Origin: a virus | Strand: one strand, 5' to 3' | Length of the DNA stretch: 44,568 nt | Virus genome (UHGV): UHGV-0171754 | In this document: one piece after another, positions 1 to 44,568 of the stretch | How the letters are laid out: every line of letters begins with the position of its first letter | Position numbering within the stretch: position 1 is the first letter of the stretch | Position numbers and translations under genes: made by a program | Notes under the pieces: generated by a model | What the model was told of the DNA's origin: nothing | The model's database searches: none | The model's input: only the letters and a program-made list of their open reading frames with translations

Positions 1-300
1 GGGGCCAATGACCCCCGTCTAGTCTGAAAGACTGGGCTTTGTCCCGCCTGTCCCGATCGGCTAAACCCCGCGGCAGCACTGGCGGGGACAGGGGTGCTGT
101 CCCGCCTTGTCCCGCCCCATTCTGTCCCGCTTTTTGTCCCGTTTGTTTTATGCACGAAAACTGAATAGATATTCACATTTTGGAGGCGGGACAGATCGGG
201 ACAGCACCCCTGTCCCGCTTTTAATTTATGCAATGAAAGTGAGTATATATGCTGTTTAATGGTGGCGGGACAAAACGGGACGTCCCGCCTGTCCCGCTCC
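1..300. repeat. Element A: dense array of about 13 GTCCCGC / GCGGGAC heptamers in both orientations, following the junction hairpin
   Basis: Copies at about 41-47, 50-56, 83-90(rc), 99-106, 110-116, 124-130, 136-142, 186-193(rc), 197-203(rc), 212-218, 265-272(rc), 277-283(rc), 291-297; no ORF of note on either strand. Confidence 0.8.
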
Positions 301-301
301 G

Positions 302-978
302 TTATGCGGGGTTCTGCCGCGCCATTTCATCCAGCGCAACGCGTTCCATTAGCTTAATATCTTTAAACGCACGCTGCGCGTTTTCGACGCCATGCATCTT
401 AAACAGCCATTCCAGTACGCCGTAGTCGATGCCGTATGCGCCACCGAATCCGGTGCGCCATTGCGTGGAGCAATCTGTGAAGACGGCGACTACCTTCGCG
501 TTGTCGGGCCATAGCGCAACTGGTGGGCAAACATCTTCAGGGGCCGCGCCCCATAAACTCGCGGCTAAATCTTCGGAGGGTGGCGGCGGGCCATAAAAGC
601 GTCGCGCCGCCTCAATTAGTTTTTTTCACGCAATCCCATCAGTTCAAGATAGTACGACGTATGGAACACGCCGAACGCGCGAGGATAGTTAACTACCAGG
701 CGGCGGACGTTCTCCGCGTTAAATTCGTCAGGCAGATTCCAGCCTTCAGCGACGTGCATGATGGCCTCGACCATAACGTTAAAGCCTTCCGGGTCGTTGT
801 CGTCATATTCCGACAGCTTGCGCTCCGTGTCCTGCATGGTCTGCGAAAACTCGTCAATCGGGCGGTGGCGTACTGTAAACGTCATTTTACCCGGTTCGTT
901 CTCACCAGGGCGCGGGATCTCAATCGGCAGCTTAAAGGTCGGTTTAGGGTCTAGTGTAAAGAGTGGTGCTTTAGCCAT
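302..978 (-). CDS. Tail assembly chaperone GT fusion made by programmed -1 ribosomal frameshift
   Basis: Heptamer A AAA AAC (minus strand, plus coordinates 619-625) precedes stop TAA (616-618); the -1 frame stays open for 107 codons (LIEAARRFYGPPPPSEDL...DEMARQNPA) to TAA at 302-304. Confidence 0.6.
616..978 (-). CDS. Tail assembly chaperone (lambda gpG-like)
   Basis: 120 aa ORF starting MAKAPLF with GGAG RBS 8 nt upstream; lies between major tail protein and tape measure genes; ends in slippery site A AAA AAC directly before TAA. Confidence 0.65.
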   Translation of the reverse strand: MAKAPLFTLDPKPTFKLPIEIPRPGENEPGKMTFTVRHRPIDEFSQTMQDTERKLSEYDDNDPEGFNVMVEAIMHVAEGWNLPDEFNAENVRRLVVNYPRAFGVFHTSYYLELMGLREKN

Positions 979-994
979 TGTAGTATTCTCCAAT

Positions 995-1016
995 AAAAAG
1001 GGGCCATACAGGCCCC
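995..1016 (-). terminator. Intrinsic terminator after major tail protein gene
   Basis: Stem ggggcc/ggcccc with 5 nt loop, followed on the minus strand by a T5 run. Confidence 0.55.
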
Positions 1017-1046
1017 ATATTAACACCCGCTATTTAAGCGACCAAA

Positions 1047-1772
1047 TTACGACAGCGCTTCAACCAGGTCCTTACGGTAAATAACCATATCGGATTGCAT
1101 GGTCAGAGTAGACTCCACCGTCTCCACGTTGTTTACTTCAGCGGACGGAATCTTCTGGAAAGACACCTTAGCCGGGTAAATACGAATTTCACCTTTGCCG
1201 CTTGCCGCTGCCGGGTTGGTGAACTTAATCACAGTGGTTTTCTGTGTGTCGTCCAGGTCTTCCAGAATCGGGCGGATCGGGTCTTCTTCGTCGTGGGTGA
1301 AAGTGTAGGTCTGGACCAACGGGTTTTTCGTGGTATTCAGACTGATCGCAGTATTCACCTGCAACGGCTGGAAGGTAGTAGTCTGCTGGTCGCCACCAGA
1401 CACGGCGACGTTAGTGATAAACGGGAAGTCGATAAAGCTCGACACCTTCACCACCTCGCCTGGTGTGCCTACGCTGAAAGCACCGGTCGGGTATTTGGTG
1501 GCGTCTTGAGTATCGAAGCGCGCCAGCGTAACGTCGTTGGTAGCCACTTTACCCACGATGAACGCTCGGTTCAGCGCACGGACCCACGGAGTTTTAGTGA
1601 ACATTACCACGTCGCCGACTTTCAGGCCATGAGAAGCCGCGCAGGTGATAACGCAACCTTTCGTAAGGTCAGAGATAGACGCGGCGGCGTTGGTAGCTGC
1701 CGTAACAGCGATGCCGCTGCCCAGTACGGACCCAATCTGGACGCTAGACCCGTTAGGAAGTTGATAACCCAT
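1047..1772 (-). CDS. Major tail protein
   Basis: 241 aa from ATG (MGYQLPNG) with AGGAG RBS; position immediately upstream of G/GT chaperone; terminator follows. Confidence 0.7.
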   Translation of the reverse strand: MGYQLPNGSSVQIGSVLGSGIAVTAATNAAASISDLTKGCVITCAASHGLKVGDVVMFTKTPWVRALNRAFIVGKVATNDVTLARFDTQDATKYPTGAFSVGTPGEVVKVSSFIDFPFITNVAVSGGDQQTTTFQPLQVNTAISLNTTKNPLVQTYTFTHDEEDPIRPILEDLDDTQKTTVIKFTNPAAASGKGEIRIYPAKVSFQKIPSAEVNNVETVESTLTMQSDMVIYRKDLVEALS

Positions 1773-1833
1773 AATGAACACTCCTGTTTAGATATACGGT
1801 TCAATGATACAGCACGCGCAGAATAGCGCCAAA

Positions 1834-2256
1834 TCAGGCGCAACAGGTGTAGGGGACTGTAACCACGATGCGGGCGCGATCAACGTCCTCAACCACTGAA
1901 CTGGTGTATGGCGCGTCCTGAAGCTGGAATACAGCGCCGGAAATCTTTACCGCCAGCCACTTATCCGACGTAGCGATGGCGTCCGCCAGTTCGCTCGCGT
2001 ACTGTGTGCCAGTACCCGCGGGGAACACAACGGCAACCTGATAAACGCCTGCATATATTCTCCCCTTTTGCTGGAGGCCCACAAACTGGGTCGGGGCCGG
2101 TAGCAGGTACGGCTCCAGGTAGACACCACTCCCGATTGCGTGGTCCCCTTGCACGTTCTCCCAGTTAACCCGGATCGGACGCTGGCTTGTGCTCAGGCGC
2201 GCCGATAACTCTTCTACCACGCTGTTAAGCGCTTTGCGGATTGCGGTATTGCTCAT
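1834..2256 (-). CDS. Tail terminator protein (gpU-like)
   Basis: 140 aa; position directly upstream of major tail gene as in lambda U-V order; start overlaps upstream stop (TAATG). Confidence 0.5.
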   Translation of the reverse strand: MSNTAIRKALNSVVEELSARLSTSQRPIRVNWENVQGDHAIGSGVYLEPYLLPAPTQFVGLQQKGRIYAGVYQVAVVFPAGTGTQYASELADAIATSDKWLAVKISGAVFQLQDAPYTSSVVEDVDRARIVVTVPYTCCA

Positions 2257-2849
2257 TATTTCACCTTCGAATTAATTTCTGCCGCTACGACGCGAACAAT
2301 CCCCGCGGGCGCTTGTTTACTCCAGCCATACTCAAGTCGCTGCGCGTATGGCACGTTGTTAGTAAACCAGATCGACCCGTATTCACTCGAATCGTAGTGC
2401 GCCAGCACTTCACGCCCTGCGGCTAATGTTGCCGTTCCGGCCTTGTCCACGCGGTCAATAGCACCAACAGCCGGGCGGTCAAACGTCACCTGCCAGTTCC
2501 CCCGGAAGCGTCCGCCGGTGTAATTCTTCGCGGCCCAGCCACGCTGGCGGAACGTGACGTTGCCATTTTTAGTCTTGAATGATACCAGCACGCTGGCGTG
2601 CTTTTTCTGCCCGCGCTTCAGTTTGCCACCATTCTTGCGACGCTGCGCGGCGTTCACCTTGTTCGCGTGCTGGCGGGCCAGCGCGTAAGCCCTGTTAATT
2701 TTCCACCGGCGAGGGTCGCCCACCGGGGAGATCTCAATAAGGCGTCCGAGTATTTGCATCCCGTACGCCCGCACCGCCTTATCGTTGTTCTCCTTCGTCT
2801 TATCCACCCACGTAGCAATAGTGGCGGCGAATGAGTAGACTTCAGCCAC
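2256..2849 (-). CDS. Tail completion protein (gpZ-like)
   Basis: 197 aa; GTG start 1 nt after upstream stop with AAGGGG RBS; size and position match lambda Z. Confidence 0.45.
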   Translation of the reverse strand: MAEVYSFAATIATWVDKTKENNDKAVRAYGMQILGRLIEISPVGDPRRWKINRAYALARQHANKVNAAQRRKNGGKLKRGQKKHASVLVSFKTKNGNVTFRQRGWAAKNYTGGRFRGNWQVTFDRPAVGAIDRVDKAGTATLAAGREVLAHYDSSEYGSIWFTNNVPYAQRLEYGWSKQAPAGIVRVVAAEINSKVK

Positions 2850-2850
2850 G

Positions 2851-3204
2851 TTAGCCCCTTAGCTGTAGTTGAAACAGCATGGTCTGGCCTGCCGGTTGCA
2901 GGGGGTTTGGATTGATAACCCGGTAGTCTGTATTGTTCAGGCTAACCAAATCCCCGACCTTTACCTGATTGACGGCCTGACACAAAAACTTCACATCACC
3001 GGCAACGATACGCGTCCCGTCGATCTCGCTCGGCTTGTACTCCTCTCGAAGACCGATGACGTCAAACGAGGTCGGAGGGATGACCACTTCGTCGCCGTCT
3101 ACGCGGTCGACTGTACCAGGACGCGTCACCGTAGCCGTCATGCCGTACTTTTTAATCAGCGGATTGACTTTCCGCTTTAACCCCGCGTAATTAAAGCCCG
3201 CCAT
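2851..3204 (-). CDS. Head-tail joining protein (gpFII-like)
   Basis: 117 aa from ATG (MAGFNYAG) with GGAGG RBS; position between connector and tail completion genes. Confidence 0.5.
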   Translation of the reverse strand: MAGFNYAGLKRKVNPLIKKYGMTATVTRPGTVDRVDGDEVVIPPTSFDVIGLREEYKPSEIDGTRIVAGDVKFLCQAVNQVKVGDLVSLNNTDYRVINPNPLQPAGQTMLFQLQLRG

Positions 3205-3307
3205 TATCATCCTCCTGTACCGGTGGTTCCGGTTCTGGCGCTGGTTCCGGTTCTGGTTGGCGTTTAGTATTTGCGGCGATAATAGCCGCCAGTAATGCAG
3301 GATTCAT
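3191..3307 (-). CDS. Small Pro/Glu-repeat ORF (38 aa), hypothetical
   Basis: MNPALLAAIIAANTKRQPEPEPAPEPEPPVQEDDNGGL; ATG overlaps upstream stop (TAATATG); below the 60 aa track threshold; built on a tandem DNA repeat. Confidence 0.25.
   Translation of the reverse strand: MNPALLAAIIAANTKRQPEPEPAPEPEPPVQEDDNGGL
3224..3255. repeat. Tandem direct repeat ggttccggttctgg x2
   Basis: Two copies separated by cgct; encodes the PEPEP repeat on the minus strand. Confidence 0.7.
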
Positions 3308-3308
3308 A

Positions 3309-3809
3309 TTACCCCCGGAATACATCAAAATTACCCGCTGCGTTGCCGTCTGAGTCAATCCAGTGGCCCAGCAAGCCATCCCACCACGGGAACGAGACAC
3401 CGCTACCAATCGTCGCAGGGTCATATTCCATCGTGATCGGGCCAACAGTTTCGCGGATAGTCTCCTTACCGCTGCCCACAGGAGAAATATCAACCTCGTC
3501 CGCCACCAACATCGCCAACCGGTAAACGGCTTGCTCAACGGCAACGGGGATTGATGCGAAGTCTACTATTTGCCCTGCAGGCACTACTGCCAAAACTTCA
3601 GTGAGCGTGTCGCGCACCGGCTTGCCGTCAGATGGGTAATTGATGCGAGGCCATGCGTCGATGCCTGTCTGGTCTGCGGGTTCGCCGATCCAGTTGATGC
3701 CGTTAAGGAAGTCATTAACGACGGTGAGGTATCGCGTTGCATCGCTCAGCGTGACTTCAACGCCTCGCGCTGCGGCATAATCGACAAAGGTTTGCGGGTC
3801 GCCATACAT
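3309..3809 (-). CDS. Head-tail connector/adaptor protein (gp6-like)
   Basis: 166 aa from ATG (MYGDPQTFVDYAAARG) with GGAG RBS; immediately downstream of major capsid gene. Confidence 0.5.
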   Translation of the reverse strand: MYGDPQTFVDYAAARGVEVTLSDATRYLTVVNDFLNGINWIGEPADQTGIDAWPRINYPSDGKPVRDTLTEVLAVVPAGQIVDFASIPVAVEQAVYRLAMLVADEVDISPVGSGKETIRETVGPITMEYDPATIGSGVSFPWWDGLLGHWIDSDGNAAGNFDVFRG

Positions 3810-3824
3810 TTCATTCACTCCTAT

Positions 3825-3848
3825 AAAAAAGGCGGGCATAAGCCCGCC
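3825..3848 (-). terminator. Attenuator/terminator after major capsid gene
   Basis: Stem ggcgggc/gcccgcc with 4 nt loop, T-run on minus strand. Confidence 0.5.
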
Positions 3849-3867
3849 CCTTTGGGATGTGCGCCCG

Positions 3868-4968
3868 TTAAGACGCGGTAGTCTCAGTCAGCGTAACCAG
3901 TACGCCAGCCGTTTCCTTGATGTGACGGGTCGGCACTTCCTGTGCGGCCTGGGTCTTACGACGGCCTTTAGTATCACCATCACCCACAGCGCCAACATCT
4001 TGAACGGTTGCCGGTGCGTTGTCTACCTGGCCCTGGTCCAGCTCCCAGTTAGCGGAAGTGGTGATGTCGGACAGTTTGAACGAGCGGACGCCTTCGATCG
4101 GGGTACGAGCGGACGCCTTCAGACGATAGCCTTTAACAGCCACGTTGAAGTCGAACTCACCCTGCCACCAGCGCTCGATGTTCTCGTTACCGCCTTTCTC
4201 CTGCGCCAGCATATCAAGGCCGTTGGTGGTAACTGCAACCGCGCCAGGGACCAGGCCCAGCATGTTACCAGCACCCATAGCATCGGCAGCGGCATCGGAG
4301 ATAATGAAGCGACGGCCCAGGCCATCTCCCATTACCTGGAGATCGCCAATTGCGAATACCTGCTCGGCAGACGGGAGCGCCTGGTATGCAATAAAGTTTG
4401 CCCAGGTAACGCCGTCCATAAACCACGATTTAATCAAAGACGCCTGATCGCCGAACTTAGAAGCCGCCAGCGGGAAGTCTGCCAGGGTCGGGAAGGTACG
4501 ACCGCCAACGCCGTCAACGCGCGCCGGTTGGGTGTATTTTGCCGCTGCGTTGCTTTCGATCGCCGCTTTACCCGCACCGATACCCGCTTTCAGGTAGTGC
4601 AACAAAATCGCTTGAGTGGCCTGCGCCGCAATCTCAGCCGCAACGCTGTTAACGTTGGTTTCGATCTTAGCCATCATAGCCTTAGTGATTGCCACCGGAC
4701 CCACTTTCGCGGACAGGTTGACGGAGTTGGTCAGCATACGCGCCAGCACTTTTGCGGTCGCCGGAGTACCTACAGGGGCATAGGCGTTACGGTCGGTAAC
4801 TAGGTTGGCGATCAAGCCTACGGACATTTTTTCTACAACATCCTTCAGCACTTCACCCGTACCGAGAACAACAGCGCCATTTGCGGCGGCGTTGAACACG
4901 TTCAGGTTATCGGGGATCATTTGCGTAACCGCGGTGACGAGTTTACGCTGGAACACTGTTAAAGACAT
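3868..4968 (-). CDS. Major capsid protein
   Basis: 366 aa; AAAGGA RBS 7 nt before ATG; position after scaffold and before connector genes; sequence looks like a major capsid protein of the HK97-fold class; hairpin terminator follows. Confidence 0.8.
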   Translation of the reverse strand: MSLTVFQRKLVTAVTQMIPDNLNVFNAAANGAVVLGTGEVLKDVVEKMSVGLIANLVTDRNAYAPVGTPATAKVLARMLTNSVNLSAKVGPVAITKAMMAKIETNVNSVAAEIAAQATQAILLHYLKAGIGAGKAAIESNAAAKYTQPARVDGVGGRTFPTLADFPLAASKFGDQASLIKSWFMDGVTWANFIAYQALPSAEQVFAIGDLQVMGDGLGRRFIISDAAADAMGAGNMLGLVPGAVAVTTNGLDMLAQEKGGNENIERWWQGEFDFNVAVKGYRLKASARTPIEGVRSFKLSDITTSANWELDQGQVDNAPATVQDVGAVGDGDTKGRRKTQAAQEVPTRHIKETAGVLVTLTETTAS

Positions 4969-5065
4969 ATCGAAATCCTTTGAGTTGTGAGCATTCGCCC
5001 AGTACCGTTAATGTTACCTTAGATTTACGCGCTCGCAAAATCGCCCGCTTTCGCGGGCAATTTGC

Positions 5066-5767
5066 TTACTCGTCGCCCATTTTAGCGATGATTTCACCAG
5101 CCTGTTTCGTCAGATCGGTGATGCCGAAGCTGTGGCCCATAGAGATTTTCGACTTCACATCTTCGACAACATGCGTCGGTTTGCTCGGCGCACCACCGGC
5201 TGGCGTGCCAGCCAGGACGGATGCAAAATCGGCGTTATTACGGAACTCTTTTTCAAGCTCTTCCATAGTCAGCGCGGACGGTTTACCATCCTGCAAGACA
5301 CGCACCTTCAAGCTGCCGTCTTCGCCGTCTTCCAGCGTCAGGCGGTCCATTACGTGGCGTTGCATGATTCCAGCATTCTTACCGAACAGCTTCGAGGCCA
5401 AATCTTTGGCAGCGCTGCCGATGGTTAGATCGTGGATCTGCTTGCGGTAGGCTTCGATTTTTCCCGATGTGTCCGCTTCATGTTTTGCGAACTTATCTTT
5501 CCAGGACTTATCGATCGCTTCGAGGTCGCCATTTTTGCGCGCGGCGGCTTCCTCTTTCTCTTTCGCAAGGCGCTCAGCTTCGGCGCGACGTTCGGCTTCT
5601 GCTCTCTTCTCGCTAACCAGCTTCGCGTTGTTGTCTTTCAGACCCTTGATCTCCGCCTGTACTTCTTCGGCGGTCATGAACGTGGATTTATACCCATCGC
5701 CATCGGCAACAAATAAAGCCTTCATGCCTTCTGGCAACGCGTCATATTCTGCTTTAGTAAGTTTCAT
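5066..5767 (-). CDS. Scaffolding protein
   Basis: 233 aa from ATG (MKLTKAEYDAL) with AGGGGGA RBS; charged coiled-coil-like (KRAEAERRAEAERLAKEKEEAAARK); sits between morphogenesis and capsid genes. Confidence 0.6.
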   Translation of the reverse strand: MKLTKAEYDALPEGMKALFVADGDGYKSTFMTAEEVQAEIKGLKDNNAKLVSEKRAEAERRAEAERLAKEKEEAAARKNGDLEAIDKSWKDKFAKHEADTSGKIEAYRKQIHDLTIGSAAKDLASKLFGKNAGIMQRHVMDRLTLEDGEDGSLKVRVLQDGKPSALTMEELEKEFRNNADFASVLAGTPAGGAPSKPTHVVEDVKSKISMGHSFGITDLTKQAGEIIAKMGDE

Positions 5768-5857
5768 GCTATCCCCCTGGGATTGTGGCAAAGCGGGCCA
5801 CCCGCTTGACTTCACGCCTTAATATTATCAGCGATAAAAATAATCGCAAAATTCGCT

Positions 5858-5902
5858 TGCACTGCGGGAATTGGTTGCGCTATATTGGTTGCACACCAAC
5901 AA
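5858..5902 (+). promoter_or_regulatory. Sigma70-like promoter (TTGCAC-18-TATATT) with two TTGGTTGC octamers and a TTGGT-N5-ACCAA palindrome over the start site
   Basis: -35 at 5858-5863, -10 at 5884-5889, octamers at 5874-5881 and 5888-5895, palindrome at 5888-5902; near-identical to the leader at 15946-15960. Confidence 0.5.
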
Positions 5903-5915
5903 TGAGGACATAAAA

Positions 5916-6680
5916 ATGAGACTGACGAAAGACATTAAAAATCAGATCCTAGCTAACATCCTGCGCGACCACGAAATCGCTACCGAAGCCAAAACAATCA
6001 TGATGGACTCTCGCGACCTGGCGTACGCAATCACGCTGGACTGTATGCCGGACGGCATTCGCACATTCGCCGCGCTACGCGAGCATATCAAGGCAATCCG
6101 CGATGACCAGTCGCAGATGTACGGCGTCAGCGTATACACCAACAAGGCGACGTATAGTTATAACACCGACCGCCCGAAGGGTATCGGCAGCGTTTACGAC
6201 GCCACCTTTGAAATCAACGCAGGCGGAAATGTTCGCACCTTGTCCTTGAGCGGTGACGGTCGCCAATACCGCGTACATCGCGGATACTGGGAAGAGAAAT
6301 ATATGAATAAGCTCTCGCCTGATCTCGGCGATATCGTTCCGGGGTTCGAGACAGTTATGCTCGCGTCAGTGTGCGAAGTGGACGAGGAAGGGAAAGCGCT
6401 GCCGATATATCTCCCACGCGGTCGCGCAGACTACCCGGCGGACCATGACTTCTGTAAGCGCCTGGACCGCAACGACAAGGCACGTCGCGAGTTGCGTGCG
6501 AAGTATGACGCGTTCAAACTCACCGTTACCGGTGTACTGGACCTGCACAATACTGACAAGAAGCTGATTAAAGCATGGCCTGAAGTTGAGCAATTCATCC
6601 CATACCCGGACAAGCCAAAATCCACGGCGGTGGCGCTGGATGTGAAAACACTCAACGAGATTTGCGGCATTCCTCGCTAA
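5916..6680 (+). CDS. Hypothetical protein (254 aa), opposite-strand insertion in the morphogenesis module
   Basis: ATG (MRLTKDIKNQ) with GAGGA RBS 7 nt upstream; own promoter and a bidirectional terminator; no recognisable motif. Confidence 0.7.
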   Translation: MRLTKDIKNQILANILRDHEIATEAKTIMMDSRDLAYAITLDCMPDGIRTFAALREHIKAIRDDQSQMYGVSVYTNKATYSYNTDRPKGIGSVYDATFEINAGGNVRTLSLSGDGRQYRVHRGYWEEKYMNKLSPDLGDIVPGFETVMLASVCEVDEEGKALPIYLPRGRADYPADHDFCKRLDRNDKARRELRAKYDAFKLTVTGVLDLHNTDKKLIKAWPEVEQFIPYPDKPKSTAVALDVKTLNEICGIPR

Positions 6681-6685
6681 CGAAA

Positions 6686-6706
6686 AAGGGGCCATTATGG
6701 CCCCTT
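6686..6706. terminator. Bidirectional intrinsic terminator between convergent genes
   Basis: 9 bp stem aaggggcca/tggcccctt with 3 nt loop, A-run upstream and T-rich run downstream. Confidence 0.6.
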
Positions 6707-6925
6707 AATTATTTGCTGCAACTCCAGCACCTGCGCCCTTAGCTTCGCCCCGCATTCCATATTTTTCACGTCAATCATCAAATCTTCGTCGGGGTCCGCA
6801 GACGGGTTATCGAACTTGCACGGCGGTCGCAGTGCCGATTCCGTTAGCGGCATCAACGGCACGCTGCTTGATCCGCACGCGCTCAGCGTCAAAACTACAA
6901 TCAGGGCGGTTAGGGCGCGTAACAT
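6695..6925 (-). CDS. o-spanin (Rz1-like outer membrane lipoprotein)
   Basis: 76 aa from MLRALTALIVVLTLSAC; lipobox LSAC, proline-rich mature part; reading frame overlaps the 3' part of the i-spanin gene. Confidence 0.55.
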   Translation of the reverse strand: MLRALTALIVVLTLSACGSSSVPLMPLTESALRPPCKFDNPSADPDEDLMIDVKNMECGAKLRAQVLELQQIIKGP

Positions 6926-7136
6926 ATTTAACAACCTCTTTTGTGATAGTCCGGTATTCCACGTCGCGGGCTTGTTCTGCCTGCACGGAGCGCTCAATTA
7001 CTTTAGTTTGCTGCCGTTGGGCTTGGGATTGCGCTTCTTGCGCCGCCTTCGCCACTACGCCAGCGCGGTAGGAGTCACCTAGCCAGAATCCTACCGCCAG
7101 ACCCATAACCAGTCCAATAGCCGCATATTTAATCAC
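6807..7136 (-). CDS. i-spanin (Rz-like)
   Basis: 109 aa; N-terminal transmembrane segment (IKYAAIGLVMGLAVGFWLG), then charged coiled-coil region and a C-terminal Cys; GTG start overlapping upstream stop. Confidence 0.6.
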   Translation of the reverse strand: MIKYAAIGLVMGLAVGFWLGDSYRAGVVAKAAQEAQSQAQRQQTKVIERSVQAEQARDVEYRTITKEVVKYVTRPNRPDCSFDAERVRIKQRAVDAANGIGTATAVQVR

Positions 7137-8232
7137 GCCATAACCCCCGGTTTTTAAGCTGTGCGATAGTCATTAGTTCGCCGGAATCGGTGAACATCTT
7201 CGGGACTTTCACGCCGCGCATAATCTGGTCGGCGCGTTGCACCCCGTATAATTCCTCCAGGATATGGCGCGGCTGGCGCTGCACCCATGAGAAGAAATCA
7301 GTCTGCGCGTCGACCTGCTCACTCAGCAATCTGCCAGCGTCAGCCTTCAGCGCCGGACGCTTACCACTGGGCCAATCTTCCATACCTTTGACTTTCCACG
7401 TCTCCGTCGAACGGCAGCAATAATGTAGCTTGCCTGGACCAGCGCCATATTGTGATCCAGCCACCACTTTCCCGCCGCGCTTTCCTTTGGTGTCGGGAGT
7501 AACATCAACCGGATAAAACAGGCGATCGCGTAGCTGGCACATGGGAGAAGTATGCGTGTCCAATGTAGATAACCATTGGCGACCTTCGAGAATATCGTCA
7601 TTTGCTTTTACCATTAGTTCGCGGGCTGTCGCCGCATAGTGGTTGACTGCGGACTTAACAACGCTTGAGATAGCTTGCGCACTACGACCGCCGAGCGCGC
7701 GCCTCACGTCCGCAATAATTTCCATAGTCGGCTTGCCCTGGATGAATCCGGCGCGCACCTGATTGCCGATCTGCGTCCTGGTCCACTCAGAAAGTGAGTC
7801 AGGCCATTGCATCATCGTATTACCCTGGAACGGGTTTTTAATTGCAGTCGCTGCGATCTGCGCACCGGTCACTACGCCAACCACCTCGACTGCAGGTACG
7901 GCGACCACCGGCTGGATCGCTGCCGTTAATGTGTCGGCGAGATAATCAGCCTCCGTGTCGGCAAACTCCTGAAGGCTTTCAGCCAACGCCTTAAACTCGG
8001 CGCGCAGTTCCGTTTTTACGGTCTTGTCGATTTGCGTTAGCAGGGTTGAAAGTGCCTTGTTGTTCATTGACGATTTGCCATCAAGCAACTCAGTCAGCTT
8101 TCCCAGTAACGTAGGCCGGAACTTCTCCCACATAGCCAGCACCCTTCGCGCCTGGTCATTGCTCAGGCGCTGGGTGAAGATGTGTCGGCGGATCATTCGA
8201 TCCGCCATATATTGATTAATTGTCTTCGCCAT
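7129..8232 (-). CDS. Head morphogenesis protein (Mu F / SPP1 gp7-like minor head protein)
   Basis: About 367 aa from ATG (MAKTINQYMADR); immediately downstream of portal, overlapping its stop. Confidence 0.7.
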   Translation of the reverse strand: MAKTINQYMADRMIRRHIFTQRLSNDQARRVLAMWEKFRPTLLGKLTELLDGKSSMNNKALSTLLTQIDKTVKTELRAEFKALAESLQEFADTEADYLADTLTAAIQPVVAVPAVEVVGVVTGAQIAATAIKNPFQGNTMMQWPDSLSEWTRTQIGNQVRAGFIQGKPTMEIIADVRRALGGRSAQAISSVVKSAVNHYAATARELMVKANDDILEGRQWLSTLDTHTSPMCQLRDRLFYPVDVTPDTKGKRGGKVVAGSQYGAGPGKLHYCCRSTETWKVKGMEDWPSGKRPALKADAGRLLSEQVDAQTDFFSWVQRQPRHILEELYGVQRADQIMRGVKVPKMFTDSGELMTIAQLKNRGLWRD

Positions 8233-9736
8233 TGTCCGCAACCTTGTCCGGGTCTTCTTCGGTAGATTCTACCGCATCCGGGGACATTTGAGGCAATGGA
8301 TTCTGATTTCGCAGTTCGTCTTCCACCTGCTCGACGGTTTGCGAGTCATCAATTACGCCCTGGGCCATCATCCACTTGATAAAGTCCGCCAGACGGACCG
8401 TACCGGTCTGCACCCCCGCCATCATTGCGGTCATAAGCTGTGCGTCCACCGTGATCTCGGTGTAGAACTTATTCAGCGTTACGCGTTGATCTGCGGTGTC
8501 GCCAGTGAACAGCTTGACGATTTGCAGCGCACGGTTGAAAGCCTTCTCAACGTTACCGGCGATCAGTGACAGGATACTGTTATCCGTCTGTGCATCATAG
8601 GCCGCCTCGGTTGCCGTCTTAGGTGCGGTCCCCTTCTCGACCAGGGCCGCGCCCAGTTTAGCCATTTGCAATTCGCGTCGCTCACACAGCGCAACTGACA
8701 GGTTTCGCTCCTCCGCCTGAAGCAGTTTAGCGTCCATGTTCTGACCAAGGATGACGCCTTTAGTGGCCCCTAGCGCGATGCCGCCCTTCAGGTTTTTATC
8801 CGCCCATGATTGGGTCAGACCGGTCGCAATGAGTGTAGGTTGGCCCACAATGTGCGCAATCTCGGCGACGTCTGCTTCGGCGTTGTAGTGCTTAATGTTG
8901 ATTGACGCGATATCCGCCAGCGGTGCGGCATCTGGTGTTGCATTGTTATCCACCGCGCCACACCAACAGAAAGGCAGTTGCGTAAGCGCGTTACCGGCGG
9001 CATCCACCAGTGGCACAAGGTCGGTGCGGGTGAATCCCCGCGGCAAGTCCATTTGCACCTCGGACGTGTCCGCATTGTAAAACCAGCGGCGGGCGTGTGC
9101 CTTACCCGCAATCATGCGAAGCTCAGTCCAGATCGTTACTTCGTGGTTTGCGAAGTCGTCCGGGTCTACGGTGCTGATTTCGTCCGTCTCCTTCAGCACG
9201 ATTAGCGTGTCGACCCCGTGGGTCTGTCGCCAGTTAATGATCTGTTCCGCCGTATACAGGCGGATAAGCGGGCGGTGTGCCGCCATTTCAGCGGCTGTCT
9301 GCGGCACTACGTTACCCAGTTCGTCAAAATGCGCCTGGCGGTCGTAGTCCACCATAAAGCCAGCGCGGCCCGATTGCAGCACTTCCGACATAGCTCCGCG
9401 CAGGAGTTGCGCCAGCGGCATCCCGCTGCCGTCTACGTCATCAATCAGGTCAGCCATTGCCCCGGAAAGGTCAATACTCACCGGTTTGGCGAAGGCGACG
9501 CCTAACAGGGCATTCAGTGTGCGGGCGGTGGCATTCAGGAAGACAGCACGTTGCTTATATGCCTTATAGCGCGCACGCGATTTCGGGTCGGTGGTGTCGC
9601 CGCTGGCTGGGTGTGGCAGGTACAATGGCCCGCACGCCTTTACGGCGCGCTCCCCTGCTACGCAGTCACGGATCATTTTCCACTCAGGCGCGATGCGTGC
9701 ATAGAGCGGGTGCTGGTTGTCAACGTTAACGGTCAT
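8216..9736 (-). CDS. Portal protein
   Basis: 506 aa; AAGGAAA RBS; position between terminase large subunit and head morphogenesis gene. Confidence 0.8.
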   Translation of the reverse strand: MTVNVDNQHPLYARIAPEWKMIRDCVAGERAVKACGPLYLPHPASGDTTDPKSRARYKAYKQRAVFLNATARTLNALLGVAFAKPVSIDLSGAMADLIDDVDGSGMPLAQLLRGAMSEVLQSGRAGFMVDYDRQAHFDELGNVVPQTAAEMAAHRPLIRLYTAEQIINWRQTHGVDTLIVLKETDEISTVDPDDFANHEVTIWTELRMIAGKAHARRWFYNADTSEVQMDLPRGFTRTDLVPLVDAAGNALTQLPFCWCGAVDNNATPDAAPLADIASINIKHYNAEADVAEIAHIVGQPTLIATGLTQSWADKNLKGGIALGATKGVILGQNMDAKLLQAEERNLSVALCERRELQMAKLGAALVEKGTAPKTATEAAYDAQTDNSILSLIAGNVEKAFNRALQIVKLFTGDTADQRVTLNKFYTEITVDAQLMTAMMAGVQTGTVRLADFIKWMMAQGVIDDSQTVEQVEDELRNQNPLPQMSPDAVESTEEDPDKVADNGEDN

Positions 9737-9747
9737 GGTCGGTTTCC

Positions 9748-11133
9748 TTAGTAGAAGTCTACAGTTGGAACAACGGCGATTGGGCGAATCACTGGGAACA
9801 AGTGCGCAATAGGATAGCCCGCTGCGTCATTCATGTGGTCCACCCCGGCCGTTTTATCCGGCTCGCCTTTCTTCAGGTCGTAAACCTGCTGTTCCAGACA
9901 TTTCGCTAGTGTAGGGCATTTATCCAGGTTGACAAAATACTGGCGTACACCCTTCGAGTTGCACATCATCGTATTCATCGCGATCAATCGGTCTTTCACA
10001 GGTGGGTTAACGCTGTCGTACTCCACCTCGAAGCCCGCATCTTCCAGTTGCGCGATATCGGACGACGACGCGTTGACCGTTTTGCGGGATTTTCCGCTGC
10101 TATCCGGATACACGACGACCCTACCGGCGGCACAATGTTCCGGGTAGCGCTCCTCGATCGCCTCAATCATAGCCGGGGTGTCAAACAGGTCCACAAATTC
10201 ATCCACCGCGTGAATCTCGTCGCGGAACTCCTTGTTCTCGGTGGTACGCTGCCGTCTTACATACACGACCGCCGCCATTTTCGTGACGTTAAAGTCTATA
10301 CCGATAATCAGCGTATCGTCCGGTTGTACTTCTTCGGTGCTGGCGTTCTCATCGCGGTTGAACATCTTGTACACCGCGCCCGACGTAAGGTTAACAAACA
10401 GACCGTTCAGGTACGCATCAATCAGGTTCGCCGGGTACTGACTGCGCAGCGTGTCGATAAAGTCTGCCGGTAAATGGTGGTTGTCGGTGGTCTTCGCCCG
10501 GATCAGGCGCTTTTGGCTATCCTTCTCCACCTCGAAAATTTGATACATCGCCCGGTAGCCTTCAGGCGTGGATACTATGACGAACTGGCGGACGAAGCCC
10601 GCACGCAGACGACCTAGCAATTTGTGATATGCCGCCAGCGCGACGTCTTGTTTCGTGGTGTCGAACTCGTCGGCAACAATCCACGCGGCGTTGACCCCGA
10701 TCAGGCGGGTATAGTTCTCCATTGATTCACAGATCACGCGGGTCCATTTGCCTTTCACCAGAACGCTATAGATCTTGTCCTGCTTGTTGAACTTCCACCG
10801 GAAGCCAGCCTCGTCGAAAGCCTTCTCCAGTTCCGGATACATGATTTTAACCAGGAGGGGAATAGTCGGCTCCGTAACAATGCCATCATGACCGGGGTTC
10901 AGGGTTAAAAGCTGGATGACCTTACGCGCAGCGACCCACGACTTTCCGCCACCGAAGCCAGAACACAGGCCGAGGATTTTAGTCTTAGTGTCCCGCAGTA
11001 GTTCGACCTGGTGCGGAAGGCAATCAGGCTGGTAAAGCCGCACCGCCTGCGCAACGCGTGTTGGGCGTGGTGGTCGGTTGCGCTTTGCGATCGTGCGCTC
11101 CAGTGCGCGGTGTTCCGCCGCATAGTTACGCAT
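9748..11133 (-). CDS. Terminase large subunit
   Basis: 461 aa; P-loop GLCSGFGGGKSW and acidic ADEFD motif in the N-terminal ATPase part; start overlaps the small-subunit stop (TAATG). Confidence 0.9.
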   Translation of the reverse strand: MRNYAAEHRALERTIAKRNRPPRPTRVAQAVRLYQPDCLPHQVELLRDTKTKILGLCSGFGGGKSWVAARKVIQLLTLNPGHDGIVTEPTIPLLVKIMYPELEKAFDEAGFRWKFNKQDKIYSVLVKGKWTRVICESMENYTRLIGVNAAWIVADEFDTTKQDVALAAYHKLLGRLRAGFVRQFVIVSTPEGYRAMYQIFEVEKDSQKRLIRAKTTDNHHLPADFIDTLRSQYPANLIDAYLNGLFVNLTSGAVYKMFNRDENASTEEVQPDDTLIIGIDFNVTKMAAVVYVRRQRTTENKEFRDEIHAVDEFVDLFDTPAMIEAIEERYPEHCAAGRVVVYPDSSGKSRKTVNASSSDIAQLEDAGFEVEYDSVNPPVKDRLIAMNTMMCNSKGVRQYFVNLDKCPTLAKCLEQQVYDLKKGEPDKTAGVDHMNDAAGYPIAHLFPVIRPIAVVPTVDFY

Positions 11134-11684
11134 TATTCGCCCTGGCCTTTGCCGGTAGGTTCGACAACGACGTCGCCGTTATCATCTTCGTCGTCATCCA
11201 GTGGGATATCGTCGCGTACGCCGTGGTTGGCTTTAAGCAGGAACGTGGCGAAGCCCGCCGCGATGGTCACGCCGCCAGCTTCCATCAGGAAAGTTTTCTG
11301 CAACTCCATCGCGTCAGCCATCGCCTCGGCGAACTCCTCATGTGCGCGCGCCCAGCGATACAGGCAAGCTACGCCCACACCGATTTCCGCGGCAAATCGA
11401 CCGAAGGTTGGCATTTTGTTGCGGGGGATTACTTGCGCAGCGCCTTTATCGGAGTAGTTGACCTGCCAGGCGTCGGCGTCGGCAAAATAGCGGCGAAGCT
11501 GGTCGCAGTAAACGGATCGGTAGTCCGTAGGGCGTCCACATTTGCCGCCTTTACGGCGCTTGCCGTACTCGATCTCAGGTCCGAGATTGGTATGCTCGGT
11601 TTGCTCGCCTGGTTTACGGCGCGGGGTTACAGCCACTCGTCCGTCCAGTTTGGCGCGTCGGCCCTTAACTTTGATTTCTGCCAT
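11133..11684 (-). CDS. Terminase small subunit (putative)
   Basis: 183 aa from ATG (MAEIKVKGRR) with AAAAGGG RBS; basic N-terminus, acidic C-terminus; directly upstream of large subunit. Confidence 0.55.
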   Translation of the reverse strand: MAEIKVKGRRAKLDGRVAVTPRRKPGEQTEHTNLGPEIEYGKRRKGGKCGRPTDYRSVYCDQLRRYFADADAWQVNYSDKGAAQVIPRNKMPTFGRFAAEIGVGVACLYRWARAHEEFAEAMADAMELQKTFLMEAGGVTIAAGFATFLLKANHGVRDDIPLDDDEDDNGDVVVEPTGKGQGE

Positions 11685-11814
11685 GGTATATGCCCTTTTG
11701 TTCATATGCGCCGACCATCGGCAACATAGGAGACGGCCCTGCCATCTAATTGGGATTATAACAGGCACAAAAAAGCCCACCAAATCGGCAGGCTGGGAGG
11801 CTTACGGGTTGCCG

Positions 11815-12957
11815 TTACTTCAACATTTCCGGGCTAATGGTTAAGCGCGCTACTTCGCCGTAGTTGGCGCTATAGGTGATGACGTTTGCGCTGCGACCGG
11901 ACATCCAACCGCCACGACTGGCGTAGGCGTCTTTCGCTGCGAGCGTCCGGTGCTGTTCAACAATCATGTTGCGAGACTCGACAATCTTCTGGTGGTGCAA
12001 ATGACCTACGTGCGCGTAGCTGTATTCGCTTGACCCGAACGCCTGTCTGAATTTAGCGATCATAACCTGCTCGATAGCATCGAATCGCGCTTTGTGCCCG
12101 TGGTGGAAAAATAGCGTGGTCTTACCGTGCTGCACCATTTTGTAGACGTCCGGGGACGTATCCACATCGACGCGCGGCTCGTTCTCGTACAGCGTGTTGA
12201 ACATCTCAGCAAGCCAAATCATGCCCGACTCGTCATGATTACCCTGGACGATTAGCAGTTTGACTTTGTGGTGTTTTTGCAGCGCCAGGTCTACCACGTT
12301 GCGCACCATGCGAATCATGTAGCGGACCAACTTCTGGTATCTGGTGTCAGCGTCAAGTACGTGACCGCTTGCCGGTGTGACGGCATCAAGGCTATCAAAG
12401 TGCGCCATATCGCCGAGGATATTGATCACGGCAGTGCCTGCGTCTGGTGCGCGTGCGAAGGCTTCGACAAACCAGCGGTAGAACAGGTCTTCGGCGATCG
12501 CCATATCCCAGTCTTCGCCAGTCTCCTCGCCCCATGCCAACATGCCCAGGTGGAAGTCTGACACGGTGTACAGGTTGAGCAAGTCAAGCGCCTGGATCGG
12601 TACTGGAGGGGATTTTACTGGCGCTGCCGGTGTGATTTCGCTGTTCATACCCTCGACAACAGCGCGCATGGCTTCGAGTTGGCGCTCCTTGTCCTGCTCA
12701 GTGATGACCCACGACATGACCTCTTCGCCATTGCCGCGCACCAAGGCAGATACGCGCTTAACACCGAAGCCATCAGCAACGCGCTTGCGGATTACGGTAT
12801 CATTGCCGTGTCCAATGCCTTTTTTCGACAGGCGGGCTTTCCGCATGTAGACGTTTCGGAGGGCAATACCGTATTTCTTCGCAATCTCTTTAACCGTAGT
12901 CCCTGCCTGAATTTCTGCGATCAATTGCTCATCGGTAATTTTAGTTTGCGGGTGCAT
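11815..12957 (-). CDS. Calcineurin-like metallophosphoesterase with N-terminal helix-turn-helix domain
   Basis: 380 aa; HTH-like TVKEIAKKYGIALRNVYMRKARL; phosphoesterase motifs SDFHLG, GDMAHFD, GNHDE, HHGHK, GHLHH. Confidence 0.7.
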   Translation of the reverse strand: MHPQTKITDEQLIAEIQAGTTVKEIAKKYGIALRNVYMRKARLSKKGIGHGNDTVIRKRVADGFGVKRVSALVRGNGEEVMSWVITEQDKERQLEAMRAVVEGMNSEITPAAPVKSPPVPIQALDLLNLYTVSDFHLGMLAWGEETGEDWDMAIAEDLFYRWFVEAFARAPDAGTAVINILGDMAHFDSLDAVTPASGHVLDADTRYQKLVRYMIRMVRNVVDLALQKHHKVKLLIVQGNHDESGMIWLAEMFNTLYENEPRVDVDTSPDVYKMVQHGKTTLFFHHGHKARFDAIEQVMIAKFRQAFGSSEYSYAHVGHLHHQKIVESRNMIVEQHRTLAAKDAYASRGGWMSGRSANVITYSANYGEVARLTISPEMLK

Positions 12958-13020
12958 ATTTAATTAATTCCTGATTAGTGTACTGGGGACAATATATCAT
13001 GGGACTTATTGAGGCGGGCA

Positions 13021-13046
13021 ATAAAAAGCCCGGATAATACCGGGCT
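13021..13046 (-). terminator. Intrinsic terminator ending the lysis-cassette transcript
   Basis: Stem agcccgg/ccgggct, 6 nt loop, T5 on minus strand. Confidence 0.65.
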
Positions 13047-13053
13047 TGATTGT

Positions 13054-13215
13054 TTACTCTTCTGGCTCTGCGGACGGTGGTGGGCTTGGCAGCTTCGCAT
13101 CGAAGACCCCAGCGTGGCTGATAGTGTCCGCGATGATAGCGCGAGCGCCCGGATCTTCGGTTTTAGCCAGCGCGGCGAGCGCGTCAGCGTTATGATCAAG
13201 AATGCTTTTTAACAT
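13054..13215 (-). CDS. Small acidic hypothetical protein (53 aa)
   Basis: MLKSILDHNADALAALAKTEDPGARAIIADTISHAGVFDAKLPSPPPSAEPEE; GAGGT RBS 8 nt before ATG; stop followed at once by the terminator; below track threshold. Confidence 0.4.
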   Translation of the reverse strand: MLKSILDHNADALAALAKTEDPGARAIIADTISHAGVFDAKLPSPPPSAEPEE

Positions 13216-13231
13216 ACTGTGTTACCTCGTA

Positions 13232-13723
13232 TTATGCGGCGTTACGCCCGATTTTCTCGGCAACGTCCCACTGCTTACCATCAAACAACGCCTGTCTGCC
13301 GATTGCACGGCGCACCAGACCCTTAAGCACTTCCCCGCCTTGCTTGCGGAACAGCGGCAGCGTAGCACGTACCTTCGCCCAGTCGCCCAACCGCACCGCG
13401 TCATCGAAATCATTCGCGACGCCATCCGGTACGATCGGACCCGGACCGGCGTTGATTACCAGGTCCACCAGCGCGTCAAATTGCGCCTGGTTAATGCTCG
13501 GATGTGCGTATTTGTTCACCCAGTCCTCGGCATACGCCACATCGCGCTTGAGCAATGCCAGCGCTTCCTCGCGGGTAATGCTTCGTGGCGGATTAGTGCC
13601 AGTATGACCATAACCCCAGGTGTACAGGCCGCGGGCCTGCTCTTTCTTGGTCGCGAAATACGGCACCGGGCTGAAAGCCTCCCATGCTGCCGTAAATCGT
13701 AGACCGTTATCACTGAATCGCAT
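13232..13723 (-). CDS. Endolysin (lysozyme-like glycoside hydrolase)
   Basis: 163 aa; EAFSPVPY...WGYGHTG segment resembles phage lysozymes (family assignment GH24-like is from memory); adjacent to holin-like genes. Confidence 0.75.
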   Translation of the reverse strand: MRFSDNGLRFTAAWEAFSPVPYFATKKEQARGLYTWGYGHTGTNPPRSITREEALALLKRDVAYAEDWVNKYAHPSINQAQFDALVDLVINAGPGPIVPDGVANDFDDAVRLGDWAKVRATLPLFRKQGGEVLKGLVRRAIGRQALFDGKQWDVAEKIGRNAA

Positions 13724-13955
13724 GTTTTACCCCATTTAAAACAGCATTACGCAGGGTGCGCAATGCAAACAGCCAGATTAACGCGGTCCAGGTGGTATCC
13801 GATACGTCTCCTGTTTGCAACAGTCCAATAAGACAGATCATTGCCGTTAACAGATACAGCACCCGGCCTAAGATGCCATCCTGGACGGACGGCGCATACA
13901 CGTTAAACAGGGACGAAGCCCCGATGATAACAAACAACAGGACGGAGATAATCAT
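13710..13955 (-). CDS. Holin/antiholin-like small membrane protein
   Basis: 81 aa, hydrophobic segments; overlaps endolysin start and upstream gene stop. Confidence 0.5.
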   Translation of the reverse strand: MIISVLLFVIIGASSLFNVYAPSVQDGILGRVLYLLTAMICLIGLLQTGDVSDTTWTALIWLFALRTLRNAVLNGVKHAIQ

Positions 13956-14242
13956 TTTGCGCCCCCCGGAAGGTGTAGCGTCGCAATTGTCTCCCGGATC
14001 CGGTCAGCTATTGGCATCCAGAAGATGGCAGTTACGAAGCCCAAACCGGCGACAGTGCGCTCCCCCGACAAACCAGCCCACTCAGCGATAGCCGGTGCGC
14101 CAAATATGGCACACAGGAAGCCAACTACAACATACAAAACGAAGTTTAGCGGCCCCTTCGTAGCCTCACCATGAATGCGTGCGCCTACGAAGCCACCCGC
14201 CAGACATGCCAGGGCGAATAGCCACTCGTTTAGCTTATCCAT
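13952..14242 (-). CDS. Holin-like membrane protein
   Basis: 96 aa with at least two hydrophobic segments; first gene after a terminator, directly upstream of endolysin. Confidence 0.5.
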   Translation of the reverse strand: MDKLNEWLFALACLAGGFVGARIHGEATKGPLNFVLYVVVGFLCAIFGAPAIAEWAGLSGERTVAGLGFVTAIFWMPIADRIRETIATLHLPGGAK

Positions 14243-14278
14243 AAAAAAGTCCCAGTAAGTTTTAGCTCACTGGGACTA
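14243..14278 (-). terminator. Intrinsic terminator immediately upstream of the lysis cassette
   Basis: Stem agtcccagt/actgggact, 12 nt loop, T6 on minus strand abutting the holin ATG. Confidence 0.55.
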
Positions 14279-14294
14279 TATCACGCTTGCATAA

Positions 14295-14582
14295 TTAATC
14301 GAAAACGGACCACTTGCCGACGCCTTTCCACTCCCACCCGGATGACCGTACGGCTTCGAATGTTCGCCCGCCTATCATATCCCGATACCACAGCCACCAC
14401 ATGCGCAACCTGGTAGGGTGCTCCGTGATTCCACGGCGCTTGTATATCACGAACGTCATGCGGGTAATGCTGGCGGCTTCCACCGCGGGCCATACTACGA
14501 ACATCAGGACGCCCAACAGCACCGCGGTAAGCAGGCACAGCCCGCAGATCAAACCAAACCAATAAATCACGTCGTGTAGCAT
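14295..14582 (-). CDS. Small membrane protein, hypothetical
   Basis: 95 aa from ATG (MLHDVIYWFGLICGLCLL) with GGAAGGGG RBS; two hydrophobic segments. Confidence 0.5.
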   Translation of the reverse strand: MLHDVIYWFGLICGLCLLTAVLLGVLMFVVWPAVEAASITRMTFVIYKRRGITEHPTRLRMWWLWYRDMIGGRTFEAVRSSGWEWKGVGKWSVFD

Positions 14583-14703
14583 CGAATTGCCCCTTCCGGT
14601 TTGCCAATATGGCGCGCCCAAGCACGCGCCACGAAGTAATTGCGAAATACCCGACCGCCTATCTCAAAGCGGTTATGCTGAAGCATATCGCGGATCGTCG
14701 CAC

Positions 14704-15084
14704 TCATTTCAGAATCACCGAGCGCGGGTCGATGGCTTTCATGCTGCCGTCACGTTCGACCCGGATGAATCCAACGCCAAACTCCTGCGCATGGCGCTGT
14801 GCATTCGTAACGGCATCAAAGCGATTGACGATTTCGTGTACGGCGCGGCCCATCTTCGCTTGCACCTGGTGGGCGTCGTAGGTTGCGTAGGCTGGCTGCG
14901 ACTTGCGGAACTCCACACACGTCTTTTGCGCCACCTCCCGCGTTACTCGGTTAACGGCGTCCGCTATGGCGTTCGCGCGCTCATGCGGCTGGCGGTCGCG
15001 CAGGCAGTATTTGCGGCCCACGCGCTCGTAGTTGACAAGGCCGAAGTAAGTCATACCGGCGACGCCATCCTTGCGGGATTGCAT
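14704..15084 (-). CDS. Hypothetical protein
   Basis: ORF of 126 aa; start uncertain (alternative ATG 30 nt downstream). Confidence 0.4.
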   Translation of the reverse strand: MQSRKDGVAGMTYFGLVNYERVGRKYCLRDRQPHERANAIADAVNRVTREVAQKTCVEFRKSQPAYATYDAHQVQAKMGRAVHEIVNRFDAVTNAQRHAQEFGVGFIRVERDGSMKAIDPRSVILK

Positions 15085-15160
15085 ACCGTAGCGATGCCGT
15101 TTTGTTCGTAGTCAAGTACGCACATATGCAGGTAGATATACTCCTGCGAGAATCCGCCTA

Positions 15161-15349
15161 TTAACATTTCTCGGCCTCCAGAAATACCCCATGCTTGCGT
15201 ATAAACTTGCGCACGTTATGCGGGCGCATATCACAACGGCAGCGCTTAATAGCCCATACCTGCGGCCCGTAACGATAACTGACCCGCTCTTCGGCGATCC
15301 ACTCCGCAAGCTCGGAGTCCGTCACCTGGTCGCTTAGTCGAATCATCAT
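15161..15349 (-). CDS. Small hypothetical protein (62 aa)
   Basis: ATG overlaps upstream stop (ATGA); GGAGA RBS. Confidence 0.45.
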   Translation of the reverse strand: MMIRLSDQVTDSELAEWIAEERVSYRYGPQVWAIKRCRCDMRPHNVRKFIRKHGVFLEAEKC

Positions 15350-15615
15350 TTGCTCAGTCTCCAGTGTTTGCCTACCCGCTCAACGGCGGGCTTCCGGCGT
15401 AATGTAATACGAATACCCATTGGTTGCAAGGAGGTCCGCACCCTGAAATCGTGTTGTGCTGCGAACTGGTGCAAGTAACGAGTCTGCGTCAGTGGCTTCA
15501 CGTCATCGCGATAGCACCAGAACACAGAATCGCCCTCAGTCGCATTCTTAGCCCATATTCGTATGCAATGCAGGGGAATATGCCACGAAAGCTGTTTTGC
15601 GCGTCTACGGCTCAT
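15346..15615 (-). CDS. Small basic hypothetical protein (89 aa)
   Basis: AAGGGG RBS 5 nt before ATG; basic N-terminus. Confidence 0.5.
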   Translation of the reverse strand: MSRRRAKQLSWHIPLHCIRIWAKNATEGDSVFWCYRDDVKPLTQTRYLHQFAAQHDFRVRTSLQPMGIRITLRRKPAVERVGKHWRLSK

Positions 15616-15624
15616 TTTGGCCCC

Positions 15625-15930
15625 TTATTTCGCAAGCCGGGCAAATAGTTCGCGCTGGGCTTTAATCCGGGCGACGTTTGCCACTGCCGTCTCACCGATC
15701 CCGAAGCGATACGCCAGGCGCTCGCGGGAGAATGCCTGCGCGTATGCATGGATGGCCTTACGCAACGGCCTCAGTTCGTCCATGCTGGCGCCCATACCGT
15801 AAAGCGCGCTGCGAAGTGATTGATGCGCCAGTATCGCTACCTGAAGCGCCGAGTCTACGTTGCTGTTTAGTGCCTTCGCTTCGTCCAGCTTTGCCACGGC
15901 CAGGGAGTAATTCCAGATAATCGCTTTCAT
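15625..15930 (-). CDS. Putative HTH regulator, first gene of the leftward regulatory/lysis operon
   Basis: 101 aa; GAGGA RBS; C-terminal segment FGIGETAVANVARIKAQRE resembles a helix-turn-helix; promoter/operator immediately upstream. Confidence 0.5.
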   Translation of the reverse strand: MKAIIWNYSLAVAKLDEAKALNSNVDSALQVAILAHQSLRSALYGMGASMDELRPLRKAIHAYAQAFSRERLAYRFGIGETAVANVARIKAQRELFARLAK

Positions 15931-15945
15931 TGTTCAGTCCTCATG

Positions 15946-15995
15946 TTGGTGTGCAACCAATATATCAGGGTGCCAGGCGGGGCGCAACCAATATT
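15946..15995 (-). promoter_or_regulatory. Promoter with extended -10 (TGaTATATT), two TTGGTTGC octamers and TTGGT-N5-ACCAA operator
   Basis: Minus-strand reading attggttgcgccccgcctggcaccctgatatattggttgcacaccaacatgagga ATG; leader nearly identical to 5884-5910. Confidence 0.5.
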
Positions 15996-16145
15996 AATCA
16001 CGCGCATGAAAAAGTCGATCGCTATCTGCTGCAACTGCAAACCGCATTTTTCACCCCCCATTCTGCAACTTGCATTGGTTGCCTAGTTCAGCGACGACCG
16101 CAATCCGCAACATGCTGCCGTGTATTTTGCAATCCTGGATTTTAT

Positions 16146-16198
16146 GCAGTCTCAGACGAGGGGGGTGACAGACCCCCCGTCTAGTCTGAAAGACTGGG
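16146..16198. other. Element B hairpin: interrupted palindrome agacgagggggg-tgacaga-cccccc-gtct plus agtct-gaa-agact
   Basis: Same arms as the window-junction palindrome but different loop (tgacaga versus ccaatga). Confidence 0.6.
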
Positions 16199-16305
16199 GT
16201 GCTGTCCCGCTGTCCCGCTCCTCCCCAGGCCGCGTCATCCGGGGCGGGACAGGGGTGCTGTCCCGCTTTGTCCCGCCTCCTGTTTGTCCCGCTTTTTGTC
16301 CCGCT
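16199..16305. repeat. Element B: array of 7 GTCCCGC / GCGGGAC heptamers, homologous to window positions about 80-150
   Basis: Copies at 16204-16210, 16212-16218, 16245-16251(rc), 16259-16265, 16270-16276, 16285-16291, 16298-16304; block gggacaggggtgctgtcccgc...tttttgtcccg shared with element A. Confidence 0.8.
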
Positions 16306-16349
16306 TACTTTATGCAGTTTTATTGCATAACTATTCACTATATTTACAC

Positions 16350-16471
16350 TACACGGCAACCAATGCGACCAGCTAAAAACACTCAAAATGGCAACCAATG
16401 CGCGCAAAATTTAATCTCTTAGCGATATGGGAATTCCCATACCGGCAACCAATGCGCGCAAAATTTAATCT
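16350..16471. repeat. Iteron-like direct repeats (28 bp x2 plus one partial copy) with a 16 bp perfect palindrome between them
   Basis: ggcaaccaatgcgcgcaaaatttaatct at 16390-16417 and 16444-16471, partial copy ggcaaccaatgcg at 16354-16366; palindrome tatgggaattcccata at 16426-16441; the last repeat overlaps the 3' end of the primase gene. Confidence 0.75.
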
Positions 16472-18735
16472 TTCAGGTCGTCATCGGTCGCCGAAAGCGT
16501 GATGGGTATATTCGTTTTGATGACGATATTCGACGACCCATAGATGGCCCCAGTGTGCGGATCTGTATAAAAACCGAGTACGCCGCGCTCGACCATATCG
16601 TCGATTGCCTTCGTCGATGTGCCACCTTTCGCGAGTCCGGCCTGGCGGACAATTGCCGATTTACTGAATCCAGTATGGTCCGGGTTATCTTCCATCAGTT
16701 TTTCCAGGGCCGCATAAAGCACTTTCTCTTTTTCGTTGCGCGGTCCGGCGGTGTTCTCTTCCTTAACCGCGGCCTTGCCTGCTGCCTTCGCCTGTTCTAT
16801 AGCGAACGGTGCCAGGGCAACCGGTACGAGGTAGAGAGTCTCGTCGCGAGGCGTGGAGGCAATCGGCTTGACGTCCCATCCGGCAACCACGTCGCCGAAG
16901 TCTGGCCCAGTGCTGGTGGACTGGTGCGCCTCGAACGCTTCTGACTTGCGGAGATCTACCTTCACCTTGCACTTGAGCAGGACGAAGCCGCGCGGCGCTT
17001 GCTTGATGCCGTTACGTGACTTCTCATGATACAGGTTCAATTGCCCGGGCTGGTTGTCGTCCGGCTGTTCCAGGAAGAACGCTGAATCGACAGCACCATG
17101 CAGCGCGCCGGACCCGCGTGGGGTTCTGCTGCCGTTTGCACCCTTCGCCGGGTGGTGGATGACGCCCGCACTGCCACCTGTATTTTCCGCAATGGCTTTC
17201 AGCGCTTTGACCACTTCACCCATATCGCTGGCGTTGTTCTCGTCAAACGGTTTAGCATCGGCGGACCGCAGCGCAACAGTCTGGTTGAGTGAGTCGAACG
17301 CCACCAGGCCAACAGGTTCACCGTTAGCGGTGCGATTGATGAAGCTGATAACTTCACGCAAGCCGGACTTGCTTGTGATATCCCAGCCGCGTGATTGCAG
17401 GTCGATAATGTGCAGCTTGTCCAGGTCGTGCTCGTATTTAATCTGCAATGCTTCTTTGCGCTGGTTGGAGGCTTCGCCACCTTCCGCGTCGAAATAGAAG
17501 CAATGAGACTGGACGACCTTCGCACCGCCAAACGGAATACCGGCGGCAACCGCGCCCATCTGCCCAAGCACATAGAAAGACTTACCGATATTCGACTCGC
17601 CAGCCATGTACCAGGTCGATTTAAAGTTAATCAACCCCTCGATGATCGGGTCGTGCTTACTGAACAGCGCAACCGGCTCGTTATCCAGATCCGCATCGGT
17701 GCACACGCCGTATTCTTCGCCGTCGCCAACCGCATCAACAATATGTTCATAGCACGACTCCACTTCCTCGTCGTCCAGCCCCGGAAGGATGGCGGCGATT
17801 TGCTTACGGGACATATTGTGTGGCTCGACGTTCAGGTGGTCCGGGATCCCGATAAGACGTAGCGCCAGGTGCTGGTGTCTGTTCAGTTCCGAGCAACACT
17901 CGTTTCCGGTGTGCATACACTTGAAACGGATCTCGCCATCCTTAACCATTATGGCGGTGGACCCTTCGCCGCTGTGCAGATGTTCGTTCGGGCACGGCAC
18001 CTCATAACCACGCCCGGACGACAGTGGTTCGAATCCTGCCTGGAAGCACCAGTCCAGAATGCCGTCCGCCACTTCGTCGTCTCCCTTGGTTAGTTCGCGG
18101 CGTACTTCCTCTTTATCCACCCCCAGCTTATCCGCCAGGCGAAGCAGACGACGGACGCGGGCACGTTTGCCGTAATGACACTTTATTACAGACTGCTGGT
18201 GTGGCAGGTACATCAGGCGGTTTGTGTCTTTCGTGCAATCGTCGAAGTCCACATCTGACAGACCCAGTTGGGCTAACAGGGCATACTGGGCGCGTCCCAG
18301 GTCTTCAGCCGGTACAGGCTTGTCCGTCAACACCAGGAAGCGAGCGCAACGTGTTCCACCTTTCAGTGGGTGACGGTCGCCGGTTGTGGTGTGAAATACG
18401 TGTTCAAGACCCGCGTCAATGAACGCCTTACGGCAGCGGCGTAGGGTGCGGGTGTCGGTGCGGTCAATATCGAAGAACAGGATCGAGCGGTCCACCGCAC
18501 TGGTCTTACGACGCAATCCGTCACTGGTATACGCCACGATGCCGTCGGCCTTACGCTTGCGGCGCGCATACTCGGCTTTATCTTCCGTCTTGTTGATATG
18601 CACCGAGGAGATTTCTTTCGCATCATTGATAAATTCGAAAAACTCTTCGGTAGTCATCTGGAAGTTTTCCGCCCTGGCTTTTTCGCCTTTTTTAGCGGGT
18701 CTTGTTACGGCGAATTTAATTAAACTCATGGTCAT
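16465..18735 (-). CDS. DNA primase/helicase (N-terminal primase-like domain, Cys cluster, C-terminal RecA-like P-loop ATPase)
   Basis: 756 aa; Walker A AGESNIGKS; Cys cluster CPNEHLHSGEGSTAIMVKDGEIRFKCMHTGNEC. Confidence 0.7.
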   Translation of the reverse strand: MTMSLIKFAVTRPAKKGEKARAENFQMTTEEFFEFINDAKEISSVHINKTEDKAEYARRKRKADGIVAYTSDGLRRKTSAVDRSILFFDIDRTDTRTLRRCRKAFIDAGLEHVFHTTTGDRHPLKGGTRCARFLVLTDKPVPAEDLGRAQYALLAQLGLSDVDFDDCTKDTNRLMYLPHQQSVIKCHYGKRARVRRLLRLADKLGVDKEEVRRELTKGDDEVADGILDWCFQAGFEPLSSGRGYEVPCPNEHLHSGEGSTAIMVKDGEIRFKCMHTGNECCSELNRHQHLALRLIGIPDHLNVEPHNMSRKQIAAILPGLDDEEVESCYEHIVDAVGDGEEYGVCTDADLDNEPVALFSKHDPIIEGLINFKSTWYMAGESNIGKSFYVLGQMGAVAAGIPFGGAKVVQSHCFYFDAEGGEASNQRKEALQIKYEHDLDKLHIIDLQSRGWDITSKSGLREVISFINRTANGEPVGLVAFDSLNQTVALRSADAKPFDENNASDMGEVVKALKAIAENTGGSAGVIHHPAKGANGSRTPRGSGALHGAVDSAFFLEQPDDNQPGQLNLYHEKSRNGIKQAPRGFVLLKCKVKVDLRKSEAFEAHQSTSTGPDFGDVVAGWDVKPIASTPRDETLYLVPVALAPFAIEQAKAAGKAAVKEENTAGPRNEKEKVLYAALEKLMEDNPDHTGFSKSAIVRQAGLAKGGTSTKAIDDMVERGVLGFYTDPHTGAIYGSSNIVIKTNIPITLSATDDDLKD

Positions 18736-18739
18736 AGCC

Positions 18740-19069
18740 TTATTTGGAAGTTTTATTATTGCGTACCCAGGAGCGCACTGTGCTCTGATTAATTCCGGTC
18801 AACTCGGCAATCATCGCCCAAGATTTGCCCTCGGCGCGCAAACGGATAACCTGTTTTTTGTATTCTTCCATTTCTTCATTGTGCTTCTGCAGCTTGCTCG
18901 CCGCCGTACCGTTGAGCAATTCCAGCCTGGCGCGCAATTCTTTTTCGGTAAGTCGCAGACGTTCGATTTCAAATAGCACCGCACCCACGGCATCGGTATA
19001 CGCCCATGACCGGCTTGTCTCACTGCAAACAGTCTTCGTTAACATTTCGATTGCGTCGTTTACATTCAT
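18740..19069 (-). CDS. Transcriptional regulator with C-terminal HTH
   Basis: 109 aa; GAGGG RBS; C-terminal GKSWAMIAELTGINQSTVRSWV is helix-turn-helix-like; coiled-coil centre. Confidence 0.55.
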   Translation of the reverse strand: MNVNDAIEMLTKTVCSETSRSWAYTDAVGAVLFEIERLRLTEKELRARLELLNGTAASKLQKHNEEMEEYKKQVIRLRAEGKSWAMIAELTGINQSTVRSWVRNNKTSK

Positions 19070-19083
19070 TGCTCTGCCCTCAG

Positions 19084-19129
19084 TTGGTTAATGACCAACG
19101 AAACTACACCTAAAACCGCAAGGTGTCAA
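19084..19129 (-). promoter_or_regulatory. Leftward early promoter (TTGACA-17-TAGTTT) with TTGGT-N5-ACCAA operator in the leader
   Basis: -35 = rc of 19124-19129, -10 = rc of 19101-19106, palindrome ttggttaatgaccaa at 19084-19098 between -10 and RBS. Confidence 0.45.
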
Positions 19130-19198
19130 ATCCTTTGGATATTGAAACGGGCACGCACGCGTGTAATAATAATTCCCGTCTCATTGTCTCTTATTGGT

Positions 19199-19234
19199 TA
19201 GCGCCGTCGCATTTTGCTTCGGCGCTTTTTTTTT
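19199..19234 (+). terminator. Strong intrinsic terminator with no upstream + strand gene
   Basis: Stem gcgccg/cggcgc, 13 nt loop, followed by T10; lies in the divergent early control region. Confidence 0.6.
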
Positions 19235-19245
19235 TAAATTAGTTG

Positions 19246-19275
19246 TTGACACCCATCCTGCAACCAATCTATTAT
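19246..19275 (+). promoter_or_regulatory. Rightward early promoter (TTGACA-18-TATTAT) with GCAACCAA octamer in the spacer
   Basis: -35 at 19246-19251, -10 at 19270-19275, octamer at 19260-19267; about 195 nt leader before first ATG. Confidence 0.5.
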
Positions 19276-19471
19276 TCACCCCGTCGACAGGATGCAGGAC
19301 GCAAACTGGAGAGGGGCAACGCAGGGGCCGGATCGAAGTGTCAGGATTCCCAACCGTGATTATATAACCTGGTCCACTACCCGAAAGGGAGAACGCGCAA
19401 CCAGGCAATATGTTAAGGCCACCGACGAAGTTAACTGCCGACACCTAAACTTAACCAATCGGAGATATACC

Positions 19472-20011
19472 ATGTTTGAGCAAATCGGAAACCTGATCAC
19501 TCGCGGCGTAGTAGCACTGGAAATCATCGCTAAGCATTATGAAACCGTTGGCGCTGCCGTAGACCCAAAAGCAAACGGCACCGCTAAGAAAGGCAAGGCC
19601 AAGCCGGAGACTGAAGTCGAAGACGACGATCAGGACGAAGTCGAAGATACGCCTAAAACGAAAAAAGGCGCGGCAAGAGAAACCAAGTCTAAAGGTAAGG
19701 CCAAAAAAGAAGTCGTAGAAGATGACGACGACGATGACGCCGATGACGTGAAACCAGCGAAGGGTAAAAAAGCACCGGCGAAAGGCAAAGGCAAGAAAGA
19801 TGCCGATCCGCTGGCAGAGATGCGCGACGAAATCAAACAGTATGCCGCGATTATCGCCGGTGGTGATGACGACGATGCTAACGACGAATTTGATGACCTG
19901 CTGGAAGCGTTCGAGATCAAATCGATCGCTAAACTGGAAGATGACGACGTAGAAGACTTCCACAAAGACCTGAAAGAAATCGTCGAAACCTATTTCGAAC
20001 TGGAAGACTAA
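19472..20011 (+). CDS. Highly charged low-complexity protein (acidic runs alternating with Lys-rich stretches), first gene of rightward early operon
   Basis: 179 aa from ATG (MFEQIGNLITRG) with GGAGA RBS; segments EVEDDDQDEVEDT, VVEDDDDDDADDV, KPAKGKKAPAKGKGKK, GGDDDDANDEFDD; terminator follows. Confidence 0.65.
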   Translation: MFEQIGNLITRGVVALEIIAKHYETVGAAVDPKANGTAKKGKAKPETEVEDDDQDEVEDTPKTKKGAARETKSKGKAKKEVVEDDDDDDADDVKPAKGKKAPAKGKGKKDADPLAEMRDEIKQYAAIIAGGDDDDANDEFDDLLEAFEIKSIAKLEDDDVEDFHKDLKEIVETYFELED

Positions 20012-20017
20012 TATTAT

Positions 20018-20047
20018 CCGGCCCGCTAATCTGCGGGCCTATTTTTA
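20018..20047 (+). terminator. Intrinsic terminator or attenuator
   Basis: Stem gcccgc/gcgggc with 6 nt loop, then ctattttt. Confidence 0.55.
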
Positions 20048-20059
20048 GAGGACGAGACA

Positions 20060-20311
20060 ATGGCACGCTTCACGCTAATCGAGGCGGTGGATTCCCGCGA
20101 CCAGCGCCCGTACTATTGGCTATTCGAACGCATCGGCAGCTTTCAGTCACGCGTTGCCGTAATAGATAAACGCCGTAACACCCCCGCGCAAATTAAGCGC
20201 ACCACCTTTACTAACCCCGACTTTTATATTTGGGCGGATTCCAATCTGGAATATGTTCGCTTCGCAGTTGCATCCGAAGCAAAAACAATTGACCGCTGGG
20301 AGACAAAATAA
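20060..20311 (+). CDS. Small hypothetical protein (83 aa)
   Basis: GAGGA RBS 7 nt before ATG. Confidence 0.5.
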   Translation: MARFTLIEAVDSRDQRPYYWLFERIGSFQSRVAVIDKRRNTPAQIKRTTFTNPDFYIWADSNLEYVRFAVASEAKTIDRWETK

Positions 20312-20500
20312 ATGGCTATATTCTTTGTTTTATTTCGTTGCCGTATTACCGGCGACGAGCAACCGGAAATTGTTATGAATCAAAACTGGAATTGCTGCTG
20401 GATGCAAGCCCGAGGACTGGCGGCTACCATGAACAATGCCGCTAAGCGGGCCAATGTTGAACATGATTATTACATTGCTCAGTTTTCAAGGGTGGAATAA
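20312..20500 (+). CDS. Small hypothetical protein (62 aa)
   Basis: ATG directly after upstream stop; weak RBS; Cys/Trp-rich. Confidence 0.3.
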   Translation: MAIFFVLFRCRITGDEQPEIVMNQNWNCCWMQARGLAATMNNAAKRANVEHDYYIAQFSRVE

Positions 20501-21930
20501 TGGCGATTAAACCAAAACGTAAAACGCAATCCGGTAGCAATACGGAACACTCATTACTTGGGCCATCCGGTGCTAAAAAGTGGATGGGTTGCCCTGCTGC
20601 CCTGGTGGTGGAAAAAGATATCCCGAACGAATCCGGGCAGGCCGCGATTAACGGTACGAGTATGCACACCGTATCTGAGGTGGTGCTAAACCGCATTATC
20701 GCCGGTGAGAAGCAGATAACCGCGAAGACGTATAAAGGGTGCTACGTCGAGAACGAAGGCAAGGGGCCAGTAAAGGCACACCCGAAAGCGCCGAAAGGCG
20801 GCGTGCTGGTCAACGACGATATGGTTAAACAGTGCGACGCGTACATCGACCACTGGCGACCGCTCCTCGAAGTGGCGGAGTTTGTTCAGCTTGAGATGCG
20901 CGCCGATCTCACCCGCGTCCTACACTCTGGCTTCGAGATCGACGGCAACCGGGTTAAGACGTTCGGCACTGCGGATATGGTCATGGTCATGAAGAAGACC
21001 GACGGCACGTACATGCTGATTGTTGGCGACCTGAAGACGGGGCGGCATAAGGTCGAGGCGAAAGAAAACAAACAGCTTATGCTGTATGCGCTCGGCCTGC
21101 TGCGCAAGCTGCAATCCATGTACGACATCACGACCGTGCGCCTGGTTATCTTCCAGCCATATTGCGGCGGGGCGTCGGAGTGGGATATTTCGGTAGAAGC
21201 CCTGGAGATATTCGCGAAGTTTGCGTCCAAGCGTGCTATCGCCGCCCTGGAAGCGTACGCCCGCGGCAAGAAGGGACTAACCCGCGCGGACTTCCGGCCC
21301 AGCGTCGATGCGTGCCAGTGGTGTCGATTTGCGGATCAGTGTAGTGCCCGCGCTAAGGCCGCAATCGACACGATGACCCCACCGACGGCAACCGACGAAG
21401 ACCTGGGCGACGACGTGAGTATTGCGACAGAGGAAGAATGCGCCAACCATGCCCGCAATATGGCCCGCGAAGCCCGGAAGGCGGCTCGACGCGCGAAGCG
21501 TGGTAAGAAAGAAGCAGCCCCCGGTGCTATGAGCGCTGCGGAACTGCGCAAGGCTTATGAAGGCCTGGACGCAATGCGCCAGCACATCAAGGCTATCGAG
21601 TCCGCGGTATTCAAGGCGGTCATGGCTGGCGATGGCGAATCGCTGGGCCTCAAGATGGTTGCCGGTAGGGAAGGGGTCCGTAAGTGGGCGGACGAGAGCG
21701 AAGTGATTGAAATCTTCACGAAGGCCCGGATCAAGCGCGATGTGATGTACAAAGAAACATTGCTCAGTCCTACGGATGCCGAGAAGGTATTGAAGGACGA
21801 GAAGCCGAAAGTGTGGGCTAAATTATGTAATAAAATCACGCGCGCACCGGCTAAACCGGTATTAGCACCCATCGACGACCCGCGCCCTGCGTGGTCGGAG
21901 GCCACTGACGAGGACTTAAGCAATGAATAA
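20500..21930 (+). CDS. PD-(D/E)XK nuclease of the Cas4/RecB-like class (resembles DUF2800) with C-terminal Cys cluster
   Basis: 476 aa; motifs GTADMVMV, VGDLKTGRH, QLMLYALG and CQWCRFADQC; start overlaps upstream stop (TAATG). Confidence 0.7.
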   Translation: MAIKPKRKTQSGSNTEHSLLGPSGAKKWMGCPAALVVEKDIPNESGQAAINGTSMHTVSEVVLNRIIAGEKQITAKTYKGCYVENEGKGPVKAHPKAPKGGVLVNDDMVKQCDAYIDHWRPLLEVAEFVQLEMRADLTRVLHSGFEIDGNRVKTFGTADMVMVMKKTDGTYMLIVGDLKTGRHKVEAKENKQLMLYALGLLRKLQSMYDITTVRLVIFQPYCGGASEWDISVEALEIFAKFASKRAIAALEAYARGKKGLTRADFRPSVDACQWCRFADQCSARAKAAIDTMTPPTATDEDLGDDVSIATEEECANHARNMAREARKAARRAKRGKKEAAPGAMSAAELRKAYEGLDAMRQHIKAIESAVFKAVMAGDGESLGLKMVAGREGVRKWADESEVIEIFTKARIKRDVMYKETLLSPTDAEKVLKDEKPKVWAKLCNKITRAPAKPVLAPIDDPRPAWSEATDEDLSNE

Positions 21931-22105
21931 AGTATTTGCGATCTTATTGATGTTTTTGCTCGGCGCGCTGGGCTTTATCCTGCATTGCGTGCAAGGCGTG
22001 TTAATGGTGGCGTGGATTGCGAGACATGGCGACCGACCGCCGTTAAGCTGGGTCGAGAACACCATCTACTATGTGACCAGAAATCTTTTTAATGAAAATG
22101 CTTGA
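21923..22105 (+). CDS. Small membrane protein (60 aa)
   Basis: Hydrophobic N-terminus (VFAILLMFLLGALGFIL); GAGGA RBS; overlaps upstream stop. Confidence 0.4.
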   Translation: MNKVFAILLMFLLGALGFILHCVQGVLMVAWIARHGDRPPLSWVENTIYYVTRNLFNENA

Positions 22106-22137
22106 CCGCTTAGGCGCAACCAAGTAGATTAGCAACC
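22102..22137 (+). promoter_or_regulatory. Candidate promoter (TTGACC-17-TAGATT) with two GCAACCAA octamers
   Basis: -35 at 22102-22107, -10 at 22125-22130, octamers at 22116-22123 and 22130-22137. Confidence 0.4.
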
Positions 22138-22195
22138 AAGCCGAACGGGGTGGCTCATAATAACCCCGATACATGTGAGAATGAGGAATTGGAAA

Positions 22196-22912
22196 ATGGC
22201 TAAAGTCAACCTGAAAAATGTGCGCGTATGTTTCCTTAAAATTTGGGAACGTGATACCCCTAAACAGGATGGACAAAAACCGGCATACCGTGCAGTGATT
22301 CTTCTTGATAAAGAAGATCCGCAGGTGGACAAAGTGGAAGCGGCAGCGCGCGCAGTGCTCACCGACAAGCTGAAATCCGAGAAGAATGCTGATAAGTGGA
22401 TGGACCGCCACTACGCCCAGGATTCTAAGGAATGCGCAGTCCGCGACGGTGACGAGCGCGACGAAGTAACCGAAGAATTCGAAGGCATGTTGTACATCAA
22501 CGCTAAATCGTTCAAACAGCCAAACATTCAAACGTCACTCGGCGAGAAGCAGACTGAACAAGGTCTGACCGTAGAAGGCGACGAGATCGAAGGCCAGGAG
22601 ATCTACTCCGGTTGTTATTGCAACGTGTCCCTGGATATTTGGGCGTGGAACAATACCAACGGCAAGGGACTCGGTGCCGGTCTTTTGGGTCTGCGCTTCC
22701 GCGATGACGGCGAAGCCTTCGGCGGTGGCGGATCTTCTTGCTCCGACGAAGACCTGGGCGACGACGACGAAGATGAAGTGCCACGCAAGTCCAAAAAGTC
22801 AAAACGTCGTGATGACGATGACGAAGATGAAAAACCTCGTAAACGTCGTAAGCCACGCGATGACGAAGATGATGACGACGACGAAGCGCCACGTAAACGT
22901 CGCCGCCGTTAA
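22196..22912 (+). CDS. Putative ssDNA-binding protein (resembles DUF2815) with charged low-complexity C-terminal tail
   Basis: 238 aa from ATG (MAKVNLKNVRVCF) with GAGGA RBS; lies between the Cas4-like nuclease and DNA polymerase; tail DDDEDEVPRKSKKSKRRDDDDEDEKPRKRRKPRDDEDDDDDEAPRKRRRR. Confidence 0.55.
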   Translation: MAKVNLKNVRVCFLKIWERDTPKQDGQKPAYRAVILLDKEDPQVDKVEAAARAVLTDKLKSEKNADKWMDRHYAQDSKECAVRDGDERDEVTEEFEGMLYINAKSFKQPNIQTSLGEKQTEQGLTVEGDEIEGQEIYSGCYCNVSLDIWAWNNTNGKGLGAGLLGLRFRDDGEAFGGGGSSCSDEDLGDDDEDEVPRKSKKSKRRDDDDEDEKPRKRRKPRDDEDDDDDEAPRKRRRR

Positions 22913-22930
22913 GGGCAAAGCCCACTATTC

Positions 22931-22957
22931 AAGCCCGCTTAATGCGGGCTTTTTAAT
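22931..22957 (+). terminator. Intrinsic terminator or attenuator
   Basis: Stem agcccgc/gcgggct with 5 nt loop, then ttttaat. Confidence 0.6.
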
Positions 22958-22970
22958 AGGACAATGAAAA

Positions 22971-23141
22971 ATGCGCATTAAAGCCAGCGAAGTAAAAGTC
23001 GGAATGCAGGTATGGTCTAAATTGCTGGGCGAGTATTTCACCGTTGCCGAGATTCGCAACAACGGCGAGGAGATAACCCTTTCCGACGGTATCTTCTCCA
23101 TGTTCGGCAGCGCTGACGCCGTAGTGAGGATTAAGCAATGA
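22971..23141 (+). CDS. Small hypothetical protein (56 aa)
   Basis: MRIKASEVKVGMQVWSKLLGEYFTVAEIRNNGEEITLSDGIFSMFGSADAVVRIKQ; AGGA RBS; stop overlaps polymerase ATG (ATGA); below track threshold. Confidence 0.4.
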   Translation: MRIKASEVKVGMQVWSKLLGEYFTVAEIRNNGEEITLSDGIFSMFGSADAVVRIKQ

Positions 23142-25429
23142 AAGACTTCGAACGCCTTTTTCTCGATACCGAGACATTTAGCGGGGTGGACCTGAAGAAA
23201 GTGGGCGCATACGCCTACGCAGAGCACCCAACAACCGAGATTATGATTTGCACCTACGCCATCGACGAGGGCCGCGTGCAGACATGGGATTGCACAGAGT
23301 CCCCAACAATGCCGCGTGAACTGCGCAAGGCGCTCCGCAGGGTATCCCGCAAGAAAGCAAAAATAGTGATGGCTAACGGCCTCCTGTTTGACCGCCTGGT
23401 CATTCGCGAGAAGTGGGGCATTGACCTGCCAGTGTGCCAGATCGAAGACACCATGATTATGGCCTTTCGACACGCGCTGCCGGGTGGCCTCGATATGCAG
23501 TGCCAGGTGTTGGGCGTTGACGCAGAGCACGCGAAGGATAAGGCGGGCAAGGCGCTGATCAAACGATTCTGTAAGCCAACCCCTAAGACCTACAAAATCC
23601 GCCGCTACACGCGCGAGACGCACCCCGAGGAGTGGGCTAAATTCCTGCGCTATGCCGCGTTGGATATCATCGCTATGAGGGAAGTCTATTGGCGCATACC
23701 GGACTGGGGCAACACGCCGAAGGAAGACGAAATCCTGCTTATTGACCAGTTGATCAATGACCGCGGCTTCTATGTGGACGTTGACCTGGCGAACGCCGCG
23801 ATCAAAGCGGTGCAGGCGCATAAGGAAGAATTGAAGGAAGAAGCCTGGGAGCGCTTCGGCGGTAAGCTGACCGGCAATGACTTCTTGCCCGCGCTGCGCG
23901 ACCTCGCGCCTGCGTTCACGATCCACAACGCGCAGAAATCCACGCTTAACGACCTGCTTGAAGATCCAGACTTCCCTGACGAGGGCAAAGTGCTTATCGA
24001 GATGCGCCTCGGGGCATCATCAACGGCGTCGACTAAGTACAATCCGCTCGTAAATGGGCTGTCTGCCGATGGTCGCCGCCGTGGTTGTCTTCAGTATGGT
24101 GGGGCAAAGCGCACGCTACGCTGGGCCGGTAAGGGCTTCCAGCCGCAAAACCTGGCACGCGGCGAGTATAGCGACGACCACGAAGGGAAGATTAAGCGCC
24201 GTGAAGGCGAGAGCGACGTCGCGTTTTGGGTGCGGTCGCACATGCTTACCAACGGCATCAACTCCCTGTTACGCGGGACCGCACACTGGGCGTATGACAT
24301 ATCGAAGTTAACAGCCTCGACCGTTCGCGGGTGCATTATTCCGGCTAAGGGAAAGAAGTTTGTCGTAGCGGACTATTCTAACGTGGAAGGGCGTGGCCTC
24401 GCCTGGATCGCTGGCGAGAAAACCGCGCTAATGGTGTTTAGGGCGGGTCGCGATATTTATTGTGAAACTGCCGGTAAGATGTTTGGCCTCGACCCGGAAT
24501 ACATTAAAGCCAACCGCAAAGACTTACGCCAGATCGGTAAGGCGTGCGAATTGGGACTAGGCTATGGCGGCGGCGTTGCGGCGTTCTTGCAGTTCGCTAA
24601 AAACCTGGGCCTCGACCTTTACGCGATGGCTGACGTGATGAAGGGCACATTCCCAGACCACATATGGGCGGCGGCGAAACGTGGTTATGAGTACGCCCGA
24701 ATCAACGAAGCGAAGCGCCCGCCGAAGCCTGGCAAGAAGGACGAGCGCCCAACTTATATACTGCCGAAAAACGTGTGGTTGACGTGTGACGCGATCAAAC
24801 GTATGTGGCGTGAGGCCCACCCGAAGACGGTAGCCTTTTGGGCCGAACTGGAAGACGCGGTGTTGTGTGCAATCCGCAATCCAGGCAAAGCGTACTGGGC
24901 TGGCGCGAACGTTCGCCCGGATGGCAGGAAAGCGCTTAAGATTGTTCGCACGAAGGCGAAGCATGACCCAACCTTCGACGAGGAGCGCGACGACCCGAAC
25001 GCGGCGGGGTGGTGGCTTAAAATTGAGTTGCCGTCAGGGCGCATCATGAGTTATCCGGGCATCGCGCTGTCTGTCACTACCGAGATCGACGAAGATACTG
25101 GCAAGAAACGCACCAGCACCCGCATTAAATACCAGGGCGAGAATCAGACGACGCGCCAGTGGGGCTTCCAGTATACCTACGGCGGCAAACTGACGGAAAA
25201 CATCGTGCAGGCGCTGTGTCGCGATATCCTCGCATGGTCCATGCCTGGCGTTGAATCCGCGGGATACGAGATCGTCCTGTCAGTGCACGATGAATTGATC
25301 ACCGAAGTTCCGGATACTGACGACTACACGACCGAGGAGCTATGCGCGCTGATGTGCGACCTGCCTATTTGGGCGAAAGGGTTCCCACTTGCCGCCGAAG
25401 GCGATTGTATGTATCGCTACCGCAAGTAG
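23138..25429 (+). CDS. Family A DNA polymerase with 3'-5' exonuclease domain
   Basis: 763 aa; exo motif FLDTETFSG; polymerase motif A DYSNVEGRGLAWIAGE, motif B RQIGKACELGLGYGGG, motif C SVHDELITEV. Confidence 0.9.
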   Translation: MKDFERLFLDTETFSGVDLKKVGAYAYAEHPTTEIMICTYAIDEGRVQTWDCTESPTMPRELRKALRRVSRKKAKIVMANGLLFDRLVIREKWGIDLPVCQIEDTMIMAFRHALPGGLDMQCQVLGVDAEHAKDKAGKALIKRFCKPTPKTYKIRRYTRETHPEEWAKFLRYAALDIIAMREVYWRIPDWGNTPKEDEILLIDQLINDRGFYVDVDLANAAIKAVQAHKEELKEEAWERFGGKLTGNDFLPALRDLAPAFTIHNAQKSTLNDLLEDPDFPDEGKVLIEMRLGASSTASTKYNPLVNGLSADGRRRGCLQYGGAKRTLRWAGKGFQPQNLARGEYSDDHEGKIKRREGESDVAFWVRSHMLTNGINSLLRGTAHWAYDISKLTASTVRGCIIPAKGKKFVVADYSNVEGRGLAWIAGEKTALMVFRAGRDIYCETAGKMFGLDPEYIKANRKDLRQIGKACELGLGYGGGVAAFLQFAKNLGLDLYAMADVMKGTFPDHIWAAAKRGYEYARINEAKRPPKPGKKDERPTYILPKNVWLTCDAIKRMWREAHPKTVAFWAELEDAVLCAIRNPGKAYWAGANVRPDGRKALKIVRTKAKHDPTFDEERDDPNAAGWWLKIELPSGRIMSYPGIALSVTTEIDEDTGKKRTSTRIKYQGENQTTRQWGFQYTYGGKLTENIVQALCRDILAWSMPGVESAGYEIVLSVHDELITEVPDTDDYTTEELCALMCDLPIWAKGFPLAAEGDCMYRYRK

Positions 25430-25497
25430 CGGAAATGTTGCTTTTAGCGGAAACGTCGGGCAATATTGTCTGGCGTTTTCTTTTTCGGGGGTGTATA

Positions 25498-26099
25498 TGA
25501 AACATTGTGGGCGTTGTAATACGGATAAAGATGAGTCCGCTTTCAACAAGGGTCAGTCGTGGTGCGCCAAATGCATGGCGGCGTATAAGAAAGAGAGACG
25601 GGATAAGGAAAGAGGAGCGCCGCCGCGCGAAGTATGGCGAGAGTATACCGGGGAAGTCGTAACATGCCGTACGTGCGGAGAGCGCAAGCGGCTCACGCCG
25701 GAAAACTTCCGGCCCGGAAACCGGGCAAGCCAGTCTCATATTCGTAAAGAATGCCGGTTGTGCGCTAATAAGTCCCGCCGTGAGTACAACCACCGGTCAC
25801 CAGAGGTCCGCGCATACTATAAGCTCTTTCAGTACCGTAAGGCGGACGAAAGGAAGGGGTTAAAAACCGACCTTACCACCGAGGACGTGCTACGCCTTAC
25901 TTCTCAGCCATGCGCGTACTGCGGATTCACCGGCGACAATGGCGCGGACCGACTCGACAACGCAGTAGGCCATACGAAAGATAACTGCGTACCGTGCTGC
26001 GTAGAGTGCAACATAGCCCGCGGTGACCGGTTTACCCCGGACGAAATGAAGAAGTTTATTGGGCCTGCCATAGCTGCCGTAAGGAAAAGCCGACAATGA
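25498..26099 (+). CDS. HNH endonuclease with N-terminal Cys-rich zinc-ribbon region
   Basis: 200 aa from ATG (MKHCGRCNTDKD) with GGGGG RBS; C-terminal CAYCGFTGDNGADRLDNAVGHTKDNCVPCCVECNIARGD. Confidence 0.6.
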
Positions 26100-26374
26100 C
26101 ACCAGAAGGCAAGATCCAAAGTCACCTTATGAAGTTGGTTAAAGCCGTAGGCGGATTCTGCCGTAAAGTGGCATGGGAGGGGCGCGCGGGTGCGCCCGAT
26201 CTGATTATCATCATCAACGGCAAAATAGTGTTCGTCGAAGTGAAGCGCCCAGGCGGCAAACCGAAGCCGCACCAGATACGAGAACATGAGCGAATGGCCC
26301 GCCGCGGTGCGGACGTTCGCGTTATCGACAACATAGCAGACTGTGATTTATTGGTTGCTGAGTTGGTCGCGTAG
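26096..26374 (+). CDS. VRR-NUC domain nuclease
   Basis: 92 aa; PDLIIIINGKIVFVEVKRPGGKPKPHQ signature; start overlaps upstream stop (ATGA). Confidence 0.65.
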   Translation: MTPEGKIQSHLMKLVKAVGGFCRKVAWEGRAGAPDLIIIINGKIVFVEVKRPGGKPKPHQIREHERMARRGADVRVIDNIADCDLLVAELVA

Positions 26375-26414
26375 CGGTATAGTGGGCCGGTTAGCACTAT
26401 CGAGGATTTTAGAA

Positions 26415-26588
26415 ATGGTTGAAGAAAAACGTTGCAGTAATTGCGGCTGCGTTAAACCGCTGTCCCAGTTCCATAAATACACCGGTAAGACTGCGCGAAG
26501 CCCGGACGGGTATCGGGCAGAGTGCAAATCGTGCCGCAATAAAAAAGAGCGCGAACGGCAGCGCCGCTACCGAGCAGAGCAAAAATAA
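26415..26588 (+). CDS. Small zinc-ribbon protein (57 aa)
   Basis: ATG (MVEEKRCSNCGC) with GAGGA RBS; CxxC...CxxC pattern resembling the N-terminus of the HNH protein. Confidence 0.4.
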   Translation: MVEEKRCSNCGCVKPLSQFHKYTGKTARSPDGYRAECKSCRNKKERERQRRYRAEQK

Positions 26589-26631
26589 TTAATACGGCGG
26601 GCTTGTCCCGCCATTTTTTGGAGACATGACG

Positions 26632-26850
26632 ATGAAAGAACATTATCGACTCACCACACTGGGCGAATGCAAACCAGGCGATCGCGTATGGTTTATCGCG
26701 GGCATGAATAACCCGCTGCCGTTAACGGTGTGCTGGCAAAAATTTAATAGCTTCCGGGCGACGGGTGTACACATCGGACACAGCACCAACTATGACGCCA
26801 CAAAAAGGAACTGGAACAGTGAAACCGAAGTCTGGAAAAAGGCGGAATAA
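26632..26850 (+). CDS. Small hypothetical protein (72 aa)
   Basis: ATG (MKEHYRLTTL) with GGAGA RBS. Confidence 0.4.
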   Translation: MKEHYRLTTLGECKPGDRVWFIAGMNNPLPLTVCWQKFNSFRATGVHIGHSTNYDATKRNWNSETEVWKKAE

Positions 26851-26854
26851 AGAT

Positions 26855-28279
26855 ATGGCACGTTTCCGACGTCGCGAATATCAGAAGTTGATAACCGCGT
26901 TCATCCTCAAGCATAAGCGATGCAATATATGGGCGACAATGGGGTCGGGTAAAACCGGCGCGACCATGTGGGCGCTGAATAAAATGTTCCAGACCGGTAT
27001 CCTGTCCAACCAGGAGGACCGCGTACTGGTGCTGGCCCCGCTGCGCGTTGCATCTGGCACATGGCCCCCGGAACAGGAAAAATGGCGATTCCCCGCCTTG
27101 CTGGTAGTAGACGGCACCGGGTCTGAAAAAGACCGTATAGCCGCGCTTGAGAGCGGCGCTAACGTAGTTTGTGTTAACTATGATGTAGTTGAGTGGCTGG
27201 TTGACTATTACGGCGATGCGTGGCCCTTTACGGTCGTTGTTGCCGATGAATCCACTAAGCTGAAAGGTTATCGAAGCAAGCAGGGAAGTAAGCGTGCCCG
27301 TGCGCTGGCAGCGATCGCACATAAGCACGTCAAGCGCTGGATTAACCTGACCGGCACACCCGCACCAAACGGACTGAAAGACCTGTGGGGTCAGACGTGG
27401 TTTGTCGACGGCGGCGAACGCCTCGGCAGTAGTTATAAGGCATTCACTGATCGCTGGTTTATTAGCAAGCCTGTTAAGCCTGGCAGCTTTACTATGCAGC
27501 ACGCCCCGCTTAAGAACTCCGAGAAAGAAATACAACAACGCCTGTCTGACGTATCGCTCACCGTTGATGCGGCTGAATACTTCGGATGTGACAAGCCAAT
27601 CTATACGCCGGTTGTTGTGGACCTGCCGAAGAAAGCCCGCAAGATCTACGACCAGTTTGAAAGCGAGCTATTTGCCGAACTGGAAAGCGGAACGGTGGAG
27701 GCGGCGAACGCTGCTTCGAAGACCATTAAGTGCCTTCAGCTTGCTTCCGGGGCCGTGTATAAGGTCGACGAAGACGGCGAACGGACCGACGAATGGGTGA
27801 AAATTCACGACGCTAAACTGGACGCGCTGGAAAGTATCATGGAGGAGTTGAACGGCGCACCGTTGCTCGTCGCGTACCAATACAAGCATGATCTGGCGCG
27901 TCTCAAGAAGAAATTCCCGCACGGCGTTGCGTTGGGCAAGGGCAAGCAGGGCAATAAGGATATGGAAGCGTGGAATAGGGGCGAGATCCCCATCATGTTT
28001 GCGCACCCTGCCTCGGCGGGTCACGGCCTCAACCTGCAGGATGGCGGGCACCACCTTGCTATCTTCTCCGATACCTGGAACTTTGAGCACTTTTCGCAGA
28101 TCGTGGAGCGTATAGGGCCGGTTCGCCAGATGCAAGCCGGACACCCCCGTCCAGTATTCGTCTATATTATCCAGGCGCGCGGGACACTGGACGAACTGGT
28201 CGCCGAGCGTCGCGACAGTAAGCGAGATATTCAGGACGACTTGATGGAATACATGAAAGCTAAAAAGGCGCGCAAATGA
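26855..28279 (+). CDS. SNF2-family (superfamily 2) helicase
   Basis: 474 aa from ATG (MARFRRREYQ); motif I ATMGSGKTG, motif II VVADESTKL, motif III LTGTPAPNG. Confidence 0.75.
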   Translation: MARFRRREYQKLITAFILKHKRCNIWATMGSGKTGATMWALNKMFQTGILSNQEDRVLVLAPLRVASGTWPPEQEKWRFPALLVVDGTGSEKDRIAALESGANVVCVNYDVVEWLVDYYGDAWPFTVVVADESTKLKGYRSKQGSKRARALAAIAHKHVKRWINLTGTPAPNGLKDLWGQTWFVDGGERLGSSYKAFTDRWFISKPVKPGSFTMQHAPLKNSEKEIQQRLSDVSLTVDAAEYFGCDKPIYTPVVVDLPKKARKIYDQFESELFAELESGTVEAANAASKTIKCLQLASGAVYKVDEDGERTDEWVKIHDAKLDALESIMEELNGAPLLVAYQYKHDLARLKKKFPHGVALGKGKQGNKDMEAWNRGEIPIMFAHPASAGHGLNLQDGGHHLAIFSDTWNFEHFSQIVERIGPVRQMQAGHPRPVFVYIIQARGTLDELVAERRDSKRDIQDDLMEYMKAKKARK

Positions 28280-28971
28280 TTATCTGGTCATTATTTGACG
28301 GCAGCGGCTTGATGATTGAGCGTGCTGCCGAGATGGGTCATAAGTGTTTTTGCTTCAACTACTCCGAAGCCGACCACGGATCGTACCTGGACTACCGGAT
28401 TTATGGGCGCGGGATCCGCTATCGTAATGAGTTTATAGACCTGGACTTCGTGGACCGCGCGATGAATGGTGATTTCGGTACGCCGGATATCATATATGCG
28501 TTCCCTCCGTGTACGGATCTGGCAGTTAGCGGTGCGCCCGCTTTTCCGCGCAAGCGGGCTAAAGACCCTGCCTTTCAGCTTAAGGCGGTGCGCACCGCGA
28601 AGATTGCCGCTTACCTGGGTGATTTCTTTGAGGTGCCATATATGATTGAGAATCCGCGCAGCGTGCTATCCACTCAATGGCGTAAGCCGGACCACTCGTT
28701 TGACCCGTGGGAGTATGGTGGCTATTTGCCAGAGGATGACGTACACCCGTTATTCCCTGAATACATCAACGCCCGCGATTCATATCCGAAGCTGACCTGC
28801 TTATGGACCGGCAACGGCTTCCGTATGCCAGAGAAGAAACCTGTTTTCGTTGAAAAAGGGTACTCGAAGCAGTATAGTCGCCTCGGGGGCAAATCTGCCC
28901 GCACCAAATTAATCAGGTCGCTCACCCCGCGCGGCTTCGCGATAGCGGTCAATGAGGAAAATTTAAAATGA
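28276..28971 (+). CDS. Short DNA cytosine-C5 methyltransferase-like protein
   Basis: 231 aa; motif I-like SLFDGSG, motif IV-like FPPCTDLAVSG (Pro-Cys), motif VI-like ENPRSVL; no obvious target-recognition domain. Confidence 0.5.
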   Translation: MIIWSLFDGSGLMIERAAEMGHKCFCFNYSEADHGSYLDYRIYGRGIRYRNEFIDLDFVDRAMNGDFGTPDIIYAFPPCTDLAVSGAPAFPRKRAKDPAFQLKAVRTAKIAAYLGDFFEVPYMIENPRSVLSTQWRKPDHSFDPWEYGGYLPEDDVHPLFPEYINARDSYPKLTCLWTGNGFRMPEKKPVFVEKGYSKQYSRLGGKSARTKLIRSLTPRGFAIAVNEENLK

Positions 28972-29291
28972 ATACTACATTCGAAGCCATCGACTTTTCC
29001 GTGGCAATGACCAATCAGCTTTTTTCCTACGACAGCAAGACCGGCGTCATTCGCCTGAAATCCACAGGCTGCAAGATCGGCAACCTTAACACTGCCGATG
29101 GTGGCACGCGCATCGAGTGCAACGGCAAGACGCTGTCTGGAGCGCGCGTGGCGTGGATTATCGCGACAGGCAATACAATCCCTCCAGGCTACGCCGTTGT
29201 GTGTCGCCAGCGCACGCCAGGGCACTATGGCAACCGCATTAGTAACCTGTATCTGGTAGACGTTGCGCGCGACCCAAATTTTTATTCGTAA
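28968..29291 (+). CDS. Putative HNH-type homing endonuclease-like protein
   Basis: 107 aa; FSYDSKTGVIRLKS and HYGNRISNLYLVD segments resemble HNH endonuclease N- and C-terminal motifs. Confidence 0.35.
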   Translation: MNTTFEAIDFSVAMTNQLFSYDSKTGVIRLKSTGCKIGNLNTADGGTRIECNGKTLSGARVAWIIATGNTIPPGYAVVCRQRTPGHYGNRISNLYLVDVARDPNFYS

Positions 29292-29296
29292 ATTGG

Positions 29297-29325
29297 TTGC
29301 ATAACCGTATTGGTTGCATTATATT
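29297..29325 (+). promoter_or_regulatory. Candidate promoter (TTGCAT-17-TATATT) with two direct TTGGTTGC octamers
   Basis: Octamers at 29295-29302 and 29310-29317; second ends 2 nt before the -10, same spacing as at 5874/5884 and 31235/31245. Confidence 0.45.
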
Positions 29326-29372
29326 GAGGGTGTCCGGTTTGGACGCCCTTTTTAATACCCGGAGACAGTGAT

Positions 29373-29624
29373 ATGAAATCATTATTTTTCGACTACGACG
29401 GCGACCTTCGATTTTGGGTGCTCCTCACCCTCATGATTGCCGTTTGTGTTTGCGTACCTGCCGCTGGTGTCGCGGGTGCCTACTACTCGGAACGCTACGA
29501 ATGCCGGACTGTGTACGCAGAGCAAACAGGTCGCAACACCCAATGGCGCTATGGTGTCTGCTGGTTAGAGATGGACGGCAAATTTATCCCCCGCGATGAA
29601 ATCCGCACTACGGAGACTAAATAG
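29373..29624 (+). CDS. Small membrane protein (83 aa)
   Basis: GGAGA RBS; hydrophobic segment WVLLTLMIAVCVCVPAAGVAGAYY. Confidence 0.5.
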   Translation: MKSLFFDYDGDLRFWVLLTLMIAVCVCVPAAGVAGAYYSERYECRTVYAEQTGRNTQWRYGVCWLEMDGKFIPRDEIRTTETK

Positions 29625-30089
29625 ATGAAAATTTTACAAGAAGAAAAAGATTACTGGGCCGCGCAATGCCTCGAAGCCCGCGAACAGGCCGAACGTGCGA
29701 ACGCGTTGGCCGACACCAACCAGGCTCTCTATGAAGGCGAGAAGAAAGTGCGCGAGGAATTAGCGGAACGCTTCGTACTTCTCTTCGAACTGATGGGGAT
29801 TATGCAGCGCACCGGATACACAACCAGCGTTGCGCTAAACCGCATCACTGCCGACGGGCTGCGTGAGCACTGCAAACGTGCGGAGGAGTACGTGCGACCG
29901 AAGGGTCGCACGTCTGAGATCGACCGTAAAGACTTGGTGCTTATGGCGTGGCGCAACCCTACAAACGGCAGCTTCTACCCGGACGCTCGCCCGCTTAGTG
30001 CCGAGGAGACAAAGCGCGTGCAACGCATTCTCAAGACCGGCAATAAAATCGCCCTGTATGCGATAGACACCGACCATGCAGAAGAGTGA
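29625..30089 (+). CDS. Hypothetical protein (154 aa)
   Basis: GGAGA RBS; ATG directly after upstream stop. Confidence 0.5.
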   Translation: MKILQEEKDYWAAQCLEAREQAERANALADTNQALYEGEKKVREELAERFVLLFELMGIMQRTGYTTSVALNRITADGLREHCKRAEEYVRPKGRTSEIDRKDLVLMAWRNPTNGSFYPDARPLSAEETKRVQRILKTGNKIALYAIDTDHAEE

Positions 30090-30561
30090 GCAAAAAGATA
30101 GCTGGCGCACGCCGCCAGCTTTATTTAAACCGCTGCGCCGGAAGTACAGATTCCGTTATGACATGGCGGCGAGCGATGCCAACCACCTGTTACCGCGTTA
30201 CTTCACGGCGGAGCACAGCGCGCTCGATGTGGACTGGTCAGAGTTGAAAGGGTGGAAGTGGTGCAACCCGCCGTATTCCGATCCGCTGCCGTGGGTCGAG
30301 TGTGCGGCGCATGGACGCCGTACTGTCATGCTACTGAATCAGGACACGTCGACGAAGTGGGCGAAGCTGGCCAGGAAGACCGCAAACCTGATAATTCTTC
30401 TGGACTGGCGTATCAGATTTATACACGCTGTAACCGGTGAAGTCGGGCCGAGCAATAACAAGTGCCAGCAATTGGTAATCTTTGACGAAGCGCCGCCCCG
30501 CGGCAGCGCACAAATTGAAATAATGAGCGAGAGTGAGCTACATGAATATCTTAGTCGTTGA
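30076..30561 (+). CDS. DNA N6-adenine methyltransferase (phage Dam-like)
   Basis: 161 aa; N-terminal WRTPPALF and catalytic NPPYS motifs. Confidence 0.7.
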   Translation: MQKSEQKDSWRTPPALFKPLRRKYRFRYDMAASDANHLLPRYFTAEHSALDVDWSELKGWKWCNPPYSDPLPWVECAAHGRRTVMLLNQDTSTKWAKLARKTANLIILLDWRIRFIHAVTGEVGPSNNKCQQLVIFDEAPPRGSAQIEIMSESELHEYLSR

Positions 30562-30766
30562 CCGCAGTATGCGCGTCGTGGACGAAATTGTTAAACGCTA
30601 CCAAATTAACCCGAGGGAGAACAAAGTGCGGCGGGTCAGTCGCCCGGAGCAATTGCTCGGCATGGACCTTACCGGCTGGCTTGTAATGACCGCCCGTTGT
30701 CATCTTGTGTGTGACGCTTTTTCTGCCCGTGTTGTTCGTATGAATCTGATCGAGGAGTTGAAATGA
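30542..30766 (+). CDS. Small hypothetical protein (74 aa)
   Basis: ATG (MNILVVDRS); start uncertain (GTG 9 nt upstream also possible). Confidence 0.35.
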   Translation: MNILVVDRSMRVVDEIVKRYQINPRENKVRRVSRPEQLLGMDLTGWLVMTARCHLVCDAFSARVVRMNLIEELK

Positions 30767-31233
30767 AATTACTGATTTGCGATTTGGATGGCGTTATTAA
30801 CGGTTCAAGCGATGCGCGTGCCGACCTGGTGCCTGGGATAAAAACTAAATCCACCTTTTGGGCGAAGTGGCACAAGGCGCACGTCCGCGAAGATCTGAAC
30901 ATGGATATGCTGCCGCTGCTGACCATGTACAAAGAGCAAGGCTTCGAAATCGCGTATCTGACCAACCGGCAGCGGGAATGCTGGGAAACCACCGCCGAAC
31001 AACTGGAAGTATTCCCGACAGGCCGGTTGTTTATGCGCCACATGCTGGACGATACCCCGCCGCCAGAGTTTAAGGCGTGCGCCGTGTTCAAAATGGTCTG
31101 CTATGCGGACGTGTCGGAACTGGTCATCATTGAAGATTGCGAGAAGAACATCGCGGCAATTCGTCGGGCGTGTGGCGATTTGGTCCCGAAAATTTACGCA
31201 ATAAACGTTGCAAAATTCACTTGCAACCAATAG
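30763..31233 (+). CDS. HAD-superfamily phosphatase-like protein (possible nucleotidase)
   Basis: 156 aa; N-terminal LICDLDGVIN resembles the HAD motif I (DxDG). Confidence 0.45.
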   Translation: MKLLICDLDGVINGSSDARADLVPGIKTKSTFWAKWHKAHVREDLNMDMLPLLTMYKEQGFEIAYLTNRQRECWETTAEQLEVFPTGRLFMRHMLDDTPPPEFKACAVFKMVCYADVSELVIIEDCEKNIAAIRRACGDLVPKIYAINVAKFTCNQ

Positions 31234-31250
31234 GTTGGTTGCAGTATCTT
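31221..31250 (+). promoter_or_regulatory. Candidate promoter (TTGCAA-18-TATCTT) containing inverted octamer pair TTGCAACCAA-tagg-TTGGTTGCA
   Basis: Perfect inverted repeat at 31222-31244 spanning the -35 and spacer. Confidence 0.4.
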
Positions 31251-31296
31251 AATCACGTCGGGGGCAATATCGCCCCTCGCTAAAAAGGGTAATACT

Positions 31297-31851
31297 GTGA
31301 AAGCATACGAATACTGCAAAAATGCCGCCACCACTATGGAACAGCGCGGGAAAGAAAACGGCTATGACAACGCAAAAGAAGAACGCAGCGCGAAACAAAT
31401 CGCTGCCGTATTTAACGCGCTTACCGGTCGCGACCTTACCGAGCAAGAAGCCTGGACCTTCCTGATCTGCCTGAAGCTGGTGCGCCAGCACCGTAAGCAC
31501 CAAGAAGATAATATCGTGGACCTGGTGGCGTATGCCGCCCTGCTGGGCGAATCTTACATGACCGTGCATGACGAAATTCAGATCGATACAACGGCAGCGC
31601 AATTTGAAAGCCTCAAAGGGCTGTCCGTGCGTCTTGACGGCGAGATTAATGCGTATAACAGCGCAATTCGCGTTGCAGAAGATACGGTGGCCTCGTTCGG
31701 CAAGACTGTTAAGGCACGCGATTTTGGGGTCGTAGCCCAGGACGTCCAGCCTATGGTCGTGCTCACCGGCGAAGACGGGTCGAAAATCTGCATGACGCAG
31801 GAAGATTTCCGCAACATGGAAAAAACACTGGTGACTGGTGCACTTAAATAA
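31297..31851 (+). CDS. Hypothetical protein (184 aa)
   Basis: GTG start with AAGGG RBS; no confident motif. Confidence 0.45.
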   Translation: MKAYEYCKNAATTMEQRGKENGYDNAKEERSAKQIAAVFNALTGRDLTEQEAWTFLICLKLVRQHRKHQEDNIVDLVAYAALLGESYMTVHDEIQIDTTAAQFESLKGLSVRLDGEINAYNSAIRVAEDTVASFGKTVKARDFGVVAQDVQPMVVLTGEDGSKICMTQEDFRNMEKTLVTGALK

Positions 31852-31893
31852 TTCTAATCGCGGGCTTCGGCCCGCATCAATGAGGACCACACG

Positions 31894-32469
31894 ATGTACG
31901 GCGAATACGAAATATCTGGTAAACAATTCCACATGGCGGCAATGATAGCAAGCATCGAGTTTGACCAGTGGCAATACAAGTCTGACGCGTGCAAGCAAAG
32001 CAGACTCGTCGGTGTGCTTGGCGAAATGTTTGCAGGCATGTACCTTGAGGGTCAGGCGGGTGGGCGTAGTTGTATCCCGCAAGGCTTACTGATGCGTACA
32101 GGCCTGTTTAGCGCCAACACCATTGACCGCGGCGATATTATCATGGTCGGCAAGCGCAAGGTAAAATCCGGTCCCGACTTCCGCGAACATGTGATCGATG
32201 CCGTCTGGACCTACGAGGTTAAGGCCACCAGCGGCATACGTCGAGGACTGGTGGAGGCACGTTGCGCTCGAGAATACCTTACCCGTCGCGTTGCAGGGGT
32301 TATCCTGGTGGGCGTATCGTTCGGGCAACATAGTGCCAGCGGCGTTATTGAGGATATTGCGGAGCCATACGTGATAGTGAACGACTGGCCCCTGGTGGAA
32401 GTGGATGGAAAGGAATATTACGAAAGCCCGCTTGTGCGGCGCAAAATGGACTGGGAAAACTCAAACTAA
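31894..32469 (+). CDS. Hypothetical protein (191 aa), possible PD-(D/E)XK-like nuclease
   Basis: GAGGA RBS; segment GDIIMVGKRKV...VWTYEVKATSG loosely fits a D...ExK pattern; last gene of the rightward operon. Confidence 0.45.
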   Translation: MYGEYEISGKQFHMAAMIASIEFDQWQYKSDACKQSRLVGVLGEMFAGMYLEGQAGGRSCIPQGLLMRTGLFSANTIDRGDIIMVGKRKVKSGPDFREHVIDAVWTYEVKATSGIRRGLVEARCAREYLTRRVAGVILVGVSFGQHSASGVIEDIAEPYVIVNDWPLVEVDGKEYYESPLVRRKMDWENSN

Positions 32470-32473
32470 AAAC

Positions 32474-32491
32474 AGGGGCCACATGGCCCCT
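32474..32491. terminator. Bidirectional terminator between the rightward operon and the tail fiber gene
   Basis: Stem aggggcc/ggcccct with 4 nt loop, A-run upstream, T-rich downstream. Confidence 0.6.
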
Positions 32492-32496
32492 TATCC

Positions 32497-34320
32497 TTAT
32501 TTCTCCGCCAACTTACTTTCCAAAGCCTCAACCTTCGCCGCCAAATGCTGAACAGTCGCGACAAGGTCAAGTAACAGGACGTTTTCATCTAATGCCAGAA
32601 ACTCTTTACCAGTTGCGTCGGCGTACTTGCGAACATACTGCGGGTCGATCTCTTCCAACTGCTGCGCGATAAAACCACGTCTGACTGTCTCCTTTTTGTC
32701 GTAATTATAGACAAAGGAAGAGTATTCCATTGCCATAACGTTATCGAACGCAACTTGAGTGTCGATCCTGGCGATATCATGCTTCAGCGCCCTGTCGGAT
32801 ACCGGGGATTTTGCGAAAATATATCCAACCGACCCAGCGTTGTTGCCGAAGGTAATATCGTATGACTCGGCGTTAAAGGTAGTATTCCGAACTATATCGG
32901 CGTTAGGCTGCAGTCCAGTCGCCAGATCATAGTCAAAGACCTGCGAAATCATAGCGTGAGGGTGTGATGACCCCGCAACGGGGTGAATCAACGCCCCGAA
33001 CGAAATGAAGTTACGCCACCCACCACCCGCCGTGCCCGCGCCACCACCAATAAAACCTACGTGGCCCGCGTACTGGCTGTCCATCCAGGTATTAGGAAGG
33101 GTCGCGTAGGTATTAACAGGCGACGCAGAAATGGACGATGGCCTCAATGCTTTATAAAAAATAAGCCTACCATCATATTTAAAGTCCCACGACGGCGAGT
33201 TCACCGGGTCGAGGACGTTAACGGTCGCCAAACGGGTCCAGGCGTCTACGTTATTACGCCCCTGAAGCTGAATCGACGTTCTGTATTTTTCGGCCCCAGC
33301 AACGGTCACAGATGAGTCGAATCTACCGCCGTATACTTCTGCGCCATTCGCCAGATCTGAAGCGTAATTATTGCGTAAACCCCAAATCCCCACGTCATCA
33401 AGACCGCGCCACACCCACCCTTTAGTCGCAGAGTCAAGAGGGTCGACTGGGTCCGCGCCTACGCGAAGCGGTCCTGACGGCATAAGGTTAGCCCACGACG
33501 CACTTTTGTCCGCAAGCCCGGCGAGGTTGCCGGATTTGGTTAGCAGATTGTCGGGGTTTACGCTTTGCGCCCATTCTTCGGCCTGATCGCGAAATCCCTG
33601 CGCGGCAGTGCTGGCGGCTTGCGCTTCAGCCTTCGCGGCGTTGGCCTCGTCGCGAATAGCGCCGGTGTCAGTCTTGATCTGGTTAGTCTGGTCTTTGATC
33701 GCCTGCGTATCAGCCTTAATCTGATCAGTCTGCGTTTTGATGGTATTAGTGGCATCGCGAATGCCTGCCGTATCTGCCTTAATCTGGTTGGTGGCATCGC
33801 GAATGCCAGCCGTCTCCGTCTTGAAGCCTTCGGCCTCATTGCGAAATCCTTGCGCTGCTGCTTCAGATGCCGCGGCTTGTTGTTGCAGGTTGCGCATTTC
33901 AACGGGGTCAACTTCCTTCAGCAATTGCGACAGGTAGCCCCAGGACATACCCTGCATAACTTGCCCGTTCGGCAGCGTTACCGTTATTTCTTCTTCGTCT
34001 CCGAAGATCGCACGCCAGTTGTTTTCGTCCGCGATCATCAAGCGCAACGCTTTCTGTGCCTGGACGGTTACGCCCATCGTCGCCAGCGACATGGTATCGC
34101 GCTTAACACCATCCCACGCGAGTCCCGTTGCCGTGGGGCCGTCGAACGGCAGCACCAGCGTAAGCGCGGTGTCGCTTTCGACGGACGCGATCGCAACAGT
34201 GTATGGCACTTGTCCTACCACCAGCGTTAAGAAGTCGCCAGCCTTGAACGCGGTAAACGTTGTGCCGACGCCGACAACCGCCTTGCTGTTATTCGTTACG
34301 GATAGAGTACCCGCTGCCAT
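32497..34320 (-). CDS. Tail fiber protein with central tandem repeats and C-terminal intramolecular chaperone-like domain
   Basis: 607 aa; repeated ~10 aa units (GIRDATNQIKADTAGIRDATNTIKTQTDQIKADTQAIKDQTNQIKTDTGAIRDEA); C-terminal SDRALKHDI...YNYDKKETVRRGFIAQQLEEIDPQYV resembles self-cleaving chaperone domains of tail fibers and endosialidases. Confidence 0.75.
   Translation of the reverse strand: MAAGTLSVTNNSKAVVGVGTTFTAFKAGDFLTLVVGQVPYTVAIASVESDTALTLVLPFDGPTATGLAWDGVKRDTMSLATMGVTVQAQKALRLMIADENNWRAIFGDEEEITVTLPNGQVMQGMSWGYLSQLLKEVDPVEMRNLQQQAAASEAAAQGFRNEAEGFKTETAGIRDATNQIKADTAGIRDATNTIKTQTDQIKADTQAIKDQTNQIKTDTGAIRDEANAAKAEAQAASTAAQGFRDQAEEWAQSVNPDNLLTKSGNLAGLADKSASWANLMPSGPLRVGADPVDPLDSATKGWVWRGLDDVGIWGLRNNYASDLANGAEVYGGRFDSSVTVAGAEKYRTSIQLQGRNNVDAWTRLATVNVLDPVNSPSWDFKYDGRLIFYKALRPSSISASPVNTYATLPNTWMDSQYAGHVGFIGGGAGTAGGGWRNFISFGALIHPVAGSSHPHAMISQVFDYDLATGLQPNADIVRNTTFNAESYDITFGNNAGSVGYIFAKSPVSDRALKHDIARIDTQVAFDNVMAMEYSSFVYNYDKKETVRRGFIAQQLEEIDPQYVRKYADATGKEFLALDENVLLLDLVATVQHLAAKVEALESKLAEK
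33615..33870. repeat. Imperfect tandem DNA repeats (about 30-33 bp units) inside the tail fiber gene
   Basis: Units such as ggcatcgcgaatgcc(a/t)gccgt(a/c)tc(t/c)g and ctgatcagtctg / ctggttagtctg recur; encode the peptide repeats. Confidence 0.6.
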
Positions 34321-34339
34321 AGCTAAATCCTCGTATAAA

Positions 34340-34371
34340 TTGGTTGCATTCGTGATTGAGCGGTGTAATAC
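34340..34371 (+). promoter_or_regulatory. Candidate promoter (TTGCAT-16-TAATAC) with TTGGTTGC octamer for the lipoprotein gene
   Basis: Octamer at 34340-34347; -10 at 34366-34371. Confidence 0.4.
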
Positions 34372-34403
34372 TAAAACTCAACCAAATATAGGGGGATGAT
34401 ACC

Positions 34404-34622
34404 ATGAAAACTTTAATTATGATTTGTGCGGTTCTTCTGTCGGGTTGTGCCAACATGCCGACTAAAGTCTGCGACGCGACATATGTTAATAGCGGCATGG
34501 AATACTCGGTCCCGGTGTTTGGGGTTGCCGACTTTAGTGGACACAAAATGATCAAGGCTGGGTATCCGTTCAACTTCCAGTATGTGTCGGTCGACCACTT
34601 CAAAAGCACAACCTGCAAATAA
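34404..34622 (+). CDS. Small lipoprotein (72 aa), opposite-strand insertion next to the tail fiber gene; candidate superinfection-exclusion protein
   Basis: Signal peptide with lipobox MKTLIMICAVLLSGC; AGGGGGA RBS; own promoter and terminator hairpin. Confidence 0.65.
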   Translation: MKTLIMICAVLLSGCANMPTKVCDATYVNSGMEYSVPVFGVADFSGHKMIKAGYPFNFQYVSVDHFKSTTCK

Positions 34623-34637
34623 GCCCCTTTCGGGGCT
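34622..34637 (+). terminator. Hairpin terminator after the lipoprotein gene
   Basis: Stem agcccc/ggggct with tttc loop, followed by ttcttc (weak T-run). Confidence 0.45.
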
Positions 34638-34641
34638 TTCT

Positions 34642-35316
34642 TCAATCATAATTGGCGGTGTTAATCGCCATAATCGCGTTGCCGTTGTTAGTATATCCCA
34701 CCACATCCCCCGTGGCGTTCCCCGACGACGCTGCCGATATACGCGTTCGCGACCCATCAAATCTGGCCCCCGTGAACGCCGTTACCGATATTACTTGCGG
34801 CTGGCCCTGCACAAAAAACCGGATCAGCGTAGACCCCAATATGCCCGGAGCGACGGCGTAGCTGCCGTTTAGCGTCTGGTCAATGTTAATCCCCCCGTTA
34901 GCGCCTGGCGATCCGACGGTAACTAAATCACTTAGTACGCGACTCTCATTAGTAAGCACTAGCTCCCCCGTCTTATCCCAAATAGCGAAGCCCCACCGCG
35001 GAAGGGTCTGTGGGAATATAGCAAAGATGTAAGCCGTCATCGTGAAGCCCTGCCCGAATGGATTGCTGGCGCTCACCTTCACCACATTACCAACGCGAGA
35101 AGACCCTACGACGGTCGGCTGGGCGGTGTGCGTAGTTTTCACAAACGCTATTGCAGGGTAGTCACCACCCAAATTAATATCGGCAGCCGCCGACTGCGCA
35201 GTGCCGTTAGCCGAAGACCCGACAACCACACGGCGGAATAGACAAAACGGCGTCGATTCAGGCGTGATAAACGGGTTGCCGTTTGGTAAGTCAATCAACG
35301 CGCCGTAATTAGCCAT
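34642..35316 (-). CDS. Hypothetical tail-associated protein (224 aa)
   Basis: Position between the J-like tip protein and the tail fiber; Gly/Ser/Thr/Asn-rich. Confidence 0.5.
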   Translation of the reverse strand: MANYGALIDLPNGNPFITPESTPFCLFRRVVVGSSANGTAQSAAADINLGGDYPAIAFVKTTHTAQPTVVGSSRVGNVVKVSASNPFGQGFTMTAYIFAIFPQTLPRWGFAIWDKTGELVLTNESRVLSDLVTVGSPGANGGINIDQTLNGSYAVAPGILGSTLIRFFVQGQPQVISVTAFTGARFDGSRTRISAASSGNATGDVVGYTNNGNAIMAINTANYD

Positions 35317-35618
35317 TATGCTCGCTCCACAAAAACAATAACGTCACATTCAGATGCGGAGTAAACCCCGCCACCTACCTCACTTGCCGCGGAAACCGTT
35401 ATAGTGTTCCCGCTGGCGGTTATTCTGCGGCCTGGCCCGACCGCGCCTTTATCCAGTGCGACCACGTATCCGACCTTCATCCCCGCCGGTACCGGGAAGG
35501 ACCATGCGCCTGATTTTTGTCCTTCCGCAAGATGAATCCTTCCGATAACCGATACCGGTTTAATCCCATAGTTGTTCGGTCGCCCTTGTGCGTCCCATGT
35601 TGCTATTCCGAAAGCCAT
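35316..35618 (-). CDS. Hypothetical tail-associated protein (100 aa)
   Basis: Start after a terminator; stop overlaps downstream ATG. Confidence 0.45.
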   Translation of the reverse strand: MAFGIATWDAQGRPNNYGIKPVSVIGRIHLAEGQKSGAWSFPVPAGMKVGYVVALDKGAVGPGRRITASGNTITVSAASEVGGGVYSASECDVIVFVERA

Positions 35619-35635
35619 AAATAACCTCGTTAAAA

Positions 35636-35651
35636 AGGGGCCGAAGCCCCT
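35636..35651 (-). terminator. Intrinsic terminator after the J-like gene
   Basis: Stem aggggc/gcccct with cgaa loop, T-run on minus strand. Confidence 0.55.
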
Positions 35652-35654
35652 ATA

Positions 35655-38600
35655 CTACCAGCGACCAGTAAGCTCGCCAATTTGCACGCGTAAAACACCG
35701 TTCGCGTCTTTAACGCTGTAGTTGGTGTTGGTCTGCTTTGTACCACCACCGCTTCCAGTCCCCAGGTTGATAAACGTTCCATCTTTCCCTAAGCGCCAGC
35801 CGCGCGTGCTGCCGTCGTAGTTATTCGATTGCAGCGTGTCTGTGATCTGCGCGAAGTTAATGGACGCATTCTTGATGCGGGCGGTGTCGATGTACACCTG
35901 ACCACCGTCAACGATAAACGCGGACGAAAGCGACCCGTTAGATGGGTGCATGATGTAGAACTGGTCCGCTTTGAATGCGATGCGGGATTTAACCGCGCCG
36001 CCTTCCGCCACGACGGAAAGCTGCATACCGGCATCGTAGTAAGTCCCGTTATACGTCACCCCAGCCTTAAGGCTATACGTGGCACTACCACCAGAGTGGT
36101 TAAACGAGGACGTCATCTTCTGCTCTATAGCGGCGGACTGCTGACCGAACTGTGTCGCGACCTGGGTCTTATATTCTGCCAGCGCTCCAGCCACGTCTGC
36201 GGTTGCCGTTTGTACCTGCTGGATGGCGGCTTCCTGTTCCCCGAACTTAGCGGCAACAGTTTGCTGATACTGGGCGAACGCTTGTTCCTGTGTGCTCTGC
36301 GCGGTCTGCAACGTGTGGATTGCCGCTTCAGCATCATCAAGGCGAGTACCGATCAACGTTTCCAGTTGCGCTACCGCCTGGTGGGCATCTGCCGCCACGT
36401 TATACGCCACCGTGATTTCCGCATAAATCCCTTTATACTCGGCGCGGGCGTTAAACAACTGCTGCGCGTCGGTGAGCATAGCCTCGTAAATACCCTGCGG
36501 GATCGTGTTGATTGCTTCCTGGAAGCGTTTACCATCCTCGGAAGTCAAGAACTCGTCATCAAGCCCCTTCATGTACTCGTCAACTTTGTCACTCACCTGC
36601 CCTTCAAACGGGGCCGACCAGTCCGACAGGTTGCCGATTTTATCCGTCACACGGGCGCGCAACTGCTGGTAAATTCCGAACTCCAGCGATGTTTGCGCAT
36701 ACTCCGCCCCTGGATATGGGACGTTGGTAAGGAATTTCCATTCAGTCTCACCGGTCTTGCGCACTTCAAGCTCGGTGTATGAGATATCCGTAGCGGCGTT
36801 GTTGTGGTTCCACTTCCATAGAATCTGGTGTAGGCCCGAAATCGCGTTGGTGATTATTGGTGCGTTAAGCCCACCGAGACGACCTTCCACCGGCGTGATC
36901 GCGGATGATACCCACGGAGATGAAATCTCGCCCATACCGATCGCACGGACGCGTGCCTGGTAGTTACCGGAGAACACGTTAGGAATGTGCGCGCCATTCG
37001 ACGCCGTGCGCGGGATATTCACCCAGTCGTTACCCCACTGGATTTCCATATTCTGTAAGCTGGTGCGCCGCCACTGTATTTCATACACCACGGCGTCCTT
37101 CACCGGAGGGAAAACAATATCCACGTTGGTGATTAGCTGGCCTTGCGATGAAATCTGCGACGGGGTTATGGTCACTGATTCCGGCCCCTTCATTACGCCG
37201 TCAGGCACTTGAGTAAAGATGCCCGGATCAAGGCGCGCGCCATTATCAACGGCATCATATTTGCTATCGTTGTATTCAATCCCGCGCACCGAGAAAGTGC
37301 TGGTAGAGTCGTCATACTCAAGGTCGGTGATGCGGAATTTCTGCAACTGGATATCGTCACCATCAACGCAAAACGGCTGGTCAGGAATAGGGTTGGCGTC
37401 CAGTGCGGTTTTTAACGTTACCTTGTTGCCGTTGACGCTGGCGATCTCGCGAGTCTCAACATTTCCGCTATCGGTGCGTACAAGGAACTTATCGCCAGGA
37501 CGGAACGTGATTTCGCTATCCGTGTTCAGCACGGTACGCGTGCCCGGGTCTGACAACAGTCGACCGCCGCGCGTCTCAAAACCGCCAGAAATGTTTGTAT
37601 CGGCGATCGCGACTACGCTACCCGGAATAAAGAATAACCCTTCCATGCCAACCTTAAAGCTAACTTGCTGGTCAAGCTGGTTGGAAATTAGCGCCCAGTG
37701 CCCGCGGCGTTGCGCTTCAGATTCACGCGTACAGCCGATCGCCGTAATATCAAGACGGTTAATCTTATGGCGGCGTACAAGTTCGACGCGCTGCCCCGTT
37801 GCGATGGCATCTTCATAGTGGTTCTTCGGGTTGCCGTATGCTACCGCAAATGTGGAATAGCGAGTTTTCTGGCTGCCAGATGCGTAGTCGAATCGACCAT
37901 CAATTACCGAGGCGTTGGTGATAGTGTGCGACACTGCTGCGACCGGTTGGTCACTGACAATATTCAACATCTGGTTGCCCCACCAGGTCATTCCAGCGAA
38001 GATGGCGGCTAAATCCTTAAGCACGGTCCAGGCATCCGTCTGTGACTGAATGTACATATCATTCTTAAAGCGGATTTCTCGACCACCGTTGCCGTCGCTG
38101 ACCAACTGATCGCAGCGCTGCGCAATCTGGTAGAGCGCGTATCGGTTTAGCATTTGCGGTTTGATACGCCGACCGAGGCCGAAGCGCTCAGTAATACAAA
38201 TATCGTACCAGTGCCACGCAGGGTTATCAGTCCATGCGCGTTTAAACGTGCCGTCCCAGTCCCCGGAATAGGTATGATTGATCGGGTCGTAGTTGTTAGG
38301 TATTAGAACTTTGCGGCCTTTGCACTTGATGGACACGCGCGGGATGTTCTGGAACGCTTTGGCGTCGAACTCCACAAACAACAGCGCGGTTAGCGGGTAA
38401 CGCAGGCGGGCGTCAATAATCTCAGTGATGGACTGCACCCGGATATCATTAACCACTTTCGCCGATGTGGGGTCTGCCGTTATGCGGTGCACCTCCACGC
38501 GCCAGCCGGTGTTAACGTTCGGAGGTAATTCGATGCGGTGGTCGCGCTCATATAGCGACATTGTTTTACCAACGGCGGCGAATCTGAACTCACGCGGGTC

Positions 38601-39074
38601 GGCGTTATCCGTATACACAACTATCTTATAGTCGATGCGCCCGCCCACCAGGTCGCCATTATCTTCGTTAGTGTACAGGGCTGGAATACCGATGCGAATG
38701 CGAACAGCGTCCAGACTGGTATCGTTAATCTGGCGCACCCACGGCGTGCCGTTTTCCAGTTTTACGCCGACAGATTGCTCACTTTCCACCGCCGAAAATC
38801 CGTGGATCACATCCTGGTGCTGTGTGCCGGGGCGGAACTCCACCCGCGCTCCAGGGAAGTTTTCGGACAGGTCAGCATTCTGGATCGGCGTTCCATCCAG
38901 ATATACACGCTGCCGCAATTCGCTGGCGCTGGTAATACTTTCGAATTCACCCTCGCCCAGTGCAAGCAAGATGCGGATTTTAGCCAGCGAATGCAGGCTA
39001 TCGGGCGTCTCCTGTGGGGTGTGCTGTTTGCCGCCTCCGCCTTTATGCCCTGTGACGTCGTAGATAATCGTCAT
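35655..39074 (-). CDS. Tail tip / host-specificity protein (lambda gpJ-like central fiber)
   Basis: 1139 aa; N-terminus GGGGKQHTPQETPDSLHSLAKIRILLALGEGEFE resembles the gpJ N-terminus; position after the I-like gene. Confidence 0.8.
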   Translation of the reverse strand: MTIIYDVTGHKGGGGKQHTPQETPDSLHSLAKIRILLALGEGEFESITSASELRQRVYLDGTPIQNADLSENFPGARVEFRPGTQHQDVIHGFSAVESEQSVGVKLENGTPWVRQINDTSLDAVRIRIGIPALYTNEDNGDLVGGRIDYKIVVYTDNADPREFRFAAVGKTMSLYERDHRIELPPNVNTGWRVEVHRITADPTSAKVVNDIRVQSITEIIDARLRYPLTALLFVEFDAKAFQNIPRVSIKCKGRKVLIPNNYDPINHTYSGDWDGTFKRAWTDNPAWHWYDICITERFGLGRRIKPQMLNRYALYQIAQRCDQLVSDGNGGREIRFKNDMYIQSQTDAWTVLKDLAAIFAGMTWWGNQMLNIVSDQPVAAVSHTITNASVIDGRFDYASGSQKTRYSTFAVAYGNPKNHYEDAIATGQRVELVRRHKINRLDITAIGCTRESEAQRRGHWALISNQLDQQVSFKVGMEGLFFIPGSVVAIADTNISGGFETRGGRLLSDPGTRTVLNTDSEITFRPGDKFLVRTDSGNVETREIASVNGNKVTLKTALDANPIPDQPFCVDGDDIQLQKFRITDLEYDDSTSTFSVRGIEYNDSKYDAVDNGARLDPGIFTQVPDGVMKGPESVTITPSQISSQGQLITNVDIVFPPVKDAVVYEIQWRRTSLQNMEIQWGNDWVNIPRTASNGAHIPNVFSGNYQARVRAIGMGEISSPWVSSAITPVEGRLGGLNAPIITNAISGLHQILWKWNHNNAATDISYTELEVRKTGETEWKFLTNVPYPGAEYAQTSLEFGIYQQLRARVTDKIGNLSDWSAPFEGQVSDKVDEYMKGLDDEFLTSEDGKRFQEAINTIPQGIYEAMLTDAQQLFNARAEYKGIYAEITVAYNVAADAHQAVAQLETLIGTRLDDAEAAIHTLQTAQSTQEQAFAQYQQTVAAKFGEQEAAIQQVQTATADVAGALAEYKTQVATQFGQQSAAIEQKMTSSFNHSGGSATYSLKAGVTYNGTYYDAGMQLSVVAEGGAVKSRIAFKADQFYIMHPSNGSLSSAFIVDGGQVYIDTARIKNASINFAQITDTLQSNNYDGSTRGWRLGKDGTFINLGTGSGGGTKQTNTNYSVKDANGVLRVQIGELTGRW

Positions 39075-39688
39075 TCGTTCAAGTCCTCGGTTACGATTCC
39101 GGCTGAAATAATAGCGCCGCCGATCTCACGCTCGCCCCATAATACACCAAGCGCCGTGCCTTGCGCGGTCGTGTTTACAGGCCCGCCGAACGCGTACGAC
39201 GCTTTGTTATCCACGTCCTGCCTTGTCTGCAATCCTTTCGGTTGCGGCGATAGCAATTGCATAACGCCACCCAGCGCCATCGACATCCCGAACGAAAACG
39301 TCGCCGTCCCGATAGCGGCAGCGGTCGCCGCCGAAGCCCCGAAAGCGGCAGTAGCAAGCCCGCCAGTATAGAACGACGCCACTACGATCGCGACACCCGC
39401 CAGCAATTGACCCAATCCTCTTTTTGCGCCAGTCATAACCGGCGCGATGGTAACGACGCGGTTGCCGTGGAACTCGCCAAGCTCATCATAACCGGTCATT
39501 GTGTGATTACCCTTGCGCACCTTGAACATCATGTTGTCCAGGTGGGCGGACATTAAAAAGTCTTGTAACCCTGGCAACTTCACACACAAGCCGGTGATTC
39601 CTTCGCCCGGTGTGAAGCAGTCCAGCTTATGCACTTTACCGAATCGACGCCCTAAGACGCCGTACAATTTAAACGTTGTCATTGCCAT
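39071..39688 (-). CDS. Tail assembly protein (gpI-like)
   Basis: 205 aa; Gly/Ala-rich hydrophobic C-terminal half; position between K-like and J-like genes. Confidence 0.65.
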   Translation of the reverse strand: MAMTTFKLYGVLGRRFGKVHKLDCFTPGEGITGLCVKLPGLQDFLMSAHLDNMMFKVRKGNHTMTGYDELGEFHGNRVVTIAPVMTGAKRGLGQLLAGVAIVVASFYTGGLATAAFGASAATAAAIGTATFSFGMSMALGGVMQLLSPQPKGLQTRQDVDNKASYAFGGPVNTTAQGTALGVLWGEREIGGAIISAGIVTEDLNE

Positions 39689-40419
39689 TCTGTGATATTC
39701 CCCGGTAGGTCTTTATGACGGACCCATTTAACCACATTGTCGCGGAAAAATCCTGCCCGGAAGGGGACCACGCTCGACAGACTGCCGTAGATATGGTGTA
39801 GGAGTTGGTTGCCAGGAAGGAATATCCCGGCGTGGTTAGGCACTGGCGCGCTAATCTGCATGATGACCATCGCCCCCGGCGTATTCTCCTCGCATTCCCT
39901 GAAGCCAGCGCCGTACCAGTTATCCATATACAGATTTTCGCCTGTCTCCCACCAATTATACGGCACGCGGAAGTCTGGCAGGTTTACACCCTGCTTTTTG
40001 TGCCATGCCATTACGAGGCCATAGCAATCCGTAATTCCGAGGACAAATCGGCGACCTACCAGCGGCGGGTCTTCCGGGTCAATCTCAATAAAGTCGCCAT
40101 ATTCGTTAGTGATGGTCCACACTACGCCGCTGCCGTTGCATCCGTTAACGTCGCCCAGTGAGGGGGTTAACTCGCGCTGACCCGGGTGTGAGTGGACTAC
40201 GCGCACGACGTCGCCCATATCCTCGGCATCCATCCAGGCCATATCACTAATCGTAAAAGCGTCTTTGCGGGAGCGCACGCCGGTCGGGTCTTCGAATACG
40301 TTCAGACATGGGACGAACACTTGCTTACGACCCACCATGACAACCAGGCCACAGGCTTCTTCCGGCAGACACGCCGCGACGTGTGCGGCGATATCGCTTT
40401 TAACCTTTTTCGTTAACAT
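39679..40419 (-). CDS. Tail tip assembly protein (gpK-like, JAB/MPN plus NlpC/P60-like)
   Basis: 246 aa; HSHPG-containing segment VVRVVHSHPG and conserved Cys/His downstream. Confidence 0.7.
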   Translation of the reverse strand: MLTKKVKSDIAAHVAACLPEEACGLVVMVGRKQVFVPCLNVFEDPTGVRSRKDAFTISDMAWMDAEDMGDVVRVVHSHPGQRELTPSLGDVNGCNGSGVVWTITNEYGDFIEIDPEDPPLVGRRFVLGITDCYGLVMAWHKKQGVNLPDFRVPYNWWETGENLYMDNWYGAGFRECEENTPGAMVIMQISAPVPNHAGIFLPGNQLLHHIYGSLSSVVPFRAGFFRDNVVKWVRHKDLPGNITEWQ

Positions 40420-40421
40420 AA

Positions 40422-41210
40422 CTACCCCTTAATTAATCTGGACCCCGGAAAGCCGCCGAAGTCCAGCACAGCCGCTTTAGGGTCCGCAAGCCCTTGCCCA
40501 AATCGAAGATAACAGTCTGACAAACAGCCGCCGCATCGGTCCATGTTCATCGCGATGACTTCATTACCTCGCTCGTCATAATACTTTATACCAGGCTTCG
40601 CAAGGTTCCAGGTGCACCCGTCCCCGCTGGCGTACTTCCCGTTGAGCGCCCACTCGCACATATTCATGATTTGGCGACGTGGAACGACCTGCCCTTCCAT
40701 ATCCGCAGGCGAGGATAGTGCGAAGGTAATTTGCTTGCCCGGATTTCGGCCCACCTGGGAGTCGATGTAATACTCCTGAACTCGTTTCTGCGTCGGATCT
40801 GGATCTGTCCCGTTATCCAGGAACTTCGCGAACGTATCAATGATCTCAACCTTCGCGCCAAGTAGCTGGTCGTGGTTCAGCGACAGCCGGGTTATTATGC
40901 CGCCAATATCGACGATTGTTAGTTGCGGTTCTGCTGCCGTCGATGTGGAGAAGTTAAGGCCGGACAAATCGAAGGGCCAAAATTCGAACTCCTGCCCGCC
41001 GAAGAAGATTGATTTAGGTTTTAGCTTATCCTCGTCACCACCGGCGGCAGCAATATCCTCGGCAGTGTGCGGAATAAAGCAGTAGTGAAAATAGTGATGC
41101 CCCGCTCCGATCGCGCCGTCGCCTGGTTCCACGTCCTGAGCGTCAATGTGAATAAGGCGAACGCGTCCTGATGGGTCAAAGCGCGTCGCTTCACGATAGA
41201 GTTTATTCAT
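40422..41210 (-). CDS. Minor tail protein (gpL-like)
   Basis: 262 aa; C-terminal Cys cluster CGGCLSDC as in lambda gpL; position between M-like and K-like genes. Confidence 0.7.
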   Translation of the reverse strand: MNKLYREATRFDPSGRVRLIHIDAQDVEPGDGAIGAGHHYFHYCFIPHTAEDIAAAGGDEDKLKPKSIFFGGQEFEFWPFDLSGLNFSTSTAAEPQLTIVDIGGIITRLSLNHDQLLGAKVEIIDTFAKFLDNGTDPDPTQKRVQEYYIDSQVGRNPGKQITFALSSPADMEGQVVPRRQIMNMCEWALNGKYASGDGCTWNLAKPGIKYYDERGNEVIAMNMDRCGGCLSDCYLRFGQGLADPKAAVLDFGGFPGSRLIKG

Positions 41211-41806
41211 CTTACGAATCCAATAGCAGTCTTAAGGGTGGCGGATACCGTTGCCGTGTAGTGCCCGTTGTCCGTGTACGACAAGCTCGAACGCTCGACC
41301 ACGAATAAACCTGTTTCGCCATCCGGCGCGGTGACGACAAACGGTTTTACGAAGTGACCGCGAAGGAAGTTGTAAACCAGTTTGGGGTCGCACCACTTGT
41401 CAGTAGTCAGTCCGATGAATTGCATGGGGAACTGTTTCGTCTCGGCGTTCGGGCCGTCTGCGATGTTCTGACCGTAACCGTTACCAAATTGCAATTCCTC
41501 GGACCGGAAAGACAACTGCACGTCTCCGCCGCCTTGCAATTGCATGTGCCAGTAATAGGGCCATTCGTTTGATCGCGGGTCGTGTGCTTCGATTAGCTCA
41601 TATGCCGCACCGGATTTCGTTGGCCCAGCCCAGTTATCTTTCAGAGTAATGACCGTGTTCGAGTTGAATGCCGCAATTTTGCCGGTGTAGTCGTTGCCGT
41701 CGATGCGGGCGAATACGAGTACCTTCCCGATCTCGCTAAGGAACGCCGTTCCCGCGCCCGTGACGGTCTTACTTCCTTTCGTTAGTGTGATTGTACCTTG
41801 TGACAT
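41207..41806 (-). CDS. Minor tail protein (gpM-like)
   Basis: 199 aa; immediately downstream of the tape measure gene, overlapping the L-like start. Confidence 0.55.
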   Translation of the reverse strand: MSQGTITLTKGSKTVTGAGTAFLSEIGKVLVFARIDGNDYTGKIAAFNSNTVITLKDNWAGPTKSGAAYELIEAHDPRSNEWPYYWHMQLQGGGDVQLSFRSEELQFGNGYGQNIADGPNAETKQFPMQFIGLTTDKWCDPKLVYNFLRGHFVKPFVVTAPDGETGLFVVERSSLSYTDNGHYTATVSATLKTAIGFVR

Positions 41807-41840
41807 AAAAAAGCCCCCACGATGGATGTGAGGGCCATTT
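41805..41840 (-). terminator. Imperfect hairpin terminator/attenuator after the tape measure gene
   Basis: Stem gcccccac/gtgagggc (one mismatch), T6 on minus strand. Confidence 0.45.
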
Positions 41841-41842
41841 TA

Positions 41843-44485
41843 TCATCGTTTATAAAGTACACCACCCGGTTTCGTCGCCTTCACGATCTCGGCCTTCACC
41901 GCCTCGGTGATTTGCTTGCCGAACGCCTGCGCGGTACGGGGGTCCGGCCCGCTGACACTGGTATCCGTTTTACCAGTCCCCGTGTAAACGTTGGTCGTCA
42001 CGACCATACCACCGCCTGCTCCCGACGCGGCAACGCCAAGTTTACCGTCCGGCCCGCGCTTCAGTGGCATGATGGCCTCTGGCCCAGCCTCACCCATCAA
42101 TCCCGCGCCCTTAGCGAACGCCTGAACGCCATAACTGAAAAAGGTAGGCTGGCTTACCACTTTCCCCGAATAGGCCGCGAGATTGCCTCCTGCGTACGCT
42201 CCTCCGTCCGCATTCTTAGTTAGGCCAGAGAAGATAGCGCCGAACAATCCGTTTTTGCCGCCATCGCCACCGAAAGCGCTAACAATGGACTTGAATGCCT
42301 GCGATGTAGCCAGCTTGATTAATTCGCTCAGGATGGACTTAACCATATCCTTTGCGTTCAGCTTGCCAGTCTCGAAAAACTCGTTCATCGTGTCTTGCAT
42401 AGCGCCGAACGTGAATTTTGTGAGTGACGCCATCTGCGTATATCCGTTACCCATATCATCCACGCTATCCTTAAGCCCGCGACTGAATCCATCCCATAAC
42501 GAGGCGTTAGCGCCGGTCTGTGCTTCCTGCACTTCTCGCAGCTTAGACACCGCCTTGTCAATATCGGTATCGTTAGCGCCAACCCGCTTCAGGCGGTCAA
42601 TTAGCTGCAATTCTTCGCGCAGGTTTGCCGCTTCGCGAGTGGAAAGCGCATACCCCGCGGCGGTGGCTTTAAGTTCGGCGTTCTGGTTCTTAACGAAGGC
42701 ATCGATCTGCGCGTGCGCCTTAACCTGCTGCTCTTTCGCATCCAGCAATTTGGCTTCTTCGACGATCTGCTCGCGGACTTCCTTCACGCGCCCGAACTCG
42801 ACTAATTGCTGCTTTTCTGCTGCCGTTAGCGCTCTTTCTTTGCTCGCAGCGATTAACTGCTCATTGTCGGCGATCAGCTTGTTTAAGGCCGCTTGAGCGC
42901 GTTGCGTGCGGGTCTGCGTAGACGCGTTGGCTTCGATCTGCTTGCCGGATTCTCGAAGCTGGGCCAGTTCGCTCCGTGCGACTTCCAGCATTTTCATACC
43001 GGCATCCACGCGAACAGCCGCGGCCTTTTTCGGGGCTGGGTCTTTGTACCGCTCGTTGACCTGCTTAACCGCCTCGGCTAGTTCTTTCTCATCAATAACG
43101 CCGCGCTTATTCAGCAAATTGAGGCGGGCGATCTCGTCGGCGCGCTTCTTAGCGTTGGTGGCGTATTCCTTCTCGAACGCGGCGCGGTCACGGGCAGTGC
43201 GGTTGGCCTCCTCGTTCGCCTTTGCGGATTCGTCTGCGGCGCGGGCGTTGTCTCGCTCAGCACGGTTCCGCAGGGTGAGCGACGCCACCACTTTTTCCTG
43301 GGCGACCAGTTCGCTGTAAAGCATGTTAATACGTGCTTTCTGCGCTTCAGTCATTACCCCACCGGCAGCGTTTACCGCTTTCATCTCGGCATAATAAGCC
43401 GTGGTCATGCGCTGCAAGGACTCACGCGCTTTCATCTCGGACTCATTCGAGGACTGCGCGCGGCCCACATCCAGGATTGCATCCCACATAGATTTAGCTG
43501 CCGATGTGACGACGTTCATCGACCGCTCAAGCGTACCCATGTTGGACTTGATTTCATTGGTCATGCTGGTGAACGACGCAGCGGCTGTTTTGTTAGCCAA
43601 CGCAACTGCGTCTGTCTCACGACCCGCATCAACGAGCGACTGTACCTGCTGGATCTGCGCTTCGTTTACGACGTGATACTTATCCGCCAGCGCACGCAGT
43701 CCACCAACGGGGTCGGTTGACAGCTTCGCCACAGCCGCTACCACATCCTCGATCGGCTGGCTGGACACCTTCGCAAAGTCATTAACTACCTTAGCCAATG
43801 CGCCGAAGTCACCGCCCGCTTTCACACCCGCCGCCGCCAGCGCCTGGATTGTGTCACGCGTCTTGCGAAATGACCCGCCCATGCGCTCGGCGTTCTCGGA
43901 CAGCACCAGGATCTGGTTAGCGGTGAGGCCTGAAATATTACCGGACAGCGCCAGCGTCTTATTAAGCGCGGCGACCTGGTTCTCTGCCCGTGACGCGATT
44001 GCCACGCCCACGCCTAACGTCGCCGTTAATGCAGCGATGCCGATCCCTAACGGGCCGAGTGTGCCGACGACATAACGCAGCGTGTTTCCCAGTCCGCCAA
44101 ACGCCCCAGTAAGCTGCGGTAGCTGCTGAAGCATAACGCGGTGCACCGGCATACCCATCTCAAGCGTAACCGCGATATCCTGTAACTGGAATGCGGCATT
44201 CCGCGATGCGAATCCCAGGTTTTTGGTCGACATGCCTAATCGGCTGGCTAGTCGCTCCTGTTTCGTCATGCCGTCGGCGGCGCGCTGCGATTCAGTCGCT
44301 AACTTTTCCATTCCGCCCGCGGCGTCGCCAGTAACCTTTTTCGACTTACCGAGGGTGTCGTTTAATTTTTTGACTTTCTGTTCTGTGTTCTCGGATTTCT
44401 GCGCAAATGTGTCCAGCACAGTATTCGCCGTTTTAATTTGCGCGACGTCCGCCTTGAGCGTGATGCCCGCTGCCTGATCTGCCAT
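41843..44485 (-). CDS. Tail tape measure protein
   Basis: 880 aa; long Ala/Gln/Lys/Glu-rich helical centre; AAAAGGGGGA RBS; position after the G/GT chaperone and before M/L/K/I/J. Confidence 0.85.
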   Translation of the reverse strand: MADQAAGITLKADVAQIKTANTVLDTFAQKSENTEQKVKKLNDTLGKSKKVTGDAAGGMEKLATESQRAADGMTKQERLASRLGMSTKNLGFASRNAAFQLQDIAVTLEMGMPVHRVMLQQLPQLTGAFGGLGNTLRYVVGTLGPLGIGIAALTATLGVGVAIASRAENQVAALNKTLALSGNISGLTANQILVLSENAERMGGSFRKTRDTIQALAAAGVKAGGDFGALAKVVNDFAKVSSQPIEDVVAAVAKLSTDPVGGLRALADKYHVVNEAQIQQVQSLVDAGRETDAVALANKTAAASFTSMTNEIKSNMGTLERSMNVVTSAAKSMWDAILDVGRAQSSNESEMKARESLQRMTTAYYAEMKAVNAAGGVMTEAQKARINMLYSELVAQEKVVASLTLRNRAERDNARAADESAKANEEANRTARDRAAFEKEYATNAKKRADEIARLNLLNKRGVIDEKELAEAVKQVNERYKDPAPKKAAAVRVDAGMKMLEVARSELAQLRESGKQIEANASTQTRTQRAQAALNKLIADNEQLIAASKERALTAAEKQQLVEFGRVKEVREQIVEEAKLLDAKEQQVKAHAQIDAFVKNQNAELKATAAGYALSTREAANLREELQLIDRLKRVGANDTDIDKAVSKLREVQEAQTGANASLWDGFSRGLKDSVDDMGNGYTQMASLTKFTFGAMQDTMNEFFETGKLNAKDMVKSILSELIKLATSQAFKSIVSAFGGDGGKNGLFGAIFSGLTKNADGGAYAGGNLAAYSGKVVSQPTFFSYGVQAFAKGAGLMGEAGPEAIMPLKRGPDGKLGVAASGAGGGMVVTTNVYTGTGKTDTSVSGPDPRTAQAFGKQITEAVKAEIVKATKPGGVLYKR

Positions 44486-44568
44486 TATGCAGTCCCCCTT
44501 TTTATGCAGTTGCCGTCGGTCATTGTATCAGCGAATTTAAAACAAACCTTATTCAGTCTCAGACGAGG
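44486..44568. other. Left half of element A: untranslated leader upstream of the tape measure gene, ending in ...cagtctcagacgagg, which pairs with window positions 1-30 to form a GC-rich interrupted palindrome
   Basis: End of window plus start of window reads agacgagggggg-ccaatga-ccccc-gtct followed by agtct-gaa-agact; near-identical structure at 16146-16198. Confidence 0.5.

Follow-up and report, generated by a model that had tools for sequence, protein, structure and literature searches.

The interval 26855-30561 is an already annotated, ordinary Dhillonvirus DNA-replication gene block, and we consider it likely that its four notable genes, a helicase, a minimal C5-methylase, an HNH_3-like remnant and an orphan Dam, are co-transcribed with no joint function. 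The window, that is, the whole stretch analysed (44,568 nt), is that of a Dhillonvirus-type coliphage. The same block occurs in 150 GenBank phage records, which match at 80-95% identity over 80% or more of its length and in which its annotation is mostly identical. This conservation argues that the genes are real rather than chance ORFs. All four ORFs of the cluster described in an earlier sequence-only reading were found there on the + strand, together with two small genes that the reading had missed. The features of the interval are:

26855..28279, + strand: SNF2-family helicase, 474 aa (Pfam SNF2-rel_dom, phrog_62)
28276..28971, + strand: predicted minimal DNMT3-like C5-cytosine DNA methyltransferase ('phage Dcm' family), 231 aa
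28968..29291, + strand: degenerate HNH_3-like protein, 107 aa, Dhillonvirus-specific (phrog_99, E=2e-16)
29291..29357, + strand: intergenic pair of a recurrent 11-mer, (A/T)ATTGGTTGCA, followed by a hairpin and a T-run
29373..29624, + strand: 83-aa protein with a hydrophobic segment (phrog_18961, unknown function, E=1.3e-49)
29625..30089, + strand: 154-aa protein (phrog_10530, E=3.7e-95)
30076..30561, + strand: orphan N6-adenine DNA methyltransferase, phage Dam family, 161 aa (PF05869; NPPY at 30265-30276)

The helicase and 231-aa genes share an ATGA start/stop overlap, as do the 231-aa and 107-aa genes. Promoter-like sites near 19.0-19.3 kb and a terminator-like bidirectional site at ~32.48 kb mark a rightward unit, and the interval would lie in the middle of this early/replication transcription unit, its four unrelated functions sharing only a transcript. 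The 11-mer pair with the hairpin and T-run probably marks a regulatory break dividing the cluster.

The SNF2 helicase is a member of the replication/recombination module. It matches Pfam SNF2-rel_dom (E=7e-11, 42.2 bits against a cut-off of 24.9) and, over residues 3-473, phrog_62 'DNA helicase' (E=1.7e-155), a label that the annotations of homologous phages also carry. Its neighbours encode an exonuclease, a Gp2.5-like SSB, a DNA polymerase and a VRR-NUC nuclease, alongside which it would serve replication and recombination. In this respect it is like the phage replication-module SF2/SNF2 helicases (phrog_62), stand-alone, two-lobe proteins found within a replication/recombination gene set; T5 D10 and T4 UvsW would be functional analogues.

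The 107-aa protein is probably a degenerate HNH_3-like remnant and not an active nuclease. The gene exists and matches phrog_99, but the earlier HNH-like label is only partly upheld, as the Pfam HNH_3 match is below the cut-off (E=0.07, 13.2 bits against 24.8) and spans only 17 residues. In a manual alignment to what we take to be the HNH_3 pattern, the 'HR' falls on A59-R60 and the His of 'DH' on Q81, such that both histidines are replaced. No relative of this protein was found in the PDB, and a set of 5.8 billion proteins yielded 5 clusters, all at least 80% identical and all from Dhillonvirus. The 83-aa protein had no significant Pfam match. The 154-aa protein is labelled a DNA ligase in RefSeq (NC_027383) and PHROGs and hypothetical in MN850650; the ligase label is unsupported, with no match in Pfam, NCBIfam or PADLOC.

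The Dam-like protein is, as the sequence-only reading had proposed, a complete orphan adenine methylase of the phage Dam family (PF05869/TIGR01712). It covers the full domain with NPPY present (PF05869, E=3.7e-36, 124.8 bits against a cut-off of 28.1, profile positions 5-153 of 169), scores 86.9 bits against TIGR01712, under the equivalog cut-off of 97.05, and is called an 'orphan methyltransferase' in PADLOC (E=6e-11). It is 30% identical to the T1-like Dam of phage KarlJaspers (E=2e-14; 161 versus 233 aa). The Dam enzymes of T1, HP1 and VT2 are specific for GATC; from that specificity and the similarity to the T1-like Dam, GATC is probably the target, at which the orphan Dam would methylate phage DNA.

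Several lines of evidence argue that the 231-aa protein is a genuine but minimal C5-cytosine methyltransferase, as judged from sequence motifs and a structural model. Pfam, NCBIfam and PDB sequence searches with the protein itself gave nothing significant. The assignment draws on its motifs, its relatives above the PF00145 gathering score and the predicted fold, and the earlier label 'C5-methyltransferase-like' is thereby borne out. The model (pLDDT 89) has C5-methyltransferases without exception as its top structural matches, with DNMT3A and DNMT3B leading. The motifs are:

28294..28308, + strand: motif I, FDGSG, the cofactor-binding loop (translation checked)
28501..28515, + strand: motif IV, FPPCT, with the predicted catalytic Cys79 (codon 28510-28512)
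28648..28656, + strand: motif VI, ENP, with Glu125 (canonical ENV)
28789..28797, + strand: motif VIII position, K172-L-T174 instead of the canonical R-x-R
28912..28935, + strand: conserved C-terminal motif IRSLTPRG (R214, S215, P218 and G220 at least 90% conserved in the family)

FDGSG is invariant among the close family and aligns with DNMT3A 'FDGIA' and M.HaeIII 'FSGAG'. Cys79, E125 and P127 do not vary across 45 representatives at ≤50% identity, and conservation of N126 reaches 90% or more; Cys79 aligns with the DNMT3A SPC(N) motif and ENP with its FENV. The hhalign comparison with DNMT3A motifs I-IV gave E=3e-4; in a low-confidence extension of this alignment, K172 and T174, both with ≥90% conservation in the family, lie opposite DNMT3A R790 and R792. 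The canonical motif VIII arginine, which binds cytosine O2, is apparently replaced by the invariant Thr174. At motif II this clade has Asn28 where most of the family has the acidic Asp, and IRSLTPRG resembles, in sequence, motif IX (RxLTPRE) or a DNMT3-type motif X (GRSWSVP).

Only 57 residues follow motif VIII, compared to 120 in DNMT3A and 162 in M.HhaI, and so an ordinary target-recognition domain is lacking; the earlier observation of a 231-aa protein without this domain holds, and it extends to the family, whose 1942 clusters (50% identity) consist almost entirely of stand-alone proteins, 210-260 aa long. The enzyme would keep the catalytic large domain, closest to DNMT3, and have lost the small domain that reads DNA sequence. 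Sequence identity to the DNMT3A/DNMT3B catalytic domain (PDB 2qrv, 6u8p) is 14-16%, and we find no support for DNMT3-type oligomerisation or CpG specificity.

The closest experimental guide is Dcm of phage K42, the product of a 711-bp gene near-identical to dcm of KarlJaspers, with residues C82/E128/K175/K176 (Wang et al., Cell Rep 43:114857, 2024; bioRxiv 10.1101/2023.08.16.553469). The KarlJaspers (Bas06) protein, bas06_0055, encoded by a 711-bp dcm gene, is 236 aa and 54% identical to the window protein in a full-length collinear alignment (E=1e-86). Matched through this ortholog, the four K42 residues correspond to C79/E125/K172/L173. K42 Dcm triggers retron Ec86/Eco1 (Wang et al., Cell Rep 43:114857, 2024). 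Expressed alone from a plasmid, it raises 5mC in msDNA, as measured by LC-MS with a 5mC standard, while a quadruple catalytic mutant that includes C82 neither raises 5mC nor triggers the retron; dcm was disrupted in 4/4 Ec86 escaper phages (bioRxiv 10.1101/2023.08.16.553469). The authors modelled their protein on DNMT3A, and its CCWGG specificity was assumed from E. coli Dcm, supported solely by msDNA-site mutation and not mapped (bioRxiv 10.1101/2023.08.16.553469). In dcm+ MG1655 lacking the phage gene, msDNA contained little 5mC (bioRxiv 10.1101/2023.08.16.553469), which hints that the phage enzyme is not simply a duplicate of host Dcm. K42 and KarlJaspers differ from our phage in being Drexlerviridae with other neighbouring genes, and their K176 is Leu173 here.

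From these comparisons we infer cofactor, product, recognition sequence and biological role. Cys79 would serve as the nucleophile at C6 of a flipped cytosine, with protonation of N3 by Glu125 and transfer of the methyl group of S-adenosylmethionine to C5. DNA contacts are likely made by short basic loops at residues 178-213 and by an insertion separating strands 6 and 7 (~150-168). Homology with K42 Dcm suggests that duplex DNA would receive 5mC, with CCWGG as a possible site. BASEL genomes label the gene 'Dcm-like', and the chemistry is presumed, and the target site possibly, the same as that of E. coli Dcm and M.EcoRII (CCWGG, PF00145). Unlike these, the window protein is not a close homologue, fails PF00145, is half the size and has neither a target-recognition domain nor a Vsr partner. 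It differs also from CmoX, a phage DNA cytosine C5-carboxymethyltransferase (PDB 8yf3; PMC12783734), a full-size domain with SPPC and R350 whose gene is accompanied by CmoA and ligase genes that have no counterpart in the window; the K42 ortholog gives 5mC, unlike the carboxymethylating CmoX. In E. coli, Cx-SAM is made through CmoA.

If the minimal enzyme is no plain Dcm copy, it might transfer another group (e.g. carboxymethyl from Cx-SAM), act on RNA or on single-stranded or hairpin DNA, or use a short or relaxed site for want of a target-recognition domain, but we consider this improbable. The product found by LC-MS for the K42 ortholog was 5mC, no hypermodification gene of any kind was found in the window, and DNMT3A, a SAM user whose SAM-binding residues are 891-893, likewise has an Arg at the motif X position. 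The suggestion of the sequence-only reading that the protein may act on another substrate is unlikely to hold, and a natural fusion of a family member to a D12-class N6-adenine DNA methylase (P0266), together with the K42 data, points to DNA as the substrate. A relaxed site would create RmC sites, which McrBC restricts, yet host lists indicate that these phages were isolated on K-12. The missing domain, and perhaps a missing motif IX or X, might instead suggest a split methyltransferase (M.AquI, M.EcoHK31I type) of which this protein is only the catalytic part, with recognition encoded apart, for example by the translationally coupled downstream 107-aa gene and its putative DNA-binding HNH_3-like fold. 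This is very unlikely, as that gene is not kept in the Drexlerviridae or rV5-like phages with the same methylase, family members are nearly all stand-alone and K42 Dcm is active by itself. Finally, the extreme divergence from curated models and the non-canonical motifs II and VIII might indicate a catalytically dead binder, such as a decoy or regulator. We give this almost no credence, since Cys79 and Glu125 are strictly invariant, N126, R136, K172 and R214-S215 are nearly so among representatives at ≤50% identity, and the K42 catalytic mutant loses both activities.

The sequence-only reading had suggested a single anti-restriction or DNA-modification module. In such a scheme the helicase and HNH-like protein would aid the two methylases, in the manner of DISARM-like or DarB-like helicase-methylase machines. 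The genes adjoin and are translationally coupled, the block is kept in the 150 Dhillonvirus-type records, uncultured phage proteins of 1126-1397 aa join a structurally similar methylase domain with helicase domains, and the helicase weakly and generically resembles the SNF2 proteins of defence systems DpdE, ZorD and DrmD. These matches are far under the cut-offs (24.8 bits versus 950), though, and the helicase sits within a standard replication gene set. The methylase family, found in 1512 of 50,697 phage records, has carriers outside Dhillonvirus, including Drexlerviridae and rV5-like phages; its neighbours there are unrelated and vary from one phage group to another, which argues that it is autonomous. 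Moreover, the KarlJaspers Dam gene is 7 kb from its methylase, across the lysis cassette, the HNH-like protein is degenerate and genus-specific, and K42 Dcm works alone from a plasmid. A joint module is therefore quite unlikely. What stands of the proposal is that the two methylases have plausible, narrow anti-restriction or DNA-modification functions, and what does not is the inclusion of the helicase and the HNH-like protein.

If CCWGG is methylated, phage DNA would be shielded from EcoRII-type enzymes in hosts that lack dcm, without giving rise to McrBC (RmC) targets. Any protection by the methylases appears narrow, since Dhillonviruses are reported to show relatively high sensitivity to restriction of types I and II (PMC8594841) and many 6-bp palindromes are strongly avoided in the genome. 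CCWGG (148 sites) and GATC (164 sites) are not avoided, whereas many others are missing altogether. It is already known that a close relative of the minimal methylase makes 5-methylcytosine and sets off a bacterial retron defence (Wang et al. 2024). If the Dhillonvirus enzyme makes 5mC, a side effect would be that the phage becomes visible to retron Ec86 (Eco1).

The four DNA-transaction genes that the sequence-only reading had placed between 26855 and 30561 are indeed found there as plus-strand open reading frames, together with two genes to which no function is assigned.

Genes of the block at 26855-30561
26855-28279, + strand: SNF2 helicase, 474 aa
28276-28971, + strand: short C5-methyltransferase-like protein, 231 aa
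28968-29291, + strand: HNH-like protein, 107 aa
29373-29624, + strand: protein without assigned function, 83 aa
29625-30089, + strand: protein without assigned function, 154 aa ('DNA ligase' in RefSeq NC_027383 and phrog_10530)
30076-30561, + strand: Dam-like methyltransferase, 161 aa

The helicase and the 231-aa protein, and likewise the 231-aa and 107-aa proteins, are joined by ATGA overlaps. A megablast search with the block matched 158 of 50,697 GenBank phage records, nearly all of them from Dhillonvirus phages of Escherichia or Shigella (genomes of ~44-45 kb), and in 150 of the 158 at least 80% of the region is covered at 80-95% identity. Phages YD-2008.s (NC_027383) and jat (MN850650) have the same gene order, which runs from DNA polymerase, a VRR-NUC nuclease, small proteins and the helicase to a 'DNA cytosine C5 methyltransferase', and then to a 'putative HNH endonuclease', two small proteins and a 'DNA N-6-adenine methyltransferase'. 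Since these annotated relatives share the order, the block is already in the databases, largely labelled as we had read it, and the substance of the finding is already known, with the block annotated in over 100 genomes of Dhillonvirus. The 'DNA ligase' label of the 154-aa protein has no support in Pfam, NCBIfam or PADLOC and belongs to a protein far too small for it; the name is probably a propagated mis-annotation.

Searched directly, the sequence of the 231-aa protein matches nothing significantly in Pfam, NCBIfam, PADLOC or the PDB sequences. It matches phrog_757 ('DNA methyltransferase', E=4.3e-82) and has 2882 relatives among 5.8 billion proteins, essentially all of 225-250 aa. When 1.84 billion cluster representatives (50% identity) were searched by profile, 1942 clusters were found at E<=0.001, nearly all of 210-260 aa and matching the profile end to end. 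By tblastn, a gene for this family is present in 1512 of the 50,697 phage records, with carriers that include Dhillonvirus, Drexlerviridae, Jersey-like, rV5-like and T5-like phages and Klebsiella siphoviruses. The Pfam and NCBIfam libraries thus miss a very common phage enzyme family (~3% of GenBank phage records), and many copies therefore carry the label 'hypothetical'.

All of 30 close relatives keep FDGSG (motif I, residues 7-11), FPPCT (motif IV) and ENP (motif VI) unchanged; in the wider family the glycines of motif I are less conserved (consensus SLFDxTG), and the acidic residue of motif II is Asp in most members and Asn28 in the clade of the window. Across 45 representatives of at most 50% identity, Cys79, Glu125, Pro127, Pro144, Tyr170, Trp177 and Pro185 are invariant, and Asn126, Arg136, Lys172, Thr174, Arg214-Ser215, Pro218 and Gly220 are conserved in at least 90%. 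Cys79 of FPPCT aligns with the PC motif of DNMT3A and M.HaeIII, and E125 of ENP, at the ENV position of motif VI, aligns with FENV of DNMT3A. PF00145 is matched in 20 of the 30 close relatives, the window protein itself having no match; four of the 30 exceed its 22-bit cut-off (22.8-28.5 bits), with matches that span only profile positions 4-94, that is, motifs I-IV. The same motifs align when the family profile is compared by hhalign with the catalytic domain of DNMT3A (E=3e-4), local alignment to DNMT3A being the only informative mode. The alignment to M.HhaI is weaker (the DNMT3A sequence was checked to be identical to 5yx2_A, and that of M.HhaI was likewise verified), and profiles A1 and A2 give against PDB sequences only a sub-threshold match to M.HaeIII (E=0.18-0.72).

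An AlphaFold2 model built from alignment A1 is confident (pLDDT 89, pTM 0.88) and has the class I SAM-methyltransferase fold of the C5 type. DNMT3A, B or C take the first 48 places among the Foldseek matches and 3g7u comes 49th, with a best E of ~3e-7, probability 1.00 throughout and TM-scores of 0.45-0.56; in a viral structure library, family members are followed by other viral cytosine methyltransferases.

The carboxy-terminal part of the protein departs from this pattern. A relaxed local hhalign alignment, of low confidence, sets ENP opposite ENV of DNMT3A and 'YPKLTCLWTGN' opposite 'HRARYFWGN'. This alignment and the sequence pattern place K172-L-T174 where DNMT3A has R790-A-R792, so that the QxRxR of motif VIII is apparently absent. 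In canonical enzymes the motif VIII arginine, R165 in M.HhaI, contacts cytosine O2; with Lys172 and Thr174 opposite R790 and R792, this arginine is apparently replaced by a conserved threonine. From T174 to the C-terminus there are 57 residues, compared to 120 in DNMT3A and 162 in M.HhaI; the conventional small domain, the target-recognition domain, is therefore absent, as had been proposed from the sequence. Only ~40 residues separate T174 from R214, and we find no target-recognition domain between motifs VIII and IX. The single conserved C-terminal motif, IRSLTPRGFAxAV, resembles motif IX (RxLTPRE) and motif X of DNMT3 (GRSWSVP) alike. Judged from its motifs and predicted structure, the protein is a real C5-type cytosine methyltransferase that lacks a conventional target-recognition domain.

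Domain fusions are rare among the metagenomic relatives (P0266, P0242, P0263, P0264); some fused relatives carry N-terminal extensions of 175-200 aa without assigned function, and in two BFVD entries from uncultured phages (A0A6J5SE15 and A0A6J5NPY6) the domain lies inside helicase-containing proteins of 1126-1397 aa.

A published relative suggests what the protein does. Phage K42, which is KarlJaspers/Bas06-like and belongs to the Drexlerviridae, gave four escapers from retron Ec86 (Eco1), a bacterial defence, and in every one of them a 711-bp 'dcm' gene is disrupted (10.1101/2023.08.16.553469, published as Wang et al., Cell Rep 43:114857 (2024)). In that work K42 Dcm was modelled on DNMT3A, with C82, E128, K175 and K176 named as its active site; expression of the gene alone raised 5mC in msDNA as measured by LC-MS, and the quadruple alanine mutant gave no rise (10.1101/2023.08.16.553469). 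The KarlJaspers (MZ501090) gene bas06_0055 is exactly 711 bp long and annotated as 'Dcm-like C5 cytosine methyltransferase', and in BLASTP its product is 54% identical to the 231-aa protein over the full length (E=1e-86); the 'Dcm-like' ortholog of Bas11 is 55% identical (E=8e-86). With a numbering offset of +3, C82, E128 and K175 of K42 correspond to C79, E125 and K172 in the window. The protein is collinear over its full length with this phage 'Dcm' family (210-260 aa) and has its conserved Cys, Glu and Lys, and by this homology it belongs to a family for which both an activity and a role as trigger of retron Ec86 have been published. SAM-dependent 5mC formation in DNA, reported for the K42 ortholog, would by analogy be its activity as well. 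The suggestion that it acts on another substrate is not supported, given the 5mC that the ortholog yields in msDNA and a natural fusion, in relative P0266 (563 aa), of the family domain to a D12-class N6-adenine DNA methylase.

Among the other members of the block, the Dam-like methyltransferase and the SNF2 helicase hold up as named. The 161-aa protein contains a complete PF05869 domain (124.8 bits against a cut-off of 28.1, E=3.7e-36, positions 5-153 of 169) with NPPY, a form of (D/N)PPY, at residues 64-67; its TIGR01712 score, 86.9 bits, is below the equivalog cut-off of 97.05. For the helicase, Pfam SNF2-rel_dom scores above its cut-off (E=7e-11) and the match to phrog_62 spans the entire protein. 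The HNH-like label was kept only in part: the match of the 107-aa protein to phrog_99 (HNH endonuclease) has E=2e-16, but that to Pfam HNH_3 (PF13392) falls below the cut-off (13.2 bits against 24.8, E=0.07) and is confined to 17 residues, profile positions 5-21 of 46. Both His positions of HNH_3 are presumably substituted (A59 and Q81), as we read them from a manual alignment to the pattern. Its relatives among 5.8 billion sequences fall into only five clusters, which are at least 80% identical throughout and come without exception from Dhillonvirus-sized contigs, and we treat it as a putative degenerate, genus-specific remnant.

An anti-restriction or DNA-modification module had been suggested for these genes. 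The cytosine methylase is autonomous, for its neighbours differ among relatives: it lies among unrelated small genes in an rV5-like phage, whereas in a T1-like metagenomic contig, Bas06 and Bas11 the genes after it encode unrelated hypothetical proteins, and 7 kb that include the lysis cassette separate it from the Dam gene of Bas06. The helicase belongs to a rightward unit, bounded by promoter-like sites (19.0-19.3 kb) and a bidirectional terminator (32474-32491), that encodes an exonuclease, a Gp2.5-like SSB/annealing protein, DNA polymerase, HNH/EndoVII-like and VRR-NUC nucleases, the two methylases and a PNK-phosphatase-like protein; this company makes it part of the replication/recombination machinery. 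The four-gene module is thus not borne out. The idea of modification survives in that two real methylases are present, and finds no support as to the other substrate and the module.

Two other arrangements were considered and rejected. The SNF2 protein and the methylase could constitute a DISARM-like system, and PADLOC does report matches of the helicase to DISARM, Dpd and Zorya SNF2 proteins, but these are generic (E=2e-11 or weaker); the likeness to DrmD, DpdE and ZorD is far below the family cut-offs (24.8 bits against 950 for DrmD), the replication context argues against it, and no other DISARM, Dpd or Zorya system genes were found in the window. Alternatively, the 107-aa protein could be the missing recognition subunit of a split enzyme; this was rejected, since Drexlerviridae have unrelated genes downstream and the 107-aa protein is restricted to the genus.

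Restriction sites in the window are consistent with narrow protection at Dam- and Dcm-type sites and avoidance elsewhere, a pattern that does not by itself prove the specificities of the methylases. Avoidance of 6-bp palindromes is strong and affects many of them: GCCGGC, AAGCTT, GGGCCC, CAGCTG, CACGTG and GCATGC have 0 copies, and GGCGCC has one where 21 are expected. EcoKI sites are absent and CTAG is depleted. The counts of GATC (164) and CCWGG (148) are close to expectation, and neither site is avoided. Methylation of the inner C of CCWGG makes no targets for McrBC (RmC), and we infer that such phages would therefore be able to grow on K-12. The BASEL study reports that sensitivity to restriction is much greater in Dhillonvirus and Drexlerviridae than in Queuovirinae, and that methyltransferase genes have no simple link to restriction resistance (PMC8594841).

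Several further elements lie in or near the block. The 11-mer TATTGGTTGCA, allowing at most one mismatch, occurs ten times in the window compared to 0.86 expected, and none of 100 shuffles reaches ten. The copies are mostly paired, 17-31 nt apart, intergenic and just upstream of gene starts, and probably serve as promoters or operators specific to the phage.

Copies of the 11-mer TATTGGTTGCA in the window
5883, 15418, 26349, 29291, 29308, 34338: + strand
15952, 15983, 19259, 31222: - strand

One pair (29291 and 29308) lies inside the block and is followed by a hairpin with a T-run at ~29331-29357. Upstream, between DNA polymerase and VRR-NUC, an ORF at 25389-26099 (likely start ATG 25497) is HNH/endonuclease VII-like (phrog_1035, E=6.7e-42) and carries repeated Cys-x2-Cys zinc-ribbon units; at this site jat has nothing and YD-2008.s only a 63-aa ORF, so that the ORF looks like the insertion of a mobile homing endonuclease. 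A Cys-rich 81-aa protein at 26343-26588 matches phrog_5558 ('Lar-like restriction alleviation protein', E=3e-19) as well as the zinc ribbons of endonuclease VII/HNH PHROGs, and is similar to the repeats at the N-terminus of the adjacent HNH ORF; its anti-restriction label is doubtful. Downstream, a 156-aa protein encoded at 30763-31233 carries DLDGV, a motif of the HAD type. Its match to phrog_415 ('polynucleotide kinase') has E=3e-35, those to the Pfam HAD acid-phosphatase and PNKP-phosphatase families are weak, and the protein is probably a 3'-phosphatase-like DNA/RNA end-repair enzyme.

The interest that remains, moderate and of a specialist kind, lies in the recognition sequence of a minimal enzyme without a target-recognition domain and in how it reads DNA. 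The CCWGG specificity given for K42 Dcm was carried over from E. coli Dcm; its sole support is that mutation of the CCTGG site in msDNA abolishes defence (10.1101/2023.08.16.553469). In the same study, msDNA from dcm+ MG1655 contained little 5mC without the phage gene (10.1101/2023.08.16.553469), a hint, though not proof, that the phage enzyme may not be simply redundant with host Dcm. We found nothing specific in the literature on Dhillonvirus methylomes or on characterised methyltransferases without a target-recognition domain. It is a long shot, in our estimate, that the 231-aa protein is the smallest autonomous DNA C5-cytosine methyltransferase known and reads DNA unlike E. coli Dcm, a difference that would follow from the missing domain and the threonine in place of the motif VIII arginine. 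Its target may be shorter or structure-dependent (hairpins, replication intermediates), or its recognition site may differ from the inner C of CCWGG. If this were true, a map of the target would establish a minimal recognition mechanism of a new kind and account for the response of Ec86 msDNA to the phage enzyme and, apparently, not to host Dcm. By analogy with K42, the gene predicts that the phage of the window would be sensitive to hosts with retron Ec86, such as E. coli B/BL21, and this predicted sensitivity bears on the choice of host in phage therapy.

Follow-up and report, generated by a model that had tools for sequence, protein, structure and literature searches.

A conserved asymmetric box in the early promoters and probable origin of a Dhillonvirus genome: putative recognition site of a DNA-binding protein

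Why does a short promoter around position 29,300 of a siphophage genome carry the same octamer twice, and what is the role of the many other copies of this sequence, TTGGTTGC (reverse complement GCAACCAA; hereafter the box)? The question was addressed in a window of 44,568 nucleotides, the whole stretch of DNA analysed, which is the complete genome of a Dhillonvirus, an HK578/SO-1-like E. coli siphophage. The gene map was carried over from the annotation of phage UAE_MI-01, which leaves 3,165 non-coding bases (7.1% of the genome). Promoters were called through consensus matching to sigma-70-type hexamers, while gene content and promoter type are the sole basis for their assignment as early, middle or late. 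An Rfam search of the window returned zero RNA families, and the annotations of relatives contain no integrase or immunity module, the phage group being virulent.

An exhaustive search of both strands identified 19 exact copies of the box, whereas 100 dinucleotide-preserving shuffles gave 2.03 ± 1.37 (maximum 6), in agreement with the roughly tenfold enrichment put forward in the original prediction, which had been made by eye. The copies are located at 5871, 5885, 15420, 16075, 26351, 29293, 29310, 31235, 34340 and 39805 on the plus strand and at 15953, 15984, 16356, 16391, 16445, 19260, 22116, 22132 and 31223 on the minus strand; the earlier list was accurate to within 0–6 nt, but lacked 15420, 26351 and 39805. 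Fifteen of the 19 fall wholly within non-coding DNA (binomial P 2e-14), at a density 49-fold higher than in coding DNA, so the proposed preference for intergenic promoter regions is confirmed and a comparable frequency inside genes is clearly not observed. Among the four “coding” copies, those at 26351 and 31223 occupy the final bases of a gene, within the promoter of the next one, and only two lie deep within genes, both antisense: the box at 15420–15427 (plus strand; gene 15346–15615), whose conservation in relatives may be coding-driven, and the box at 39805–39812 (plus strand; tail gene 39679–40419), which is probably incidental. One-mismatch variants of the octamer were not enriched in the window (39 observed versus about 40 expected), while no other 9-mer in the genome is as over-represented as ATTGGTTGC (15 copies). 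The flanks of the 19 copies define an asymmetric 10-bp site, A-TTGGTTGC-(A/C/G), in which position +8 is A in nine copies and later positions are without constraint. This specificity is too strict for a nucleoid-protein site, which had also been suggested and is therefore unlikely.

Thirteen of the 19 copies belong to eight promoters of early, replication and moron genes. At the flagged site, P29297 (29293–29355, plus strand) comprises a forward box (29293–29300) that gives the -35 hexamer TTGCAT (29297–29302), a second forward box (29310–29317) in the spacer and the -10 hexamer TATATT (29320–29325). It overlaps an intrinsic terminator hairpin (29326–29350, followed by a T-run), with a predicted fold of -17.6 kcal/mol (z = -5.2) and compensatory changes in phage LM40P1. 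P5850 (5857–5892, plus strand), identified from its sequence context, a six-genome alignment and position offsets, serves the moron gene 5916–6680 and combines a -35 TTGCAC (5857–5862), forward boxes in the spacer (5871–5878) and the start-site region (5885–5892) and a -10 TATATT (5881–5886); the 17-mer TTGGTTGCACACCAACA within it does not vary among the six genomes. P15990 (15953–15991, minus strand) serves the leftward genes from 15930: the TTGC of its forward box (15991–15984) starts the -35 TTGCGC, followed by a 17-nt spacer, an extended -10 (TGATATATT, 15967–15959) and a second forward box (15960–15953) over the start-site region. Two promoters carry reverse boxes. The rightward early promoter P19246 (19246–19275, plus strand), with 11 of 12 matches in the promoter scan and a promoter annotated at this place in HK578, has a -35 TTGACA (19246–19251), GCAACCAA in the spacer (19260–19267) and a -10 TATTAT (19270–19275), the first rightward gene being 19472–20011, while P22102 (22102–22139, plus strand), upstream of the ssDNA-binding protein gene, has a -35 TTGACC (22102–22107), reverse boxes in the spacer (22116–22123) and at the start site (22132–22139) and a -10 TAGATT (22125–22130).

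The three remaining promoters are likewise on the plus strand. P26355 (26351–26383) lies in the 3′ end of the VRR-NUC gene, upstream of the gene for a Lar-like zinc protein (26415–26588); its forward box (26351–26358) gives the -35 TTGCTG, its -10 is TATAGT (26378–26383), and between them a variant box, TTGGTCGC (26363–26370), is kept in the six genomes and in L261. P31221 (31221–31250), upstream of gene 31297–31851, has a reverse box (31223–31230) that is read as the -35 TTGCAA (31221–31226), a forward box in the spacer (31235–31242) and a -10 TATCTT (31245–31250), for which relatives have TATAGT; its two boxes form a 10-bp hairpin. Finally, P34344 (34340–34372), which serves the cor superinfection-exclusion moron, has one forward box (34340–34347), giving the -35 TTGCAT, and a -10 AATACT (34367–34372). 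The direct pairs 29293/29310 and 5871/5885 and the inverted pair 31223/31235, reported earlier, are thus real, start-to-start distances of paired boxes in the window being 12, 14, 16, 17 and 31 bp. The earlier observation that boxes often stop some 2 nt short of a TATATT-like -10 also holds true for 5871, 29310, 31235, 19260 (reverse) and 22116 (reverse, 1 nt).

Relative to the -10 hexamer, the box occupies three fixed sites in the eight promoters, -39 to -32, -22 to -15 and -8 to -1, corresponding to offsets between box start and -10 start of +27, +10 and -4 (164 sites in 11 sequences). These are the only places for a 9–10 bp site in a minimal promoter, and all three fall within the RNA polymerase footprint. 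The first covers the -35 hexamer, of which the TTGC of the box makes up the first four bases; the second fills the spacer and abuts the -10; the third covers the discriminator and start site. Orientation and hexamer quality go together: a forward spacer box was found with a TTGCxx-type -35 (mostly TTGCAx, 3–5 of 6 matches to TTGACA) in 16 of 16 distinct promoter sequences, and a reverse spacer box with TTGACx (5–6 of 6) in 11 of 11. Every extended -10 candidate maps to the late strand, whose promoters are of this type and carry no box (predicted at about 14283, 12999, 11763 and 44530, minus strand); the one exception is P15990, which combines an extended -10 with two boxes.

Box and core promoter are thus interwoven rather than separate. 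In P15990, P26355, P29297, P31221 and P34344 the box provides the start of a -35 hexamer at 17–18 bp from the -10, all but P31221 using the 3′ TTGC of a forward box. The copies at 15984, 26351, 29293, 31223 (as TTGCAA) and 34340 are accordingly placed as sigma-70 -35 elements, whereas the other 14 are either spacer, start-site or reversed copies, or belong to the origin cluster or to coding sequence. Spacer and start-site boxes were also considered as the -35 of a second, downstream promoter, but by eye no -10 was found at the right distance. A constraint from the hexamer only is contradicted by the sequence itself, as the four bases 5′ of it (ATTG) are as invariant as its beginning, while its last two bases vary.

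The alignment of six genomes indicates that the box is maintained, with 88% of box columns invariant versus 63% of other intergenic columns (P = 2e-8) and bases between paired boxes varying freely while the boxes stay fixed. In LM40P1, two single-box promoters have turned into the two-box type, P34344 having gained a spacer box, which, judged from the aligned sequences, is convergent gain. Even in relatives that have less than 1.5% of 15-mers in common with the window, ATTGGTTGC is still the top 9-mer and occurs in equivalent promoters. The box also persists in phage eiAU-183 of Edwardsiella and in two Serratia phages, Otaku and Tsm2. In a scan of IMG/VR for paired boxes, the matches other than Dhillonvirus-like contigs and a single informative distant relative were 9-bp tandem coding repeats in unrelated viruses. 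Literature searches on the octamer, its reverse complement, the 9-mer and promoters and transcriptomes of Dhillonvirus, HK578 and SO-1 did not find the motif in searchable full text; neither the YD-2008.s genome paper nor the eiAU paper mentions promoters or repeats.

Outside the promoters, three direct copies of GCATTGGTTGCC (16452–16445, 16398–16391 and 16363–16356, minus strand) directly follow the stop codon of the helicase-primase gene (16465–18735, minus strand). No convincing -10 was found alongside this cluster (16356–16452), which forms the left edge of a repeat-rich gap, here termed region B. On the right side of region B, a box in the opposite orientation (16075–16082, plus strand) is invariant in the six genomes and shares its flank, CGCATTGGTTGCC, with the three direct copies, region B copies reading TTGGTTGCC. 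The equivalent stretch of the SO-1 GenBank record is annotated as a repeat region and possible origin, and the gap downstream of the helicase-primase gene is probably the replication origin. Every box-bearing lineage has its densest cluster at the 3′ terminus of the helicase-primase gene or immediately beyond it, with 3–4 copies in Dhillonvirus (three direct and one inverted around the gap), nine in eiAU-183 and four in Otaku/Tsm2; distant relatives of the window also have an equivalent cluster. In all three lineages, boxes are clustered beside this candidate initiator gene, and they adjoin lineage-specific repeats and AT-rich DNA, while their orientation relative to the gene differs among lineages. 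The four clustered copies of Otaku/Tsm2 are within coding sequence in two reading frames, which argues for selection on DNA and not on peptide.

A dedicated DNA-binding factor would fit these features better than a plain -35 element, since the box is used in either orientation and at three promoter positions, forms -10-free clusters by the helicase-primase gene in three phage lineages, does not tolerate single-mismatch variants and has a 5′ half, ATTGG, that is as invariant as the rest yet outside any -35 hexamer. The original prediction had favoured a regulator over a core -35 element; orientation and positions speak for the former, but the exclusion of the latter does not extend to the five promoters that use the box as their -35. 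On balance, and with limited confidence, we consider it probable that A-TTGGTTGC-(A/C/G) is the putative recognition box of a sequence-specific DNA-binding protein that would control early and middle sigma-70 promoters and also bind the origin-side cluster. Such a protein, probably made early in infection, would occlude polymerase where bound, most clearly at near-consensus TTGACx promoters with reverse spacer boxes. P19246 and P22102 would be shut off while it accumulates and the box-free extended -10 promoters of the late strand would stay active, producing an early-to-late switch. At weak TTGCAx promoters, a forward box at -39 could instead aid polymerase recruitment, so that the same protein may repress the TTGACx promoters while supporting the TTGCAx class. 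A simple rule in which forward boxes activate and reverse boxes repress does not explain P29297, P15990 and P5850, because these join putative activating and repressing positions in the same orientation.

Other phage systems bear comparison with this proposal. The stoperators of L5 and other cluster A mycobacteriophages are 13-bp asymmetric sites of the repressor gp71, present in about 20–30 copies scattered over short intergenic regions and bound by a monomeric helix-turn-helix (HTH) protein; they are uniformly oriented with transcription and block elongation in the prophage, and one class overlaps the -35 of an early promoter. The box resembles them as an asymmetric site with many intergenic copies in a siphophage, some overlapping an early -35, but differs in its two orientations, its location within core promoters and its occurrence in a virulent group whose annotations hold no immunity repressor or integrase. 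Lambda CII and P22 C1 recognise TTGC-N6-TTGC around the -35 of pRE, pI and paQ. Here too TTGC is found at the -35 of weak--35 promoters, but the TTGC tetrads of paired boxes are 8–13 nt apart instead of 6, no pair yields TTGC-N6-TTGC, single boxes suffice, the conserved unit is 9–10 bp and the phage is virulent, without a lysogeny module.

Among the phage proteins, a single DNA-binding candidate could be recognised: a 109-aa protein (18740–19069, minus strand) that has an HTH at its C-terminus and whose gene is the first of the leftward operon that includes helicase-primase. It matches the Pfam families HTH_23, HTH_28 and Sigma70_r4_2, its residues 49–106 are nearly invariant across 24 protein clusters, and its structure model consists of a long helix and the HTH; a sequence search of the PDB and a fold search yielded nothing beyond generic, non-significant similarity to HTH proteins of the IstA, LuxR/GerE and resolvase types. 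The promoter of its gene (19084–19129, minus strand) has a -35 TTGACA (19129–19124), a 17-nt spacer and a -10 TAGTTT (19106–19101), just after which the palindrome TTGGTcattAACCAA (19098–19084) represents a degenerate box. In distant relatives the exact GCAACCAA is found at the equivalent site, just past the start site, as would be expected for autoregulation. This candidate binder was rejected, having no homolog in the box-bearing phages eiAU-183, Otaku and Tsm2. Helicase-primase, an alternative candidate, was also rejected, since it has no segment specific to box-bearing genomes, but 13 scattered columns, and a 44%-identical homolog is present in phage SE1, which has no box. Phylogenetic profiling of all 61 window proteins found no phage DNA-binding protein common specifically to box-bearing genomes, and only a Dam-type methyltransferase tracks the box; as a 161-aa Dam-family enzyme it would not be expected to read 8–10 bp, and the presence of box adenines on one strand only would likewise disfavour it. 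Nor was any AAA+ initiator bearing a DnaA-type domain IV found.

The absence of a shared phage protein bears on the possibility that the binder is a conserved host protein of the Enterobacterales, with sites used by the phages at their origin and promoters, in the way other phages make use of DnaA, IHF or Fis sites. This we hold to be possible but rather unlikely. In its favour, the core is identical in phages of Escherichia, Shigella and Sodalis (Dhillonvirus), Edwardsiella (eiAU-183) and Serratia (Otaku and Tsm2), while the small regulators beside helicase-primase belong to different families by lineage (HTH_23-like versus Cro/C1), with different recognition helices. However, the base preceding the core is A in Dhillonvirus and G in eiAU-183 and Otaku, which points to lineage-specific binders, and the box is missing from related phages of E. 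coli and Salmonella that share the replication module. A paired-box scan of 185,579 bacterial genomes disclosed no enterobacterial regulatory locus among the matches listed (at least 120), which are taxonomically scattered, consistent with chance, so that the scan has little bearing on a host binder. We are aware of no E. coli factor that recognises such a sequence, and the sites of DnaA, IHF, Fis, CRP, FNR, OmpR, CytR, PdhR/UxuR and sigma-54 do not fit. The CytR operator octamer, GTTGCATT, direct or inverted at variable spacing, overlaps the box in sequence, as many promoter-type boxes include GTTGCA(T/A), and both orientations and variable spacing are tolerated here too, but its 3′ ATT is not conserved in the box (+8 is A, C or G), the 5′ ATTG beyond the CytR site is invariant and no CRP sites lie beside the boxes. 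Sigma-54 promoters (TGGCAC-N5-TTGCW) have 10 bp between GG and GC, whereas this gap is 2 bp within a box and 14–21 bp between paired boxes. That one putative protein, either a host factor without a described site or a small phage protein that annotation has overlooked, reads the box at the origin and early promoters in at least three lineages (Dhillonvirus, Eiauvirus and the Serratia Tsm2/Otaku-like Guernseyvirinae) is a speculative idea to which we give little credence.

It is equally doubtful that the box is a positive promoter-specificity element comparable to the T4 MotA box, in which a phage factor at the forward box would replace the weak -35 contact and direct host polymerase to delayed-early and middle promoters, with repression secondary or absent. 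The MotA box, of about 9 bp, has only one orientation, with its centre at -30, 11–13 bp before the -10, and functions through sigma appropriation by MotA and AsiA. The phage box is similarly an asymmetric, phage-specific site of about 9 bp that stands in for a good -35 next to a normal sigma-70 -10: promoters with a forward box at -39 have a poor -35 (TTGCxx, 3–4 of 6) and a good -10, in four window promoters and their orthologs exactly 27 nt separate the first base of the box from that of the -10, and the 109-aa protein resembles sigma-70 region 4. Its main position is centred at about -35.5, however, and it also occurs reversed and in spacers and start sites, from where an activator would be without productive polymerase contact. 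The strongest consensus promoters have boxes as well, box clusters occur where there is no promoter, and no MotA/AsiA-like protein was detected with Pfam and PHROGs in 30 early or small ORFs, a search that remote homologs could escape.

Nor do we consider it likely that the box is primarily a replication iteron bound by an initiator (helicase-primase or a partner), whose promoter copies would tie transcription to the initiator level. DnaA boxes, the asymmetric 9-bp TTATCCACA sites to which the bacterial initiator DnaA binds, offer the model: they too are short, used in either orientation and strongly conserved in their core, and form clusters in an origin-like region beside a replication gene as well as single or paired copies in promoters, through which DnaA regulates transcription. 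Their sequence is unrelated and, unlike them, the phage box has most of its copies in promoters, at positions fixed relative to the -10. The cluster at the helicase-primase 3′ end in all three lineages, its repeats and AT-rich surroundings, the SO-1 annotation and a C-terminal helicase-primase segment that by eye resembles a winged helix all agree with an iteron, whereas this putative DNA-binding domain varies across box-sharing lineages (27–61% identity) while the box does not, and cluster orientation is not constant. The weakest alternative, that no extra factor exists and the octamer is a preferred core-promoter sequence of the TTG-rich -35 region spread by promoter-module duplication, draws on the canonical -35 spacing in five promoters and an identical 17-mer in two, but is very improbable in view of the invariant ATTGG half, the displaced, reversed and -10-free copies, the divergence between boxes, the independent box gains and the four coding-region copies that Otaku keeps in two frames.

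Dhillonviruses are common E. coli phages used in defence-system studies, the BASEL collection and phage therapy work. For their transcription programme, the box translates into a testable map of eight early/middle promoters, a box-free extended -10 late class and a probable origin. ATTGGTTGCA provides a specific probe for regulator capture. The promoter architecture may also guide the choice of insertion sites for payload genes and their likely timing, of which the cor gene and the moron 5916–6680 are natural examples. Since phages of four host genera share an identical box while differing in their small regulators, its binder could turn out to be a novel DNA-binding protein of the host that phages exploit, or a novel small regulator of phage origin. 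If a single binder were indeed involved, this would represent a DnaA-like coupling of phage replication and transcription that has outlasted the replacement of Cro-like and HTH regulators.

The octamer TTGGTTGC and its reverse complement GCAACCAA (hereafter, the box) were counted exhaustively, giving 19 copies in the window against 2.0 ± 1.4 in dinucleotide shuffles. The enrichment claimed in the original prediction was thus borne out, and its list of copies stands in substance, with slightly inaccurate coordinates and three copies overlooked. Variants with one mismatch are not enriched (39 observed, approximately 40 expected), and no other 9-mer of the genome is as over-represented as ATTGGTTGC, the box extended by one base (15 copies). 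The base at -1 is A in 15 of the 19 copies and the one at +8 is "not T", which makes the unit an asymmetric site roughly 10 bp long. The anticipated preference for intergenic DNA was also confirmed: 15 of the 19 boxes lie entirely within the 3,165 non-coding bases that make up 7.1% of the genome (binomial P = 2e-14), a density 49-fold that of coding DNA rather than an equal one. Two more occupy the final bases of a gene, within the promoter of the following gene. The box is a real, strongly selected regulatory box.

The window is a complete Dhillonvirus genome (44,568 bp), and the phage is a virulent E. coli siphophage of the HK578/SO-1-like type. Over a 4-kb segment, 158 phage records match at 80-95% identity, with YD-2008.s as top match, and UAE_MI-01 is collinear with the window over a 25-kb segment. 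In the gene map, obtained by carrying over the UAE_MI-01 annotation with tblastn, the structural, lysis and packaging genes are on the minus strand, the replication/early block (~19.3 to 32.5 kb) is on the plus strand, and a short leftward operon (19069 to 16465) encodes a 109-aa protein and the helicase-primase. Two plus-strand morons, 5916-6680 and cor (34404-34622), are located within the late region.

Read against sigma-70-type hexamers, the box takes three positions: in position I (-39..-32) it starts 27 nt ahead of the -10 and its TTGC forms the start of the -35 hexamer; in position II (-22..-15) it is followed after 1-2 nt by the -10; and in position III (-8..-1) it overlaps the TT that ends TATATT. 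The paired-box spacings of 17, 14 and 31 bp follow directly from the distances between the three positions. Eight promoters with boxes are predicted from matches to the consensus hexamers. On the plus strand, the one flagged originally, P29297, carries boxes I and II and drives gene 29373 onward, P5850 (II and III) drives the moron at 5916-6680, P34344 (I) drives cor, and P26355 (I and the conserved variant TTGGTCGC) drives a Lar-like gene. Reverse boxes are found in three further plus-strand promoters: P19246 (at II; TTGACA-18-TATTAT), driving the early rightward operon; P22102 (at II and over the start site; TTGACC-17-TAGATT), driving the ssDNA-binding protein gene; and P31221, where a reverse box is read as TTGCAA at -35, with a further box at II, driving gene 31297-31851. 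On the minus strand, P15990 combines boxes I and III with an extended -10 and drives the leftward genes from 15930.

Some further sequence features were observed at these promoters. The 17-mer TTGGTTGCACACCAACA, which includes the inverted repeat TTGGT-N5-ACCAA, is identical at two unrelated promoters (5885-5901 and, on the minus strand, 15960-15944) in all six genomes compared, and the promoter of the 109-aa protein gene has a palindrome of this type, TTGGTcattAACCAA, beyond its start site (19098-19084). Just 3' of P19246, a 52-bp stretch (19308-19359) shows 92-94% identity to several T1-like (Drexlerviridae) phages, where the matches fall in places with no annotated feature; it is the only DNA that these phages have in common with the window, and may represent a shared leader or regulatory element.

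Across 12 genomes or loci, box orientation goes together with the type of -35. The 16 distinct promoter sequences with a forward spacer box have a TTGCxx-type -35 (mostly TTGCAx; 3-5 of 6 matches to TTGACA), and the 11 distinct bona fide promoters with a reverse one all have TTGACx (5-6 of 6). Extended -10 matches (TGnTAnnnT, agreeing with TATAAT at 5 or more of 6 bases) are present at 44530, 15967, 14283, 12999 and 11763 (minus), all on the late-gene strand, and only the one at 15967 (P15990) is accompanied by boxes. Those at 12999 and 11763 (TGTTATAAT) lie directly 3' of terminator hairpins, ahead of the metallophosphatase and small terminase genes. This pattern suggests that the box-free extended -10 promoters are a separate late class. 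Based on the orientation rule and these late-strand matches, there seem to be three promoter kinds: those with a consensus -35 and reverse boxes, those with a weak TTGCAx -35 and forward boxes, and the box-free extended -10 promoters of the late region.

P29297 overlaps a strong intrinsic terminator (29326-29355; 10-bp stem and T-run; RNA fold -17.6 kcal/mol, z = -5.2), whose 5' arm starts one base past the -10, so that the predicted start site falls inside that arm. Consequently, read-through transcripts would end at this terminator, and those begun at P29297 would be without the 5' arm. The overlap is conserved with compensatory changes in the related genome LM40P1, and is what would be expected if the promoter is genuine and the genome compact.

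In five other Dhillonviruses the count is 17-23 boxes per genome (~1.3 expected). When the intergenic regions with boxes were aligned, 105 of 120 box columns showed no variation, compared with 493 of the 782 remaining intergenic columns (Fisher P = 2e-8), and the bases between paired boxes are free to vary. Two single-box promoters have become I + II type in LM40P1, an independent gain. ATTGGTTGC is still the top 9-mer in metagenomic relatives that have less than 1.5% of 15-mers in common with the window and protein identities of 37-84%, and there it occurs in the corresponding promoters and downstream of the helicase-primase gene. Taken together, these sequence comparisons are strong evidence of selection on the box itself.

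The box is also found in other phage genera. Edwardsiella phage eiAU-183 (Eiauvirus) has 19 copies (1.2 expected), nine of them within the gap after the helicase-primase gene, one ahead of the ssDNA-binding protein gene, and a I + III promoter pair ahead of gp21. In the Serratia phages Otaku and Tsm2 (Guernseyvirinae) there are 12 (1.1 expected), including four in the final 190 nt of the helicase-primase coding sequence (Otaku 26646-26767; Tsm2 9373-9494). These four are read in two frames (codons ATN, SNQ, RNQ, ATK) and are kept in both phages though their surroundings change, and they look like a DNA-level signal embedded in the gene. In the eiAU-183 and Otaku/Tsm2 lineages the base ahead of the core is G, not A. 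T1 carries eight boxes, apparently mostly in coding sequence, and no enrichment was seen in Salmonella phage SE1, a Jerseyvirus and Bas71 (same replication module), with 1-3 copies.

In the window, three direct copies of GCATTGGTTGCC (16445, 16391, 16356) follow the helicase-primase stop codon, and an inverted box copy (16075) lies on the far side of the 534-bp gap; no convincing -10 was seen next to the boxes of this gap. A second repeat, GCGGGACA/TGTCCCGC, occurs 18 times genome-wide (1.9 expected), with seven copies in the same gap (16203-16304) and eight at 40-297, between the tail-chaperone and tape-measure genes; both stretches are marked as repeat regions/possible origins in the SO-1 GenBank record. 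The position of the box cluster, adjoining the helicase-primase gene, suggests that the box also has a DnaA-box-like function at the origin. The gap repeats seem to differ elsewhere, being GGTGCCAC-like in distant relatives and TTCCGCACA in Otaku, in sequence contexts where the TTGGTTGC box is unchanged. A conserved AGTGAATAGTTATGCA element lies beside the cluster (~16322-16340, minus) and in equivalent places in eiAU-183 and three comparison sequences (L261, L262, L264); its TTATGCA core resembles the DnaA box (TTATNCACA) at 7-8 of 9 positions.

We propose that the box is a protein-recognition site. The polymerase footprint covers all its promoter positions, and a bound factor would keep polymerase off those consensus-type promoters that carry reverse boxes; build-up of the factor would then shut off immediate-early transcription, with late expression carried by the box-free extended -10 promoters. 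At weak TTGCAx promoters, by contrast, polymerase may be helped by the forward box at -39. In three promoters position I is combined with II or III, where one possibility would be that the factor first activates and then, depending on its concentration, represses, as at lambda PRM.

A phage protein is, by a modest preference, our favoured binder. In Dhillonvirus it could tentatively be the 109-aa helix-turn-helix (HTH) protein (18740-19069, minus), the sole early gene product in which a DNA-binding domain could be recognised (Pfam HTH_23, HTH_28, Sigma70_r4_2); the remaining early ORFs gave no informative Pfam or PHROGs match. All 24 database clusters share a nearly invariant segment, residues 49-106, while the first 45 residues have on several occasions been exchanged for unrelated sequences. 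Its structure model (mean pLDDT 83) predicts a long helix followed by the HTH, for which a fold search returned generic HTH domains, none significant. In distant relatives the promoter of its gene has an exact reverse box ~9 nt past the -10, a site that in the window is degenerate (TTGGTcattAACCAA). The HTH domain, invariance, model and box in its own promoter fit an autoregulated box-binding protein. The family was observed only in Dhillonvirus-like phages, always directly upstream of the helicase-primase gene. By tblastn and a profile search of all six-frame ORFs, no homolog was found in the box-bearing eiAU-183, Otaku and Tsm2, where the gene at this position encodes a Cro/C1-type HTH with different recognition helices. 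The helicase-primase itself shows 45-47% identity across box-bearing lineages and 44% in the box-free SE1, and its C-terminal winged-helix-like segment is poorly conserved. When all window proteins were profiled phylogenetically, a Dam-family methyltransferase was alone in tracking the box, and it was considered an implausible reader of an asymmetric 10-bp site. A host factor, which we consider unlikely, would account for the invariance of the box in phages of four host genera, but the lineage-specific flank speaks against it, and we know of no host site matching the box. That the box works with no dedicated factor at all is very improbable.

Among known systems, those closest to the box in behaviour are DnaA boxes and, in mycobacteriophage L5, the asymmetric operator/stoperator sites. 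Its resemblance to T4 MotA boxes and to lambda CII sites goes no further than the idea of a phage-specific element replacing a weak -35, and it lacks the defining geometry of MotA, CII, sigma-54 and CytR sites. A full-text search of the openly accessible literature found no published account of the box. Its architecture in promoters is neat, and it spans several genera.

What the first reader, a model, noticed from the sequence alone, without database searches (positions are those of the whole stretch)
32497..34320. Tail fiber with variable tandem repeats and a putative self-cleaving C-terminal chaperone domain
The central part of the fiber is built from imperfect tandem repeats (DNA 33615-33870), a substrate for length variation. 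The C-terminal ~120 aa look like an intramolecular chaperone that is cut off after trimerisation. The receptor-binding region would then be the segment between the repeats and the cleavage site.
Basis: partly seen in the sequence, partly recalled or inferred. Interest (0 to 1): 0.35.

Follow-up and report, generated by a model that had tools for sequence, protein, structure and literature searches.

The report
Dhillonvirus lateral tail fiber, ordinary architecture

Summary
The ORF at 32497-34320 (-) is real and encodes 607 aa. It is 91-93% identical at DNA level to annotated tail fiber genes of Dhillonvirus phages.

- **Repeats:** they exist as about 14 imperfect heptads (consensus T-x-x-I-K/R-x-D, aa 156-253) with a stronger 14-aa/42-nt super-period. 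Periodicity is far above codon-shuffle controls, although Tandem Repeats Finder misses them. The region is modelled as one long helix (aa 139-253), so it is read as a coiled-coil shaft.
- **Length variation:** among 120 homologue clusters the shaft spacer is 127, 120, 113, 106 or 43 aa, always differing by whole heptads. Phage Pubbukkers has lost 252 nt by recombination between two flanking 31-nt repeats. Variation is occasional: 79 of 93 scorable clusters keep 127 aa.
- **C-terminus:** it is a Peptidase_S74 intramolecular chaperone of exactly 100 aa (508-607), not about 120. The Ser508/Lys513 dyad is conserved and the fold matches the MyRF ICA and endosialidase chaperone structures.
- **Receptor-binding tip:** aa ~294-507 is the variable module, and its first half is homologous to the distal part of phage DT57C LtfA.

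This architecture is already published for Dhillonvirus fibers (Humolli 2025). Cleavage and receptor identity remain inferred. Verdict: already known, low interest.

The parts
32497..34320 (-). Lateral tail fiber gene, 607 aa plus stop
   Evidence: ORF listed. Matches phrog_1980 'tail fiber protein' at E=9.7e-126. 91-93% nt identity over 100% of its length to tail fiber genes of Salmonella phage Kenya-K19 and Escherichia phage B2, among 145 phage records, mostly Escherichia phages, several of them named Dhillonvirus. Syntenic with the 'lateral tail fiber protein' bas16_0028 of phage GeorgBuechner.
34328..34332 (-). Ribosome-binding site GAGGA, 8 nt upstream of the ATG
   Evidence: Read directly from the sequence.
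33907..34320 (-). N-terminal conserved domain (aa 1-138), inferred virion-attachment anchor
   Evidence: Nearly all positions are invariant across 33 diverse alleles. aa 1-73 match PDB 23gd_B 'Distal tail protein gp20' at E=1.7e-4. The AlphaFold model here has low confidence, pLDDT 26-50. The anchor role is inferred from conservation and from Maffei 2021.
33562..33906 (-). Shaft: one continuous predicted alpha-helix, aa 139-253 (about 17 nm if straight), inferred trimeric coiled coil
   Evidence: The AlphaFold2 model has helix H139-253, with pLDDT 85-97 over aa ~160-250. Position 1 of each heptad is T or A and position 4 is I, F, A or W. There are weak sequence matches to the T7 gp17 fiber and to the Lpp coiled coil.
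33562..33855 (-). Imperfect heptad array, 14 units of 7 aa (21 nt) with a 14-aa (42-nt) super-period, aa 156-253
   Evidence: Protein self-identity z=7.7 at lag 7 and 9.5 at lag 14. DNA self-identity z=7.7 at lag 42.
33828..33858 (-). Proximal copy of the 31-nt flanking direct repeat D2 (codes AAQGFRNEAE, aa 155-165)
   Evidence: the repeat finder family D2, 87% identity, 252 nt spacing. Gene coordinates given.
33576..33606 (-). Distal copy of the 31-nt flanking direct repeat D2 (codes AAQGFRDQAE, aa 239-249). Recombination with the proximal copy removes 12 heptads, as in phage Pubbukkers.
   Evidence: The Pubbukkers protein P0019 reads ...AAQGFRDQAEEWAKS..., giving a 43-aa spacer against 127 aa here.
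33442..33561 (-). Conserved junction (aa 254-293, VNPDNLLTKSGNLAGLADKSASWANL...), where module exchange occurs
   Evidence: Many phage records stop aligning at gene nt 816, 842 or 872. The same motif aligns to DT57C LtfA 480-582. P0020-P0024 carry a different N-terminus joined to the same C-terminal module just upstream of this motif.
32800..33441 (-). Variable distal domain (aa ~294-507), inferred receptor-binding tip, mostly beta strands, with a Gly-rich motif GGGAGTAGGGWRNFISFG
   Evidence: This is the part that varies between alleles across Dhillonvirus. Only 12 representative clusters match the fragment aa 255-607 at E<=1e-30. An HMM built from this domain hits DT57C LtfA-like P0238 at aa 778-890, E=2.7e-13. 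The AlphaFold2 beta-rich model has pLDDT 77-94 over aa ~315-385 and lower, variable confidence beyond.
32797..32799 (-). Codon of Ser508, predicted nucleophile; predicted scissile bond Val507-Ser508
   Evidence: Aligns with the Ser of DT57C LtfA. Nearly invariant in alignment A1 (S254 of the fragment). An S-x4-K motif is present in most of the 120 homologues. The T5 pb1 precedent is the Thr1263-Ser1264 bond (PMC4690869).
32782..32784 (-). Codon of Lys513, predicted general base of the Ser-Lys dyad
   Evidence: Invariant in A1 (K259 of the fragment). It sits five residues after the Ser, as Lys1269 does relative to Ser1264 in T5 pb1.
32500..32799 (-). Intramolecular chaperone domain (Peptidase_S74), aa 508-607, ending in a long helix (aa 579-606)
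   Evidence: Pfam PF13884 at E=7.5e-12. DT57C LtfA 954-1071 aligned. Model pLDDT is 82-97. Foldseek matches 7dc3 MyRF ICA (prob 1.00, TMt 0.60-0.64) and 3gw6 'Intramolecular Chaperone' (prob 0.97-0.99).
32474..32491 (.). GC-rich palindromic hairpin AGGGGCCACATGGCCCCT between the convergent fiber gene and the 191-aa ORF; terminator-like on both strands
   Evidence: This is a pattern match only, and the total count of terminator-like sites in the region is not above shuffles.

Best explanation
The gene encodes the lateral (side) tail fiber of a Dhillonvirus siphophage of E. coli/Salmonella. It is a compact relative of the T5/DT57C L-shaped tail fibers.

**Proposed mechanism**
- Three chains associate.
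- The strictly conserved N-terminal domain (aa 1-138) docks the fiber on the tail (inferred).
- aa 139-253 form a long alpha-helical coiled-coil shaft built from about 14 T-x-x-I-K-x-D heptads. The helix is predicted; the trimer is inferred.
- After a conserved junction motif (NLAGLADKSASWANL), aa ~294-507 form the beta-rich distal tip. It probably binds a surface glycan, most likely O-antigen, so the phage can cross that layer before the central J-fiber module engages its outer-membrane protein receptor. This step is inferred from BASEL work on the genus.
- The last 100 aa (508-607) are a Peptidase_S74 intramolecular chaperone. It nucleates trimer folding of the tip and then cuts itself off at Val507|Ser508 using the Ser508/Lys513 dyad. 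It should therefore be absent from virions. This is inferred from family membership and was not tested.

**Evolution**
- The heptad DNA repeats occasionally recombine out of register. They always add or remove whole heptads, which keeps the coiled-coil register.
- The tip plus chaperone is exchanged as a cassette at the junction motif.
For: **Identity and context**
- Searches identify the gene as a phage tail fiber (phrog_1980) with its closest relatives in Dhillonvirus phages; it sits downstream of the gpJ homologue, as in phage GeorgBuechner, where it is annotated as the lateral tail fiber.
- No separate fiber-assembly gene follows on the same strand. The next gene is convergent.

**Shaft**
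- Heptad periodicity is z=7.7-9.5.
- One predicted helix spans aa 139-253 with pLDDT up to 97.

**Length variation in whole heptads**
- Spacers are 127, 120, 113, 106 and 43 aa.
- The Pubbukkers deletion maps to the 31-nt D2 repeats.

**Chaperone**
- PF13884 scores 45.8 bits against a cutoff of 22.
- Ser508 and Lys513 align with DT57C LtfA.
- In alignment A1 Asp and Lys are invariant and Ser is >=90% conserved.
- An S-x4-K motif is present in most of the 120 alleles.
- Fold matches are to the MyRF ICA domain and the endoNF chaperone, and to many S74 phage fibers in BFVD, including DT57C LtfA.
- The T5 pb1 mechanism precedent is in PMC4690869.

**Tip**
- The mosaic break lies at gene nt 816-872.
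- Profile homology to LtfA 778-890 has E=2.7e-13.

**Literature**
Against: - Nothing contradicts the explanation, but several steps are untested.
- No trimer modelling was available, so trimerisation is inferred.
- Autoproteolysis is inferred from conserved residues only. I did not identify the upstream Arg/Asp 'folding sensor' residues described for T5 pb1.
- The monomer model of the tip gave no convincing PDB fold match. T5 pb1 was not among the listed matches, so 'T5-like tip' rests on sequence-profile homology to DT57C LtfA over only the first half of the domain.
- The receptor is unknown.
- The N-terminal domain model has low confidence.
Confidence: 0.85

Rival explanations
1. The S74 domain is retained. 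It folds the trimer but is not cleaved off, or it stays non-covalently bound, so the C-terminus is part of the mature fiber tip.
For: Cleavage was not tested here. The interface between chaperone and tip can be extensive in this family, as with the T5 pb1 'tentacles' (PMC4690869). The only Dhillonvirus proteomics paper found used cell-free lysate and gives no peptide-level map in its text.
Against: The Ser508-x4-Lys513 dyad is strictly conserved in the allele group and across distant alleles. That conservation is hard to explain without catalysis. In every characterised member with an intact dyad (endoNF/K1F, T5 pb1) the domain is released.
Confidence: 0.07
2. The repeat tract is a fast-switching contingency locus. 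Frequent slippage would generate fiber-length variants within a phage population as an adaptive strategy.
For: Length variants differing by 1, 2, 3 and 12 heptads exist in nature. Direct repeats of 17 nt (lag 42) and 31 nt (lag 252, 87% identity) are present.
Against: The copies are only 64-74% identical at DNA level and TRF does not score them. 79 of 93 scorable homologue clusters share the same 127-aa spacer, across alleles that differ widely elsewhere. The 120-aa variants also differ in sequence across the region, indicating old events. The pattern fits rare unequal recombination filtered by the coiled-coil register.
Confidence: 0.05
3. The protein is the central tail tip protein, as many GenBank records annotate it ('putative tail tip protein'), rather than a lateral fiber.
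For: GenBank annotations of phage B2, Lzu_P1/P3, Pubbukkers and ZCEC10.
Against: A separate 1139-aa lambda-J-like tail tip protein is encoded at 35655-39074, followed by its own small receptor-module genes and a Cor-like exclusion gene. The curated BASEL annotation calls the orthologue the lateral tail fiber. The domain order matches the T5/DT57C L-shaped fibers.
Confidence: 0.03

Closest known systems
Dhillonvirus lateral tail fibers (e.g. GeorgBuechner Bas16 gp28; RuthEpting Bas85 Gp29; JLBYU60 fiber)
   Same: Same gene position, between the gpJ receptor module with its Cor-like gene and a convergent 191-aa ORF. The N-terminal ~290 aa are 77-96% identical across the diverse alleles aligned. 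The published architecture is the same: coiled coil, T5-like tip and IMC.
   Different: The distal tip allele differs. GeorgBuechner is 53% identical overall because the C-terminal half is a different cassette with an SGREYK-type chaperone of 116 aa. The allele here is shared at 85-94% identity with Kenya-K19, B2, HK1, AV129 and McMelon.
L-shaped tail fibers of T5-like phages (T5 pb1; DT57C LtfA, PDB 8hqz chain d)
   Same: Three collinear homologous segments match LtfA: the junction motif (LtfA 480-582), the first half of the distal domain (LtfA 778-890, E=2.7e-13) and the S74 chaperone (LtfA 954-1071). The Ser-x4-Lys dyad is the same as Ser1264/Lys1269 of pb1.
   Different: It is much shorter: 607 aa against 1076-1396. 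The N-terminal anchor is different. The shaft is a simple heptad coiled coil. No LtfB-like branch gene is present. The chaperone is 100 aa against 133 in pb1. The monomer model did not retrieve the pb1 'bullet' fold.
Endosialidase C-terminal intramolecular chaperone domain (endoNF/K1F, PDB 3gw6; Pfam PF13884 Peptidase_S74)
   Same: Pfam family membership, a fold match at prob 0.97-0.99, the catalytic Ser/Lys motif, and a C-terminal helix that forms the trimeric coiled coil of the chaperone.
   Different: It is attached to a fiber tip, not to a sialidase tailspike. No glycosidase domain was detected.
MyRF ICA domain (PDB 7dc3)
   Same: This is the best structural match to aa ~500-607 (prob 1.00, TMt 0.60-0.64, 21-22% identity). 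The profile also hits it at E=1.1e-8.
   Different: It is a eukaryotic membrane-bound transcription factor. The relationship is at domain level only.

Membership tests
Peptidase_S74 / intramolecular chaperone auto-processing domain (PF13884) | Sequence match to the family model above the curated threshold | tested here: met
   45.8 bits against a gathering score of 22, E=7.5e-12, aa 508-563 covering model positions 1-57 of 58.
Peptidase_S74 / intramolecular chaperone auto-processing domain (PF13884) | Catalytic Ser at the domain start with Lys five residues downstream | tested here: met
   Ser508 and Lys513 in VSDRALKHD align with the S...K of DT57C LtfA. Asp and Lys are invariant and Ser is >=90% conserved in 42 sequences. 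The motif is present in most of the 120 alleles. The spacing equals Ser1264/Lys1269 of T5 pb1.
Peptidase_S74 / intramolecular chaperone auto-processing domain (PF13884) | Characteristic fold ending in a long C-terminal helix | tested here: met
   Model pLDDT is 82-97 over the domain, with a helix at aa 579-606. Foldseek matches 7dc3 (prob 1.00, TMt 0.60-0.64) and 3gw6 (prob 0.97-0.99).
Peptidase_S74 / intramolecular chaperone auto-processing domain (PF13884) | Autoproteolytic release after trimer folding; absence from the mature particle | not testable with these tools
   This needs virion MS or expression of wild type against S508A. The one Dhillonvirus proteomics paper found gives no peptide map in its text.
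Dhillonvirus lateral tail fiber (phrog_1980) | Full-length homology and conserved N-terminal domain | tested here: met
   phrog_1980 at E=9.7e-126 over aa 1-606. The N-terminal 138 aa are almost invariant in 33 alleles. 145 phage records share the 5' half.
Dhillonvirus lateral tail fiber (phrog_1980) | Synteny: downstream of the gpJ homologue, its small receptor-module genes and a divergent Cor-like gene | tested here: met
   The window order is J (35655-39074), phrog_557, phrog_425, Cor-like (+ strand), fiber, then a convergent ORF. The order is identical in GeorgBuechner and Pubbukkers.
T5-like L-shaped tail fiber (pb1 / LtfA) | Homology of the distal receptor-binding domain | tested here: inconclusive
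   The profile of aa ~294-507 hits LtfA-like P0238 at 778-890, E=2.7e-13, but this covers only the first ~105 of 207 profile positions. The single-sequence match was insignificant (domain 3). Foldseek on PDB gave no significant hit for this domain. BFVD gives DT57C LtfA at E=4e-14, but the S74 domain may drive that match.
T5-like L-shaped tail fiber (pb1 / LtfA) | Binding of O-antigen or another polysaccharide as a dispensable primary receptor | not testable with these tools
   Inferred from BASEL experiments on other Dhillonvirus isolates. No carbohydrate-binding Pfam domain was detected here.
Trimeric alpha-helical coiled-coil shaft | Heptad periodicity with small or hydrophobic residues at positions a and d, and helical conformation | tested here: met
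   Lag-7 z=7.7. Position 1 is T or A and position 4 is I, F, A or W in all 14 heptads. One predicted helix spans aa 139-253.
Trimeric alpha-helical coiled-coil shaft | Trimeric oligomeric state | not testable with these tools
   Only single-chain prediction was available.

The most novel reading that the evidence does not exclude
Heptad number acts as an adjustable ruler: fiber length is tuned by gaining or losing whole heptads to match the thickness of the host's O-antigen or capsule layer. The natural 12-heptad deletion in Pubbukkers would then be an adaptive short-fiber form rather than a neutral accident.
Probability: 0.12. Interest if true: 0.35.

Novelty: already known. Interest (0 to 1): 0.1.

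Why it matters
It matters little beyond annotation. The result corrects the common GenBank label 'tail tip protein' to lateral tail fiber. It also fixes three practical coordinates:

- the predicted maturation site, Val507|Ser508;
- the cassette boundary for tip swapping, aa ~272-293 around the NLAGLADKSASWANL motif;
- the fact that the coiled-coil shaft tolerates loss of 1-12 heptads in nature.

The last point is useful for anyone engineering host range in small siphophages.

Tried and rejected
- **Tandem Repeats Finder.** It found nothing, because the repeats are too diverged. I replaced it with autocorrelation against codon shuffles.
- **PDB profile search with alignment A1.** N-terminal overhangs of other proteins contaminated it, producing the Depolymerase 7vyv and RipA hits. 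I used only its S74 hits and rebuilt a trimmed domain HMM locally.
- **Foldseek of the C-terminal model against PDB.** Only the chaperone matched. The T4 gp34, DnaN and fHbp hits had prob <=0.25 and were rejected. The tip fold therefore remains unassigned, probably because a monomer model of an intertwined trimer is unreliable.
- **AlphaFold of aa 1-300.** The N-terminal domain was uninformative (pLDDT 26-50) because the alignment is too shallow, so I ran no fold search on it.
- **Proteomics literature.** The only Dhillonvirus MS study used lysate and reports no per-peptide coverage of the fiber in its text. It cannot decide whether cleavage occurs.
- **MAFFT pairwise alignment of the Pubbukkers deletion.** It misplaced the gap. 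I read the junction directly from the sequences instead.
- **Weak Pfam hits.** The hits to HAUS1, Fez1, Syntaxin and others are generic coiled-coil noise, all below threshold.
- **Antisense ORF 33565-34230 (+), 221 aa.** It has no support and I treated it as a by-product of the repeat composition.
Full report
**1. What is there**

The window carries a 607-codon ORF at 32497-34320 on the minus strand. It has a GAGGA ribosome-binding site 8 nt upstream of the ATG. A GC-rich palindromic hairpin at 32474-32491 separates it from a convergent 191-aa ORF.

The gene is 91-93% identical at DNA level, over its full length, to tail fiber genes of Salmonella phage Kenya-K19, Escherichia phage B2 and others. 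In all, 145 phage records match, almost all Escherichia phages, and several are named Dhillonvirus. An identical protein already exists in public assemblies (P0001). It matches phrog_1980 'tail fiber protein' at E=9.7e-126.

The gene order is:
- lambda-J-like tip protein (35655-39074);
- two small proteins (phrog_557, phrog_425);
- a divergently transcribed Cor-like lipoprotein gene;
- this fiber gene;
- convergent replication-side genes.

This is the same order as in the curated BASEL phage GeorgBuechner, where the orthologue is annotated 'lateral tail fiber protein'.

**2. The repeats**

From residue 156 the protein reads as 14 consecutive heptads. The core consensus is T-x-x-I-(K/R)-x-(D/E/Q). 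AQGFR(N/D)(E/Q)/AE(G/E)... heptads flank it at both ends.

| Measure | Lag | z against shuffles |
|---|---|---|
| Protein self-identity | 7 aa | 7.7 |
| Protein self-identity | 14 aa | 9.5 |
| Protein self-identity | 21 aa | 6.5 |
| DNA self-identity (codon shuffles) | 21 nt | 3.8 |
| DNA self-identity (codon shuffles) | 42 nt | 7.7 |

For the DNA measures at lags 21 and 42, none of 2000 shuffles reached the observed value. The repeat finder reports four 42-nt copies at 64-74% identity, plus a pair of 31-nt repeats (87% identical, 252 nt apart) that bracket the array. Tandem Repeats Finder reports nothing, so the repeats are real but old and diverged. The longest exact repeat is 17 nt at lag 42.

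Position 1 of each heptad is T or A and position 4 is I, F, A or W, which is an a/d pattern. AlphaFold2 models aa 139-253 as one uninterrupted helix with pLDDT up to 97. I therefore read the repeats as the heptads of a coiled-coil shaft about 17 nm long. The trimeric state is inferred, not tested.

**3. Is repeat number variable?**

Yes, but only occasionally. I measured the distance between two conserved anchors (GYLSQLLKEV and NLAGLADKSA) in 120 homologue clusters. One search's stricter anchors gave 127 aa in 79 clusters, 120 in 8, 113 in 2, 106 in 3 and 43 in 1, with 27 unscored. One search's looser anchors did not add usable lengths: they scored a few more proteins at 393, 394, 233, 89, 39 and 6 aa, which are anchor mis-hits and were set aside.

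Every usable length differs from the others by a multiple of 7 aa. For four independent alternative lengths this has a chance probability of about (1/7)^4, or 4e-4.

- P0110 lacks exactly 'NQIKADTAGIRDAT' relative to the window protein. This is the outcome expected from unequal exchange between the two AGIRDAT copies.
- Phage Pubbukkers lacks 84 aa (252 nt). Its junction lies inside the 31-nt flanking repeat.
- The same distal-tip allele as in the window occurs with 127-, 120- and 43-aa spacers (P0001-P0019). Shaft length is therefore not tightly coupled to tip type.

It reflects rare recombination constrained by coiled-coil register, not a rapidly switching tract.

**4. The C-terminal domain**

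Pfam assigns aa 508-563 to Peptidase_S74 'Chaperone of endosialidase' (45.8 bits against a cutoff of 22). The closest solved relative by sequence is the L-shaped tail fiber LtfA of phage DT57C (8hqz_d, E=7e-14). Its residues 954-1071 align to aa 503-606, with Ser508 and Lys513 opposite its Ser and Lys.

In T5 pb1 the equivalent Ser1264 is the scissile residue. The Thr1263-Ser1264 bond is cut, Lys1269 activates the Ser, and an S1264A mutant stays uncleaved (PMC4690869).

- In a 42-sequence alignment of distant relatives Asp and Lys are invariant and Ser is at least 90% conserved.
- An S-x4-K motif opens the C-terminal domain in most of the 120 Dhillonvirus alleles, although the domains belong to several sequence types of 100-126 aa.
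- The AlphaFold2 model of aa 255-607 has mean pLDDT 79, and 82-97 in the chaperone.
- Its chaperone part matches the MyRF ICA domain (7dc3, prob 1.00, TMt 0.60-0.64) and the endoNF 'Intramolecular Chaperone' (3gw6, prob 0.97-0.99).
- In BFVD it matches many S74-bearing phage fibers, including DT57C LtfA and S16-type Gp37.

The domain is exactly 100 aa (508-607), not about 120. The predicted mature protein is aa 1-507. No separate fiber-assembly gene follows on the same strand, which fits a built-in chaperone. Cleavage itself could not be tested.

**5. The receptor-binding part**

Many phage records align only to the first 816-872 nt of the gene (aa ~272-291) and then diverge. The N-terminal ~290 aa are 77-96% identical across alleles, while the rest is unalignable between allele types. 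[quoted passage not shown]

The break coincides with a conserved motif, NLAGLADKSASWANL, which also aligns to DT57C LtfA 480-582.

A tip-plus-chaperone cassette 92% identical to the window's occurs behind a completely different N-terminus in an E. coli O70:H38 protein (P0020-P0024). The module therefore moves between phage lineages.

A search of 1.84 billion representatives with aa 255-607 found only 12 clusters at E<=1e-30. A profile of the distal domain hits the LtfA-like protein P0238 at residues 778-890 (E=2.7e-13 at PDB-size search space). This covers only the first half of the domain. The monomer model found no significant PDB fold for it.

Its ligand is unknown. O-antigen is the best inference from experiments on other Dhillonvirus isolates (PMC11990801).

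**6. Comparison with what is known**

The exact architecture has been published.

- Humolli et al. [quoted passage not shown] The window's protein is thus one more allele of a described fiber type. The only details I did not find stated in those texts are the strict whole-heptad indel pattern and the flanking-repeat deletion in Pubbukkers. These are minor.

**7. Verdict**

| Item | Assessment |
|---|---|
| Observation | Confirmed |
| Interpretation | Supported, with small corrections: 100-aa chaperone, and repeats that are coiled-coil heptads with rare variation |
| Novelty | Already known |
| Interest | Low, about 0.1 |

The most novel reading still open is that heptad number is an adaptive length ruler. 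It is weakened by the finding that one tip allele occurs with three shaft lengths and that 85% of clusters share one length.

Noticed in passing
window 34404-34622 (+): A 72-aa lipoprotein-like ORF (MKTLIMICAVLLSGC...) is transcribed divergently from the fiber gene. It matches phrog_1119 'Cor superinfection exclusion protein' at E=2.7e-27. From general knowledge, Cor proteins block FhuA, so the phage's terminal receptor may be FhuA. I did not test this.
   Followed up: partly
window 35316-35618 (-) and 34642-35316 (-): Two small genes lie directly downstream of the J-like tip gene: phrog_557 'outer membrane protein' (100 aa) and phrog_425 'membrane associated protein' (224 aa). [quoted passage not shown] A 2025 paper models the same proteins as extra tail-tip components rather than membrane proteins.
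   Followed up: partly
P0020-P0024 (E. coli O70:H38 and metagenome contigs), against window aa 255-607: The same tip-plus-chaperone cassette (92% identity) is fused to an unrelated N-terminal half in 548-aa proteins, one of them from an E. coli genome. This implies exchange between a Dhillonvirus and another phage or prophage lineage at the AAQGFRDQAEEWAQSVNPDNLL junction.
   Followed up: partly
homologues P0040, P0046, P0081, P0074, P0076, P0082, P0120: Some Dhillonvirus fiber alleles with the same N-terminal half carry no S74 domain. Some have PF25670 instead and others have no Pfam domain. Not all alleles rely on the built-in chaperone, and these may need a separate assembly factor.
   Followed up: no
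window 34102-34320 (-), aa 1-73: The extreme N-terminus resembles the N-terminus of PDB 23gd_B 'Distal tail protein gp20' (E=1.7e-4) and phrog_9922 'minor tail protein'. This hints at a shared docking fold between fiber anchors and tail-tip proteins. The AlphaFold model here was too poor to pursue it.
   Followed up: partly
window 32474-32491: A perfect 7-bp GC-rich palindrome, AGGGGCCA CATG TGGCCCCT, sits in the 27-nt gap between the convergent fiber gene and the 191-aa ORF (31894-32469, phrog_10558, unknown function). It is terminator-like on both strands.
   Followed up: no
window 30763-31233 (+) and 31297-31851 (+): On the other strand next to the fiber locus are a polynucleotide-kinase-like protein (phrog_415, E=3e-35) and a 184-aa protein of phrog_9871 with a weaker match to families labelled 'phosphofructokinase'. 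The function of the second is unclear.
   Followed up: no

Follow-up and report, generated by a model that had tools for sequence, protein, structure and literature searches.

The Cor lipoproteins of the temperate phages phi80, N15, HK022 and mEp167 have been studied experimentally, and it is documented that they shut out FhuA-dependent phages and inactivate FhuA. Inactivation of FhuA functions and exclusion of FhuA-dependent phages are also cited for Cor in recent papers (10.64898/2026.03.26.714494, PMC13164509, PMC11990801), and one of them reports that every BASEL phage among the Drexlerviridae and Dhillonviruses which uses FhuA carries the Cor cassette (PMC13164509). According to another, the mechanism has not been elucidated for any Cor protein (10.64898/2026.03.26.714494), and for a T1-like Cor an AF3 model with an ipTM of 0.84 has been reported (PMC13164509). 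In case of phage T5, the lipoprotein Llp binds the periplasmic face of FhuA, keeps the plug non-native and causes the phage binding site to be covered by the inward-folded loops EL7 and EL8; the Llp termini are joined by a Cys11-Cys58 disulfide (PMC9586334). For both T1 Cor and T5 Llp, protection of the progeny from debris has been stated (PMC11990801). Further, Rtp45 and Rtp44 form a structurally characterised pair, i.e., an exclusion lipoprotein for LptD and its receptor-binding protein (PMC12685063).

In our study, a stretch of 44,568 nucleotides (UHGV virus genome UHGV-0171754, here called the window) was analysed, which is a near-complete Dhillonvirus genome with about 93% nucleotide identity to UAE_MI-01 and YD-2008.s. 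Judged by sequence comparison, the ORF at 34404-34622 is an ordinary copy of the named and curated gene cor (Table 1). Its product matches PHROG 1119 'Cor superinfection exclusion protein' over the full length (E 2.7e-27, residues 1-72) and passes the NCBIfam equivalog NF047972 'phage exclusion lipoprotein Cor' with 60.1 bits (cutoff 31; residues 2-71). Pfam gave no real match; the single one, to a herpesvirus domain, was due to chance (E 0.041). Of 50,697 phage records searched by tblastn, 246 had a full-length match, and about 78 of these, all of Dhillonvirus type and many labelled Cor or super-infection exclusion protein, showed 60-99% identity. Over the full length, the Cor proteins of T1, HK022 and phi80 are 48%, 42% and 40% identical to the present protein, respectively. 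A wide profile search, built from an alignment of divergent Cor proteins, returned 357 clusters from a collection of 5.8 billion proteins, many of which are named 'phage exclusion lipoprotein Cor' by NCBI; a first word-indexed search had given 6 close relatives only. Cys15, Cys23, Cys71, Ala52, Gly53 and Phe66 were invariant in alignments of 11 and 70 Cor members, and the AGYPF motif was nearly invariant, with P55 and F56 at least 90% conserved. The features of Cor membership are present together: a model score above the cutoff, a lipobox without Asp at +2, two further cysteines with AGYPF, and a location just downstream of an FhuA-type module. The first-pass annotation had proposed a superinfection-exclusion lipoprotein next to receptor-recognition genes, and the assignment to the Cor family (NF047972, PHROG 1119) and the homology to Cor of T1, phi80 and HK022 support this proposal. 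It is not a new candidate; orthologues are annotated in many relatives, also within the same genus, and the link between the Cor cassette and FhuA has been published for Drexlerviridae and Dhillonviruses (PMC13164509).

Table 1. Coordinates of the cor locus in the window and of the corresponding features in compared phages.
Feature	Coordinates	Strand	Details
cor gene	34404-34622	+	ATG-initiated ORF, 72 aa plus stop
Cor signal peptide (predicted), residues 1-14	34404-34445	+	
Cor lipidation site (predicted), Cys15	34446-34448	+	mature protein of 58 residues
Promoter-like element of cor	34344-34372	+	-35 TTGCAT 34344-34349, 17-nt spacer, TG 34364-34365, -10 AATACT 34367-34372
RBS AGGGGGA of cor	34390-34396	+	7 nt 5' of ATG; GGGG/GGAG kept in relatives
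Hairpin AAGCCCC-TTTC-GGGGCTT	34621-34638	both	7-bp stem where cor and the gp23-like gene converge, between their stop codons
gp23-like 'hand-like' protein (N15 gp23-like), 224 aa	34642-35316	-	PHROG 425, E 1.3e-69
N15 gp22-like protein, 100 aa, accessory/distal tail-tip	35316-35618	-	PHROG 557, E 9.9e-33
J-like central tail fiber / tail tip protein, 1139 aa	35655-39074	-	98-99% identical to JLBYU37/60/Envy
Lateral tail fiber gene, divergent from cor; 607 aa with an S74 intramolecular chaperone domain at the C-terminus	32497-34320	-	Pfam PF13884, E 7.5e-12; PHROG 1980
Shared upstream region	34321-34418 of the window; 3058-3152 of the HK578 stretch and 3590-3686 of the EP23 stretch examined		
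EP23 unannotated lipoprotein ORF, 80 aa, MKTLIKNLIIPAACLLMTAC...	3672-3914 of the EP23 stretch examined (Shigella phage EP23, JN984867.1)	+	PHROG 12984, E 1.2e-39
KS_S9 antisense 'hypothetical protein'	4976-5242 of the KS_S9 stretch examined (PP920551.1)	-	window counterpart 34289-34645 (-)
phi367 cor locus	3001-3228 of the phi367 stretch examined		
SSU5 cor locus	2127-3234 of the SSU5 stretch examined		

The 72-residue translation (MKTLIMICAVLLSGCANMPTKVCDATYVNSGMEYSVPVFGVADFSGHKMIKAGYPFNFQYVSVDHFKSTTCK) has the organisation of a lipoprotein precursor, in which MKTLIMICAVLLSGC is followed by ANMPTKVC...TTCK (translation of 34404-34622, + strand). The n-region contains Lys2, the Kyte-Doolittle hydropathy of the h-region TLIMICAVLL averages 3.0, and the lipobox is L-S-G-C, with MKTLIMICAVLLSG preceding the cysteine. 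The 72 aa lipoprotein and its placement on the strand opposite to its neighbours, both recorded in the first-pass annotation, were borne out, with L-S-G-C ending at Cys15 and all flanking genes lying on the - strand. A loose lipobox pattern was matched by 5 of the 377 six-frame ORFs of the window; the lipobox by itself is weak evidence, and it is homology which establishes cor as a real gene. According to the Lol sorting rule, a lipoprotein without Asp at +2 goes to the outer membrane. The residue at +2 of the lipidated cysteine is Ala in this Cor, hence an outer membrane location is predicted.

Besides exclusion proteins, o-spanin subunits are the other common class of small phage lipoproteins, and the small size, the lipobox and the predicted outer-membrane sorting would equally suit an Rz1-like lysis protein. 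This role is contradicted by the lysis genes of the window, placed using the YD-2008.s annotation, as an Rz/Rz1 pair is present at 6698-7136 (-) and holins and endolysin at 13235-14242 (-), more than 20 kb away; moreover, no i-spanin partner is found near cor and the protein matches Cor models rather than spanin families. We therefore attach practically no probability to a lysis function.

Two long antisense ORFs, 34289-34645 and 34413-34760, overlap cor, and in phage KS_S9 (PP920551.1), the closest relative with a 98.6% identical Cor, the antisense ORF is annotated as a hypothetical protein and cor is omitted; the coding strand was therefore put to test. In six Dhillonvirus cor copies, the variable columns numbered 12/10/34 at codon positions 1/2/3 of the + frame, and the ratio of synonymous to nonsynonymous codon differences was 239:118 in this frame as compared to 174:162 in the best antisense frame. 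This third-position variation and synonymous excess identify both antisense ORFs as shadow ORFs and the + strand ORF as the gene. The opposite reading, in which 34289-34645 (118 aa) is the real gene, has in its favour the open antisense frame in the window and the KS_S9 entry, but it is contradicted by these counts as well as by the retention of the + frame protein down to 28-40% identity, with invariant Cys residues, in hundreds of genomes, and by an RBS, promoter and terminator which all suit a + strand gene, so that we hardly give it any credence. In several other relatives cor is named merely 'hypothetical protein', and the analysis hence flags some close relatives in which cor is either annotated on the wrong strand or left unannotated.

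The genes convergent with cor encode a tail-tip module which is nearly identical to that of phages with a known receptor. The J, gp22-like and gp23-like proteins are overall 98-100% identical to those of JLBYU37, JLBYU60 and Envy (99% for the gp23-like protein), and the gp22-like protein is 99-100% identical to those of FhuA-dependent Dhillonviruses. JLBYU37, JLBYU60 and Envy have been found experimentally to depend on FhuA and to require its loop L8 (PMC10373560). The gp23-like/gp22-like/J module is a predicted FhuA binder (PMC12309495, PMC8594841), and the gp23-like 'hand-like' protein of JLBYU60 has been modelled to bind FhuA (PMC12309495). The gp23-like protein of the window is hence a probable FhuA-binding receptor-binding protein and the cognate partner of cor, as suggested by these models. 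T1, Hanrivervirus aaroes, phi80, Erwinia phage Midgardsormr38 and Salmonella phage SSU5 all share the order J - gp22-like - gp23-like - cor, cor being co-directional with the tail genes in the temperate phages, whereas it is inverted in T1, aaroes and the Dhillonviruses. In contrast, the lateral tail fiber protein is just 56-60% identical to its relatives and most likely recognises surface glycans. The first-pass annotation was thus right in placing the gene between the tail fiber gene and other tail genes, but the functional partner of cor is the convergent gp23-like/gp22-like/J module and not the lateral tail fiber gene.

A few further observations were made on these genes. The labels 'membrane associated protein' (PHROG 425, 34642-35316) and 'outer membrane protein' (PHROG 557, 35316-35618) look inherited and wrong; neither a signal peptide nor a hydrophobic or transmembrane segment was found in the gp23-like and gp22-like proteins (maximum 19-residue hydropathy 1.0-1.2), and both are treated as tail-tip receptor-binding components in recent papers. 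Residues ~165-240 of the lateral fiber protein form a degenerate repeat run (GIRDATNQIKADT / GIRDATNTIKTQT / DQIKADTQAIKDQTNQIKTDT), followed by a divergent receptor-binding part and then by the S74 domain. Cor homologues occur also outside the siphophages with J-type tips. In phi367, a Stx-type podophage of the Sepvirinae, cor directly follows the tail fiber adhesin gene and gp22/gp23-like genes are absent, and in SSU5 cor comes after the gp22/gp23-like pair, which itself follows a tail fiber plus adhesin.

Cor-like proteins are also found in BtuB-using phages (PMC13164509), among them some T5-like and Tempevirinae phages, and the present lipoprotein could in principle serve a receptor other than FhuA, e.g., BtuB. 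A recombination history of cor unlike that of its neighbours (83% nucleotide identity vs 97-99% for the gp23-like gene, in comparison to JLBYU60 and Envy) would agree with such a change of target. However, the FhuA-dependent phages Envy, JLBYU37 and JLBYU60 carry Cor proteins 83-89% identical to the present one, the protein reaches the Cor model at equivalog level, and a different target is very unlikely because the receptor module is 98-100% identical to that of these FhuA-dependent phages.

Among the Cor proteins described, that of T1 (ST30) and other Drexlerviridae is a full-length homologue with 48-49% identity (57% for the Hanrivervirus copies) and shares the lipobox, the conserved cysteines and the AGYPF motif. 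The two loci have the same gene order with cor inverted and convergent and nearly the same -35/-10 architecture and terminator stem, and like T1 the present phage is regarded as a virulent FhuA-dependent siphophage. It differs from T1 in genus, in a signal peptide shorter by 2-3 residues and in the far side of cor, which is occupied by recE in T1 and by the lateral tail fiber gene here. The Cor proteins of phi80, N15, HK022 and mEp167 belong to the same family (40-43% identity), carry a 3-residue insertion after the lipobox in comparison to the present Cor, and are encoded with the same J-gp22-gp23-cor module. In these temperate phages cor points the same way as the tail genes and is a moron expressed from the prophage, whereas in the virulent phage studied here it is inverted and must act in lytic growth.

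The mature protein was modelled with AlphaFold2 from the 70-sequence alignment as a small beta-sheet protein with a mean pLDDT of 83.8, rising above 90 for residues 21-70. By two methods its best structural match was T5 Llp in the FhuA-Llp crystal structure (8a60_B). In Foldseek, Llp ranked first of 350,542 chains with TM 0.53/0.61, at an E-value of 0.038 which is weak alone, small beta-barrel (SH3/Tudor-like) folds being a class that yields many low-level structural matches. A single-sequence search of PDB sequences with Cor gave chance matches only, and the Cor family profile found Llp as its best match in the same set, with an E-value of 0.014 and 18.4 bits that came partly from the signal peptide. 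In this profile alignment the second cysteine is aligned (CEAYYM...VF in Llp, CDATYV...VF in Cor here), and the Cor cysteines at mature positions 9 and 57 mirror the Cys11-Cys58 disulfide of Llp. The predicted fold of mature Cor is hence Llp-like. The likeness to T5 Llp (PDB 8A60, 7QJF) is accompanied by only ~22% sequence identity and by a profile E-value of 0.014 that is borderline, and the T5 partner, the receptor-binding protein pb5, is unrelated to the gp22/gp23-like proteins of the present phage.

Taking these results together, the ORF is most probably the cor gene of a virulent Dhillonvirus which uses FhuA as its terminal receptor, and its product an Llp-like periplasmic lock on FhuA. 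From the timing of its expression to its localisation, its binding to FhuA and the allosteric step, we infer the following course of events. A sigma-70-type promoter of its own would drive transcription of the gene, separately from the late tail genes on the opposite strand, and the 72-aa precursor would be exported and, after lipidation on Cys15, cleaved by signal peptidase II. Lipidated Cor, lying in the inner leaflet of the outer membrane, would jam FhuA from the periplasm; the 58-residue mature protein, with its ends presumably tied by a Cys23-Cys71 disulfide, would bind the FhuA plug at the periplasmic face and lock the receptor in a state unusable by FhuA-dependent phages. By analogy with T5 Llp, the extracellular loops EL7/EL8 may then fold inward, and closure of loop 8, which is needed by such Dhillonviruses, would prevent adsorption. 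An infected cell is thereby expected to resist superinfection by its own phage and by other FhuA-dependent phages such as T1, T5 and phi80. The progeny of the lytic phage would also not be lost by adsorbing to the envelope debris of the lysed cell, and by analogy with T1 and T5 this is probably the main pay-off for a virulent phage. The masking of the receptor suggested in the first-pass annotation is probably the wrong picture of this process.

The Llp-like fold, the mirrored disulfide and the known action of Llp on FhuA make the same mechanism the most likely one for Cor. The papers searched contained no exclusion experiment with a Dhillonvirus Cor, and the function assigned here therefore rests on homology and context. 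Cor is reportedly able to interact with several other outer membrane proteins (the 2018 work of Arguijo-Hernandez), and a simple one-to-one lock of Cor on FhuA may for this reason be incomplete. It can accordingly be argued that the protein is a Cor which acts not by an Llp-like lock but with or through OmpA, OmpC, OmpF or others, or which blocks a post-adsorption step such as DNA entry; the title and citations of Arguijo-Hernandez et al. and the moderate structural likeness to Llp (TM about 0.5-0.6) lend some weight to this, together with the statement in a 2026 preprint that the mechanism of Cor is not elucidated (10.64898/2026.03.26.714494). However, two methods agree on Llp as the best structural match, the disulfide is conserved, and the reported inactivation of FhuA transport by Cor suits a direct effect on FhuA, so that we consider these other routes unlikely and retain the periplasmic lock on FhuA. 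For annotation, the presence of cor predicts the use of FhuA by the phage carrying it, and cells infected by such a phage are predicted to be refractory to other FhuA-dependent phages, which is of relevance to phage cocktails.

The first-pass annotation had also assigned cor its own promoter and terminator. A promoter-like arrangement of the extended -10 type (TG-T-AATACT, 34364-34372) is present upstream, and its TTGCA core of the -35 element, TG and -10 hexamer are invariant in 6 Dhillonviruses, the 'n' of TGn being among the few variable sites. In T1, whose Cor is 48% identical, TTGCAA-17-TACAAT lies at the equivalent position and ends 29 nt 5' of the cor start. The consensus promoter/terminator scan called neither this element upstream of cor nor the hairpin after its stop, the latter being missed because of the T-run rule of the scan, and both were judged instead by conservation and folding. 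The folding energy of the hairpin is -15.2 kcal/mol for the + strand and -15.6 for the - strand (z about -2.2 to -2.3); in T1 a nearly identical stem, annotated as terminator, occupies the corresponding position, and a comparable stem is found in Hanrivervirus aaroes. Since the hairpin of the window sits where cor and the gp23-like gene converge, between their two stop codons, it is probably a bidirectional terminator shared by the two genes. The promoter-like element is thus retained as the putative site from which cor would be transcribed, with a start predicted near 34379, and the terminator is likewise retained but does not belong to cor exclusively.

The upstream region of cor is also found in front of lipoprotein genes unrelated to it. 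Three unrelated lipoprotein genes of different Dhillonviruses begin with the same five codons (MKTLI) and share about 110 bp of promoter/RBS region before them; these are the genes of Cor (PHROG 1119) in the present phage, of an Rtp45-like protein (PHROG 4281) in HK578 and of a PHROG 12984 protein in EP23, and the receptor module differs in each. HK578 carries at this slot an Rtp45-like lipoprotein and an Rtp44-like protein, an LptD-type module, and lacks cor; Dhillonviruses with such a different cassette serve as a natural control. The Rtp45-type protein (phage Rtp; HK578 gp24; LptD, PDB 9RPS) resembles Cor in being a small lipoprotein paired with a cognate receptor-binding protein (PMC12685063) and, in HK578, shares the promoter region, RBS and five-codon start with cor. 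On the other hand, its mature sequence is unrelated, its target is LptD and its gene is co-directional with that of its receptor-binding protein. A kinship of Cor with the Rtp45-type lipoprotein (HK578 gp24) was considered and rejected, since blastp gave an E-value of 0.066 over 42 residues, the PHROG (4281) differs and the likeness ends at the leader. The ORF list of the window contains no Rtp44-like gene. EP23 has a longer J and no separate receptor-binding protein gene; its unannotated 80-aa lipoprotein ORF, which is followed by its own hairpin, sits between this longer J gene and the lateral fiber gene and probably encodes an exclusion lipoprotein for a third receptor.

The homology breakpoint at the slot falls inside the signal-peptide coding sequence, and with the joint at this position an exclusion protein gained by recombination would come under expression and export signals that are already in place. 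We tentatively propose, as a possibility that falls somewhat short of an even chance, that the slot between the lateral tail fiber and tail-tip genes is a fixed 'expression socket' for exclusion lipoproteins, with the joint of receptor-switching recombination inside the signal-peptide coding sequence. The sharing of the upstream region and MKTLI with the unrelated HK578 and EP23 lipoprotein genes is the sole point in which the present locus suggests something mildly new.

Mosaicism is also seen on the other side of the gene. In comparison to JLBYU37/60/Envy, cor has 83-84% nucleotide identity as against 97-99% for the adjacent gp23-like gene, and YD-2008.s shows the reverse pattern with 91% for cor and only 54% for the gp23-like gene. 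These identities across 34404-35316 put an apparent recombination breakpoint at the shared hairpin or close to it.

The lateral tail fiber gene is cut off from the J operon by the hairpin and the antisense cor (32497-34641, -). By eye, nothing convincing as a - strand promoter for this gene was seen in the conserved intergenic region, and the sole match of the promoter scan, 34443-34416 inside cor, was rejected as its sequence is replaced in HK578 and EP23. The lateral fiber gene may be transcribed by read-through past the hairpin, antisense to cor, and such antisense late transcription could switch cor off late in infection.
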